From assembly GCA_951406725.2 (NCBI GenBank), contig OX597816.1, forward strand, positions 100,564,001 to 100,628,000: a stretch of 64,000 bases of DNA, written 5' to 3'. Within the stretch, counting starts at the first letter, position 1. Every line of letters begins with the position of its first letter. Origin of the DNA: Octopus vulgaris. Taxonomy: Eukaryota. The notes beneath the pieces were generated by a model, which made no database searches, was not told the origin of the DNA, and worked only from the letters and a program-made list of their open reading frames with translations. Below, one piece after another: positions 1 through 64,000 of this stretch. The translations under genes were made by a program, and so were the position numbers.

Positions 1-1972
1 AATAATGTAATAATTTTTGGTTGCTTCTTTAACAGAGATTTGATTCACTTTTCTGCTTTGTTAGAGTAAATTTCATTTCCATCTTTAAATACAACAATTG
101 CATGAATACCTGATGTATATTTAATTTTTTACAGCTATGTAGCTACACCAATATACCTTTGTGCTATTATCACTGCTATTTATCCTTCCATTGTCATTTA
201 TCATTTTTCCATGACACCCTGTCTTTTTCTGCATGCTACCTATCCTGTCTTTCTCTAAACATGTCCATATATTTTATCATTTTCAAATTAGTTGTACTGC
301 AGTGAAGGTAATTAGAAGTATTCATTTGATTATTAATCAATAATTATAAGTTTGTAATACACCTACATACACACATGCACCTGCTCTTCTCTCTTGCAGA
401 GACATATGCATGTGCTCATACATTAGATCCTCTCCTGTTCAAACACACATGGTCTCAAACACACTCACTCACACTAAAGTGCTTTCAGTGAGCTTTCCTT
501 TCTGGGAAGTAAGTGAAATCTAACAGTTCAACCAGGCATGTCAAATATACCATCTTCTCTTCAGTAGCTTCCTGTTGTAATTACATCTCTCTCCTCTCCA
601 ATGTATCAATAGTTTCTAGTGTTGCATATGTTGCATACATCCATCTCTCTCTCTCTCTCTCTCTCTCATACACATATTTTAGAAATATCTTCAGAAAACA
701 TTGTAAGAATTCTATAAATGATGCCAGATATGAAAGTCATGATCAATATTTTTTTCTTAAATGTTTAAATTTAAATACAGATAACAGCTTTATATTGATA
801 TACATGACAAATGGACAACTACACATTCATTTCTTTAATTCTCTTCCCTTTATCAGTAGTCACCTGTATACTTTCTGTGGAAGCAGACTTACCAGTAATA
901 TGCTCTTCTGTATGCATTCATTGTCTCTCACTTTCACTTTCAAATAATTTGCCAAAAGTGATGTTATTGTCCTTAACTTCTTCAAAACATTTAACATCTA
1001 TCTAAGTTGCCTACTTTATAGGCTCCATCTGTCTTAGATTTTGAATCTGAAATTTCCTCTTGCACTACTTTATTGCAGCAAATACTGATGTGGACCTACC
1101 AAAATGACATTCTGTCATATGGTGTATCTCAGAATATAAGTATGTCTTCCATACTTCTGTACATTAATAACTTATTTGCTATAGCTTCTATATCTAAACT
1201 CCCCTATGAAAATGGCACTAACCTTTGTTTCTCCTTATACTTTTGCACATTTGTCTCATCCATATGTAGCTTATACACATCATACCAAACTACAGTGCTT
1301 GCTTCCACAAACCTAAGAAACACTATCCAAACTGGACATTACAAATTTATCTTCATCACCAGCACGAAGACACAATCACTACACATACCATTTCTATTTA
1401 TGATAAACACATAGAGAAAACTCTCAAAGTAGATATAAATGTGTGTCTCCCAAATCTCTAATAATCTAATGTAACAACTGTACCTAAAATAATAGGCTTA
1501 CTCTTCAGGCCAGAAAATATTTAAGTTGTAGTTGATCCACTACAAAATTTAACCGTGATCCCAGATTTCTTTGGAGTGTTGGTTACTTGCTGCTGCTATA
1601 CACACAAACAGCCTAGACTGTATGAAAATCTGGCTGCTTGTTAAGGATTCAATATCCAATAACTACTTGAGAACTGAAATTTTTTATTGTGTCTCTTCTC
1701 CCAACAATACATCACCTATTTCTTTGAACCAGCTAGTTCCATACCACCTTCACCTGAACCCACATTTCTGTTGTTTCTCCCCTCAAACTTTGAACTAAAT
1801 TCTTCACCCAATCATTGATTCTCAGAACTTCAGCCTTAAGGAATTCATTCCCTATTCCAGATTTCCCTATGCAGATGTTTTCACCACCAATGAGTAAATA
1901 TTATGCTGGATATATACCATTTCTTCTTTTCAAGTACATACACGGTGCACATACATATTTACATAGAGGTAT

Positions 1973-2292
1973 GAAAGTGCATGGCTTAGAGGTCAAGGTA
2001 TTCAGCTTACAATCATACGGTCATGAGTTCAATTCCCAGCAACATTGTACCCTTGAGCAAAACACTTTATATCATGTTGCTCTAGTCCACTCATCTAGCA
2101 AACATGAGTAGTACCTGTATTTCAAAGGGCCAGCCTTGTTACACTGTGTGTCATAATGAATATCTTTGAGAACTACGTTGAGGGTGCACATGTCTGTGGA
2201 GTGCTCAGCCACTTGCATGTTAATTTCTTGAGCTGGCTGTTCCATTGATCAATCAACTGGCACCCTCATCATCATAACTGATGGAGTGCCAA
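1973..2292 (+). mobile_element. tRNA-derived SINE (family A, CORE-like domain), degenerate
   Basis: A-box-like TGGCTTAGAGG, B-box-like GAGTTCAATTCC, then CORE-like TGTACCCTTGAGCAAAACACTT. A decayed relative lies near 42355. Confidence 0.7.
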
Positions 2293-4109
2293 TACAGAGA
2301 GGCATATCAACTTTGAATTATCAATGTAGCAAAGGCTAATGGTTGTAAGTTGTTTTCTACAAAACCTCTTCATTTCATATTAATTTTGGACAAATGCCTA
2401 AATTGGCTGGTTTGTGATGTGATTACTGAGAAATGTGGTTAAATATGCAGTTTTGAGAGAATTTCTTGATGATTTGTTGAATTTGAGTAGTTTCTCAACC
2501 AGTGTAGCTTATAGATTGTCATTTGATTTGCTTCTTTTTGTAGCATTTTGCTGTACTAGCATCAAAAATATAAACATTATTGTCAAAAGCGAATTTGTTT
2601 CATTCTATGATATCAACAGCCATATTAAATTTTTTTCTTGAAGATTCTGTATTTCCAATTTACAATATTTTTCTTTTCTTTTCTATTTCTCCCTTGAAAA
2701 TTTTCCCTAAATTCTTCTTTTTGTTGAAATATATATCGCTTACTTCTGTTACATGTAGTCTTAACTTATATATTTCTGTCTGTTTCTTCATTTTATTTCA
2801 TCTCTAACACCTGCAAGTCTTTTCACGATTTTAGCAAGTTCTAATCTTTCTTGCTCTACTCATTTTTTTCTTTTCTTCTTTTTTTCCTAACTGTAAACTC
2901 TGAATAATCTTTCCCTCTAGTTCTTGACTTTAATGTCTCCTCTTACATTGACATTCATGTATAGAAAACAGCAGTTGATCTCTTGGGTGGGTGGGGTCAA
3001 TTGCTATTTGCAGAAGACAATATTATCCTTTCTTTTTCCATGTTAACTTGAACTTTTGAAGATGAGCGTCTTTAATTCAGAATTTCTGAACAATAAGCTA
3101 ACTTTGCCATACAATACTGCATTAACTAACTGATAGCTGGTGGCACGATAACAATTCATATAATTTAACAGATGTATCATTATAAGCAATTTAAATGGAC
3201 TTGTTCACTCAAAGAAAACTGGCTTAAACTCAACTCCTGGGAAATGTTAATTTAGTCCCTGATTATACATTAGTTCACATCCTTCAAGTACCTCTTTATT
3301 TTCAATGACTGTTGCTATGTTCAATAGATCACAAGACAAATGATCTTAGTGTAAAATATCCTGTAATTGATTCTAGTTGATTTTTCCCATTGATGTTATT
3401 CTTTAAAGTAGTTCCCCTTTATGGGTAAAACTCTTGGCTTGAAATGATTATGTCTATTATTTTCATGGTGCCATAGATTGAATAATTCTAAAACTTTATA
3501 TAGTATCTGTGTGACTCATTGGAGCAACAGTTCTCTAATGATACATTTTCTATTGCTAAACATTACCCCTTTTCTAATGAAATGCACTGACTGTTTCAGT
3601 TAATTTTGAAATTTAGGTGTGATTTAGTAAAATAATTTACAATTTAATTAATAAACTAATCTATGAAACTAATCTTATAAAGCTCTAATATTATTTTTCT
3701 TCCATCATAAGCAATGAACTTATTGGATATATTGTATACAATTCTGTGTTACAAACTTTTGATGGAAAAAAGATTTTAATTTTCGATATGAACAATTTAA
3801 AACAAAATTATGTATCATAAAACTAGAAACAGCTAGTTAGTCAACTAAGGTATATAGAATAGGGAGATTTTAACTTGTGGCTTTAAATCATTTAATTCAA
3901 TAAAAATTGTGTTATTTGATAAATTGTAAAATGCTTATAAATATGAAACACAGTAAGTTATAAAGGCTACAAATTAAAAGGTGAGAAATATTTTCCTAAG
4001 AAAAGTATTAATTTGCACTCCATTTTTTAATTTTTTTTTTTATTTAACTATTAAAAATGTGGATGTGGAGTATCTTTGATTTGCCAAAAATGGCTCACAA
4101 TGATAAAAT

Positions 4110-4349
4110 ATTCTTTTCTGCTCTAGGCACAAGGCCTGAAATTTTTGGGGAGGGTGCCAGTCGATTAGATTGACCCCTGTATGCAACTGATACTTGAGCA
4201 CTGTATACAATAATTTCATTATATATAACCCCAAAAGGATGAAACGCAAAGTCGACCTCGGCAGAATTTGAACGCAGAACATAAAGACAGATGAAATACC
4301 GCTAAGTATTTCACACGGCATGCAAATGTTTCCACCAGCTCGCCACCTT
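4110..4349 (-). mobile_element. tRNA-derived SINE (family B)
   Basis: Reverse complement of the family at 27820-28032 (GGTGGCGAGCTGG...GTTCAAATTCTGCCGAGGTCGACTTTGCGTTTCATCC...CAGGCCTTGTGCCTAGAG). Confidence 0.8.
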
Positions 4350-7300
4350 AACAGTGCTAAAATATTGGGAACCACTAATCTATTGTGTACCCTACTATGT
4401 ATAATGCCTGCTGTAGTAGAAGTGTTGGCGTGCTAACTTCTTTCTCTCCACATGCAATACTTTACAAATATTTCATTTCCCTTCTTGGAAAATGTTATAC
4501 TGAACAAAATAATCTACAGCATAAGTGGATAGTCACTTTACCTGTACTTATCTTGATTTGGAATAGAATTATATTTCTGCTTGTCATAATTTACAATAGA
4601 ATAGTGATATATAATAATTTAATAATTTATTAAATTGTTTAATTTACTTTTGTATACATGAGGATTTACAACATCTGTGTTTCTAAAGCTAATCCTTTTT
4701 TTTTTTTTTTGATAAATGTTTGGAAGGCTGAGTCAACAGAATATCAGACATACTTGAGAAGTTAATCTTGTTACCAGTATTGTTTATGTTTGTTGACAAT
4801 GCACTTATATTTCAAGTGACCCAAACTACAGAACAAGAACAGCTTACTACTCCAAGCACTGTAAAATTGACAAATTGTTTGTTAGCTTGCTGTAGTGAGT
4901 TCAACTGTGCTTGTGAGTCAGAGGAATTAACATTCATACTAGGTTTTTGACTAGAGTTTTTCAGTTGTCTTGAACATTCTCACCCAGATTCAAATTATGG
5001 GTTTCATTACAGACAGTATATGATGGGTTGTGAATAACAGTCCATTTTATGCTTAAGTAATATATGTATATGTGGGTATATTCCTCAACTGTAAGGGACA
5101 ATAGTGACTTTTGTCTGTATTTGCTGATGAAATTCCTGCTCAGTAAAGAACTGTGATGTTTTAATGTATAATAGAAGGTATCAAACCTAAAAACTTAACA
5201 CGAACAACGTTGACTCTCAGATTATATTATCTTATAAATAACTGGTCACTGACCAACAACCAGCATCTACAGAAGAGCTGAGTACTGCAAAAATAAGGAT
5301 ATTGATAGCTCTGATATGTATTTCAGCAGTAATATTGATCAGAGTTTTTCTTTTCATATTTCATAAGCTAAAATATCAGAATTGAGATTTATTATTATTT
5401 TCTGCTTTCAGTGTTATTATTTATGATTTCTTCTGCTATCATCATCATCGTCTCTCAATAATTATAATTATTATGCATTTGGCTTTTATTTTTCTTGCAA
5501 ATGTTTTATTTTTCAAATTCAGAGCAAAGCATTGAACTTTGTTTTATTTTGATTTTGGGATATTCATATGGCTTTTTGTTCTTCAACCAATGAAATTAGA
5601 TTTATTTTTAGGTTACAAAATCAATCATTCTGTGATTTCTTCATTTATTTAATCAGTCCATTCCAACTGAAAGTATCAGCATTATTGATTTCTAGAATGA
5701 GCAGTTGTACATATTTCATTCCGGTGGGTTTTTTTTTCTTTTGTCTATGTTCAAAGATCTATATTTTATGTTTAAAACACTTTTTGGATCTTGATTTATG
5801 CACTAACCACTTGGGTTGAAAGCAGCTCATCAGATATCACCTTCACTTGCTTTCTCTCTCTCTCTTTCATTTTCAGCAGAGCTGAGCTAAACCCCCATCA
5901 CTTTTGTCTATGACAGTTATCTTTTTATTGTCATCTTCAATTATATACATCTATGATAATAGCATCCCTCCTCACCTTCTATATATGTTTAATCAACAGA
6001 ATATTTGTCATATCTTTTAAGCCTTTTCATTTTCTGTGAATTGAAATATGACTGTAGTGACCCAGCTATTAGTCTCTTGTTAGCCTATCACTGTTCTATA
6101 GTATTGAGCCATGAGCAATTATAGAAACATAAGCAGAAGAGATAAATATTGGACTTAACTCTCTTTTTTATGATTTTTGCATGAAGTTGATTTCACAGAA
6201 AAATGTAATAAACAGCTAATTGCAAGAGCACAGAAGACTTTTCCAGTTTATAGAATTTTACTTCAAAAAATATTCATTGTGATTTGATATGCTTTGGAAA
6301 GGCCAAATATATGAATGGTCACTCTTTTGAATTAAAAATGTAAGGCCCACAGTCTTATGCTTATGGTGGGTTTGTGAAAGACATTTCCCAAGTTAATGGG
6401 ATTCTAGTTGGATGCGGTATCATATTTTATGATGCTAACCTTTCCATGGATAAAGTCTAATAACAAAAGTGATTTGGCCAGTTAAAATAAACGTCAGGTA
6501 TGTTGTGGACCGTCACTTGTAAAAATAGAAGTGAATGTCAAAAAAAATCCCAAACTTACTCTAATGCAATCGCATTTCCCATCAGATGCTCTACAAACAC
6601 TTTACACATTTGTTCTTTCCCAACCTTGCATGAATTTAACTGATCAGTAATTATGAGTACTGTGCTTCTTCCCATATTGATAGCAAGGGTTTGCTGTTCA
6701 TTCTGGTTAATTCAATGTGGTGAGTAACTGTAAATGGCATACCACATAGCTATTGTTTCATAGTTCTATAAAATGAATTGAAGATGTAAAAGTCTTGAAT
6801 ATATTCCACTCTGCCTTCATGGTGGTAACATTTCAACAGTTTAACTGTTTAGTCTGTGAGTAGATATATTGGCTGATTATTTACATTTTGGAGTTATTCC
6901 AGATACAAAACAAAAATTAGTATGCCAAACTTACTAATTTCATTTAGGTTGCTATCAAAGTACATCTTTATCATTATTCATAAACATATTGATTTCTAAC
7001 TTTGGCACTAGGCCACAAATTTGTAGTGAGTTTATAATGAATTGACTGAACCTCAGTACTTGGTTGGTACTTTATTTAACATTCTTGAAATGATGTGTGT
7101 GCATGTATGTTTGTGAAATTTGTTCTTTTTCAGTTGATATTAATATTAAGCAAAGTAGATTTTATTCTTTATGCACTAGACTTTCAATTCATACCTTATC
7201 TGTAAGGTAAAGACTCTCCAACTAGTTTAATTGATAATTAACTGAAATGTTATGGTATCCTGCTGGTAGTAAGTCTCTTGCTAATCTGTGAGTGAATTAA

Positions 7301-7647
7301 TTGTATATTTCAACCAAGGAAGCAAGACTTAGAATTAAGAGGCTCCAAATAAATTTAGCAAAAATTAAAATTTTAGAATGTAGGAAAAGAGGCAGGGTCC
7401 TAGTACAGTTAGCATGTTACCAAATAATGAGGGCCTTTGTCATCTCTATGAGATACAACATCTTCAGATCTGTCTTACCCACTTCATTTGAAGTCTTCCT
7501 CAGTTTTTCTTTTCCACTGGTTCCATTCATTTTGAACATCTGGTACTGCTTTTGCCCTCCTCCATATGCACCTCATGCCCTCCTTTAGCAGTGCAGTCTT
7601 CTCTCTTGAACACTACATCTGATTGCTCTTATGTTCAGTTATATATA

Positions 7648-8135
7648 TTGGGTCAACTCAAAAATAATGCGTGTTTTTCAATTGCATGAACTAAAAGCCA
7701 TAGGGGGACGGGATAAACTACCTGCATCAACTTGATAGAAAAACAGATAGTAATTTTACCTTGTACTTATTCTTATTGCAAGTTGTGAAGAGTGCAGTTC
7801 ATTTTTTAACAATTATTTTTTCAAAGCTATAATGGAAGTGACAAAGCAGCATATTCGACATATTTTGCTTTATGAGTTCAATAAAGGCAACAGTGCAATG
7901 GAAAATGTGAGGAATATTAATGCAGTACATGGGAATTGGACAATAAGTGTAAGCCAGTGTCAACGGGGGTTCCAGAAATTCCAAGCTGGAAACTATCGTC
8001 TAGAAAACGAGCCTCATATAAGAAGATCTGTAGAGCTTGATGAGGACATACTGCAAACCCTGGTGGAAAAAAATTCCATCATAACTGTTGAGGAACTAGC
8101 AGAGAAGCTTAGATTTGGTCATTCAACTATTCATA
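7648..8135 (+). mobile_element. mariner transposon 5' fragment (TIR plus N-terminal HTH of transposase), truncated by the tandem array
   Basis: TA then TTGGGTCAACTCAAAAATAATGCG, a TIR-like end. ORF from 7832 reads HIRHILLYEFNKG...CQRGFQKFQAGNYRLENEP...TVEELAEKL..GHSTIHR, the mariner DNA-binding domain. Homology stops at TA 8134-8135. Confidence 0.9.
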
Positions 8136-9027
8136 GACTGAGAGCACTAGTCAGCACCAGTATTGCTAGAAATAAGAGTTAAAAGAACTCATAGCCATGA
8201 AAAGCACTTATTTTAATGATTGACAAGAGAAGCAAGCTTCCTCAGCAACCAGGCATAGTCAGGTCACAGTGATATTGCATTTTTATTAATGCTCATCAGT
8301 GACTCTCACCTAGTGCCTTAAGTTAAACTTAACTTGCCTTGTTATTTTATAAGATTATTGTAGAAATCATACTCTGATTTCCTAAATGGTAAAAGTGAAA
8401 ATTATAAATAATAATGCTAGCTTATTTGCAATTTTACAACCAAAAGGCAGAAATATATATGTTGCTAAAGTGATTCAGGGTACTAGTCACCACCTGTATT
8501 GCTAGAAATAAGAGTTAAAAGAACTCATAGCCATGAGAAGCGCTTATCTTAATGACTGACAAGGGAGGTAAATTCCTTCAGTGTCCAGGCATAGCCAGAT
8601 TACAGTGATTTCACATTTTTATTAATGCTCATCAGTGACTCTCACCTAGTGCCTTGGATTAAACTCTACTCGCCTTGTCAGTTTATAAGATTATTGTAGA
8701 AATCATATGCTGATTTCCTAAATGGTATTGGTGAAAATTATAAATAACAAGGGTAGCTTATTCGTAATTTCACCACCGAAGAGCAGAAATATATATGTCA
8801 CGGAAGTGACTGAGAGCACTAGTTAGTCAGTACCAGTATTGCTAGAAATAAGAGTTAAAAGAACTCAAAGCCACAAGAAGCATTTATCTTAATGACTGAG
8901 AAGGGAAGCAAGCTTCCTCAATGTTTAGGCAGAGCCAGATCACAGTGATTTTTCATTTTTTTAAATACTTGTCAGTGACTTTCACCTAGCGCCTTGGGTT
9001 AAGTTCAACTCACCTTGTCAGTTTATA
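8136..9027 (-). repeat. Retrozyme-like tandem array, ~2.6 copies of a 336-340 bp unit, each with a hammerhead motif
   Basis: TATTGCTAGAAATAAGAG recurs at 8161, 8497 and 8837. HHR motif on the minus strand in each unit. No ORF. Confidence 0.85.
8593..8640 (-). ncRNA. Type I hammerhead ribozyme motif (best-preserved copy of the 338-bp array)
   Basis: Minus strand reads AGUCA CUGAUGA GCAUU-AAUAAA-AAUGU GAAA UCACUGUAA UC UGGCU, giving stem I, core, stem II, GAAA, stem III (one mismatch) and an AUC site. Copies at 8257-8304 and 8933-8980 have core mutations. Confidence 0.75.
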
Positions 9028-9365
9028 TATACTTTATATATTATTACAGTTTTATTTGCAACTTTCATAAATAATAAGTAGGAAAATTTCATGAATTTAA
9101 TGCTGATTTAACAGCTAAAAAAAAATGTAATTATCTGCTAGGTGATCACTATGAATGCATTGTCTTTTTTTTTTTTTTTCAACATATTTAATTATTATAG
9201 CGATTATAGTTCTTACAAAGAGATTTCTAGTGACCTTTTGTTTTTAAGGAAATAGTATGATAAAGGAAAATGTTTATAAAATAGAAACAGATATTTTTGG
9301 CAGAATTTACTTCTAAGCTGAAAATTTTTATGGCTATTAAAAAGAATAGCCAATATTTGGTAAAT

Positions 9366-9401
<36 letters not shown>

Positions 9402-10353
9402 GGTGGCAATTATTACTACTATTATTGTCCTTTGCTAGCTCAAAGACTTGGCATACACAGAAAGTATCAAACCATTCTCTCTTGCAGCTGTCGTGTTAGA
9501 TATTCTTCAGCTTAGCCTTGATGAATGAACCTGAAAACAATTTCTGTCAGAATTGTTTTCTCAGTTGCTGGAATTGCACCAAGAATTTCCAATTTTTACT
9601 GCTATTAGCAAATTTACTCCAATCAAATTTTGTTAATATAGATTATTACATTTAGTCTATGTACTTCATTTTTCTTTTCTTTTTTGTATTAAAGGGACTA
9701 TTTCAATTTAGAAATATAAAAAATTTTCAACACTAACTTTCTTGATAGTATGAATGATACAGAAAACTTGATAGGGTTAGCAAAATTAATAATTTCTAAT
9801 TATAGGTGTCAGTGAGAATAGTACTTAGCAAGTCATATTCTTTGGCAAGAAAATATTTTGATAAATAACAAGCAATATCTATTGGCTGTTATAAGCATTG
9901 ATAATACTATACAGTAAGAAAAATTCTACTTATTAATTTATTTGCACTTGACAGTTTATTTCCAGGAAAATTAAAGAAATAAAGCATCCTAATTTCTTAC
10001 GATCTTCTACAATATCAGAATGGATAAATGTTTACAAAACAACCATGCATGTAATTTTCAATACAGTTTAATCCATTTTAACTCTTTATCTCTGATTAAT
10101 TAGATGTTAATTTTATCAATAGTCAGTAATTGGAGTTATCTCCTGCTTGCAATAAATATTGAGTGCAAGAAGCACACTGAATAAATCAGCTGGAGGAAAT
10201 ATCTTCCTGGGGTTAAATGGCAATATTGTCATCTCTTAGAGGACAGTCACATTAAAGTGACCATAAACAATACAGTAATTGATTCTTTTTTGCCAGATCT
10301 TACTGAAGTTTGCTTGGGGCTGAAATTAAACAATGCTGACAAAGTTCTGTAAA

Positions 10354-11794
10354 TCTCTTATGATAAAAGGCAGATTTTCTCTGCCTGTTCCCATGTTTCT
10401 TTTTAATACAATTCTACAATATAGAATTTCTTCAATTGGAATTTACCTATGATTTTTCCAAGTAGATTCGATTGGGTTATGGCATATCAAGTTTTTTCAA
10501 TTTGACCCCCAATTAAGCAAAAATTCGAGAAAACTCAATATTTTACGATTTGCCTCTCACATTTCAAGTGGTTTACTCCTGCTATTACCACCACACTTTC
10601 TCCTACTTTCTCTTTGCAAGTGTGAAACTATTAAAGTGAAAGTATTCCCTTATTATGTGTGTGTGTGTGTATTAGCAATTCGTATAAAATTGCATCAATG
10701 ACTTGAACTTGAATAAGTGGTTTCACATAAATGGGGATAAATTAAAAAGGTTTGTTGTTATTATTATTACTGTTTAACTATTGTAATCACGTTTGTTGGT
10801 TCCGCGTCAGGGAAACGTTGTTGTGTTGCATTTGTTAAATAATTGTAAACCGTGACCTCCCCCTTTCGGAGAAGGGGCTTTGGTTATTGTTTAAAAATTG
10901 AATTGTGTCCCTGTTTGGGAAAATTAACAATATTTTCACCGTCTTTACAGAAGCATTTTTGTTAAAATGCCTTCGATAGAAGAAAGTCCAAAAATGAATT
11001 ACGCTGCAGCCGTACACTTCTATACAAGAGGAAGGACAAGATCCAACTGATCGAAATTGCAAGAGACGGGCCTACAATTCCAGTCTGTTATATATTTTGA
11101 GTATTGTTATCACTAGCGATATCAAGATATAACTTTGTATTTTGTATTTTATGTGTAGATGTATATATATAGATGTACATGTAATATGTACACATATATA
11201 TACACATATATACATGCATAATATATCTACCCATACACACATACACACACACACACACACATACATAGGGGCAGTTGTGGCTATGTGGTAACAAACTACG
11301 TTCCAAACACATGATCCTGGGTTCATGTACATATATATACATACATACATACATACATACATACATACATGTGTGTGTGTATGTATTAATGTGTGTGTGT
11401 TATCTCTCTCTATATAAAGCTGAAGTTGTCTGTGTGCACCAGGTTTGGTAGCCTTCAACTAACACTATCTCCTCCGAGACCCTGCGGTGCAAGTTGACCA
11501 AAATTGAGTGTATGATAGAAGAACGGTTGCTCTTCCTTCCGTAGAAGATAAAATTCAAATCGGACCATGTTAACACCAAAAATTATTTACATCAAAAAGG
11601 TGTTTTTTTCTATGAAAATCCCTATTTTTTTACGATTTTTTCACTGCTGTGTCGCCACTTTTCGGTGTATTTCAACCAGAAAAATGTTCACTTGAAGAGA
11701 ATAACAAGCTACATAATGCAAAATTTTTACTTTTCAAAAATTCCAATTCCAGCGGGTCGAAACAAACCCGAGCAATGCCGGGCGATACTGCTAG
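10354..11794 (+). mobile_element. Composite non-autonomous Helitron
   Basis: 5' A^TCTCTTATGATAAAAGG. A second 5'-type end TCTCTCTCTATATAAAG at 11403. 3' hairpin CCCGAGCAATGCCGGG followed by CTAG^T. The rejoined flanks are identical to 11936-11964. Confidence 0.85.
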
Positions 11795-12209
11795 TTACTT
11801 ATAATTCATCTATAAATTCCTATCCTTAAGGAAAAATACATCTCCTATTTTAACTATACATATTTTAAAACTTTAAAAGGCTGTTGAATGTCAGCAGTTA
11901 TCATAAATATTTTGCAGCTTATATGTCCACAAATGTGACAAAGTTCTGTAAATTACTTATAATTATGCATGTGATTACTTCTATTTTAACACTGTTTCAT
12001 GTAGGTGTATAAACTTTGTTTCATTTTTGCATTTCCTTTTCAATGTTTACTATTTGCATATTCTTGGTGTATGATTTTACAACCGGATTATTATTGTTAC
12101 TAACCCCTTGGATATTATGGGTTCTATTGTCTGCCAACCAGTCTGCATCATTAAAATAGTGTCTTGTGTAGAGGAGACAATATATGAATATATCATATAT
12201 TAAAATGTC

Positions 12210-12386
12210 TACCCCTTTAGTATTTAAACCAGCCATAACTGGCACAGATATTCTATCAGTTTTATGCTAAAATTGGCCAGATCTAGCTTCTTATACCTAC
12301 CCTACATATCATTCTAAAAATAAGAAATTGCATCAAAGCTACAAGATAATGCATGATTAATTCAAAACAATGTCAATAAAGGGGTA
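12210..12386. mobile_element. MITE-like DNA element, piggyBac-like ends
   Basis: 10-bp terminal inverted repeat TACCCCTTTA...TAAAGGGGTA resembling decayed TTAA-CCCTTT ends. Confidence 0.45.
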
Positions 12387-13589
12387 AGCATGTGGAATGT
12401 AACTACATATTTGTATATCACATCCACTCATCCACTGTACCTCTTGTATGCTATTATATAATTATATAATTAGTCAGAGGATAGGCAATTTAAGTTTCAA
12501 AGCAAAGTCTGAAACCTATGAAAATATATGTTTAATGATTTCTTTATTAAGTGATTATCTAGCCGTATACTTCATTTTTGTGAGTTCTTTGCTTTGTTGT
12601 ATTTAATGACATTCTTTAATCAAACGATTCCTCTATCACAAACTGAGAGTAAACAGTTGTGATCCTTTTGTTTTATGACTCATGAAGTTTGTCATATTTA
12701 TTAAAACTAAAGAGTACATCTTGTTTACTCATAGTTTGAAGTGTTGGAAGTAAGAAACTGATTTTATATTTAATATTGTGCAGTTACATCATATTTGTTC
12801 CAGTTTCCAATAGCATTATTTTTGCTCAATTGCTAAAATACCTCTTGCTTTTTGTCTCATACTATAGAATGTTAAGTGCTACGTAATATATCTCAAAAGA
12901 AAGAGTCACAAATGAGTAAGTAGAACAGAGTACTAATCATGAGTAAACCACAGGTCTTAAATAATGTGGACATAATTGTAATTTAAACTGATTTATAGTT
13001 GAAATGTGTACATGAATTCACATGACAGTCGTGAAGGCATGAGATATGTTTTATTTTAAACCTCTTCTTTCATCATTTGATGTGAAACTGAAATACCTTA
13101 TACTATGGACTGTATCATTAATTCACTTGTCAAATTTGTATTTTTCAACACTAGTATATCTAAACTTTAATTTCATATATATAATGTTTGTTAGTTTTAC
13201 AGGTCATTTTTTTTAGTTCTTTTTACTAATTTCAGTCACTGAATGTTAGCCTTGAAAGGTATAGTTTATTATTTAGACCCACAGTATACAGTCAATGGAT
13301 ATGTATTACTCTTGCTAAGGTAAATGTCAGAATTGATAAATTTCTGTATGTACTTTTAAAAATCAATGATTAGCTTAATGACTGGGATATGAATCTACTA
13401 TTTCTTCTGCTTCCTTTAACTTCTATCTCCTACAAAAATTTGACTACCTCCAAAAGATTCTCAGAAATCATACTAAATGCAATGTGTGAAGTGTGAAATT
13501 AAGTGTGCTCTCCAGAAAATATATAAAGAAATCCTAGTAAGCATAGCTCTTATGATATCTGAGGAACAAGTCATTGCATTGAAAATGTT

Positions 13590-14490
13590 GGTACCTGACA
13601 CAGTCCCTACTGTCCCTCTTCTACCAGCAAATTTGTACTGCCATTAGTGTCTCAGTCTCATCACGATGCCCAATAAATGAGGGATTACATTGATTATATT
13701 ACATCCCCTCTCCCAACATTTATTCATTCGCCCTTAGGTATCTATACCTCTCTTACCTTTGTCATCTCAACTATAAATCACTCATGCACTTTCTTACCAA
13801 CTAACATTACTTTTCTATATTGCTAGCCTCCACACTAGGTTACTCGCTATTGACATCTATCACACTCTTACTGATCATTTTCTGATTGTTCCTCATGTGC
13901 TTAATACCTCTACCATTACTGTCTGATCACACCATGCCATTACTCTCTCTTTCATGACTTTTCTAGCTCTGTTGCCTCCGTTTTTCTCCTCAGCAATGTT
14001 ATACAAATCACTCTGTCTTCTTCGTACCCTCACTTCTTTTCCCTTAGTTCTTCTTCTACAATCATCCTCTCTTCTACCCTTTTAGTTACATTGCCTTGTT
14101 CAAACAAGATAATGTTGAGCAATGAACACTCCTTTAGCTTTGCTGTGTACATGGCAACTAGTACGCTTTGTAAGTGATTGGCGTATAAGTGAAAATAACG
14201 TAGGTTTGAGAGGACTTTTAATCTTTCCTTGTTAAGGAAATGTAAACATCTCCAGTGCTTGTGCTATGATTAAATGCAAAGTATATATTTCTGTAAAGTG
14301 GCTGATTTTTGGTAGGATATCCAGCTGTTGAAATCATGCTATACATAAAGACATTTGGGTGAGATGTTCCTCAACTCATCTATGAGGACAATAACTCTAA
14401 ATAAGGGTTAACTCTGAATATGATGACCTGTCCAACTCATGCCAGCATTGGAAAGTAGACATAAAGTGATGATGGTGATTATGGTGGTAA
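13590..14490 (+). mobile_element. RTE-type LINE 3' UTR remnant
   Basis: Pyrimidine-rich tract followed by a decayed tail (GGATATCCAGCTGTTGAA...CCAACTCATGCCAGCATTGGAAAGTAGACATAAAGTGATGATG), the same layout as 19230-20690. Boundaries approximate. Confidence 0.5.
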
Positions 14491-14874
14491 TGACATTGAC
14501 ACAAGCACTGCTGCTGCTGCTATGTATTTTTTCTATATTCTACTTTTCATTTTAGTTGTTATGCTTCGTTATTCATGCTCACTAACAGTACAACCAGTGG
14601 AGAATGCTTGTCTAATTTCTTTCCAGCTTTCACATAACCTTCACACTAATTGATCATGCTATCATGCAATAGAATATTTCATATGTAATCAAACAATCTA
14701 GTTTTCACTTGAAGAGAGAGTCCTTTTATTGTTATATATGTGTTTGTGTGTACATGCTTTGGTATAAAATAAAGAAAAGGTTTTGAATGAATAAATTCAT
14801 TCAAAGCTAATGATTCACTCCATCACTACTCAGAGCTTTTCATCATGTGAATTTTCAAGTCCCAAAAATATATC

Positions 14875-15301
14875 TTTACTCTCTCTCTTTTCTCTTTTAC
14901 TTGTTTCAGTCATTTGACTGCGGCCATGCTGGAGCACCGCCCTTTTTTTAATCGAGCAACTCGACCCCGGGACTTATTCTTTGTAAGCCCAGTACTTATT
15001 CTATCGGTCTCTTTGCTGAACTGATAAGTGACGGGGACGTAAACACACCAGCATCGGTTGTTAAGCAATGCTAGGAGGACAAACACAGACACACAAACAT
15101 ACACGCGCACACACATATATATATATATACATATATACGATGGGCTTCTTTTCAGTTTCCGTCTACCGAATCCACTCACAAGGCTTTGGTCGGCCCGAGG
15201 CTATAGTAGAAGACACTTGCGCAAGATGCCACGCAGTGGGACTGAATCCGGAACCATGTGGTTGGTAAACAAGCTACTTACCACACAGCCACTCCTGCGC
15301 C
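14875..15301 (-). mobile_element. tRNA-derived CORE-type SINE (family C, octopus OR-like), full length
   Basis: Minus strand GGCGCAGGAGTGGCTGTGTGGTAAG...GGTTCCGGATTCAGTCCC head, internal (TA)/(TG) microsatellite, tail GACTGAAACAAGTAAAAGAG. Near-identical copies at 51653, 62734 and 63217. Confidence 0.9.
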
Positions 15302-16369
15302 TGTATGTAAAAAGTTGATGATTCAGAATAAAGTCTTAGTTCATCTAATTGTTCAGTTTCCATTGATAATTCACTTGGCTACATAAGTCTTGTGGGCTAC
15401 TTGTGACCAAAGCCAGCCATTGAAAATCAACAACCGGATGTCTCCTGCATTATTATTCTGCACCACTTTCTGCTTTGTCTTTGCATCATACTTTATGTCT
15501 AACTGTACTGTGCCTCCTCCAAGCAATTTATTATACCATCTCCTTTACTTTCTCCTGCTGAATGTGTTTGTGTGTATCAGTCGTCTCTTTATATTAAGAT
15601 TTGCAATCATAAAATAATATATTGGTTTGAGAAATATATTAAACTTCACTAATGATATCGGTAAAGGTTTCAACTTCATTTAACTTTTTCTTCCCAATCA
15701 TTTTTTCTGTTATTGAAACTATTGAAAGACATTTGGGAATATCTTTATCAAGCTACTGAGATTATTACTTTCATGATAGTTATAATAATCAAAATAAAAT
15801 TGAAAATGGAGTTATGGAAAAGAATTTTATTACACTTGGTTTTGGCAATAACCCTGTATCTTAAATATAATATAGTGGCAAGTTTTAAACTGGGCTGTTT
15901 GGGAATCAGTTTGAATACTCAGTAGTTTTATACTATTATCATAATTGGGAAAGGCTATCAGCTAATATACATTCAAAATGCCATTCTCCAAATCACTACT
16001 AAAATTGTATTTTTGACTATCATTTGTAGCTTGTGTTGAAGTAGGTATACTGCTGATCAACAAAGTTGGTTGACAATTTTATATATTATATAAAGCATTT
16101 GTCTGTTTCATCAGTTTGTGTCTAATTCTATTACTGAGAGCAAACTTTGTGCTATAACAAGGTATTGCCAATTCCTCTTAGAACATTTATCACTCTTATT
16201 ATCAATACTATGTTTCTGTATCACAAGAGACAATTTTTATTCCTACTTCCTGCTTACTTTTGAATAGCTGCCATTTTCACTCTTACCAATCACTGATGTA
16301 AACCAAATGGGATTAGTTCTTTCTTGTTAAAAACTTACATTTCTGATTTCTCCCACTTCTCTCTTTCTT

Positions 16370-16418
<49 letters not shown>

Positions 16419-17139
16419 ACATTTACATCTGCATATCTACCCACATAATTTGTTTCTTCCCACTATCTTTTTCTGTTGTATATTTATTATATTTTAATGC
16501 ATTCATACATTAAAACTAAAAATATTTTAGGCATATGACTAATCAGAATTTTATAATCAACTCCCGCTTTTGATATTTTGAGAAATACTATAATAATAGT
16601 TTAAACTATTATTATGTTTATTATTACTGTAACTTACACCGAAAGCAGAACATTTAATTTGAGTTATTATGTGTTAGCCTGGTCATGCACATTGGCATAT
16701 GACACTCCTTTATGAAAGAGAGATACAGTAAGTTCTCATTTCGGAGACCAACTTCTTAATTGTTTGATTGTTCTGACTGAAATTATGAGAGTATTTGATG
16801 CTGTCAGTTTGACTATTCTATTTTCACCAACAAAAAACAGCATTCTCAAGGTATTTTTCTATTTTTTAACACTTTACTTAATATCTATTATTTTCTCTTC
16901 CTGTGTATATTGGAGAACATCACTCACTAAGTCTTTATCTAACTTTAAAAAAAGAGATATCAAAACTTACAAAATAATGAAATATGGAAAGTAAATAGAT
17001 AAATTAGTAAAATAACTTTAAACAGTTATTAGCAAACTTGAAATAGATAATTGAAACATTTAATAACATTTTGAGGATTTGTAAAAAAATATGAATGAAT
17101 GTTATTAAACTAATTGGGAAAATACATAGGTTTTTAATG

Positions 17140-17875
17140 AGTGATGGCTTAACTGACACATTTCAGTGGTGTTTGTAATGACTTAGCTTAATGGTGATTG
17201 CAGTGATATCTCAATGTTTAACAGTTGTGATGCAGGTTAGTGTCTAAAGACAAAACTCATCTCAATGTTGGGTGTAGAGAAATAGCTAGAAGATGTTTGA
17301 AATGACACAGCTCAATATTGCCTGTGTAGAAATGACTCAGAAGTAGCTGTATTGAAATACTTCAGTGTTTTTAATGATACATGCTCATTGGTCATCAAAG
17401 TGATGCAGATCACTGTTGACTCTAATGGGACAACCCAGATAGTTGAAATGAAATATTACTGGTACCTATAATAATAATACAAGGCAGTGTCAATAGCAAT
17501 GCAACAGTTTGATGGTGGGTTGAAATGAGACAAATAGTTGCTTGTAGTAATGACACTGCTAAGTGATAGTTGTAATAACACAGCTAAATTGTGATTGCAG
17601 TGGAACAACTCACTGTTGACTGGTTTGAGACTTTAAAACTCTTTTGTAATGACACAATATAGTAACAGTTTTCATAGCACAACTCAGTGGTGTTTGTTTG
17701 GAAATAGTTTATTGATTTAAATGACAAAACAGTTGGTGGCTTAAACGGTCAGTAATGGTTCAATTTTTCTATATACAATGTTGTTTTTTTTAAAAATAAT
17801 TTTGTGTTAGTTGCATGTAGTGGTCACAATAAGTAACACAACTCTAAGGTAGTTGTAATGAGAGTGCTCAGCAGT
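17140..17875. repeat. Ancient degenerate minisatellite, ~25-bp unit
   Basis: Recurrent variants of CAGTGGTG(G/A)TTGTAATGACACAGCT throughout the interval. Confidence 0.6.
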
Positions 17876-18081
17876 TATACTATCCTGAAAGGCTCAGACA
17901 ATTTCATTTCATAATGTAAAGTGATACTACATTTCTCTTTCTAATACACACACACGTGTACATATGTATGCATGTGCATGTATAATACCCAGCTGTCTTT
18001 ATGTACTCTATTTTTGCATATAAACACATCATGCACACACCCTTAATCTCCATTATAAAATTTTGTTTTAATAGTTATCCC

Positions 18082-18113
<32 letters not shown>

Positions 18114-18589
18114 ACAATGAAATGTGGTGTTTGAAGATAAGTGAAAAATAAATATGTATACACATAAAAGTAGGGTACCTGAAGGCAGATGAAGAATTAA
18201 TTTAAGTCTAGTTACAGAATACAAACAAAAATGAGATTAACAGTCTGGAAATTTGAAATTATTGTAGCAATAATTCACATTTGTAACACAAGTAATGCTT
18301 GTTCCTATTTTATATGAATTGTTTACATGTTAATGTAATTATATTTTAATACTACAAAATTTGAGACATCTATTTAACTCATTAAAATGTTATTTTCTTC
18401 AAATATCTAAATCTCTGGTATTTATTTTTATGACTAATTTGCTCAAATAGTTTGGAGTCAGTTTCTTATTTTGGCTATAGACTTTTTAAATTATCATTGT
18501 ATTATTCTCTTGTAGACATACTTTTGTTATCATAAGGAACAAAAATGGTATGAAAGATGGGTTTGTGTATGTGTTAACAAAGAATGTAG

Positions 18590-20690
18590 ATTTCAGATAC
18601 AGCATGTGCACTGGGGTAATAAGAATAAAGAGTGTTTAGGAAATAAATTCTCTCAAGTGCCCAGATGATTCCTTAGAAATGTTTGAAACCTTTTGCAACT
18701 TAGGTGAACAAATTTACAGTGAGAAAGGATGTTCCAAAAATGTAGTTGATAGAATGGGTTGGAGCAAGTCTTAGGAGCTTTGGCTTTTGCTGCCTTGTAC
18801 CTCAAGAAAAAGAACAGACTGTATGATGCTTTGGTGTGAAGTGTGCTGCTGCACAGTAGTGAGATTTGGGCCTTAAGTGTGGAAGTCCTGGGAAAGCTTT
18901 AAAGAAGTGACATGAACATGCTTTGCTGGATGTGACATGTTAGTGTACATGATTGACAAGTATAAATAAGCTGAGAGATAAACTTATAGGAAGAATCAGT
19001 TGTATTGTGGAATAAAGGTGACTGTGCTGGTATAGGTATATTATGTGAATGAAGGATGACAGTTGTATAAGCTACTTCCTAACATTCGAAGTGAATGGTA
19101 CCTGAAGAAGAGAGAGACCATAGAAGACTTGGGATGAAATAGTGACAAATGATCTCAAGAGGTTATTTCTGATGACTGAAAACTATGTTGATTAGTAATA
19201 CAGATGCTGCAAAAAGCTCAACCTCCTGTGCAAGCTTGGTGAATGCAACCCTCTTTTTGTTGTGCCTCTGTTCCCTTTAGGTATGTGATCCCATACATCT
19301 ACTACCTCTCATCCATTCCATAACTGTTGTCCCATGACCATCTATTATAACTGCTCTGTTCATTCTGTACCCACTCATCTCCTCTAATTACAGTGCAGTG
19401 ACACCTGTAATTAAAAGGGAAGTACTTGATTTATTCATATCAATTATCTCCCCATATCCCCACCACCTGTATCCTGTTACTTCTACTTTTTCAGACATTG
19501 TAAGTCATGATTCTTTAATGAGGAGGGATTTTATGCTGACAACCCTTACCCACCCTCCCTGACTCTCCAGTCACCATGGACATGTTACCTCCACGATTAA
19601 TCTTAGCCTTCTGTCATCATTTTGTCTATCTCTCCTCATACCATTCTACCCACCCATATATGCCCATATATAAGGTAGCGCTGCATCTCCTACTGAACCC
19701 TTTCATCTTCCTTCCTCACTGCCCCTTTGCACTTAGCCTCTTTTCACTACCCCTCCCCAACACTATCATTCCCCTTACCTTTCTCTTCCCCTCTCATTAC
19801 CTACTCCTATCTTATCTTTCCTGCATGCATCACTTTATCCATTCCTATATGTCAAGGAGAAACACAACACCTCCCACTGCTTAACCCCCTCCACTGTTTT
19901 ATTACACCGACTCTTTCATTCCTGGCGTTATTCTTTACTTTCTGTCCATTACTCCTTTCCCTAACACTGTACTTACCTTTTCTAAACAATAAACCCCTGT
20001 AACTCCTGCAAGAACTGTTATGAATCTAGACAACCCACCCAATCCATACCAGAATTCCACAACTGATCCCATAGATCCCATCACTGGATCTATGTACTCA
20101 ATCCACAACATTAACATTATTACATTTTCCCCTCCCCTCTCCTTCATACTAATTCTTGACATAACTTTTCTTCTCCACCTCCTCTATCTCCCATTTTGTG
20201 CTATCATACTCTCATCACGAACCCATGAATTGTTCTTTTTTTTCCTTGTCTTTATCTGGTACCTCCTACTTTAACACAATTTCCTCAGTTCTTTTCTCCA
20301 TTTCCATTCTCTCACAATAAATCTGTCTTTTTCCATCAGAATATTCTCTTTTGCTTTGCCAGTTATAAGACAATTTCCAACAATGCTGGTGCTACAAAAT
20401 ACACTCAATACACTCTAAGCATTTGGTAATTGATCCCAACACCAACCATACAGGGTTTGAGATAGCTCTTTAGTCTAGTTGATGGCAAGGCAACCAGTAT
20501 AATACTATTGCCATTAAAATTACATTCAGTTACACTGTGTAAAATGATTTGCATCAGGAAGGGTACCAGCCATAGAAACCATTTCAAAATCCAGACACTG
20601 GAGGAAGAGTTAGTCCATCTTTTGTTGAATCCTGTCAAGCTGTTCTATACATGCCAGCATGGAAAACAGACATAAAATGATAACAGTGAT
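18590..20690 (+). mobile_element. RTE-clade LINE, 5'-truncated and degenerate (ORF C-terminus, pyrimidine-rich 3' UTR and tail)
   Basis: Broken translation includes SLKCPDDSLEMFETFCNLG, SVLLHSSEIWAL, RLCWYRY and RERP*KTWDEIV, matching RTE motifs FCYLG, ETW, RLRWFGH and RGRP..TW. Tail CATGCCAGCATGGAAAACAGACATAAAATGAT near 20650-20680. Confidence 0.8.
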
Positions 20691-21526
20691 ATATGTTGCT
20701 TAAAATATTTATCACATATATTACTTAGATAAAAATCATAAATTTTTTCTCTTCTTAATTATGTTTCACTAAACATTAACTATAAACCAATCTATCAACT
20801 GTGTGTGGTATTTTTTATCTTCATAATGTTCCTTAAACTGCAATTTAAACTAATCTTACTGAAAGATGTTATTTGGAATACATCAACAACTAATCATGTG
20901 CATCTGAAATTTTACTTTTCTTTCTTTCTGCCAGAAATTTTTTTTGCAATTATTGCAAAAATGGCTTCATAATATTGAGTTCCTCCATATATATTGACCA
21001 AATTTCTCCTATATATTGACCAAGGTTGTTTCTTTTATGCTTCTGACCTTTTGTGATCTCTGTTGCTTTCTAAAATTTAAATGTTTGCCACAGTGACCTT
21101 TAGACATTTTTAAACTTCCAGTTTTGTGTTGAAAGTTTTCATCAGACACTGCTAGAAAAATGAATTCATCAGAATATAAATGTTACCAGTCAAGCATCCA
21201 TAAATGCTCATAGACTGAGTCATTCATTTACTCAATAAGTTATGGGGTAAAAATCTCTAACTGCACTTTTGGTTTGAGGATGAAGCAGAGAGATGAAATT
21301 TATTAGATTCAAGGTTGGGAACTGTCCTAATCTAAATAACATCATATTGCTAGTAGTTTCAATTCTTTTATTATTTTTATATCTGAAAATTTAATAATTT
21401 TTTATGAGAATATGAAAGGTTTTATTCTATTTAACTCTTAATTACTTAACTGTAAAACTTAAGAACTATGCTTGCTTTTCTCACTCCATCAATTGTTATT
21501 GTATTTAAATATATATTTAAATATAT

Positions 21527-21978
21527 ATTTGCCAGCCTCGCCTGGCCCCGTGCCAGTGACATGTAAAAGCACCGTCCGTTCGTGGCCGTTTGCCAGCTCT
21601 GTCTGGCCCCGTGCCGGTGACACGTAAAAGCACCGTCCGTTCGTGGCCGTTTGCCAACTCTGTCTGGCCCCGTGTCGGTGGCACGTAAAAGCACCATCCG
21701 TTCGTGTTTGTTTGCCAGCCTCGGCTGGCCCCCGTGCCAGTGACACGTAAAAGCACCGTCCGTTCGTGGCCGTTTGCCAGTTCTGTCTGGCACCTGTGCA
21801 GGTGACACGTAAAAAGCACCCACTACACTCGCGGAGTGGTTGGCGTTAGGAAGGGCATCCAGCCATAGAAACACTGCCAGATCTGACTGGGCCTGACGAA
21901 ACCTTCCAGCTTCACAGACCCCAGTTGACCCATCCAACCCATGCTAGCATGGAAAGCGGATGCTAAATGATGATGATG
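21527..21978 (+). mobile_element. RTE-type LINE 3' end with about five 61-62 bp internal tandem repeats
   Basis: GTAAAAGCACC-type motif at 21563, 21624, 21685, 21747 and 21809, then GGAGTGGTTGGCGTTAGGAAGGGCATCC...CCAACCCATGCTAGCATGG...(TGA)n. Confidence 0.85.
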
Positions 21979-22719
21979 AATTTCTTCTCTCTCCACATAT
22001 TTCTTTCTTTCTAATTAAATCTTCCTGATACTTAGTTACTGTAGAATCTAATTTAACTAATTATTTTCAAATCCTCTTTTTCCATCTCTCTTTATTTTAT
22101 CTTCTTAACTCATTCATCCTTGCTTCCTATTTTATCTGTCCTCTTGGCATTATTTCACACCTAATAGTATATAAGAGATGCTGTAAGATCCTTTCTGTAT
22201 TCAAAAACAGCGGGAGGAATGTCAATGGCAAATAATGGAAACTGAGTCAAAGTTATAACTGCTGTAAAATCAATAAGCATGTACCAGGTGACAATTGATT
22301 GGTGCCACTACTATATACCAATAATTGTCAGTCAAGAATAGTAGCATTGATGCAGCTCAAATTCATACCATTCTTAGCAGAAGACATTCTCTTTCAGATG
22401 ACACTTGAGAGAATTTTTAGAATTAGCTGTTCTTATTTAGTAATCACTTGATAAAGTTGTCTTGAAAGTGATGTCCTTTCTATGGAAGGGAAGTATAGAA
22501 AGTTAACCTCTTAAAAGTAAAATAAAAATGTTATTTACCACCAATTTTAAAATTTATTCTAAATCATAACTATTGAATGTAAAGAACTTCTGCTATTTTA
22601 ATAGGAGATATATCAGCGAAACATTTTTTGCGGTATGTTTTTAGAATTAACTTGATGTTTTTTTTTTTTCAACAGCTTGTTTGCTAGGCCTCTGATATTA
22701 CATATTGGGAGAATTCACT

Positions 22720-23385
22720 AAAAAACAAAAGACATAGACATGTGGTGTAGACAACACACAGATGTATTAGATTAACACTCGGGAAATGAAAAAGTCTTTA
22801 ACATTTTGAGCCTATGCTATTCCACAGAAAGGAACACAGAAAGGAACAGGAAGAGAAAATAAAGAATGTGTAGTGGCTAGCGATCTATCATGGCAAATGC
22901 CAGACAGAGAGGTCACACAGGAGAGCTAGGAAGAAGGAGAGAAAATAAAGTAGTGGTGATCCCAAAACGAAGGTGCTCATGCATGTGTATAAGAGAGCAT
23001 GTATGTATGTGTGGAAGAGGGCTGGTGACCTTGATGTGTGTGTATGTGCATGTCTACGTATGTGGATGATGGTGTGGGGATGGGAAGTGGTCAGTGCTAG
23101 TGTGTACGTTGTGGTGTTGTGTGGTATGGTGGTGTGTGGTATGGTGGTGTGTGGTGTGGTGTGGTGGTGTTGGGATTACGAAGGCGGGTGACGATGAAGG
23201 GAGAGGGAGAAGGGAGAAGATGGGTATGAGTGAAGAGAAGAGAGAAGGAGGGTAGGAGTGAAGACAAGTAGGAGTCGGAGGAAGAGAGGAGAGATGGGTG
23301 AGAGAAAGTAGTGTGAAAGGAGGAGAGGAGAGGGAAGGAGATTTGAGTCCATGTGGCACAAAGGAGCGAAGAGAGAAGATTAATC
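22720..23385 (-). mobile_element. Penelope-like element 3' end (end of GIY-YIG domain plus 3' region with decayed minimal HHR)
   Basis: Minus strand translates LIFSLRSFVPHGLK, similar to the PLE C-terminal LIF.L.TL.P.GLN. Terminal segment is homologous to 46335-46458. Confidence 0.65.
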
Positions 23386-23560
23386 CATGTAAAATGTACC
23401 CACTACACTTTCAGAGTGTTTGGCGTTAGGAAGGGTATCCAGCTGTAAAAACATTGCCAGATTGGAGCCTGGTGCGGCCTCCTGGCTTGCCAGTCCCCAG
23501 TCAAACCATCCAACCCATGCCAGCATGGAAAACGGACATTAAACAATGATGATAATGACA
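23386..23560 (+). mobile_element. RTE-type 3' tail fragment
   Basis: CCCACTACAC...TGGCGTTAGGAAGGGTATCC...CCAACCCATGCCAGCATGG...(TGA)n. Confidence 0.8.
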
Positions 23561-24732
23561 GTACATTTGATTGAAAATTACTCTTACAGAATCACACAAT
23601 ACTGAATATTTTGTTTCCAACTAATTATTCAAGAATTCAGCTTATTACCCATGGAACACTTGGACTATGTATTCACACCAAAAATATTTTTCTAAGTGAA
23701 ATTTTCCTAATTCTATAGTATATATTTTCATATACCTTCTGTAACATATGAGGATATAATCCCACCCTCATTTCTATTAAAATTTAGACCTGAATTGCAA
23801 CAACAAACTCTCTCACAAATTAAATTAATTTCTTCATTACACATTAATTACTTTATAATTAATTACATTTGTAGAGGTCTATTTTAAATAGGGCAATATT
23901 AATTAAACTATATCCATATTATAGAAATTCTATTCTTATAGCTGTCTCAAAGGCAACTCTCTCCCTATCTTGCTTGCTCTTTCTCTCTCTTCTTCTCTTA
24001 CTCTCTCTTCCTCTCTCTCTCTCTTCTTCTTCTCTACTTTTTATTCTCACCCATTATTCTGTATCATTGAATTTAGACAATGAACCTATGAACTATATAT
24101 CCAATAAATGTACCTCAGTGAAAGAACTCAACATATATCGTTCTATAACAATGTATTGTGATTAAAGAAAAACAATACCGAAAACAATGCTGACATCCAC
24201 ATGAGGGGATATAATTTTGTACTTTAAAAGTAACTATTATTATATTTTCTATAGCAACACTGTCAGAGACTTCATATATTGCTCTGCATCTCTCAGTTGG
24301 GAAGTTTTACTTTCTTTACTCCAACCTATGAAAACCAATTAACTTTTCTCGATACTATAGTCTAACTCAGTTGTGTTTTTTTTTTTTATCTTTATTCAAT
24401 ATTTTGAAGAATTACAAAAATGTCATTTGTTGTTAAATCTTATTAAAACAGCAGATATTGGGAAAACATAAAGCATGAGAAAATCATCAGGTAGTATAAA
24501 ACATGTTTACATGAATCAAATTTATATATCAAATTTCATCGAAAGTAGAAAGTTTTGAATTTAATGAGGAAAAAATTAGAAAATTGTGTTGCACAGTATT
24601 TACATCCCATTCTTGGTATTTCCTCACACATTCTTCTTCATTCTTCCATTCTTTCCCACTTTACTGTAAATTTGTATTTGCTGCTACCATTCTTTCTTAT
24701 ATTCCCTAGTTTTGTGTTTTTCATTATTTTTC

Positions 24733-25000
24733 TTGTGTCTGGGGAGAGTCATTCTCTTTTAGTGCCTTATTATTTAACACACTCACCAATAAAATTTCCA
24801 CTTATTTCTTATTTTTTATTTTCTAAAATTTTCGTTGCGTCTTGCAACCTTTTCAAAAGTCTTTGAATTAAGACTATTGAAAAGGTTGCAAGATGCAACG
24901 AAAATTTTAGAAAATAAAAAATAAGAAATAAGTGGAAATTTTATTGGTGAGTGTGTTAAATAATAAGGCACTAAAAGAGAATGACTCTCCCCAGACACAA
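24733..25000. repeat. 268-bp near-perfect palindrome (fold-back/MITE-like element)
   Basis: TTGTGTCTGGGGAGAGTC...AAAAGTCTT / AAGACTATT...GACTCTCCCCAGACACAA. Arms ~131 bp with about 2 mismatches and a 6-nt loop. Confidence 0.95.
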
Positions 25001-25587
25001 CAGAATATGCTTCAACACACGAACTCATATAAAGAATCTTGCAAACCAAATCCAAAAACGAAATATTATTTTTCTTCATCTCTGATTATCTTCAATATTT
25101 TACAAAACCATCCAACCTATGATCTATATCTTACGAGAGAAACACTCCTATTTTACTTTTATACAAAATCCATGTGAACTCAACAGACAAGCCATAAGAT
25201 CCTGAAAAGATACCCCTAATCATTCTTTATTTCTACATTAACCTTACACTTAGATTTCTGAAAAGTAGCTTGCTATTTTGAATAATTTGTTTTGTTTTTA
25301 TCTGGGATATGTTTATATGGTATACTCTTTTTATATCATTAGTAAAGTATGTACATTCCTCTTCATTACCTCACTGTTGAATTCTTCTTAATTACTACTC
25401 TGAAGAAATTGTTGTACAACTTACAGATGGATATTGATTTAATATGCAATAAAGGTTGCATTATTATAAATTTACATACACATTTGTGTGCACACATACA
25501 TACACAACCATAAGCATGGTCCTATTGATTCTTGTACATGACTGACACAGCTATGAAGTAGCTTATTGAAATCTCTTTATATATATA

Positions 25588-25980
25588 TCATCATCATCAT
25601 CGTTTAAACGTCCGTTTTCAATGCTAGCATGGGTTGGACGGTTCGACCGGGGATCTGGGAAGCCAGAAGGTTGCACCAGGCTCCAGTCTTATCTGGCAAT
25701 GTTTCTACAGTGCCAGATATATATATATATATTTATTTTCTCTTTATATATATATATATATTATCTATATATATATACACATGTATATCATCATCATTTA
25801 GCATCTGTTTTGGGGACTGGTAAACTGGAGAGCTGTACCATGCTCCAGTCTGATTTGGCTTGGTTTTTATGGCTGGATGCCCTTCCTAATGCCAACTACT
25901 CCAAGAATGTAGTGGTTGCCTTTTATTGGTCACCAAGTCAGGTGCCTTTTATTGGTCACCAAGTCAGGTGCCTTTTACAT
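25588..25980 (-). mobile_element. Two RTE-type 3' tail fragments separated by (TA)n
   Basis: (CAT)n followed by CGTTTAAACGTCCGTTTTC..ATGCTAGCATGGGTTGG, and a second fragment with GGATGCCCTTCCTAATGCCAAC. Confidence 0.8.
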
Positions 25981-27819
25981 CCACACACACATACAGCCAC
26001 CCACACATATAGTGGGTGTGTGTGTTCATGTGAATGTAATCAACTGTAAGACATTTGCCATTACTAATTGTACGTCTCATGAATATATTTGTCTAGGCCT
26101 CTACATATGATTTTATTTAGGAGTATGTGCTTATATTATTGAAGAGGGCATACATTTGTCTTTATAATTCTACTTTAGGAAAACATTTAAAAGAATTAAA
26201 ATAGACCAAACTATTGTCAAATCATCTCTACAAAGAACATGTTATTGAACATAACTGTTTTTCATACAGGTTCTAAACTAGATTATATATTGACTTGAGG
26301 CAGAGTTCATGTGACACAGCACAGTGATGAAAGCTGTCCAATGCTAGAAAACTAAGATAGGCTTTGTTTTGCTACTTAAAATTTGTAATTGATGAAATTT
26401 AGTGTAGTAATCTCTTTTCATATATGTATTGAAACTGATTATCACATGGGAACTTTCATACATAACTGCTCCAGAGTTGTGAATTATATTTTTTATTTTG
26501 GTAAATTTTGTTGATTTCATAACTATACTTATAGATAAAAATTTATCTATAAAGATAGATATGAAATCAGCAATATTTACTAAGAGTTGCTCATACACAC
26601 ATGCTTTTAAATGTACTGATATGTTCATAGATTGTTTTCTCTAGTTTTCAAACCAGACTATATATTGGTTTTATGTCAATCAATGTTTGGCTTATACTGA
26701 TTAAGTTACTGACTTCAGCATTGGCAAATAGGGATCTGAAAGTTGATAAAATCAAATACTTGGTTCATAGAATGACTCATGCATTTAAAAAAGATATATT
26801 TTATAGTCTAAATTAATATCAGAAGAGAATAGTTAGAATCCAAAGAAGTCTATTATGAAAAGATTATCATAGATAGAAAGTTTCTGTATATGTTTATCAT
26901 TTTAATTTTAATTTCCTTTCATTCTTTCCCTTCAGTGTTCAATAATCACTATAATGGGATTTTTCTTTTGATAGCTATATAGATTATTTAGTTTTATTTG
27001 ATAAACTCTATTGTTGGTGTAACATCTACTTTATTTTCTATCCCTGTTTTTTACATTAATGTTTTTCTGTTCTGCAGATTTAACCTCTTTTATCAGATTA
27101 CTACAATTCTGTTTAGATTCTTAATGATGTTCAAATCAATCTTTAATGTGAATACTTCAGTCTATTTAAAACAACAGTGTCACAATATCTCCTAGTTTGG
27201 CTTTTGCATCTTTAGAATCTTTTGTGGGAACATACAGGAAGCTCTCTGTATATTATTCATAATATTACTGTTATATGTACCCTTATATAAATGAAATCAT
27301 GTAAATTAGAAATACCATAGAGATTTCGTAGCTTATTTTGAAAACTCTAAAATTATTGGAAGTTTATAGAGAACCATGATATAGACAATTTCTTTTGAAA
27401 TTGGATTTTTTATGAAAATCTAACTCTTGAAACATTGTAAAGTTCACCGAGGTGGTACTAAAAGTGTGATTTTAAGAGAGAACAGCTTTGAAAACTATAT
27501 TCTTTAATGTACACTTGTTTCCTGTTCTACGTTGAAAACTGTTAAAACAGAATTTAAGCTAATTTCACTAGTATTGGTGCCACAATAAAATCTTACCTAG
27601 TATATTTGTTAAAGCAACTGATGGGGAAGGGCATCCAAAGTCAAAAAGAAAATGTATGACGCAATCAGCTGACTTGTCTAGGAAACAGTAACTTTCAATA
27701 AGAACTAACTTGGACTATGACATCCTGTCCAGCCCATACCAGTATGGAAAAAGCAGATGTATTATGATAATAATGACTAGCAGTGGTAGCAGCTGCTTTT
27801 ATTATTATCATTATTATTA

Positions 27820-28032
27820 AGGTGGTGAGCTGACAGAATCGGTAGCACACTGGGCAAAATGCTTAGTAGTATTTCATCTGCTACTATGTTCTGAGTTCAA
27901 ATTCCACCAAGGTTGACTTTGCCTTTCATCCTTTCGGGGTCAATAAATTAAGTTACCTGTGAAATACTGGGATCAATGTAATTGACTCATCCCCTCCCCC
28001 AAAATGGCTGTCCTTGTGGAAAAATCTGAAGC
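27820..28032 (+). mobile_element. tRNA-derived SINE (family B) in an (ATT)n tract
   Basis: GGTGGTGAGCTGACAGAATCGG...GAGTTCAAATTCC...GACTTTGCCTTTCATCCTTTCGGGGTC. Confidence 0.85.
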
Positions 28033-28057
28033 CATTATTATTATCATTATTATTATT

Positions 28058-28470
28058 TATTGCCTTTCACAGCTTCTAATGCTGGAGATGTACTACAGTG
28101 TCAGCTTTTTACTACCAGTGAACAAAGTAACACCTCTTATTTTTTGAGTACCTTCCAAAGTATTCGAGTGGTTCCAAGCAATGCTGCTTTCTGCAAATGC
28201 TCCACCCTTATTGCAACCCCCTATTTGTTCCACATACCTCTCAAGAAGTATGTGGAATTGTCAAGGGCTCCAACAATTATTGGTACTACTGCTACCTTTT
28301 TCATTGACTACAACTGCTTAAGTTCCCAAGTTAACCTGTCATATCTCTCGACTTTTCTTTTTTCCTTATCGCATACCTTGTTGTCAGCTAGGCATGCTAT
28401 GTCTATTATCCAGCATAGTTTGTTTTCTTTCTCAACAAGCAAAATAATATAGATAATGTCCTCAGTTTTG
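28058..28470 (-). mobile_element. R4/Dong-type (RLE endonuclease) non-LTR retrotransposon 3' fragment
   Basis: Minus translation CWIIDIAC..KEKEKVERY..VVPIIVGALD..LQKAALLGTTRIL. It ends in a (TAA)n tract, the known Dong target. Confidence 0.85.
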
Positions 28471-28719
28471 TTCCATAGTTAAAATCGTTTACTTCTTGTT
28501 GTGAAGTGTAAAATAATTCATACCAATCTATGAAGAAGAAAATGTGAGAATATAGCTTTGATAGATGCTGTTTCAATACTATCTATGTGGGCTGTTATGC
28601 CATCTCAAGGATCATATACTTCTGAAAAATATACAATCCCATCTTTCAATTTTTTTGAATAATCACAGATTTTCTATGAGTACTGTTAATTCTTCTTCTT
28701 ATTATTATTATTAAAAAGA

Positions 28720-28972
28720 TGGTGAACTGGCAGAATCGTTAGCACACTGGATGAAATGCTTAGCAGTATTTCACCCATCACTACATTCTGAGTTTAAAGT
28801 AAATTAAATACTAGTGAAACACTGGGGTCGATGTTATCGACTAATCCCTTCCCACATAATGTCAGGCCTTGTGCGTTAAGTATTATTTAGGTGGTGAGCT
28901 GGCAGAAATGTTAGCATGCTATGCAAAATGCTTAGCTGTATTTCATATGCCACTACATTCTAAGTTCAAATT
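28720..28972 (+). mobile_element. Two tandem family B SINE copies (second one truncated)
   Basis: GGTGAACTGGCAGAATCGTTAGCAC at 28721 and GGTGGTGAGCTGGCAGAAATGTTAGC at 28890. Confidence 0.8.
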
Positions 28973-28984
28973 CTTATTTATGTA

Positions 28985-29440
28985 CTTAATTCTCAGAACT
29001 TGTTCCTGAGCACTGCATATTGATGCCTTAGTTCATCTTTTCAGATCATTTTTCCTAAGCTACTTCCAGTTGTTCATCTTGTATTTCCCTTCCATTTTTG
29101 AGGTATTGCTCTTGCATCAATTTTATTCTCCTTTTGTTCAGTCTTTGTTCTACATCTTGTTTCTTAAATACTTGTGGGTGTGTTACATTTTCACTAGGTA
29201 GCCTGTTGCTGTTTCTAACTGCCACCACCAAAGATTCAATCTGCTGTTTAACATACTATCTCAGACTGTTTTCCTCATTAGCAACACAGATCTTGCAACC
29301 TATGAGACCTCTTGCTCTCTTGTTTCTAGGTACATATTGTCAATAAACATCACTTTTAGGGTGCAGTCCCTTGTTCATTGGTCATCACTTCTCTAGTTTT
29401 TCTATCTATCTCTTCAAGCTCATTCATTGCCCATCTAATT
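28985..29440 (-). mobile_element. R4/Dong-type LINE internal fragment
   Basis: Broken minus translation IRWAMNELEEIDRKTREVM..LHPKSDV..YVPR..RGLIG, a typical post-RT R4 motif. Confidence 0.75.
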
Positions 29441-30094
29441 TTTTATATTTAATTTTATTTAATAACTTTTATTTTATTATCATTTCTAATTTCATTTAAT
29501 TTTTTAACTGAAGAAGGGGAAAAGTTCTGGAATTTCAATTAAAACCCTCAAAATCTTACTGACAGAAACTTTCACAAAATAACTACTCTAATGCCTTGTT
29601 ATATAGAAATATCTAAGAGGACTTTTGTGGTCTACCATGCTCTGGGATCATATTTTACTGCATAGTGTTAGGTTTGTGACTACCAAATAAATAATTTATA
29701 TTCAACTTTCTGACCTACTTTTTATAATTCTAAAGGTTTTGTTGTTGGTGGCATGCAGTGTATTTGGTAAATGTGGGTAACCTCCTTAGTCTTTTATTAA
29801 AAAGAATTTTACACAAGTTATTATTATTTTTTTTTGTGTATATTTACTTCACACTTCTTATATGTTGTGCTGGTCTGCATATGCTCATGTGTACAGGAAT
29901 TTCATTGATAAAATGCACTGAAAAGAACATTTACTTTTCACACTTTGTGAAAATACTAAACATATCACTATTATCAAAAAGTGAAGCACTTTTTGTAAGT
30001 TTCTGCTGAAGAAACAAATAGACTATATAGAATGAAACTGACAAGGAATACTGACCATTCATATTCTGATGGACTTCACATTTCTATCCTACAG

Positions 30095-30195
30095 TGAAGT
30101 GTTTGCTAATAGCCACTGCTATTACAGTGTTTACCAATAGCTACTGCTATTACAGTATTTACCATGAGATAAACTGCTATCATATTTACAGTGCT
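30095..30195. repeat. Short ~29-bp tandem repeat, about 3 copies
   Basis: AGTGTTT(G/A)C(T/C)AATAGC(C/T)ACTGCTATTAC repeated. Confidence 0.65.
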
Positions 30196-32189
30196 GCTAA
30201 TTCATAGTTGAAGAGCTGCAATAACATCATTTTTTAATGTAAACTCATTATTTGCATCTGATTGGAACACTTGATTATTTTTAGTTACAAGTGATTACTG
30301 ATGATAAGGAAACTTGCAATTCTACAGAAACTTTTCAGAAATGGGGCACTGGTAGAATCTTTTTTAATTTTTTTTTGTGTGTGTGTTTTCTTTGTAATAT
30401 TATTCAATGCAATCTATTTTTCATTTCTAGATACAATGTTTATTTTTTATCTAATATTATAGCATTTTATTTGTAGAGGAGTATAATTTTTTGCTTCTGG
30501 TTTGCTTCAACCTGTTTTGTCTTTTGAACTATTTCCACTGCCACTTTCCATGTTTGAATGAGTAATATGGGACTACCAATTCATTATTTAGTTGAATTAT
30601 TGGAAGAAAATTTCATGAATGGTACTTATCTTAACATGAGCTACTGAACCATAAAATGAATGGCAACTATTTTCAGTGAAGTAATTTAATGCAAATGTAA
30701 AAACTTATGCATGCAGAAACTTGGTTACAAAAACAGTTTATACTTCATATTATAGACAACCTACCAGTGAAACATTTAATACATAGTGCTCACAACAAAA
30801 GTACTCAACTGATTCTCCAGATATTAATGTTTCTAATTAACATACTATTATAAGGTTTGGTGTTTTCTTACATGTATTGCTTACAGAGATACAAATTGTA
30901 AGAGATATCCAATTGAACTGACCACAGTATTCTATTCATGCATATTTTATTGATTTAGTTGAGATGAGAGGTGAAGTTGAACTTCACAGAATATATATAT
31001 TCAAATTATAGATTGATAAAACTAAACACAATGTACTTCACCACTGTTTACTCACTGAATATTGATAATTTTAACACAAAATTCCTCTTGTCTTGTTTCT
31101 CCAACTTTTTCACTAGATAACACCATTATACCTAGTTAAGAATGAAAGTTCATAAAAACAAACAGTTTAGCAATATACTAACAAATTAGTCCTTCAACTC
31201 ACCAATGTATGACTGCAGCAGTTTTTCTAAAATAACCTTATAAAGGTCAATCAATATACTATTTACCAATATCTTCCACTTCATTGAAAGATGCAATAAT
31301 TTTAGAATAATCAATACATTGTAAAAGAAACGAGTTTTTCTGAAATCCTTATCAAATTTAGAATAAGTTTTAAATATGTTTTAATTCATTTGAATAATAA
31401 TCATGAAATATTTTGAGGCAATATTTTGCCAGAATTAGAGTAAATCTAAGCATTTAAAAAAATAAATTTTATTGCTGAATGCATGATTTTTTTTATTGGA
31501 CTGTGTATTATTGCTGTTATATTTTTGGCTATGACCTTCCATGCCTTATTATGATTAGTCAGCTGTATCTGATGTAAGTCTGTCTCCCTTTACAAGGCTA
31601 TCATTAAAATAAATCCATATTCTGTTGTGATGCTTAACTAATGTAAACTTAGTGTGGAAAATGAGTGAACAGAAGAACTGAGGTTGTAAGAGAGGTATTT
31701 ATATATTTGAGTATTTATAGATGAAGTGAAGTTTCATGTAAACTGAAGAAAGATTGAGAGTTATTTATAGTGCCTCTCTTATTATATGTTTTGATGAAGA
31801 AATATCAGTGGAAACTATTGTGTATGATGTAAAAGTGATAAAAAGACGTGTAATACAAGAAATAACATGACTAATTGTATGTCTTTATGATTTTGTAACA
31901 AAACCATTAATGTTTCCTGAACCACCTTTCTTGATAATAATGTAAGTTTTAATCTGTATCCTTCATTGAATGAGAGTAAGGTGAGAAAACTGAGTGTAAC
32001 AATGAGGAAAATAAAGAAAAAGAGGGAAACAACAAATGAAATAAAGCAAGTTTTGAAAACCAAAAGCAAAAAATAATTTTATATTAAATGGAATATTTTG
32101 GTAATATATTTAATTCAACTTTAAGTGTATTTTAGAGAAGTAATTAATTGTCAGAGAAAGGATGTTCTCTAAAACACTGGAATCAAGGA

Positions 32190-33092
32190 ATTAGCTGAAG
32201 TTTTTTAAATACCATCCTGAAGTGAAAATTGAAATGATGAGTAATTTTATTGCTGCTAGTCATCCATAGCCATCCATCTTCCTTTTATACACAGTTATCT
32301 AGAATCATTTTATTCAGTGTATTTGTCTTTTTTAAAGATAGTGAGGTCTGATTTGAAGGATGAAATGACTGTGGCCTTCTTTGGATCAGGTAATGATGGG
32401 TGTTTCCACTGCATGGATTCTGCCTTTGTCTTTGGTTCAAAGTGATAAATCCAACACTCATCCTGGGTTAGGAAACATTCAAGGAAACTAGCTGGATCTG
32501 CCTCAAGCAATGTCATATTTTCCTGTGACATGATCAATCTGGTGCACTTTTAATCTGGTATCAGAAGAGGCAGCACCCATTGAGTGGAAACTTTTGTCAT
32601 GCTATGTTCATCATGCAGAATATTCTCATCTCTCTCATAGAATGTGCTTATAGCATTAGTTATTTGAGTTATGGTCAATTGTCTGTCAACACAATCAGTG
32701 TTTTCCTCAGTAGTGGCAGTTGCAGGACATCCAAACCTTGGGTCATCTTCAAGTCTCACCGTTCCCCTCCTAAATACATCTGCCCACTTTTGCACTGTTG
32801 ATAAAGCTGGTGCGTCGTCTCCTAATGTAGCATGTCAGCATGAATGTCCTTGGGGGTTAAAGCCTTTTTTCTGCAAGTTCTTGATAACAGCACAATGCCA
32901 AATTATGTTGATTTTTAAGAAAAGTTGGTACTAGCTATTTTTGTAGTCTTTTATGAACAATCAGATGTCAGTTTACTGGGAAAGAAACAATGCAGTTATT
33001 AAAAAGAAAATTCGAAATTAATGCATGCAAGATTTCACAGCTCCAGTGTCACTCCTTCATAGTCAGCCTATATACTTTTCAGCCCACCCTCA
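32190..33092 (-). mobile_element. mariner transposon, degenerate
   Basis: TA followed by TGAGGGTGGGCTGAAAAG TIR. Frameshifted transposase WADVFRRG..LEDDPRFGCP, KVSTQWVLPLL (WVP motif), TQDECWIYHFEPKTKAESMQW. Confidence 0.9.
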
Positions 33093-33323
33093 TAAGTTCT
33101 ACTTCATTTCAGTTTTTCTTAATTATTTTGATATGACTACTTTTGCTTACTGCATTTCATCCACTGACATTGATTAATGCCTGGTGTCTTTGATCTCCAA
33201 TTTCTCTCTCAAATCAATATTGCATACCCAATTCATAACTATTCAGTATTACACTACATACATACATACATACACACATACATACATACATCCAGTATAC
33301 ATATATATGTATCCATATATATG

Positions 33324-34198
33324 TAGGGTGCAATGGGTAAATTGCCACCCTTTTATATTTTTGATTTTGCATGTGCACATTGTCAGTTTTTGCGTTTGTT
33401 GACTACACAGTATAGTGGGGTCAGTTGGGCACCATCTGTGACAAAAACAGCACCATGATGCAATTCACTCTGCCAGAAATTTGGAAACAATATGCTGTAC
33501 TGCTTGGCATGCAAGCCAGAAGCTCCAATACGAACAAATGGTGAACACTGTTGACTTGTCATGTCTCCAAAACAAGTACCGAGAGTGATAAATATGAAAC
33601 ATTCAGTCAACATCATGATGTTTGGAGTGATCACTGGTGATGGTGACATTATGCCTCCATTCATCTTCCTACATGGCCTCAGACTCAGGGGCCTACATCA
33701 AGTGCCTGGTGGAGCTAGTGCTACCCTGGGTCAAGAGGGTGGCTGCTGGAAGTCCCTATATCTTGCAACAGGACTCTGCACCATGCCACACAAGCAGAAG
33801 AACCCAGTCATGGCTATCAAACAATTTCTGTGACCACATAATCCCTAACATCTGGCCACCTAACTCCCCAGACTGTAACCCTTTTGCTTATTATGTGTGG
33901 GGCACAGTTGTGTGAGAGACCAACAAAACTCCTTGTAATACCTAAGATGAACTGAAGGCAAGGATTATGACAGCATTCACCAACTTAAGCAAAGAGACCA
34001 TCCAGAACAGTTGCAGGAGTTTCTGAAGTTGTCTGGAGGCCGTGGTGGAAGCCACTGGCGATTTTTATTGAATAAATTTACTCTTTAGTATTTCAAGATA
34101 TTTTTATGTAATTTTGGTAAATATATCTGTTAAAATGAGATGACAGTGTCATTCTAATTTTTACATAATTTAGACAACAGTATATTCACTGCACCCTG
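33324..34198 (+). mobile_element. maT-type (DD37D) Tc1/mariner element, internally deleted
   Basis: Ends TAGGGTGCA...TGCACCCTG followed by TA. Peptide QQDSAPCH...WPPNSPDCNPFAY has 37 residues between the second D and the mutated third position. Confidence 0.9.
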
Positions 34199-34203
34199 TA
34201 TAT

Positions 34204-34895
34204 ATCAGGTCATCAAGAATGAAATGCTTGATTTTGAACTGAAAGTTTATTTTTCTTTATCTCAACAAAAAGCAGTGCAGTTAATCAAAGTATGCACTTA
34301 AATTATCAACACAATTTTACCATTTTATTGATAGCTTATTTAAGCTGGCAGTGAAGAATTCTGGAGAGCAAGAGGTGATGAAATCATGAAAGGCTGTTTT
34401 TGCATCTTCTTCAGATTTGAAGGTTTTTCCTAACAAAATGTTGTCTAATGCCTGGAAAACATGATAGTCATTTGGTGCAAGGTCTAGTGAATATGGTGGA
34501 TGACAGAGTTCTTTCAAGTTCAGTTCCTGTAACTTGAGTAGAGTTCTTTTTGCAACATATGGTAAAGCATTGTGTTGCAAGAGAATTGGCCTGTCTCTAT
34601 TGACCAACCTCAGTTGTTTAGTTGCAAGTTCACTCATCATTTCATCCAATTGGTTGATGTATACATCCACTGTAATTGACTTACCAGGGCTCATGAAGCT
34701 GTAGTGGATGACACCTGCAGTGGAGCACTAAACAGACACCATTAACTTTTTTTTGGTGAATATTCTTTTTTGGATTGTGTTTTGGGACTTCATCTCTATC
34801 CAGCCACCATGCAGAACACTTACTATTGTTGAAACAAATCCATTTTCCATCACTCATAACAATACAATGCAAAAATGGTTTGTTTTTATGTTGAT
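34204..34895 (-). mobile_element. mariner transposon 3' half, degenerate
   Basis: IVMSDGKW..., PILLQHNALPY...HPPYSLDLAPNDYH (YSPDLAP.D motif). TIR-like end next to the TA run at 34199-34204. Confidence 0.9.
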
Positions 34896-35311
34896 TTGGT
34901 TTTTATATCTAACTGCTTGTTTGACTATGTAAAGTATCCCTTGTTGGCATCTAGTTTTCCATATAATTTCAATTTATACTTCTTATTTCAATTGTTTTCT
35001 CCTTTTATTCACTGCATGCTTGTTGGATATCTGTTCATTTAAATTCTTAAATGTTGGCAGCTCTCATCAACTCTATTACAGTTCTCTTTTCCAGTTTCTA
35101 TAATACAGAAGAGCCATTTACCTCCTTAATCAGTGTTTTTTTTTACCTGATTGTGTGTCTTTTTCTGTTTGAATTAAAGCTGATCTAGTTGTTAGGTCTA
35201 CCTGAGTGATAAACAACCAGTTTGCTAGGTTGCTTTATGTAGATTCATACCACAAAAGTGAAAAAGTTTGTGTCTAATTTTTATTTATTTATTTACTTAT
35301 TCATTATTATT

Positions 35312-35690
35312 ATTACCTCTGCCTTAGTGAAGGCAGAGGTATTGTTTTCAGTCATGTTTGCTTGTTTGTTTGTCCATGGGCAAAATATCTCAAAAACCAC
35401 TGGATAGATTCAGATGAAACTTTCATGGATATTTGGCCTCGTGACTAGTACGAACTGATTAGATTTTGGGATCGATCTGGTACCAGACAAGAATTCTGGA
35501 TTATTTTTTTCTGTTTTTTTAATTTAATTTTTGAGAGCAATCAGGTTCATTTTTAGTATTCTCATTTGTGAGAGCAGTCAAGTTTATTTCAGATACTCTC
35601 ATTTTAAAAATCATCTCTGGCTAATTGTTAAGAGAACTTTGGTGTTGCCTTGTGCTCTCTTGTGGATGTTTGTGCTCTCTGAGTGCTCTT
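35312..35690 (+). mobile_element. Helentron/DINE-1-like non-autonomous element
   Basis: 5' TTACCTCTGCCTTAGTGAAGGCAGAGGTA hairpin, (TTTG)n microsatellite, core AAATATCTCAAAAACCACTGGATAGATTCAGATGAAACTT, 3' hairpin GCTCTCTGAGTGC, T-rich flanks. Confidence 0.7.
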
Positions 35691-36735
35691 ATTATTATTA
35701 TCATTATCATATAGCTATTGCTTCCTTACACATTTGCCTATTTTGGTATTTATTGTGAGACTGTAGAAATTCCATACTACAATTAAATTGAACAATTAAT
35801 TATCCAACTGTATACATAATATCTCACAGGAATTGTGAAATGAATGTTGATTGCAGATAATGATTAATGATAATTCTATAACAGTAGTTCTTGGATTGAG
35901 AGTTATTACTTTTGTCATCAGTTATATTTTAATATTGAATGCAAGCAAATCAATTGAGATTCACTAATAAAGAGGAAGAAGAAAAATTCTCAGCACAAGT
36001 TATGTAAAAATAGTGGTGGAATCTACTTACACAGAAGGTTATATAAAGAAATATGTCTTAAAAATTTGATGAATGATAGTGGCGTAATTCTCAGGAAGAT
36101 ATTAGGTATGCATAAAATGCAGGGTACTGACACAACATTGTCAGTACAATTTAAAAGTGCTAGGATAGGCTGTGGCATTCCACTGGTGGATGTACACTTC
36201 TTCATGCCAAAAAGGTTTTGGTCGCATCACTGACTCATTAAGGTTTGTGTAACAACTTGAAACAATATGGGCTCTCTGGTAGTTTTCCTAGTCGTTTTTG
36301 CATGCTGATTAAACTAGGACAGTGTGCAGAAAAGTAGTACATGATATACAGATATACATAGATACTGGCAATATAGAAATGTAGAAGCATATATATATAT
36401 ACACATCCACACATGTACAAGTGTGTGTACACACACATAGAGTCTATATATATATATAAAACTGAGTATGTGTGTCTGCATGTGTGCATCACAAAAACTC
36501 GAAAACTATCCAACCGATTTCATTCACATTTTACACATGCCTCACTTACAGTCCATGCAGTATCATGGGCCAAACAATTTTCAACTTCTTGAGTAATGTG
36601 AGCATGGGGCAATCTCTTATTTCTTACAATATTTTAGTATTACGTGTCAAAAGTAATACAATAACATCTCTATTGTAATGTGAGATACTTTCAGTTTTAA
36701 TACTTCCAGTATTAACATTGAAACTATTATCTCAC

Positions 36736-37076
36736 TTAAATACATACGTATATATATTTATATATATTATGTGTGTGTATATATATATGTATATATTCAC
36801 ATATAGAGAGAGAGATGCATATGTTTAGCTGTATATGTATGCATACATATGTATAGATGTATATGTATAGATATATATCTACATATATATATGTAGATTT
36901 ATATGTATATACATATATATACATATATGTATGTGTATATATGTATATACATATATGTATGTATATATATGTATAAATATATGTACACATGTATATATAT
37001 ATGCGTTTGTATGCATATGTATGTATATGTACATATATAGATGTATATGTAGCGATGTATATATATGTATATTTAT

Positions 37077-37120
<44 letters not shown>

Positions 37121-37231
37121 GTATGCATCTATATGTGTATGTATATTTGTATGTATATAAATATATGTATAGATGTATATGTATATATATGTGTGTGTGT
37201 ATATATATATATATATACATGAATATATATG
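36736..37231. repeat. Compound (TA)n/(TATG)n microsatellite
   Basis: Directly visible. Further tracts at 37397-37596, 38534-39090 and 39846-40010. Confidence 0.95.
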
Positions 37232-37272
37232 AATAAAAAATGGAGTTAACGCAGGTGTAATCAAATATTTTT

Positions 37273-37358
37273 ACTTTCGACACATGTTTCAAAAATTCCA
37301 CTGATACTATTCAAAAGAATAAATGGTATAAACAATGCAATCTTCTCCTCAGGAAAGT
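37273..37358 (-). ncRNA. Type I hammerhead ribozyme motif with long stem II, in a ~165-bp island between (TA)n tracts
   Basis: Minus strand reads ACUUUC CUGAGGA [~55-nt imperfect stem II] GAAA CAUGUG UC GAAAGU. 6-bp stem I, palindromic ACAUGU in stem III, GUC site. Confidence 0.75.
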
Positions 37359-37405
37359 GAAAAAAACGAAACTCGTCAATAAGACATTTTAGCATTTATA
37401 TATAT

Positions 37406-37451
<46 letters not shown>

Positions 37452-37553
37452 ATATATACATATATATATATACATATACATATATATATATATACATATA
37501 TATACATATACATATATATATATACATATACATATATATATATATACATATAC

Positions 37554-37585
<32 letters not shown>

Positions 37586-37752
37586 ATATATATATATCGT
37601 GACGTATTTTTGCCATTTCAATATGGCTAACCCCTAAGGGTGGATGCTACTGTAGTTTTTAGCCCCAGGAGAACACACTCCTCCAGCTGGCCATAGACAC
37701 ACTATCTGTGTCCTGTCAGTATTTGCAAAGGGAAGTCATCCTTCCCGTCTTC

Positions 37753-37820
37753 AACTTATGATACACACGGACTCGAGTTTCGAGGTATTGACCTCTCGTC
37801 AGCGTGTGACAATCATAGTT
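37753..37820 (-). ncRNA. Type I hammerhead ribozyme, intact
   Basis: Reverse complement of 38266-38333. Confidence 0.9.
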
Positions 37821-38265
37821 GTCGCCGAGAATTAGATTTCCTTCACAAATACTTATACTTTTTCCAGCGTCCACTGTCGCTGATATTGAAAAAGTGAAAT
37901 CAAACAATGATAAATATCAAAGTGAGTTATATACAGTAGCGGTAACACATCATGACGTATTTTTGCCATTTCAATATGGCTAACCCCTAAGGGTGGATGC
38001 TACTGTAGTTTTTAGCCCCAGGAGGACACACCCCTCCAGCTGGCCATAGACACACTATCTGTGTCCTGTCAGTATTTGCAAAGGGAAGTCAACCCTTAGG
38101 GGTTAGCCATATTGAAATGGCAAAAATACGTCACGATGTGTTACCGCTACTGTATATAACTCACTTTGATATTTATCATTGTTTGATTTCACTTTTTCAA
38201 TATCAGCGACAGTGGACGCTGGAAAAAGTATAAGTATTTGTGAAGGAAATCTAATTCTCGGCGAC

Positions 38266-38333
38266 AACTATGATTGTCACACGCTGACGAGAGGTCAATA
38301 CCTCGAAACTCGAGTCCGTGTGTATCATAAGTT
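38266..38333 (+). ncRNA. Type I hammerhead ribozyme, intact
   Basis: CACACG CUGACGA GAGGU-CAAU-ACCUC GAAA CUCGAG UC^ CGUGUG. Stem I is extended past an internal loop (UAUGAU/AUCAUA). Predicted cleavage after C38316. Confidence 0.92.
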
Positions 38334-38567
38334 GAAGACGGGAAGGATGACTTCGCTTTGCAAATACTGACAGGACACAGATAGTGTTTCTATGGCCAGC
38401 TGGAGGAGTGTGTCCTCCTGGGGCTAAAAACTACAGTAGCATCCACCCTTAGGGGTTAGCCATATTGAAATGGCAAAAATACGTCACGATGTGTTACCGC
38501 TACTGTATATAACTCACTTTGATATTTATCATTATATATATATACATATACATATATATACATATAC

Positions 38568-38774
<207 letters not shown>

Positions 38775-38835
38775 CATATACATATACATATATATATACA
38801 TATATATATATATACATATATATATATACATACAC

Positions 38836-38866
<31 letters not shown>

Positions 38867-38907
38867 CACACACATATATATATATACATATACATATATA
38901 CACACAC

Positions 38908-38940
<33 letters not shown>

Positions 38941-39034
38941 CACACACATATATATATATACATATACATACACACATATATATATATATATACACATATA
39001 TATATACACACACACATATATATATACACGTGTG

Positions 39035-39071
<37 letters not shown>

Positions 39072-39329
39072 ATACATATATGTGTATAATTCATTTAAAC
39101 CATCTCTCATCAATTTCTCGTTCACACCAAACAACGTAAACTCCACTCACTCTTCCATTCAATCACACCCTATGCCACTACCCCAACTCCTACCCTACCT
39201 CTCTCACTCCTTGATACGCTCCCCCACCCTCACCTACCCCTGTCCCTCCCACCACCACTCCATCCACATACCTCATCCCCTCCCTCCCAACCTTCCACCA
39301 CCCCTCCTACTTCTGTCCCATCCACCCCT

Positions 39330-39843
39330 TCTCCACTTCAGTCTGTTGTTACCATTCCTCCAGATCATCCCCCTCTCTGAGACGAAGTGCTCCCTCTGCA
39401 GCAGGGGTGTGTGTTTCACCTCCCTCACTCCATCCAGCAACAAATTTTGGGCTCGTGCCGATATCTACAGCTTTGTGCACCACATTAGGTTTAGTGCGCT
39501 TTTCCGTGCCACTCCACCTGCATCTAATGAGAACTGCTTCACTAACCTGGGCTACCGACCATCCCAGTGGATGCAGCTCCTGGCGGTCGATCTTTTTGCA
39601 GGTGCCTGCCGGTTTGACTTTTCCAGGCATCCCCGGCATCTGAACATCTACCCAGTCAAACTCTCAGCTCTTCGATGTCTCCGACACTGCACGGACATCA
39701 TCATAAAACCGGCTGACAAGGGTGGATCCATGGTGGTGCGGCACGCGGTCCTCTACAAGGCGGAAGCTCTTCACTAACTTCAAGACACCTACTTCTACTG
39801 CCCTCCAGCCCCACACCCAGCTACCAACAGACTGTGTCCTCTA

Positions 39844-39845
<2 letters not shown>
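39330..39845 (+). mobile_element. Penelope-like element ORF fragment (region N-terminal to RT)
   Basis: [16 protein letters not shown] (like LS..E..LL.KGL.F) and [24 protein letters not shown], the PLE/TERT-like motif 1. Ends in a stop and (TA)n. Confidence 0.85.
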
Positions 39846-39884
<39 letters not shown>

Positions 39885-39951
39885 TATATTTATATATATA
39901 CATCTATATTTATATTATATGTACGTATGTATGTATATATATATATATATG

Positions 39952-39989
<38 letters not shown>

Positions 39990-40000
<11 letters not shown>

Positions 40001-40205
40001 ATGTGTCTGTGTTTGTACCCCCACCATCACTTGACAACTGATGTTTCTGTGTTTCAGTCCCCGTAACCTAGGCATTTGGCAGAACACAGCGATAGAATAA
40101 GTACTACGCTTACAAAGAATAAATCCTGTGGTCGATATTTTGACTGAAGGTTGTGCTCCAAACATTCACCACAATCACATGACCGAAACAAGTAAAACAA
40201 TAAAA
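39990..40205 (+). mobile_element. Family C SINE, 3' half
   Basis: GTTTGTACCCCCACCATCACTTGACAACTGATG...GACCGAAACAAGTAAAA. Confidence 0.8.
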
Positions 40206-40251
40206 ACACTATGCCATTTTAATCTTCAGCAATGCCGGGTATCTCTGCTTG

Positions 40252-40445
40252 TGTTATAATAAAAACTACAAGTCTTGTTAATTATTGCTGCCCAGGGTTT
40301 TGTGGCCAAAACATATATTTTGACATTTTTCAAGCTGAGAAAAAAACCATCTTGTTTTCAGCTTGTAAAATGATACAGTAAATGCTTCAGCCATGAAATT
40401 TCTGGGTAGCTGTAATTAACAAGACTTGTAGTTTTTATTATAACA
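40252..40445. repeat. 194-bp imperfect palindrome (fold-back MITE-like)
   Basis: Perfect 33-bp terminal IR TGTTATAATAAAAACTACAAGTCTTGTTAATTA, with degenerate pairing continuing to the centre. Confidence 0.9.
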
Positions 40446-42059
40446 TTATCTCATTATCTTTACTCTCTTAGCTGATTGAGAGCTATTCTAATTGTGAAGC
40501 CTTACCATGTTATATATATATATATATGTGTATGTGTGTGTGTGTATTGATGTAGACATAGATATACATAAACACATCAATACAACTATATGCACATTCA
40601 TGTATAAGTATCTATATATTCACACTTATAAGCATATATACCAATGCACACTCACATATATATACATTCACTTAAGTCCACATGCAATCATGCATAGGCT
40701 ATCAAAAACATATTTACTGGCACACACACACACACACTCATACTTAAACATATATAATTATACTCATCTAAATCTATAAATATTTTGATATGTTGTAATT
40801 GCAATAGTTTGTAACTCAACGGCATGAATAAACCATATATCATAGACAATTTGTAAAGCTATAAATGATACAGATATGTGAAAGAAGCATGATAAAATAA
40901 CATAGTATAATATTAGTACTAAACAATACAATATTATACAATGTACCAGAGAATATCAAAGTTTCATTGAATACCTAGAAATGATATAATATTGTTTAGT
41001 AACTGTTGACATAGAATCAGTCAGATAAATTAGAATAATTGATTACTTGAGGTAGAACAAATGATTAAATCATCATTTGTGTAATAGAGTGAGTGAATGT
41101 TGCAATATTAGTTAAAGCAATCAGAAATTATTGGATGTAAATTCTATTTAAAATTATGTCATTTATGGCAATATTATTTGCTAGTAGATTTTTTAGTCAT
41201 CTGCACTTGCATTAATAAATATGTATACATTGGGCCACCATTGTAATGTAACATACTTACAGTATGGATTAGAAGAGTAACCAATTAAATTAGTAATGAA
41301 CAAAAGCTGAAATAGTGTCAATTGGGAGTTACTGCTCGTTAACCTATTTTAATTTTATAATATTATATAAGTTGACTTAATGTCACTTGCCCATGCATAT
41401 GTCTACATTTATATGGCTTCAATTAAATTCATATAATTCATATCAACACCATCTTATACCATTGTGTCATTATTATAAGTTCCTAGTATTGTGTAAGTAA
41501 ATTTATATTTTTATTGAATTACAATTCTGTTTATTTATTTTCATTTAGTAGGTTTTGATCTGCCTTAAAATTTCCAGTTTTTCACATATATATAAGTAAC
41601 AGTCTTTCTTATTAGTTTAAGTATAGTTTGGCATAACTTATAATACCCAATTCCTTCATACAATTTATGCTTTTAGGGTTAGAGTATGAGTAACAGTGCC
41701 TATAAAACAGGTTCTTAACAAAATGTATTTTGTAGACTCTATGTAATATTTGCATGCATTTTGTTTTTGTGGAGGCATTTGTAAACAACAGGTTTATGCA
41801 AACAGCTTCAGTTTAATGAAAAATTATCAATGACCCTACTACTCTGTTCACATTTATCTTTCTCATTGCAATGAATATGATTTACTAGGTTATGTAATTC
41901 CCAGCTCTCTGAATGTTCACATATATAGAACACTTTGTTTTTTTCAGTTTTGCATTTTTCTTTTGTTTATATGATAGTGATGTAGACCACACTGTAAACC
42001 AATACTTAGAATTATTTTATTACATTCTGTTAAATATTTTTGACACTGAATAATAACAT

Positions 42060-43500
42060 TTCACATGTCAAGAAAGTTGATTTCTATGTAAATGAAAAAC
42101 AAATATATTAAATCAACTTCAAAATGGATAGGGTTAAAAAGAAATTGCAGAATAACTTAATATGAATGAAGTAACTGTTGGAAAAATGATAAGAAATGAA
42201 GAAAAATTCAGAGCTAGTATGATTGCTGAATACTGAATAACTTCATACACAGTAACATTATGCAAACAATAGAAAAAGCTAAATTATTTTGGATAGACCA
42301 TAAAATCCAATATAACAGCAATACTCATATATATCTATATATACATATGCATATGTGAAAGCATGAGACCTAATAGCTAAGGTATTAGGTTGATAATCCT
42401 AAGGTCATGGGGTTCATTTCCTGAACCAGTAGACGTGTTGCATCTTTGAATAAGACACATTATTTCATGCTTCACTGAAAGTGGATACTGGTACATCTTG
42501 GTGCATCTTCTTTTCCTTTACCCTTCACATACTCAGTGTTCTGCTGAATTAAGAGTGAGAAGACTGAGCAAGTGTTTATATCTACTCACAAGGAGCAACC
42601 ATATATTTGGTGTGGGAGACTAGTCATTGAATATATAATGAATACCTTCATCATTAATGCTAGAACTGCTAGCCTTATTTAAAACTTGTTATTCTTCTGA
42701 TTATATTCACTGAAGAAAACTTTTGCTCAAAATCATAGTGATATTTGTCTCAAACATAAATTTACTGTGCAAGAATCTACTATAAATTATATAGCTGAAA
42801 ACATTAACACTACTAAAGCAGAATCACAAGAATCTTTTTAGTTCTAGCTGTAAGAGGAATCTTGATTATAGAATCCTCTTTTTTGGTGTTATAAACTGAA
42901 TAAGAACCTACTTAATTCCTTTAAGATAACAAAAGAAAATTTTTTTGTGTTTATTTGAAAGGGATAAAGTCATGCTGGAATAAAATTTATTCCAGGCTAA
43001 AATATTTTATGACAAAACAGTTATACCAACAAACAATATTTGTTTAACTCAAATGAATAGTTGATTATGATAATTATTTATTTTTAAAACCTGATGTGTT
43101 TACACTTCTGTGAAAACGTACATACTGTATAAATAACATCAAGTGGACATTGTCCTAAATCATGCAAACCTTCAATAAATGAAAACCCTCCTACTATTAT
43201 GATACCTAACAATCAGGCTCACTGCTCTACTACTACTATACCATCATGTATCCAAGTTGATTAAAATGTTTTAAGGTAACCTAACAACAACTACAACATT
43301 AAAAATATTCTACGAGCTGGCATACTGAAAAGTATAAACACTAGAAGTGTATTTGTAATGAAATTTATCAAGCATAAACTATCAGTTATAATGATCTGTG
43401 ATTGAGAAAAATTATGCACACTAGTGGAAGTCAGTTACCCAGTATGTCAACATAATGTTAAAGATTAGTGAAAAAGCAGCATCTACACTAAATTGATGAG
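42060..43500 (+). mobile_element. Highly decayed Tigger/pogo transposase remnant, interrupted by a SINE near 42355-42500
   Basis: RKLISM..ILNQLQNG..KEIAE.LNMNEVTVGKMIRNEEKFRAS resembles the CENP-B-type HTH. Weak DDE-region traces near 43140-43280. Boundaries approximate. Confidence 0.45.
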
Positions 43501-45039
43501 AAAGTCTTCAGGTACACAATCTGGACTTTAGATTTCAACCAATAATTATTTGCTACTTGGCTAACTGTGAATTTGGGCTTCATAAAACCACAAAAACATG
43601 CTTAATCAAAAAATTACAGCTAAAGGTTATTAAAGGTATTATCAAGATATGTAAAACTTTTGAGAAATTTAGCATGTAATAAGACTGACATGTGCAATGA
43701 CATCTATGCCAGAGGATATGTCCACTTTTAAAAAATGAAGAATACTGGCTGAACATTTTGATAAAAACAGCAACCAAGTGTAAGCACAATAGTCTGGATA
43801 TTGCAATATGGGACAGAGGGCAAACTGATTTACATTCTCCGCTCTGAAGACAGAGGCCAGATTTACAGTAATGTTTATATGCATCCATTACAAGATGAAT
43901 ATTCTATCTGCCAACGTTACAACTATTATTTAGTTCTGAGCTCCCAGAAAGAGCCATTAGACCTGAAACACTATGTCTTCTCCCTTTAGTTTTTCATCTC
44001 TTTTGTACTCTATGTAAATCTGTTCTGTAAATATATAAATATCTGTATGTTTATATAGGAACATTCATCTTCTGAATATTTTCAGTTTTTGTTACTCTCA
44101 CAATATATATATATATCCCTATATAATGTGTATGTGTGTTGTATATCAAGCCCAAGCGTGTTTATTTGCATCTTTCTCTCCCTGTGTATACACACACACA
44201 TGCACCCATTTGTGTGCACATGCATATGTGTACATATTCAGTATAATTTAGGGTAAGTTTTCTAAGACATTTGAAAACATTCACCAAACAAATGTGCTGA
44301 ATATATCTAATTATCAATACAATACTTCAGCTGTGTAAGAACAAATCAAACTTAAAAATATGAAGCAAAAGGAAAAAAAAAATTAAACAAAAGTTTCAAC
44401 TGATGGAACACCGAGAAAAAGAAAATAAATCAACTTTAAATTCTTTACAAAAGCACTACAAGAATTTGTGCTTATTGATTGACTTCATTAATTTGCTTCA
44501 CTTTGTTCTGTTGTTTTCTGTTAAATCTGTTTTGTTATTCCAACAACAAATTGCCCATCCTCATCCACAGCTCCTTTGCTTTCTTGGTAATAGCATTTTC
44601 AATAATTAAAAATAACTGTTACCTGTATTTTTAGTAATGGATGAAAATATTAGTTATAGTGTAATGCTTTCATAATTTGGTGGTCTTGAGCTTTTGCAGA
44701 AATAATTAATTTTCTGACTCAACATGGACATGCTTAATTAGTTGAATTTGGCATCTGACATTTGTAACCCTCTTTTCTTATTTTCTTCTCATTCTGTAAA
44801 TCAGTTTATGTATGGTAAGTATTATGTAAAATCTTACACACCCTAATATAAAGATAATGTACTATATATGTAAAGATTATCTATCTATCTATTTATCTAT
44901 ATATATATATGTATATATATATGGGTGTGTGTAAAGGTGAGATCAAAGGATCAAGGTGTAGGAAGTTAGTAAGCTTTGAACAGTTCGTAGAAGGTAAAAA
45001 AAATAACTTTCAGAAACAATAGTGGTTTGTGCCTATAAA

Positions 45040-45160
45040 TAATTAATATCAACTTCCTAGATGTTACCCTCCACCTGGAATCAAGTATCTATAAGCCATA
45101 CAAATAAAATTCAGTGTATACATAAACAATCCAACCATCCCTAAAGCATTATCTAAAAAT
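45040..45160 (+). mobile_element. Penelope-like RT fragment
   Basis: INFLDVTLHLESSIYKPYK..HKQSNHP, the same motif as in the ORF at 62030-62140. Confidence 0.7.
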
Positions 45161-45778
45161 ACACACACCTGCATTAATATGCACTTATATAGTTTTAAAT
45201 TTAAGCAATAAATTACTAATCTACCTAGAACTACTATGTTCCTCTACTAACCAAAAACATTACCTTCCACCTACCTCTCCTCTCCCCACTTCTAACAAGT
45301 GCTAACTTAGTACCACTCCTTTTCTTTTACTCTGTTTGAATGTATTTATAGGGTGCCATAACTTATTTACTTATTCATTCTACAGTAGACCTAGTAAATG
45401 ACCTCAGCCTTAATTCACAAAAACATTCCCCTAGCCAGCTTCAATAATACCAATTTTTTTCCCCCTGCTCTTCTCCTTTTTCTCTTTTTCTTTATTCATA
45501 TTCTTATTCTTTTCCTTAACAGTTTTTGACTTTCACCCACTCCCATTTCTTCACAAATAGGCTTCCCTTTTGTTCACTCACTCTATGCTTTCCATGCATT
45601 TCTGATCAAATCTCCTGAGTTAACATGGAATCCCTTGACAATGTAACCTTCATTTGACAAAGATATATTTCTATAGAAATCATAGCCAGCACTGGTTTGT
45701 GATGATGTTTTGTATCTGAATGCATTTAATGTAAATAATGTGATAGAAGATGGAAAAATAGGTAATGGGTGTATATGC

Positions 45779-46092
45779 ATGTAAAAAGCACCATTTGAAC
45801 ATGGTTGTTGCCAGTGCTACCTGACTGGCTCCTGAGCCAGGGGCATGTAAAAAGCAGCATTCAAGCTTGGTCGTTGCCAGTACCACCTGACTGGCCCTTG
45901 TGCCAGTAGCATGTAAAAAGCACCCACTATACTCTCGGAGTGGTTGGTGTTAAGAAGGGCATCCAACTGTAGAAACTTTGCCAGATCAGATTGGAGCCTG
46001 GTGCAGCCTTCTGGCTTGCCAGCCCTCAGTCAAACCATCCAACCCATGCCAGCTTGGAAAATAGATGTTAAACGATGATGATGATCATCATC
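45779..46092 (+). mobile_element. RTE-type 3' end with 3 internal repeats
   Basis: ATGTAAAA(A)GCA(C/G)C three times, followed by the conserved tail and (GAT)n. Confidence 0.85.
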
Positions 46093-46233
46093 ATTGGTTT
46101 GATGAGTAGCTAGCAGATTACCCCATGTTTGGGTAATTACTACTTCTGAGGGTCTGATTGCTATGAAACATATGTAGCCTGGATTTTATCTACTCCATTC
46201 CATAAATTTGGATGGATAGATACGTACATACAT

Positions 46234-46288
<55 letters not shown>

Positions 46289-46334
46289 AACACACACACA
46301 CATATATATGTATGTATGTATGTATGTAGTTCAA

Positions 46335-46458
46335 ATTTATAGAAAAACAAAAGACGAAAACAGGTGTAAGAACAGCAAGCATGTGTTTTAGTTTGACACT
46401 CAGGAAAACGGAAAATCCTTTTACATTTCAAGCTTACACTCTTTGACAGAAAGGATTA
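46335..46458 (-). mobile_element. PLE terminal-repeat fragment with decayed minimal hammerhead variant (46414-46457)
   Basis: Minus strand reads AAUCCUUU CUGUCAA A GAGU-GUAA-GCUU GAAA UG UA AAAGGAUU with an 8-bp stem I. Flanked by (TA)/(TATG) repeats. Confidence 0.55.
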
Positions 46459-46516
46459 ATATATATATACATGAATGCATGTGTGTATTTATCAGTTTGC
46501 ATATATGTATATATAT

Positions 46517-46577
<61 letters not shown>

Positions 46578-46757
46578 TTTATAATTAGGGTTCACCAAAG
46601 ATTTGCTTTACCACATACCAAAGTTTAGAAATAGCAGTCAAAAAACTTTAGCTATTTCTTCTACTTTAAAAAGGGACTCCCAGAAAAACCAAAATATTTG
46701 AAAACAATCTATGCAGGCAGAGATGAAAAATAACAAAAATCAATCCATATCTGGTCA

Positions 46758-46842
46758 CCCATGTACACGCGTTTCGGAATTAGATTGGTATAAAGAATAT
46801 AGAATTATACTTTACCCAACCATTTTCGTTCATCAGCATGGG
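46758..46842 (-). ncRNA. Type I hammerhead ribozyme motif with long stem II, in a ~500-bp element abutting (TA)n (~46580-47090)
   Basis: Minus strand reads CCCAUG CUGAUGA [long stem II with GGUUGG/CCAAUC and UAAAG/CUUUA] GAAA CGCGUG UA CAUGGG. Palindromic ACGCGU in stem III, GUA site. Confidence 0.8.
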
Positions 46843-47104
46843 ACTCCAACAATATTAAATATTAAATTCAAAGGCATTGGAAGAATTGAATATATCTCTC
46901 CACCTAACGGTATCAGACAGATTATATTCAGTGCTAGTGCCGCCAAATTCAAAATATGAATGAGGTTCATCACCTTCCCCTGCCTATCAGCACGTGTCGT
47001 CAAGTAAGATACTACAGAAAAAAACTGTAGTTTGTTATCAGGGAGAAAAATTCTATTATCAATAATAACAAAGGGTAAAATTAATTAATTAAGAAGTAGT
47101 CAAT

Positions 47105-47545
47105 AATTTCATCAAAATCAAATGGAAATTGTAGTTCTGATCCCTGTGCCAATGGCACATAAAAAGCACCACCTGAACATGGCTGATGCCAGCGCTGCCT
47201 TGACTGGTTTCCATGCCATAAGCACGTAAAAGGCACCATCCTATCATGGTCTTACCAGCTTCCTCTGTCCCCTGTGTCAGTGGCACATAAAAAGCATCCA
47301 CTACACTCTCAAAGTAATTGGCATTAGGAAGAGCATCCAGCAGTAGAAATACTGCCAGCTCAGACTCGAGCCTGGTGGCGCCTCCTGGTTTCCCAGACCC
47401 CAGTCGAATCGTCTAACCCATGCCAGCATGGAAAACAGACATTAAACGATGATGATTTTTTAAGTTGGATCCTTGTACAACTCTCCGGCTTACTAGTTCT
47501 AGTTAAACTGTCTAACCCATGCCAGCATGGAAAATGGACCCTAAA
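47105..47545 (+). mobile_element. RTE-type 3' end plus a second tail fragment
   Basis: GCACATAAAAAGCACC repeats and conserved tail. AACCCATGCCAGCATGGAAAA occurs twice. Confidence 0.8.
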
Positions 47546-47571
47546 TTATATATCATCATGTATGTGCGTGT

Positions 47572-47739
47572 ACACACACATTTCAGAGATGTACTTACCT
47601 GGAAAATGATACAACACACAAACTCACACACATTTCAGAGATGTACTTACCTGGAAAGTGATATAACACACACATACACACACACATACACATTTCAGAG
47701 ATGTACTTGCCTGGAAAGTGATATAACACACACACACAT
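47572..47739. repeat. 3-copy minisatellite (~36-bp core plus variable CA spacer)
   Basis: CATTTCAGAGATGTACTT(A/G)CCTGGAAA(A/G)TGATA three times, periods 52 and 60. Confidence 0.9.
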
Positions 47740-48602
47740 TTAACAATCATCTCATTCACACCAGCTCTTCTTTGATACCACTTATTTTCCTTAACACCTG
47801 GAACCATTTCACTCATTATTCATCCTTCATTTATTAATACTGTTCTCTCCTCCCACACTTATAATTGATCACGCACTCCCAGCTGAGCCATCAAATTATC
47901 TCTACTCCTCCACTACCATGCAATTCTCATTCTCTTCATGCACTATGTTTTCTTTCCTTCCCTATGCTCCCGTAGCCTTCTCAATCATGTTACTTTACTC
48001 TAATCATTCTCCTGTTTACTGTATCATCATTTCTGTTCTGTTTCTCTACTTCACTCTTTTTTCTGCACTGTCAGTCATCTCCTATTTCTCCAACCCCCTC
48101 TTCTAACCCATTTCTTATCTCCCACTATCATAGACTCTTGCAACTTCCAGGCATCCACATACCTGGTTCCTCTGTTTCCACTTACCTTGTGCCATTAGGG
48201 TCTACCCAGACACTTCATTACTATTTTTATCTCTTTCCAGCCCAACCTAATCTTTCCTACTTTATTTTCTAAAATATGAGTAGCCTTGTAGCTCTTTCAC
48301 AGCAGGAAATCTGTTCTACCCAGGGCCCTTCTTTCATACTTTAACTCCTCCTCTTCTAGCATAAAGACACCCACTCTGAGTCTAATAGTCTTGGAAGCTG
48401 TATAGTAACCTCACTAGTACTGCTGGAATGACTAAAATACCTAGTCCACACTGTAAAGTTGTTGACATTAAGAGGGGAATCCAGCTGCAAAAACTGTGCC
48501 AAATCAGATGCTGGAACACAATGCAGTCCTTGAACCCATTAGATCCTGTCAAACCACCCTGCCACCTGCTAACATGAAACACAGATGTTAAATGATGATG
48601 AT
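47740..48602 (+). mobile_element. RTE-type LINE 3' UTR remnant
   Basis: Pyrimidine-rich tract, then decayed tail AAGAGGGGAATCCAGCTG...CAGATGTTAAATGATGATG. Confidence 0.55.
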
Positions 48603-48768
48603 ATACATGTGTGTTTGTGTGAGTGAGTGTGAACTTATGTACATATATATATACTAGAGTACCCAAGCCATCAATGAATTATGATGGATGTTCTACTAAA
48701 TTTGTGATAATTAAATTTTGGTTTGTACATATAAATATTTGATTTTTACTAGTTGGTGGTCTTGATGA

Positions 48769-49275
48769 AAATTGCTAATGAGAGTATGAGGATGTTAATA
48801 AAAATGCTAAAATAACAGGAAAATATGAAAATTATATTCATCACACTCTAAATATTCTGCAGGTTTTATTACTTTAAATATGTACAATATGTTATGTTCA
48901 ACGATTCACTTGTTATTCTACAATAAATGCTCTACCTAATTTTGCAAATGTTGTATGTATATATATATATATTCAAAATATATTTGTTTACATACAAGCA
49001 TAGGATCTTACATACAAGTTAGATACTTTTTCTAAAGGTTTTCAAGGCTCACCAGTTTTAGTTTCTGCAAAAGCTGCACATATACAAAATATTTGACATA
49101 TTCTTCTGAATGTGATACCATTCAGTAAGTTGAATATAAATGGGAATAGTGAAAAAAAGTGGAATATAAATGGGAATAGTGAAAAAAAGCTATTGCAGAA
49201 ACTAAAACTGCTGAGCCTTGAAAACCTTTAAAAAAAGTATCTAACTTGTATGTAAGATCCAATGCTTGTGTGTAA

Positions 49276-49342
<67 letters not shown>

Positions 49343-49426
49343 ACATTTGTGAAATTAGGTAGAGCATTTATTGTAGAATAACAAGTGAATCATTGAATAA
49401 TTGATAGTCGAATAAGTGTACATACA

Positions 49427-49468
<42 letters not shown>

Positions 49469-49530
49469 TAAATTGCTAATGAGAGTATGAGGATGTTAAT
49501 AAAAATGCTAAAATAACAGGAAAATATGAA
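48769..49530. repeat. Local duplication: inverted 48897-49075 / 49188-49397 and direct 48769-48829 / 49470-49530
   Basis: Arms matched by eye. The 61-bp direct copy is identical. A 30-bp tandem duplication lies at 49132-49189 in the spacer. Confidence 0.9.
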
Positions 49531-49671
49531 TATATATATATAAATATGAATATATATATAGAAAAAGGGTAATAAAATAAATTATTACCAGTGATCTAGC
49601 ACAAAAGACAAATTAGTCATTAGACTATATGTTATTCATATATAAGTACATTAAAAGGCACATATATATAT

Positions 49672-49829
49672 ATATGCTAGGCCACTAGTTTAAATTGATA
49701 TCAATCAAATTAATATCAATTTTTTACTCTTATTATTTAAATTTATATATATGTATAAATTTAAATAATAAGGGTAAAAAATTGATATTAATTTGATTAA
49801 TATCAATTTAAATCAGTGGCCTAGCATAT
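49672..49829. repeat. 158-bp palindrome centred on a TA run (probable inverted PLE-type terminus)
   Basis: ATATGCTAGGCCACT...TTATTTAAATTTATA / TATAAATTTAAATAA...AGTGGCCTAGCATAT. Confidence 0.85.
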
Positions 49830-51384
49830 TGAAAATATCTGGAGATTCAGAAAATTATATTGCATACATATAAGAGAGATGACCACTAGGTGTACACCCA
49901 ATATGATAAATGTAGACCCCATATGGTCTGACCACTAAGAAAAATTTGTTCTCAAGAAAATTCAGCAATAAAAATTCCTACTGACACATGACTGGCAGAC
50001 TGACAAGTAGTAAAATCAAGTATTTAAGTTTTCATGCTATGCTATGTCTCAGCATTTATATGTATGGGAATAGTTGCATGAATTTGTATGTTATTAGATT
50101 TATTTGTATATGTTATATGTGAATAAATTCACCACATACATGTGGTGTTATTATCATAATTGATATGTATTTGTATTTTTAGTCAGATAAACTCACTATT
50201 TTAAAAGGAGACATAAACGAGTTTCAGTGCATGTACATGCATGGTACTTGATTTATTGCCTTGACTCTGCTTAGATTTATGCTTTGGTAATTCATTGGTT
50301 GTCTATCGGTTGTTGAGAGTTTCCAAATAAAGCAGACCAAGCTGAAAGGTTGTTGGTTTCAGAAAACAAGAGATTTTCAAAAATGCACCATAAAAACTAT
50401 GCACAACACCTGAAGGTGTACAAATAGAAAACTGGAAACAGTGTATCAAAAGAAAAGGGAACTACCTTAAAGGAGACAAGTGTAATTAAATTATAAGTAA
50501 AGCAATAACTTGGTATTTTTAAAAAAGTCCTGTAACTTTTTGGACAGAACTTATAATCTTGTCTATGGTAAAAAGAAAATAATTTTCAACATATGGTCTT
50601 CACAGTGAAAAGGTATTGCTTGTTCAGTATTTCTATGTTGGTAGTACAGGAAAACTGCTATAATTCAAATATATGCACGCATATGCATGAGTATATGCAT
50701 GCATGTGTGCAACTACTCACAGAGGCATATCTATAAATGCTTAAAAACACATGCATTTAAGTATACCAGTTATCGTATTTACATATACTCACATATATGC
50801 TTAAATGCATGTGTGTGTATGTGTATATATTAGCATGCACACATCATAAACATTCATTCACATGCACACTCAATAATTCCTGCATCTACTCAAACATATA
50901 TATAGAAACAGGTGGAATGTTTTTTTCATTATTGACAGAACAGAATCAATAGAATGTGTCAAATTCTTCATCTTCTGAAGAGTGCGAACTAGATCGTAGC
51001 CACTATTTTCTGTAGATTAGTGTTTCATTGGCATCTATAGTCTTCCATTGGTTAGGAAAAGCTCTAGTAATATGAATAGAGTAGTAGAGTAACATATCTT
51101 TAAATTCACACACACACATGTAAATTATCAACATGCATGTGACAGCTTTAAGTTAATAATGAAAATTCATTTACTATTAATTTCTGAAGATGGATGCTTA
51201 TTTGATATCAAATTTGGTTATCAAAAGTCTAATCATTGGTTCATTGCATCTCTGATGATGAGAGTGACAAACAATTACCAGTGCAACTAGAGTATAACAA
51301 ATGTCACACAGGGTATATTTATCTGAAAGCACCAAAGTCTTGGTTCTTCAAGATGTCTACATCTGTTACTAATTTTGCATGAGC

Positions 51385-51540
51385 AACACACACATACACA
51401 CATCATGGGCTTCTTCAGATTCCTTCAATCAATTTCACTCCAAGGTGATGATCAAGAACACTAGCTAATAGCATACATACTGTGGGACCCAATCTTGTGG
51501 TTCCAAAGTGAACTCTTTACCCACACAGTCATCCCTGTAC
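51385..51540 (-). mobile_element. Family C-like SINE 5' fragment, degenerate
   Basis: GGGCTTCTTCAG...TACCCACACAGTCATCCCTG resembles the minus-strand head at 15140-15301. Confidence 0.55.
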
Positions 51541-51652
51541 ATACACGTGTGCATATGTGAGCATACATGCATGCAAGTGTGAGTATGCATTGGATCTCTA
51601 TCAGTTTTATCGGTGGCTGAACCAGTAAGAAGTATTGCAAGTTAGTTTTATA

Positions 51653-52020
51653 GGCATAGGAGTGGCTGTGTGGTAAGTAGCTTGCTTACCAATGACATGG
51701 TTCCGGGTTCAGTCCCACTACATGGCACCTTGGGCAAGTGTCTCCTACTATAGCCTCGAGCCAACCAATGCCTTGTGAGTGGATTTGGTAGACAGAAACT
51801 GAAAGAAGCCCGTCGTATATATGTATATATTTATATATATGTATGTTTGTGTATCTGTGTTTGTTCCCCCAACATCGCTTGACAACTGATGCTGGTGTGT
51901 TTACATCCCCATAACATAGCAGTTTATTCATAACAAAGAATAATTCCTGGGGTCAATTTGCTCGACTAAAGGCGGTGCTCAAGCATGGTCACAGTCAAAT
52001 GACTGAAACAAGTAAAAAGG
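51653..52020 (+). mobile_element. Family C SINE
   Basis: GGCATAGGAGTGGCTGTGTGGTAAG...GGTTCAGTCCC...CACCTTGGGCAAGTG (CORE)...GACTGAAACAAGTAAAA. Confidence 0.9.
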
Positions 52021-52319
52021 TAATTATATATGCTAATAATATTCGTCAGTTGCAACTCTTGACAGAAGTATTGCTGTTTTCATGACCGAGTGGAATTTCA
52101 ATGATGCACAGACTGGATGCTACAAAGTATCTTGTCCAAAAACTGTAACAGTTCTGCCAAATATATATATATATACACACACACGTGTGTGTGTGCATAT
52201 ATGTGTGAGTATATGTGTCATACAACAGAGGAATCACATGTAGTATAAGAGAGACAACTGTGCTGGTTTGATTATGCAATGCATAAGGATAGCTCCATAA
52301 AGTGTCAGTCACATACACT

Positions 52320-52830
52320 AGATAAAACTTGTTGAAGAGGGAGACCCAGGGAGATTTAGGATGAAGTAATTAAGGCTAATCTCAAGATGCTGAGCCTCAC
52401 AGAAATTACAGAAGACCAAGATGACTGGTGATTCACTGTACTTGAGAAAACCTGTCCACCACAGCAAAAATGATATCCTAAAAGCATTCTATGTGTGGTA
52501 GTAGTCTATTCTCTCCTATTCTCATTCTCTTCACACCTAGCCCTTTAGCGCTCATCTATCTATAGAACTTTCTTTGTACTGCTAGTAAACCCCTTGGAAC
52601 CACTTACATCTTTTATTCCAATTAGCCTCCCTTCCCCACCCAAACTATCCCCTCATCCCCCAATTACCTGCTTTCTATGTCTTCACTTATCTTTTACCTC
52701 TGCCATGTACCATTTAACACCATAAACCTGCCCCTCTACAGCCACCTTTATGTGCACCTAAATCGCCCTCCTTACCATACCTACACCTTGCACATCATCC
52801 CTTACTTTCTGAGCAATCTATGTGTCTGCT
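52320..52830 (+). mobile_element. RTE LINE ORF end plus 3' UTR remnant
   Basis: Broken DEVIKANLKMLSLTE..EDQDDW.FTVLEKTC, then a pyrimidine-rich tract. Confidence 0.6.
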
Positions 52831-53167
52831 TACATGCACACACACACACACACATATATATGTGTGTGTGTGTGTGCAGTGTACTTGTATACCTATATTA
52901 TTTTTTTTAACACATGACCATTTGAAGCTGTTAAAGTTGTTTCCCTTCATATGTTTTACTTTTTAAATTATTTAACATATGCTAGAATTGTTCATTTTTT
53001 CTTTTTTTGAAAGGTCATCTTGCCATCTTCTTTAATGTACAGTGGTCAACTAATGCTTTTATGTTCATAAATTCATCAATTCTGATAATCAGATTAATGC
53101 TCTCCTTTTTCTTATTAGTGAATCTAAGCAATATATATAATACACTATGCTATTAATGTATTTAACC

Positions 53168-53225
<58 letters not shown>

Positions 53226-55515
53226 ATGCATAAAAGAGGGATGACCACTAGGTGGACATATAATATGCTAAATGTAGACCCTATATGGTCTGACCATTAA
53301 GAAAATAATAAATATACCCTGTGTGACATTTGTTATACTCTAGTTGCACTGGTAATTGTCTGTCACTCTCATCATCAGAGATGTAATGAACCAATGATTA
53401 GATTATTGATAACCAAATGTGATATCAAATAAGCGTCCATCTTCAGAAGTTAATGGTAAATGAATTTTCATTATTAACTTAAAGCTGTCACATGCATGTT
53501 GATAATTTACATGTGTGTGTGTGAATTTAAAGATATGTTACTCTACTACTCTATTCATATTACTAGAGCTTTTCCTAACCAATGGAAGACTATAGATGCC
53601 AATGAAACACTAATCTACAGAAAATAGTGGCTATGATCTAGTTCGCACTCTTCAGAAGATGAAGAATTTGACACATTCTATTGATTCTGTTCTGTCAATA
53701 ATGAAAAAAATGTTCCACCTGTTTCTATATATATGTTTGTGTAGATGCAGGAATTATTGAGTGTGCATGTGAATGAATGTTTATGATGTGTGCATGCTAA
53801 TATATACACATACACACACATGCATGCACATATGCATATGTGCACATATATTTAAATTATAGCAGTTTTCTTGTACTACCAACATAGAAATACTGAGCAA
53901 GCAATACCTTTTCACTGTGAAGACCATATGTTGAAAATTATTTTCTTTTTACCATAGACAAGATTATAAGTTCTGTCCAAAAAGTTACAGGACTTTTTTA
54001 AAAATACCAAGTTATTGCTTTACTTATAATTTAATTACACTTGTCTCCTTTAAGGTAGTTCCCTTTTCTTTTGATACTTTTATGGTGCATTTTTGAAAAT
54101 CTCTTGTTTTCTGAAACCAACAACCTTTCAGCTTGGTCTGCTTTATTTGGAAACTCTCAACAACCGATAGATAACCAATGAATTACCAAAGCATAAATCT
54201 AAACAGAGTCAAGGCAATAAATCAAGTACCATGCATGTACATGCACTGAAACTCGTTTAAGTCTCCTTTTAAAATAGTGAGTTTATCTGACTAAAAATAC
54301 AAATACATATCAATTATGATAATAACACCACATGTATGTGGTGAATTTATTCACATGTAACATATACAAATAAATCTAACATACAAATTTATGCAACTAT
54401 TCCCATACATATAAATGCATATAATGATATGCTGAGACATAGCATATCATGAAAACTGAAATACTTGATTTTACTACCTGTCAGTCTTCCACTCAGGAGT
54501 GAGAGTGGGAAGCTGCTATGATATTTTTTCTGCTTTGTAGCCTATTTAATGTAAAATCATAGGAATGTTATGATTTGAAAGTATTGTTGTACTTTGGAAA
54601 GAGATCAGCCTTCAGGCATCTTTGACTTGGGTATTTATATCTTGTGCAATAAATTGCTAGCTGATTGATTTTAAATTGAGTGATCATCAGAATGGACCTG
54701 TCTCTTCAATTTTACAGATTAAAATGTTTATCATTTTATACTTACATGGTTTCTATTAGAAATACCAAAAATTATACTGAGAATTTAGTTTGTAGTGTGT
54801 GATCCTGCTGACATATGGTTTTAAGAAGGCTTAAATTCTCAATTCACATGAGAAAAGATTTCCATGATAAACTCTCTGAATTATTGATTTCAATCCCAAC
54901 AGGAATTAAATTACATATAGCTTCCAGAAAATACCTCAGCCCTTTGCTTTACATCTTGTGCATATTCTGTCATGCATATAAAATAGTCATTCAAATTCTG
55001 TATGAATATGGCAGACAGATAAACCCACACTATGTTGAATATCTTACAATAAGATGTTAAAGAAGGAAGGATTATGAACTGTGTAAATATATTTTGTGAA
55101 AGTGTGAAAATCAAAACCTTAATAATTATTGAAAGGTTTGAAGGTTTGTAATGAAAGGCTTGAAGTGGCAATAGTTTTAATGCAAAACATTAAAAACCAT
55201 ATGGTTGTTACAACTAAAGGCTGTCAGTAACAGTTTACTTCTAATTCTTTTGTTCTTTTGCAACTAAGAGTAATCCTAATGCAACTGATGTAAGTACAAC
55301 TTAGTCGTTGAGGATTTTCAAGAATGCATTGTATATTTAGCATATTTCTTTCTTTTTTTCTTACCAAGCACAAACATGATTCCTCACTCATTTTCACTTG
55401 CTGTAATTTAAGCATGTGTTGTTCTTCAGATAGCCTATATAACTAAAGAATCCTGCATGTAGAATCAAATACATATGTTTTGAATGTTTTCAAAGTCAAA
55501 ACAATGCAACATACA

Positions 55516-55731
55516 AGAAAGAATACAAGTTGATGGTTTACCTTGTATTTCAGAGTTAGGACCCCTTCTTCAGGAAATTTCCAGAGAAATGGTGTTACGT
55601 GCATTCTACAGAACAGAGAAGTTAGCTCATGAGCTCTCAACACCATTACACTGAAGATTTCCTGAAGGGTCCTGACCTTTAAATACTGAAAACAATGTAA
55701 AAGAACAAACCATTGACTTGTGTTACTTCTT
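55516..55731. repeat. Old imperfect inverted repeat (~215 bp) with HHR-like remnant
   Basis: AAGAAAGAATACAAGTTGATGGTTT, GTATTTCAGAGTTAGGACCC and TTCAGGAAAT..AATGGTGTT pair with reverse-complement counterparts. Minus strand carries CUGAAGA AGGGGUCCUAACUCU GAAA. Confidence 0.6.
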
Positions 55732-55984
55732 ATAACGCGTATTGTTTAGAGAAACAATACGAGTTATAAAACTGACTTGCTCACTGATACACTACAGTTT
55801 TTGTTATGAAAGAGCTGCCTTACACACCTACAACAGCACTATGATTGGCTACTAAAACAACAGCTCAACCATTTAAATGTGAATGTAATATATCTCAACT
55901 TTGCAAAGTTCATAATTTGATCATGGAATATATCATAAACTGCATAACCTAGACATATTTGGAAATGTAGCAGTCAGATAGCTG

Positions 55985-56160
55985 CAGCCAATAGTGTTCC
56001 TTCTGAGGAGACATCAATTTGTAGTGGAGTCCCTCGGAGAACTGTACTGGAACCAATACTGATTGTGGTGGCTCTCAGATATGCGCTCAGTCATATGTTA
56101 GCGTCTTTCACCAGCTACACTGACAAATAAGAAGAATCACAAACATTCAAGAATCTTGAT
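55985..56160 (+). mobile_element. Very old LINE RT fragment (CR1/L2/Jockey-like)
   Basis: SEETSICSGVPRRTVLEPIL resembles SGVPQGSVLGPLL. Confidence 0.5.
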
Positions 56161-59100
56161 GATTATTCATAACTACAGGAAGACTAGAATATGATATATT
56201 TGTTGTTATTATTAGTTCCCTTTACATGACCTTCATTAATTTCATTATTGTTGTTTGTAGTACTACTATTATTAAGATTCTATGTATATCTATTTTTACT
56301 TGTATTATATTCTTACCTTGACTTATCATAATCATTATAATGGCCTTGATTATTTTTCCTCTTTTATTAAGTTATCAGAAGTAACAATTCAATAATTTCA
56401 CTGTGTACCTGTTAAAAATCTTATGGTATATGTTAGATTTTGGAAAATACTTATACAATGCAACAAAGAATTTTCTGAGTCACAAATATCATTCAAGGTT
56501 GCTAAGGAATTGTTAGGAAGAAAGCATGACTAAAGATCCATATAACAGAGATGCATGGTAGGGTGGTATGGCAAATGGATTTTACATATTTTCAAACATG
56601 ATTTTAGATAGAAAATAAGAGATTTGTGAAGGGAAATAGAATGTGTTGAAAAAGATTCATTAGATCAAAGTTTAACAACAATTAAGACATTGAGCATTGA
56701 TGTAGAGAAAAGATGATCTGTACTGCAGATGTTATCACATTCTTTGAAACTTTAACATTGTTGTTAAAAAGAAAAGTGCATGCTTGTTAGAATCATAGAA
56801 TAGGAAACAAAGGTTTCTGTATTGTCACAATCTGCTACATCAATCCTGGCACTGATCCTATATTGAAGTTTATGGCATTGGATGGATCTTTTGTAATTTG
56901 AACTCTCAGGTGGGACACTAGTTACATACTGATTGAGGAGAGATGGGATTATGTATAACTTGCAATGCAGCTTTGTAATGTGTTACACATGAATTTTGAT
57001 CTCTGAACCAAATACCTTAGCCTTTCACTAGAAAATGATTTCCACCAGTACCATCTTATAATGGCATTACACAAATTAAATTCTTGAAAGAAATAACACT
57101 TCAAGATTGACCTTCAAGGTTCACCTTCAGAGTTAATTAAATGCACCCAATATTTAAAAAATGATGTTAGGCCTAGCTGTGTTTTATCCCCCACCCTACC
57201 TGAAATAAGGGAAGATTTTTTTTTCATGGCACTTATTTGAAAAGTTGCCTGACAGGACACACAGCCTCATTTTCTCTTTGCTGGTTATTTCCATTTCAGA
57301 ATGAGCAGACTCCTAGGCAGGCTGGCTTCACAGGAGTTATAGAGCCACATTTTCCTTTAAGTTATTCTCATTATCCCTAACAAAATTAATAAATGACTTA
57401 CACATTTCCTTAACCCTATCAGCTCCATTTTCCCTCTTCTCTCCGCTCTTAATCATTCTTTTTTTATACATACAAACACAAAACTCATGTAAAATTATCT
57501 TCATTCTAGTGAATTATGTATAAAGCATAAAAATGAATATTTCAGGTTTATAGAATAATTATCTTAAGATTTTTCAGACAAGTGACTTAGAAGAAATGAG
57601 AAAACCCTTTAAATATGGAAAAACTAAATTCATTTCAGCCATTCATTGATAAGCAAATAAACAAGTTTGGTTTTCTTTCTTTTAAATCATCTCATTGAAT
57701 TGACTAAACCCACTGCTCTTTTTGCTTGATTTCATTATTTGTTTATACAGCTTTTTGTTTTGTGATTTTGAACTGGCAATAGGCTGTGTTTATCTCTTCA
57801 GTTTCATACTTGGAATTGGAATATTTCTCTGTATGCTTGTAGTATAATAGGAATAACCAGAAAACATCCCCCATTAACCAGTCTTCTAATGTAAAGCATT
57901 AAGCTGCTATGCAGTACACAGAATTTAGATGTTTCTTATGCAACCAGTTTGATGTTTATCGCACAGTAGTGTAGCTGTATTTGATTGGATATTTTCTTTT
58001 CTGCTAGTTACATTTAGAATTCTTTGTTATATCAACTTGTTTGTTTTGTTTATTAATTTATAACAAACAATGGACTAGAAATATGATAGATGAGTTAGAG
58101 GAATATGTATGTTTATTTGTAAATATGTATAAATATATATGTGCTAAAGTGTGTGTGTGTACAACTGCAGTAGATAAAAATGCATAGAAAAGCTTGTTTT
58201 TTCAGAATGAAGAACAATAATTTTTTTTTGAGTGATCTAGGTGCTTGTAAATAAAAAAATAAGTGAGATAGAAAACAGCTTAAAGATGACGAGAATTTTA
58301 TAGCATTGCATATGATAGGGCTAACTAGAATTCTGTCAAGACTAATTATCTCATTCATATTAATAAGGGAAGTGGGTAAATTGAGTAGAGGGATTTTATG
58401 CAAAACAAGTAGAAGAACAGGTTTCAGCATTCATAAGACAGTAGCTTAGAGTTGTAGTTAACAGGAGACTTAAATAAATGGTTTTATTTGAAGAAGAGTC
58501 AATATTGGTTGGAAGAATCTTTCATCTTCTTGATGATGTTCTTATGGTAATTGTGGCTGGCAACAAAAGGCTTGATTTTCCAGTCACTGATACTTTTCAA
58601 ACTTTGAGCTTTAGGAGATTTTTGTATGGTCTATCAATCTGCTAGAAATACTAACCAAATTCCATCATATCACATCCTCTTGTCTTATTATATGCGATAG
58701 CTTTGTACCTCATGACAGAACCAGGATTGGTGTATGAAGGGAGCAAGATAATGTTGATAGATTGAACTAAGAGTGTGGTAGGAGAAGAGAATGACAAATT
58801 TAATAGAGGTAGACAGTGTTAAGAGTAATGGATGTTAGTAACAAATAGCAAAGGAGAAGCAGAAATGGTTGGCAGTTCTGAAAGGATTGGTGGTAGACTG
58901 TGGTAGGTGACAGAGGTAGCAGAATTGCTATTAGATAGGTTCTCTCATTATACAGTGAATAGCAGAAAGTGAGAGGGTTCCACAGGTCCTATAACATTCC
59001 TAATTATACATGTAGCATAATACAGTGAATAGGAGAGCTCCACTGCCATCCTTAGACACACTAGAAGCAGAGTATAGTGAAGAGAGGGTGAATGATAGAG

Positions 59101-61034
59101 AATGTAGACTAGAGTGAATTAACAGAATAAAAGGCCGATGGTCATGGTTGAAATGCTTTTGGTTATAGGTTTGCAAAGCTGGGCTATAAAATAACAACTT
59201 TCCAATGTTTGTTTTGTGTTTCGCAAAGTCATTTTTTGAAGAATACAGAATAGAAAAAACAGTTTACAAGAATTATATTTGTAGTGGGTCAGTTGACATA
59301 CATATTTACATATACTGATTATTATTAGAATAAAAAAGCAGACATTGTTTGGCTCATTAAAATGACTTGAATATCTTGAATATTCTGACTTGAATAAAAG
59401 TTTTAAAATGATTTTGAATATTATTTGTTTGGCTATATCCCCTTTACTAGTTAAAATTCACTATTATATGATCTATAATTTAATCTTATATATTCTATAA
59501 TTTGATCAAAAACAAAAAAAGTTATCAAAATTCACATGTTCTTTGGGTTTTTTTGTTATTATTAAACAGCATAAATTAATTTCCATATTGTTATTCATTA
59601 ACAGTGTTTGCCATTCAAATTATTAATAACATTTACTATTGAGTCCCTCAAACAATAAGTCCTAATTTGTGCCAGTGGCTAGCATAGCCTGAAGCAAATA
59701 AATCTTAATCTACTTTGAGAATCCTTGTCATCTTTGCAAGAAAATGAATTGGTCAGAAGTCATGGAATTTTAAAAGTTCCTTATTATTTTTATCTTCATC
59801 ATGATAATCATTGTTTCAAATATTTCCTTTTATATTAGAAGTATTATCTGATAGTATAGTATGGTTTCAACTTGTCAGAATAAGATTACTCAAATATACT
59901 GTAAAATATATATGCACTCGTAAACTTAAGAAGGTGCTTAAGTATCTATAAAATATTTCAACAGATCTTTATTGGTAAATTAATTTACCATAAAGCTTGT
60001 ATATGTATATTTGCATTGACTTATTGTTCTTTGCTGTATAGATTATATACACAGAAATCACTAGTGAAAGCTTGCATTTGAAACTCACAGATGTTTACAA
60101 GCAGAATTAAATTTTGCAACCACTCTAATAACTATGAAAACATTGCTAAATTCTACTGCTAAATTTAGCTTCTTTTGGCAATAATTTCACCAATTAGCTC
60201 CAACATCTAATCATGCTAGTATCAAATAAAGTAGTTGGTAATCTTCTTGTTATATTTCAGGAATTAGTCTTGGGGTTTCACACATTAATATCTTTTTTTT
60301 TTGTTTTCGATTCACAGGCATGTTTCTTAATTACTAGTAAAACAGACCTCTTGAACCATTAGTAGGTATGTGTGTGTGCATGTGAATGTGGAATGATGTA
60401 TACAAAAAAAAAAAAAGCAAGAGTAAGAAAGTAAACTATTTTGTATCATAAACAGTTTGACCATCATGGTTAGATTCTCTGAAATGCTATATATAGAGGG
60501 AATCTTTGCTAAAGATCTTCCAAAATTGCTTTTGATGTAGGATTCAATGCATCTTTTTCCAATTACTTTTCTGTTTTGGCATATTTTTGGAACTATTTTC
60601 TTAACATTACAAATATTAATAAATCAATATATATTAGTAACTGGAAGACCTTACAGCTTAAAAAAAAAAAATTAACTGTCTTAATCAACATGTGTATAGA
60701 TGCTGCAATTTTGTTTAACCCTTTTTATAATTTTATTTAAATACTCTCGGTAAAAGTGACATGATGTTACTAGATAGTTGTCTTCTAATCAGTGCCTGTG
60801 TTTCCAGTTATGCTACTGGCCAACCACTTTTAGCAATTACTATTTAATGTCTACACCATTTGGAGAAAGATTACAAAAAGCTAGTATTAGTGGAAAATAT
60901 TTGTAAGCAGACATAATGAGTTGAGTGAGGAAGATTGGCTACAATTTGTATGATTAGTGAAAGTTAAATAGTCTGACTGATTTTGTTCTACTGGCAAAAT
61001 AGCCTATTTCTCATCAGTATTTGTAAATTTACAG

Positions 61035-61162
61035 GTGCTGGAGCTCACATACGCACAAGTGCTGGCATAGGAAGTAGTGGCTGTGGTACAGCTGGTAAAC
61101 AGAGTGATTACATAGTCCAGTTTGGGGATGCTCTTGATGTCAAACCCTATCTTAGTATTGAG
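61035..61162 (+). CDS. Internal coding exon of an unidentified host gene (phase 1 to phase 0)
   Basis: tttacag| acceptor and GAG|gtaagt donor. 128 nt, GC higher than flanks, a single open frame: (x)AGAHIRTSAGIGSSGCGTAGKQSDYIVQFGDALDVKPYLSIE. Confidence 0.75.
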
Positions 61163-61475
61163 GTAAGTATTATTTATCTATGAATCAACATTTCTTTTCA
61201 CAATTCTCTACTTTACTCAAGAAAAAAAGCTATACTTTTGTTGTTAGTCTCTTTCAAAACAAAAAAATTAAGTTGATTGCATGTATAAAATATTACTCAA
61301 ATACATGATATAAATTATTATATGTTACTTTAAAGTAGTTGAAAATAACTACTTATCATTTATTTCTTTTCTAAATTCCACTATTGCTTCAAATATTTGT
61401 GCACTTTTTATATATTTTAGTTACTTATTGATTTTACTAGTCTAGCATGAAATATTTGGATATATATATATATAA

Positions 61476-61515
<40 letters not shown>

Positions 61516-61517
<2 letters not shown>

Positions 61518-61830
61518 TAATAGTAATGATAAGACAGCAAAAGAATGACCTCGATATTATGTAAATAGAGGAATTTATCTGTAATATAATATGTGACTAT
61601 TATTCGGTTGCTATAATAAGATTCCGAGTTTCGGGTATCACGACAGAAACCTGCTCCGGCATCTCTTCAGTTATCGAGGCAATCAAAATATGCTATGAAA
61701 ATGACCATTAGACAAAGGGAAATTACTATGTTATTGACTGTTATTAAGAGAAAAAAGCTATTAGAATGACCGTTAAATAAGGGGAAAAACTGATGGAGGA
61801 AGTAAAAAGTGAAGAAGTAAAAATGCTCAT
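61516..61830 (-). mobile_element. Inverted pseudo-LTR of the adjacent PLE, with degenerate HHR (61615-61675)
   Basis: Abuts (TA)n. Minus strand reads GAUAA CUGAAGA...CCC GAAA CUCGGAA UC UUAUU, with stems II and III mismatched. Confidence 0.55.
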
Positions 61831-61879
61831 TGCAATCACATATGCGCGCATGTACCCTACTCAATATGTTGGGCAAGAC

Positions 61880-62690
61880 TTTTCTTGATGTATATTTTGC
61901 CATTTACAAAGATGATGGCCTAGCTTTAACCGCAAATACCAATGGATCAGCACAAGATCTGTTTAGGAAGGACATTATCCAAATGATGAAAACTTTCAGT
62001 CTTAGCATAACTACAGATACCAACCTGATGGTTGTCAATTTCCTAGATGTATCCTTAGATCTAAATAAGAATATTTATGAACCTTATAGGAAGCCCGGTG
62101 ATAGACTTAGTTATATTAATGTGGGTTCCTGCCATCCCCCCATGGTGTTTAAAAATTTAGTTAAAAACATTAGCAGAAGAATTTCTAGCCTCTCCTCCGA
62201 TAGGGACATTTTCAATAGCATTACCCCAGTATATAATAATGCTTGCTCTAAAAGATAGTGGATTTAGCAAGGAAATAACCTATAGATCTGTCACCAGTCC
62301 AGTAATAAATAAAAGGAAACATATGAATAGGAAAACTATCTGGTTCACTCACCCCTACTCCCCCCAAAGTGACCATTAATATAGGAATTTCAAGGCCAGG
62401 TTCAACAATCACACCTTGAGCTTCAGGCACTGGGATAAAAGGAAAAGGACCAAAATTATCCAGTCATATATGGTCCTTAAAAGATAAAGGTGTCAATTAC
62501 AATACGTTGGAAGATCTTAACCAAGTGTAAGCCTTACACTAATGGCAGTAGAAAGTGCGGTCTTTGTGATATGGAAAGATGGCTCATCTGGAAAAGCAGC
62601 TTAGACCTTGCTACATGTCGAAATTCAAGAACTGAACTTTTTGGATCATGTTCACATAGCTAAATATTTGTTACATTTTTGGTCCCCCCA
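61880..62690 (+). mobile_element. Penelope-like retroelement, RT C-terminus plus endonuclease region, decayed (Naiad-like)
   Basis: YKDDGL, VVNFLDVSLDL..YEPYRKP..SCHPP. Then frameshifted TIWF..PYS, FKARFNNHTLSF, LSSHIWSLKD, CGLCDMER and NSRTEL..CSH. The GIY-YIG signature segment itself appears deleted. Confidence 0.9.
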
Positions 62691-62733
62691 GGATCGCAGA
62701 TAGAACCTGCTTTTTATATTGTGTCCATACATA

Positions 62734-63147
62734 GGTGTAGGAGTGGCTGTGTGGTAAGTAGCTTGCTTACGAACCACATGGTTCCGGGTTCAGTCCCACT
62801 GCGTGTCACCGTGGGTAAGTGTCTTCTACTATAGCCTCGGGCCGACCAAAGCCTTGTGAGTGGATTTGGTTGACAGAAACTGAAAGAAGCCTGTCGTATA
62901 AATGTATATATATATATATGTATGTGCATGTTTGTGTGTCTGTGTTTGTCCCCCCAACATCGCTTGACAACCGATGCTGGTATGTTTACATCCCCGTAAC
63001 TTAGCGATTCGGCAAAAGAGAGACCGATAAAATAAGTACTAGGTTTACAAAGAATAAGTCCTGGGGTCAATTTGATCGACTAAAGGCGGTGCTCCAGCAT
63101 GGCCACAGTCACATGACTGAAACAAGTAAAAGAGAGTAAAGAGAGTA
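62734..63147 (+). mobile_element. Family C SINE
   Basis: Full head, CORE, microsatellite and tail, as at 14875-15301. Confidence 0.9.
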
Positions 63148-63216
63148 TCTAAGCATTTTATCTCTCTATACTTTTTTTATATATATTTTTTATATATTTT
63201 CTACGAGTGGCTTATA

Positions 63217-63586
63217 GGCGCAGGAGTGGCTGTGTGGTAAGTAGCTTGCTAACCGACCACATGGTTCCAGGTTCAGTCCCACTGCGTGGCATCTTGGGCA
63301 AGTGTCTTCTGCTATAGCCCCGGGCCGACCAATGCCTTGTGAGTGGATTTGGTAGACGGAGACTGAAAGAAGCCTGTCGTATATATGTATATATATATAT
63401 ATATGTGTGTGTGTTTGTCCCCCTAGCATTGCTTGACAACCGATGCTGGTGTGTTTACGTCCCCGTCACTTAGCAGTTCGGCAAAAAAGAGACTGATGGA
63501 ATAAGTCGATTTGCTCGACTAAAGGCAGTGCTCCAGCATGGCCGCAGTCAAATGACTGAAACAAGTAAAAGAGAAAGAGAAAGAGA
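63217..63586 (+). mobile_element. Family C SINE with a small internal deletion
   Basis: GGCGCAGGAGTGGCTGTGTGG...GACTGAAACAAGTAAAAGAGA. Confidence 0.9.
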
Positions 63587-63610
63587 TATTTATAGATATA
63601 TTTTTCAGAA

Positions 63611-63998
63611 CATCCCGCTGTGCTTGAGGAGACCTGTTGAGTCAAGAAATGATCATCGAAATAAATATCAATGGAAATAGTAGTTGTGATACCTGTACCA
63701 ATGGCACATAAAAAGCACCATCCGAACGTGGCCGATGCCAGCTCTGCCTTGGCTGGCTTCCGTGCCAGTGGCATGTTAAAAGCACCAACCGATCGTGGCT
63801 GATGACGGACTCCCCTGGCACCTGTGCAGGTGGCACGTAAAAAGCACCCACTACACTCGCGGAGTGGTTGGCTTTAGGAAGGGCATCCAGCTGTAGAAAC
63901 ACTGCCAGATCAGACTGGAGCCTGGTGCAGCCCCTGGCTTCCCAGACCCCGGTCGAACCGTCCAACCCATGCTAGCACAGAAAACGGACGTTAAATGA
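63611..63998 (+). mobile_element. RTE-type LINE 3' end
   Basis: GCTGTGCTTGAGGAGACCTG (ORF end AVLEET), 3 internal repeats and the conserved tail. Confidence 0.85.
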
Positions 63999-64000
63999 AT

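Follow-up and report, generated by a model that had tools for sequence, protein, structure and literature searches.

Tandem Array and Its Contents

The DNA analyzed here is a 64-kb stretch of the Octopus vulgaris genome, hereafter the window, and the feature of interest is a head-to-tail tandem repeat adjoining a mariner fragment (Table 1). The octopus origin agrees with a repeat-derived frame of the window, which matched 9 proteins, 8 of them named Octopus vulgaris. TRF reported this repeat at 8146-9027, with a period of 336, 2.6 copies, 83% matches and a score of 1219, as the sole long-period array at the locus, and BLAST moved its left edge to 8136 by matching 8136-8351 to 8808-9027. The two programs confirm the 2.6 direct repeats with periods of 336 and 340 that had been described from the letters alone (the sequence-only reading). 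The hammerhead core discussed below lies at 8299, 8635, and 8975, giving spacings of 336 and 340 bases, the difference being a 4-base insertion near the start of copy 3.

Comparison of the six frames of the array with Pfam gave one weak match below the cutoff and none of note, and tblastn with 17 proteins of Penelope-like elements (PLEs) found no match inside it. Likewise, no reverse transcriptase (RT) or GIY-YIG ORF was found in or beside the array by six-frame Pfam searches and by tblastn with queries from one PLE clade. In the search for further copies, a profile of the unit's short incidental ORF returned 8 weak multi-stretch matches among 1.84 billion proteins, which were taken as noise. 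Beyond chance matches of 27 nt, BLAST found no second copy of the unit in the window. An exact 31-mer of the array occurred 0 times in bacterial and archaeal genomes, a search that serves as a contamination check only, and phage records searched with the array gave no match.

Table 1. Coordinates of the array, its predicted RNA features, and its junctions
Feature	Position	Strand	Description
Mariner 5' part	7648..8137	+	putative terminal repeat after TA run, ATG at 7832, 102 codons of the DNA-binding region
Left junction	8134..8138	+	8136-8138 fit both mariner frame and unit; 2-3 nt microhomology
Tandem array, 2.6 units (336/340 bp)	8136..9027	-	head-to-tail, 35.6% GC, no coding remnant detected
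Right junction	9022..9040	+	TA-rich overlap, 8-nt direct repeat
Hammerhead remnant, copy 3 (first in RNA order)	8933..8980	-	breaks at core positions 8 and 12 and in pair 10.1-11.1
Hammerhead, copy 2	8593..8640	-	full core; helix I 5 bp, helix II 5 bp, AUC triplet
Hammerhead remnant, copy 1 (last in RNA order)	8257..8304	-	core positions 12, 14, and 16.1 broken
Extended hammerhead, copy 2	8585..8649	-	outer 5-bp helix past internal loop in helix I
Extended hammerhead, copy 1	8249..8313	-	
Extended hammerhead, copy 3	8925..8989	-	outer helix partly broken
Predicted 340-nt monomer	8598..8937	-	between cleavage sites of copies 3 and 2
Predicted 336-nt monomer	8262..8597	-	between cleavage sites of copies 2 and 1

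The three copies are almost equally distant from each other, with pairwise identities of 181, 178, and 177 of 215 common columns and 16, 17, and 20 private changes (chi-square p 0.78); over the same columns, 41 transitions and 12 transversions were counted. Variable columns make up 10 of the 45 inside the hammerhead and 44 of the 170 outside. Because the copies are equidistant and the hammerhead has decayed as fast as the rest, they indicate one joint origin with no selection since. The array is a fossil in which three copies have decayed neutrally after a single old event, and the fossil state claimed in the sequence-only reading is supported. The K2P distance between copies is 0.18-0.21, or about 0.1 per copy, which would date the array very roughly to 25-30 My if the octopus calibration given in the available part of PMC13282606 (0.09 = 25 My) applies, a figure inflated by CpG changes. 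The locus is almost certainly inactive today.

Each unit also contains an internal 8-nt TA run (8453 and 8789), slightly past the RNA-sense end phase of the array. An ancestral PLE may have had its natural 3' end, matching a TA target, at this run.

Junctions with the Mariner Fragment

The mariner fragment matches HTH_48 (Pfam, E 1.2e-16) and aligns with a relative through Arg102, and no matching mariner 3' terminal repeat was found in the 64-kb window. The right flank of the array was tried as a mariner 3' end and rejected, since 215 and 674 of 1000 shuffles scored as high in the comparisons with the 5' end and 340 of 1000 in the comparison with the 3' end of another mariner. Further mariner fragments, of a family other than that of the array's neighbor, occur on the minus strand at 32313-32834 (HTH_48, weak) and 34317-34727 (Transposase_1, E 1.5e-07).

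The array had been said to start right after a TA and to end in TATATAT. A TA does lie at 8134-8135, but it merely forms the codon boundary between His101 and Arg102; the right end is indeed TA-rich, without being a microsatellite, but the run belongs partly to the unit and partly to the flank. The left end lies within mariner coding sequence. No clear target duplication was found, just TA on each side and none longer than 4 bp, and the TA was rejected as evidence of such a duplication because the mariner does not resume beyond the array. With only short microhomology at the junction and the target duplication not evident, the claim that the insertion truncated the mariner is not upheld: its missing part may have been lost at insertion or in a later microhomology-mediated deletion, and both fit equally.

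Hammerhead Motifs in the Three Copies

The hammerhead lies on the minus strand, antisense to the mariner ORF; the sequence-only reading gave no strand. Three helices surround the core, with the open ends in helix I, which is the type I layout. The core elements CUGANGA, GAAA, and UH are complete in copy 2 only (one of three), and this copy closes helix II with a G-U at 10.1-11.1 and has one mismatch in helix III. Copy 3 is changed at positions 8, 11.1, and 12; the G10.1-C11.1 pair survives only in copy 1 and G12 only in copy 2. The damage differs from copy to copy, as had been noticed earlier. The predicted cleavage sites lie at 8938/8937 in copy 3, 8598/8597 in copy 2, and 8262/8261 in copy 1.

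Over 19 pairs, 53 of the 57 helix cells are paired, compared with 26-37% when the partners are slid, in a structure derived from the same sequences. Compensatory changes number 0 among the 19 pairs, although three neutrally decaying copies are hardly able to show any. In copies 1 and 2, loop 2 has the sequence AAUAAA, which is the polyadenylation hexamer (minus strand, 8278-8288 and 8614-8624). The minus strand of the array contains no others, and chance in AT-rich DNA may account for the two.

CpG Decay and a Possible Ancestral Core

The claim that the copies combine into a complete hammerhead holds for the motif letters as they were written, but the strict majority consensus has A12 and no majority at position 11.1 and is therefore an incomplete hammerhead. 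Across the three copies, positions 11.1-12 read CA, TG, and AA, as expected where a CpG has decayed. Of the 14 double-transition columns, 6 show CA/TG double changes of this kind, where a share of 0.117 was expected (P 0.003), and two of these fall on hammerhead positions 7-8 and 11.1-12. The posterior of an ancestral CG at 11.1-12 is 0.14, 0.50, 0.72, and 0.82 for four assumed CpG rates; allowing for CpG decay would restore the G12 that is absent from the plain majority consensus.

Positions 7-8 read TG, TG, and CA, with a posterior of 0.25-0.86 for C7. This suggests that the ancestral core may have had C7, against the U7 of both the majority and the consensus proposed in the sequence-only reading. 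According to the accessible text of PMC9476566, octopus methylation is found mainly in gene bodies and satellites and is low on transposons, and because of this low level the CpG-decay argument rests on the local pattern.

Chance Controls and Covariance Models

A type I descriptor with an exact core, at least 5 bp in helix I, and at least 4 bp in helix II, its thresholds set after seeing the site, matched three times in the 64 kb on both strands: at copy 2 and at the two hammerheads of a repeat family with a 353-bp unit. It matched 0 of 20000 shuffles of the array and 0 of 100 shuffles of the window. When letters could be chosen freely among the three copies, a full hammerhead was obtained in 9 of 20000 column-shuffled alignments.

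Covariance models gave a different picture. Up to E 10, Rfam returned 7 matches in 8000-9150 with no hammerhead family among them, so that all three copies were missed, and Rfam Hammerhead_1 does detect the motif of the 353-bp family (32.2 bits). None of the three genomic copies reached the threshold of an Rfam hammerhead model. Old copies escape the standard ribozyme models, so that the number of such elements is probably underestimated. A model built from the 353-bp hammerhead had 0 of its 26 matches in the array. With a bacterial model, made from 17 helix-filtered type I hammerheads of 120 loci and with the triplet fixed to GUC by the collecting pattern, copies 2 and 1 ranked fourth and fifth of 17 matches in the 64 kb, but their scores were no better than noise (11.6 bits, E 0.6, and 10.9 bits, E 0.96) and one unrelated site was higher.

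These results bear on the simplest rival, namely, that the array is a plain short satellite and the hammerhead a chance hairpin completed by selective reading of three copies. The missing significant covariance-model score fits it, as does the lowest-energy fold of each copy, which is not a hammerhead; yet copy 2 passes the descriptor by itself where 0 of 20000 shuffles do, free choice of letters yields 9 in 20000, and in the accepted 353-bp hammerhead, too, the monomer optimum is some other fold. We consider a plain satellite scarcely credible, and that the array descends from a working hammerhead is very probable.

Predicted Folding of Monomer, Dimer, and Circle

The reconstructed monomer favors a hairpin in which the helix III arms pair with the core and the helix I strand (-15.8 vs -11.6 kcal/mol), and the pair probabilities of helices I and III in it do not exceed 0.07. 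For two reconstructed copies with C7, the unconstrained two-molecule optimum is a dimeric hammerhead with pair probabilities of 0.74-0.98, in which helices I and III are intermolecular, the latter with 5 plus 5 pairs around a U-U. The folding margin of this dimer is about 1.5 kcal/mol in a model without tertiary contacts, and U7, the majority state, lowers the probability of the dimeric fold to about 0.04-0.07. The earlier suggestion that the quasi-palindromic stem III suits a dimeric hammerhead is thus supported, at the level of prediction, by the reconstructed C7 pair. Neighboring genomic copies are predicted not to adopt the dimeric hammerhead. Cleavage would be slightly more apt to depend on the dimer than to proceed without it.

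As circles, the reconstructed units gave z values of -2.4 to -4.3 in all six reconstructions, and the genomic monomers gave weak ones (340 nt, z -2.59; 336 nt, z -1.07; antisense, -1.3 and -0.9).

The AUC triplet of the array is unusual, a point not raised in the sequence-only reading. According to the accessible part of PMC1636495 (2006), it is essentially absent from natural hammerheads, as AUC pairs with the core CUGAU, and the single type I exception named there is Schistosoma douthitti. C7 would weaken this pairing of AUC with the core. A palindromic helix III in repeat hammerheads was already known (PMC3088659, in the part available), and the text available of PMC7229834 leaves open how animal retrozyme circles avoid self-cleavage. 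The AUC triplet, together with a predicted lock of the monomer and its release in the dimer, offers a cheap testable point on how such circles stay closed.

Comparison with Retrozymes

In the sections available of PMC7229834, metazoan non-LTR retrozymes are tandem units of 150-450 bp with less than 50% GC and type I hammerheads, which give circular RNA and have PLEs as likely helpers; the model is repeated in PMC7761336, as far as its accessible text goes. The retrozyme-like anatomy claimed at the outset is supported by a non-coding 336/340 bp tandem of 35.6% GC with one type I hammerhead remnant per unit, and the array shows every anatomical retrozyme feature tested except a target duplication. 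It shares with the retrozymes of Acropora, Mytilus, and axolotl (PMC7229834, same sections) the 150-450 bp tandems, the GC content below 50%, the one type I hammerhead per unit, and the lack of coding capacity, and its host shares with theirs the presence of PLEs in the same genome; the mussel units, of 350-390 bp, compare with 336/340 bp here. Unlike these retrozymes, the array is a fossil with one of three cores intact, an AUC triplet, and a cephalopod host, and its helix III is an 11-nt quasi-palindrome, where theirs is a stem of 1-2 bp capped by a loop of 2-4 nt.

The satellite hammerheads of newt and axolotl, as described in the accessible parts of PMC7229834 and PMC4209133, resemble the array in their units of about 330-350 bp and in dimer cleavage through a palindromic helix III, which for the array is predicted. 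In these animals a helix III of insufficient length disables the monomer, whereas that of the array could reach 4 pairs and the competing hairpin is what is predicted to block it. In the available text of 10.64898/2026.07.22.740005, non-LTR retrozymes occur in 20 of 31 vertebrate genomes and are tied to PLE terminal repeats, and among nine tested dimers one cleaved and eight did not. The activity criterion used there, two consecutive complete hammerhead units, concerns activity and not descent; here, one of three units is complete.

We found no report of a cephalopod or octopus retrozyme or hammerhead in the open-access literature, and the array would extend hammerhead tandem retroelements to the cephalopods. 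It looks like a further, long-dead octopus example of an element kind known from many animals.

Relation to Penelope-like Elements

Helix III of the array resembles that of Hydra-clade hammerheads, a link to PLEs that the sequence-only reading did not make. In the available parts of PMC8557442, 26 of the 27 Hydra families, one of them from Octopus bimaculoides, target (TA)n by preference (File S1), and 17 of 26 rows show hammerheads with a self-complementary helix III around one central base (File S2). The array resembles the Hydra-clade PLEs, including Hydra-1_Obim, in a type I hammerhead near the 3' end, a TA-rich target, which the array shows at its right end, and presence in octopus. The likeness of helix III is in shape only; it spans 11 nt in the array and 9 nt in those 17 rows, one pair being added. 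The array has no ORF. Other details differ: the array has U15.2-A16.2 where all 26 Hydra rows listed have C-G, A before the U of the triplet (AUC) where all 26 have G, and no extra base after position 9, which is absent in just 6 of 26. The minimal hammerheads of PLEs in the accessible text of PMC4209133 have a helix II of 7-8 bp and an unpaired base after position 9, whereas the array has 5 bp, no such base, and an outer helix in addition. The unit showed no similarity to the flanks of the PLE in the window (z below 1), and five short motifs gave 0 matches in the partial, line-wrapped text of the PMC8557442 supplement.

A second rival would derive the array from the terminal repeats of a 5'-truncated autonomous PLE, left as a partial tandem. 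PLE partial tandems do carry hammerheads in their pseudo-LTRs (PMC8557442 and PMC4209133, parts available), and the helix III is Hydra-like in the respect just given; nevertheless, for three units of equal period, truncation would seem to have to recur at a single point. Queries from one PLE clade gave no RT or endonuclease match within or next to the array, and both the long helix II and the additional base after position 9 that the available text describes for the PLE minimal type are missing from its hammerhead. This origin is quite improbable.

A broken Hydra-like PLE does occur in the window at 61520-62700, with an RT end and GIY-YIG pieces on the plus strand. Relatives of the remnant at 61.8-62.7 kb carry DKT-type motifs, and it resembles Hydra-1_Obim by eye, as far as the published material available allows a comparison. 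A hammerhead-like core is present upstream, on the minus strand at 61670, and a TA run spans 61460-61516. Short tblastn matches to PLE RT proteins lie at 45048-45179 and 56384-56476 (E about 1e-4 to 0.05). Two hammerhead-bearing repeats of different age and unrelated to each other occur with PLE remnants in one 64-kb window.

Origin of the Array

On the best explanation, which we regard as moderately probable, the array is a fossil of a hammerhead-bearing, non-autonomous element of the non-LTR retrozyme type that most likely arose from a PLE and was mobilized by one. A source array would have been transcribed by read-through on the hammerhead strand, and neighboring hammerheads, as folding of the reconstruction predicts, would pair via the 11-nt quasi-palindromic helix III, dimerize, and release unit-length RNA. 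A host ligase, the ligation being known from the literature, would then close the RNA into a circle, in which the lone hammerhead is predicted to be locked in the competing hairpin. A PLE reverse transcriptase may have copied the circle more than twice, with the cDNA entering a TA-rich site. The three inserted copies then decayed neutrally. One multimeric RNA-templated insertion is itself rather probable, and, given such an insertion, a PLE is the likely helper.

The strongest competing explanation is amplification on the spot: a single PLE 3' end or retrozyme monomer would have inserted and then been multiplied as DNA to 2.6 copies, whether by a single rolling or slippage event or by two duplications in quick succession, producing a multimer without circular RNA. 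Such a route is proposed in the available text of 10.64898/2026.07.22.740005, and the absence of a second locus in the 64-kb window agrees with it. In addition, the last hammerhead ends 121 nt from the RNA-sense 3' end, close to the corresponding hand-computed distance of 29-118 nt in 5 of the 26 Hydra rows listed. Equal divergence of the three copies disfavors stepwise duplication, although a near-simultaneous duplication would likewise yield equidistant copies; furthermore, no endonuclease remnant lies in the approximately 210 nt upstream of each hammerhead, and, as a circle, the reconstructed unit is predicted to fold more stably than shuffled versions of it. Taken together, amplification of this kind is unlikely.

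A LINE in place of the PLE is another potential helper, a possibility left open in the sections available of PMC7229834, and LINEs are active in O. vulgaris (PMC13282606, part available). However, the RNA-sense 3' end carries neither poly(A) nor a simple-repeat tail, the search for a target duplication yielded nothing more than TA, no tRNA gene was found, and the hammerhead strand has no polymerase III boxes; a LINE-moved retrozyme is accordingly very improbable, slightly more so than the truncated PLE. A SINE-type promoter was also considered and rejected, as no tRNA gene was found and one B-box-like 9-mer occurs on the opposite strand of copy 3 only.

Returning to the PLE-moved retrozyme, a more specific version is doubtful, less probable even than DNA amplification: an octopus retrozyme family carried by Hydra-clade PLEs, with the hammerhead as a switch, in which the helix III arms would pair with the core and lock the monomer circle, two tandem copies would pair through the same palindrome and cleave, and C7 would make the rare AUC workable. 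If this were true and younger copies were expressed as circles, the switch would explain from sequence alone how self-cleavage is avoided, and a retrozyme with its candidate helper would form a tractable pair for testing mobilization by PLEs.

The 353-bp Family and Other Features of the Window

The 353-bp hammerhead family occupies 37596-38533 as two partial tandems that diverge from 38089-38094 and have their outer ends on TA runs, an inverted layout of the PLE type. Its unit has a circle z of -5.8, and its dimeric fold is the two-molecule optimum. The array resembles this family in unit size, in a type I hammerhead with an outer helix, in a dimeric two-molecule optimum, and in TA-rich ends, and the two have a CUGACGA-type core in common if position 7 of the array was C. 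In contrast to the array, the family is young (142 of 146 identical), CpG-rich, and inverted, has a GUC triplet, and is detected by Rfam. Beyond the motif, the two units gave a z of 1.4, with 18 of 200 shuffles as high; this lack of detectable homology sustains the view of the sequence-only reading that the two are unrelated in sequence. The 353-bp family is a better experimental target than the old array. An open frame with a DKG motif, a motif typical of PLE reverse transcriptases, adjoins it at 39100-39845 (plus strand) between TA runs and had no Pfam match.

No host gene was identified by Pfam among 30 of the 94 candidate frames, nor by the atlas and PDB for one candidate exon. An exon-like open frame, possibly of a host gene, is present at 60977-61180 (plus strand), with no match in Pfam, atlas, or PDB. 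BLAST revealed a large inverted repeat pair at 49981-51322 and 53308-54503, with 88-96% identity. Finally, a long AT-rich hairpin at 24817-24916 matches several microRNA models below their gathering scores and could be a small inverted-repeat element.

Follow-up and report, generated by a model that had tools for sequence, protein, structure and literature searches.

What mobilises the retrozymes of animals, and is their circular RNA the template that is turned into DNA? Both questions are raised by positions 37596–38533 of the 64,000-nt stretch of Octopus vulgaris contig OX597816.1 analysed here (the window), where two inverted arms of a short hammerhead-bearing repeat lie between TA tracts. 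Mobilisation of retrozymes by Penelope-type elements (PLEs) has so far been a proposal only; here, the insertion ends themselves carry a PLE signature. Because the family is young, lying 0.3–0.7% from its column majority, both the mobiliser and the template can be addressed from the genome. On balance, we think it probable that the locus is a young retrozyme insertion made by a borrowed Penelope-type reverse transcriptase–endonuclease that copied a predicted 353-nt circle from two fixed sites.

Anatomy of the locus

The first-pass annotation had described a 353-nt unit in head-to-head arms of 496 and 442 nt between TA tracts, and repeat analysis and mapping onto the unit confirm this layout. 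Arm 1 (37596–38091, minus strand, 496 nt) runs from unit position 257 to 353, through a whole unit from 1 to 353 and on to position 46, where its 3′ end coincides with the proximal of two start sites, E1; its terminal AT is possibly target-derived. Arm 2 (38092–38533, plus strand, 442 nt) runs from position 1 to 353 and on to 89, the distal start site E2. One complete 353-nt unit, used as the reference frame with unit position 1 at 38092, occupies 38092–38444 (plus strand). The arms meet 5′ to 5′ at 38089–38094 with an exact microhomology of 2 nt. The RNA 3′ ends of both face outward, as had been claimed, into a left target tract of (TA)n type (37398–37597) and a right (TA)n tract (38533–39053). 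A 43-nt tail (unit 47–89; 38491–38533, plus strand) terminates arm 2 and is absent from the end of arm 1. A conserved three-hairpin domain (unit 341–62) lies at 38432–38506 (plus strand), with E1 in the loop of its third hairpin.

Direct repeats at 353-nt spacing pair 37596–37741 with 37949–38094 (97%) and 38089–38180 with 38442–38533 (99%), and the inverted repeat extends over 402 nt at 99%. Few substitutions between copies had been reported; called against the column majority of the 353-nt family, there are five, each in a single copy (37672, 37952, 38032, 38355 and 38388). The unit has a GC content of 42% and, read cyclically, its longest stop-free stretch in any frame is 66 codons, so it is non-coding. 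Its circular fold beats those of shuffled sequences (z = −6.0; minus strand, −5.1).

A hammerhead ribozyme motif in each arm

Rfam model RF00163 matches over its full length at 37764–37808 (minus strand) and 38278–38322 (plus strand), with 32.2 bits (E = 6.1e-6), just below the 34-bit gathering score. A structural hammerhead scan of the 64-kb window returned 3 sites, one in each arm and one at 8635 (minus strand), against 0 in 50 shuffles, which bears out the type I motif that had been read in each arm. The first match is the hammerhead of arm 1, with a predicted cut after C37770; the second is the core of the arm 2 hammerhead, which spans 38265–38334 (plus strand) with its extended, bulged stem I. 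Its predicted cut, after C38316 (C38316|C38317; unit 225), agrees with the position proposed earlier. There is one canonical type I hammerhead per unit, on one strand only. Rfam microRNA matches in the window derive from TA repeats and were discarded.

The third scan site belongs to an older 336-nt tandem repeat at 8146–9027 (minus strand; 2.6 copies, 83% alike), beside a mariner fragment. The structural scan finds a hammerhead-like core in it, with no Rfam match, and the repeat is probably a decayed, unrelated retrozyme. Mariner transposase fragments occur in the window at 7754–8182 (plus strand) and 34317–34727 (minus strand).

We aligned the hammerhead across 20 rows drawn from several subfamilies and one distant relative. 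In this alignment 96% of helix cells are paired and 7 pairs show two-sided change (0/500 shuffles). Three rows are misplaced owing to wrong coordinates and contribute to stem III alone, the older rows were chosen by their 3′ strand, and most two-sided changes are owed to a single stem II pair and the distant relative; covariation is thus support, but not proof, for a fold that would have been maintained through compensatory changes.

In folding predictions, the active hammerhead lies 5.9 kcal/mol above the minimum-energy fold, in fragment and circle alike, and stem III has a pairing probability of 0.00 within the monomer. The 8-nt palindrome that makes up stem III (38308–38315, plus strand) is predicted to pair between two ribozymes, the two-strand fold having an 8-bp intermolecular stem III at −50.9 versus 2 × −23.1 kcal/mol. 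The predicted folds fit dimeric cleavage, as described in PMC4209133 for hammerheads with a short helix III, and agree with the earlier suggestion that the palindromic stem III would favour a dimer.

A young, non-coding family

The exact pattern of the ribozyme core occurs in 451 copies genome-wide (2.80 Gb, 227 contigs) and that of unit 14–43 in 717. The first 100 of these 717 matches correspond to 37 insertions, which suggests about 265 young insertions. Among the 40 scored out of 2299 genome candidates, full-length units are mostly 97–100% identical, and divergence from the column majority is 0.32% at best-match loci and 0.73% at pattern-selected loci. The longest array of the young subfamily has 6 units, and that of an older subfamily 9. 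The older subfamilies (85–90% identity) and a colinear 355-nt sister family share the anatomy of the young 353-nt family, and the whole-unit fold is conserved across them, with two-sided change in 14 of 94 predicted pairs. The 353-nt element is a young, non-coding, non-LTR hammerhead retrozyme that has recently spread to a few hundred sites; its description as young and non-coding stands, on this divergence and the 66-codon ceiling on stop-free stretches. The expectation of many TA-flanked copies was likewise borne out, by the 451 cores and by TA next to 105 of 117 standard ends.

Membership of a viroid-like RNA class was rejected, given hundreds of genomic DNA copies and a hammerhead in one polarity only. 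Counting unit 229–258 to detect stops at the cut site was also discarded: the 895 matches against 451 cores gave an apparent pile-up, but of 20 extra loci most are older subfamilies at 85–94% identity, which voids the test. One of those 20, L214, is a young copy with a core substitution.

Assembled contigs from presumed RNA runs cover the 353-nt unit. One of them measures 383 nt, or 353 + 30, as a cyclic path, a length that a tandem array would match equally; a deeper contig considered as a helper transcript proved to be a related copy extending into its flank.

The young 355-nt sister retrozyme (L009:560–960, L259 and L264; 2720 candidates) has a like asymmetry of its two ends. Two further hammerhead repeat families also end in TA: one (L251:9580–9901, minus strand) has downstream hairpins in common with the unit, and the other (L034:420–1050, minus strand) the palindromic stem III alone.

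Two fixed 3′ ends, one per arm

The ends were analysed in 82 insertions at 80 loci, comprising 39 best-match loci and 41 among the first 100 core matches; L007 and L089 were left out as duplicates of L006 and L084. The 5′ ends are scattered across the entire 353-nt unit. The 3′ ends, in contrast, fall into two clusters, E1 at unit 37–46 (64 arms end at 46) and E2 at 86–94 (mostly 89 and 92). Permutation points had been expected to vary, which is true of the 5′ ends and fails for the 3′ ends, fixed as these are at two asymmetrically paired sites.

An inverted, 5′-truncated second arm in head-to-head orientation is present in 44 of the 82 insertions. E1 is paired with E2 in 39 of these 44 young two-armed insertions, one end is non-standard in the other 5, and the same site is used twice in none. 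Four additional two-armed loci are all E1/E2, giving 43 of 48 overall with same-site pairs still at 0; among two-armed insertions of the older subfamilies (85–90%), 6 of 9 are E1/E2 and again none is same-site. One-armed insertions (n = 38) end at E1 in 29 cases, at E2 in 5 and elsewhere in 4. In 28 of 35 insertions the tail, the stretch by which one arm outruns the other, measures either 43 or 46 nt (range 41–55). Two insertions outside microsatellites, L124 and L140, have target duplications of 8–9 and 11–12 bp, and the central junction shows microhomology of at least 3 nt in 15 of 40 cases, compared with 5.5% at random.

This combination of fixed ends and one-per-site pairing is the 'inverted pLTR plus tail' signature of PLEs, found here on a retrozyme; ends so PLE-like suggest copying by a borrowed enzyme. 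The two fixed, asymmetrically paired 3′ sites are our strongest evidence on mechanism. The occurrence of both orientations had been taken as the footprint of a circular RNA, a view we do not uphold: it is the inverted-arm footprint of PLEs and by itself no sign of a circle. The accompanying idea of priming from both sides of a break is supported by the two-armed end pattern.

Fold-back copying of one arm was ruled out for the 12 of 35 simple insertions, 37596–38533 among them, in which each arm includes a stretch missing from the other, so that both arms must have been copied from RNA. In the predicted fold, E1 sits in a hairpin loop of the three-hairpin domain and E2 in a partly unpaired region; the domain is a candidate docking site for the reverse transcriptase.

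The template is continuous across the cut site

Read-through at the cut site was assessed in 37 insertions chosen without requiring the ribozyme. The cut site is crossed by 42 of 60 arms, and 32 of 60 are longer than one unit. Of 68 passes, 2 end no more than 6 nt from the site, against 1.98 expected, and the junction shows 0 indels over 553 bases. E1 lies 174 nt and E2 about 217–220 nt downstream of the cut, so that a cleaved linear monomer would cap arms at those lengths. As arms cross the site with neither an excess of stops nor an indel, the template is continuous there, as the first-pass annotation had supposed.

Variants indicate how many units that template held. Scored at five family markers, 552 of 553 within-arm pairs and 161 of 164 between-arm comparisons are concordant, where chance would give 0.50–0.79. 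Rare variants are often present in every unit of both arms (as in L067, L121 and L134), and 31 variants fixed across all copies of at least one insertion define 28 haplotypes among the 82 insertions. Unit-specific variants that recur between insertions number 18, fewer than the 29.6 given by a simple chance model. Repeated bottlenecks of one unit, together with seamless junctions, make a monomer circle the best explanation, and the data point to a single monomer, most likely circular, as the template.

Several observations count against a circle. The old 9-unit array L222 (1400–4550) is a mosaic in which variants recur in non-adjacent units and the 5′ unit is of another haplotype; markers are mixed in L027, L123 and L138; and 5′ ends fall near the cut site, at 221–232, in L068, L125 and L309. 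Sharing of markers between arms could alternatively reflect two RNAs transcribed at a single source locus. Moreover, in 34 of 35 insertions the summed length of the two arms is greater than one circle, so a single common circle would require strand displacement.

Read-through without strand displacement would also follow if PLE-type machinery copied an uncleaved linear multimer from a genomic array, with ribozyme and circle incidental. Possible source arrays of 5–9 units exist (L070, L117 and L222), and RNA left unprocessed is the main substrate of the anole PLE in vitro (PMC11167929). We nonetheless regard this as unlikely, because it gives no one-unit bottleneck, which each of the 31 fixed variants (28 haplotypes) needs, and unit-specific variants recur between insertions no more than by chance. 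With 5′ truncation and no circle, arrays would only shrink over the generations, and the compensatory changes that appear to keep the hammerhead fold speak in the same direction.

More doubtful still is a cleaved linear monomer whose tandem units arise when the reverse transcriptase jumps precisely from the RNA 5′ end to either a 3′ end or a repeated stretch. It predicts one-haplotype arrays equally well, and the few 5′ ends at 221–232 and the haplotype switch in L222 are in its favour. Jumps would be expected to leave less clean junctions than those seen, with stops at chance level and no indel at the cut-site junction.

Candidate helpers

The genome holds three young PLE families with long intact frames, of 781 aa, 717 aa and about 1100 aa. 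The 717-aa family, which we take to be Hydra-like, has a tail of about 66 nt and the 781-aa family one of about 40 nt; in the ~1100-aa family a single end was seen, and in a fourth, older family the tail is about 41 nt long. Ahead of GIY-YIG, the 781-aa protein carries the Cys motif characteristic of Neptune and Nematis. Between the unit tail and the tail of the 781-aa family there is a weak likeness (24/3000 shuffles), noticed post hoc and in one of three families; over a wider window the comparison is not significant (310/1000 shuffles). Tail length and this weak likeness lead us to name the 781-aa family, tentatively and with doubt outweighing confidence, as the best helper candidate. A tail motif in common with the ~1100-aa family was rejected as not significant (1659/3000), and one in common with the fourth family turned out to be a single-copy variant.

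Young TA-targeting PLEs at L061–L066 (for example L062) carry a separate frame of about 479 aa upstream of the 781-aa RT/GIY-YIG frame, and their terminal repeat combines a minimal hammerhead-like motif with CCAAT/TGACGTC-rich repeats. The young ~1100-aa family (L238–L247) has a pyrimidine-rich coding strand without a stop codon directly after the endonuclease domain. Within the window, a 717-aa family fragment lies at 61821–62258 (plus strand), and a decayed relative of the ~1100-aa family at 39100–39846, separated from the retrozyme by TA; no link between the latter fragment and the retrozyme was found.

PLE protein matches lie near the retrozyme in 8 of 102 loci, in 4 of them across the TA tract. 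At L003/L278, L102/L280 and L130/L279, the 5′ side of the arm abuts PLE sequence, coding or terminal, with no TA in between; these are possible two-RNA chimeras. In L125 (1509–2150), an arm has its 5′ end at unit 227, the cut site, where a short duplication links it to the terminal repeat of the 717-aa family, the join falling just past that element's own hammerhead-like motif. We set aside the joins at L003, L102, L130 and L125 as helper evidence, since three different families are involved and the joins can be accounted for by a retrozyme landing in a TA tract next to a PLE and target DNA being lost.

Could the copies be terminal-repeat stumps of an autonomous PLE, with tandem units added later by unequal crossover, the satellite route considered by Li et al. 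(2026; 10.64898/2026.07.22.740005)? PLE stumps do show the same inverted arm and tail (PMC3846280, PMC8557442). The unit, however, joins back to itself and has no ORF, and at 0 of 102 loci is it followed on its 3′ side by a PLE reading frame, as that element's repeat would be, in line with the first-pass expectation of no linked ORF. Many arms are 1–2 units long, too short for growth by crossover from a sub-unit stump. Blastn of the unit against 30 + 30 + 30 PLE-region loci of three families matched nothing but the copy in the window itself and a single retrozyme relative; these loci were drawn from 150/6136, 150/12116 and 150/1668 scored candidates, a coverage that leaves the stump reading some room, and the fourth family was compared by eye. 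We judge that reading very improbable. An assembly artefact beside microsatellites, which the long TA tracts on both sides might suggest, is negligible: like anatomy recurs at 44 loci whose junctions differ, and there are locus-specific variants as well as target duplications.

A model for retrozyme insertion

Under the preferred reading, a borrowed Penelope-type enzyme copying a monomer circle, a genomic copy longer than one unit would be transcribed, and successive hammerheads would cut the RNA, probably as dimers, before ligation into a monomer circle. A PLE protein, probably dimeric and of Neptune/Nematis type, would bind the three-hairpin domain and cleave the two strands of an AT-rich target, usually (TA)n; this step is deduced from the ends. 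One target end would then prime at E1, unit 43–46, and the other at E2, unit 88–92, a reaction proposed from the observed end pattern. Each cDNA would continue past the cut site, neither pausing nor leaving a scar, and could go round several times, as the arms record. Finally, the two randomly truncated 5′ ends would be joined head-to-head, often through microhomology, as the junctions display; where the second arm failed, one arm would be left, usually that at E1.

We further propose, as a possibility we would not yet back at even odds, that the insertions directly record how a Penelope-type dimer turned a ribozyme-made circle into DNA by rolling, both ends of one DNA break being primed on that circle, with one subunit at each of the two sites 43–46 nt apart. 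If so, the 43-to-0 asymmetry and the private variants would explain the origin of both the PLE tail and the inverted arm, and the system would be the first animal retrozyme–helper pair that can be rebuilt in vitro. The rule of one arm per site in any case constrains the unexplained inverted-arm mechanism of PLEs, and for an in vitro test the family offers precisely placed start sites, a putative binding domain and young intact-frame helper candidates. Its value lies in offering unusually clear, testable genomic evidence on an open mechanism.

Comparison with known systems

Animal non-LTR retrozymes are described by Cervera and de la Peña (2020; PMC7229834) as tandem 150–450-bp units, non-coding and below 50% GC. 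The 353-nt family resembles them in unit size, low GC, one canonical type I hammerhead and a short palindromic stem III, and also in target duplications longer than 4 bp (here 8–9 and 11–12 bp); judged by features readable from the DNA, it would be an animal non-LTR retrozyme. In that study circles were demonstrated by experiment and the helper was argued from co-occurrence, whereas here the PLE signature is in the ends and the circle is predicted. A circular template and a PLE helper were proposed for retrozymes in PMC7229834 and PMC4209133. The words 'inverted', 'octopus' and 'cephalopod' are absent from the main text of PMC7229834. Li, Clavereau and Pollet (2026; 10.64898/2026.07.22.740005) likewise treat animal retrozymes as non-autonomous PLE derivatives. 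Their evidence, from Xenopus, with no mollusc sampled in the portions of the text available, is co-occurrence and terminal-repeat homology; PLE repeat homology was not found in the octopus family, where end anatomy and haplotypes were measured instead. The words 'tail' and 'head-to-head' do not appear in those portions. Searches of the openly accessible literature turned up no description of the 353-nt family, nor any retrozyme reported to carry the tail signature.

PLE insertions are reported to have an inverted, 5′-truncated arm and a 30–40-nt tail at one end only (Arkhipova 2013, PMC3846280; Craig 2021, PMC8557442). For the anole PLE in vitro, the tail equals the distance between two internal start sites, both DNA strands are cut and extended with a dimer predicted, and uncleaved linear RNA is used, the hammerhead being dispensable (Frangieh 2024, PMC11167929). 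The retrozyme shares with PLE insertions the one-sided tail, the AT-rich or (TA)n target and the inverted head-to-head arm (PMC3846280, PMC8557442), as well as 8–10-bp duplications and two internal starts in a stem-loop region downstream of the hammerhead. Unlike PLEs, it has no ORF, its hammerhead is canonical rather than minimal, and an arm can comprise several full turns of a small unit; its tail is mostly 43–46 nt compared with 30–40 nt in PLEs (PMC3846280, PMC8557442). The MRC1-type elements of Chlamys are also non-autonomous PLE parasites with multicopy head-to-tail insertions; they resemble their helpers at the 3′ end and belong to a clade reported in PMC8557442 to be without canonical hammerheads, whereas the octopus retrozyme brings its own ribozyme.
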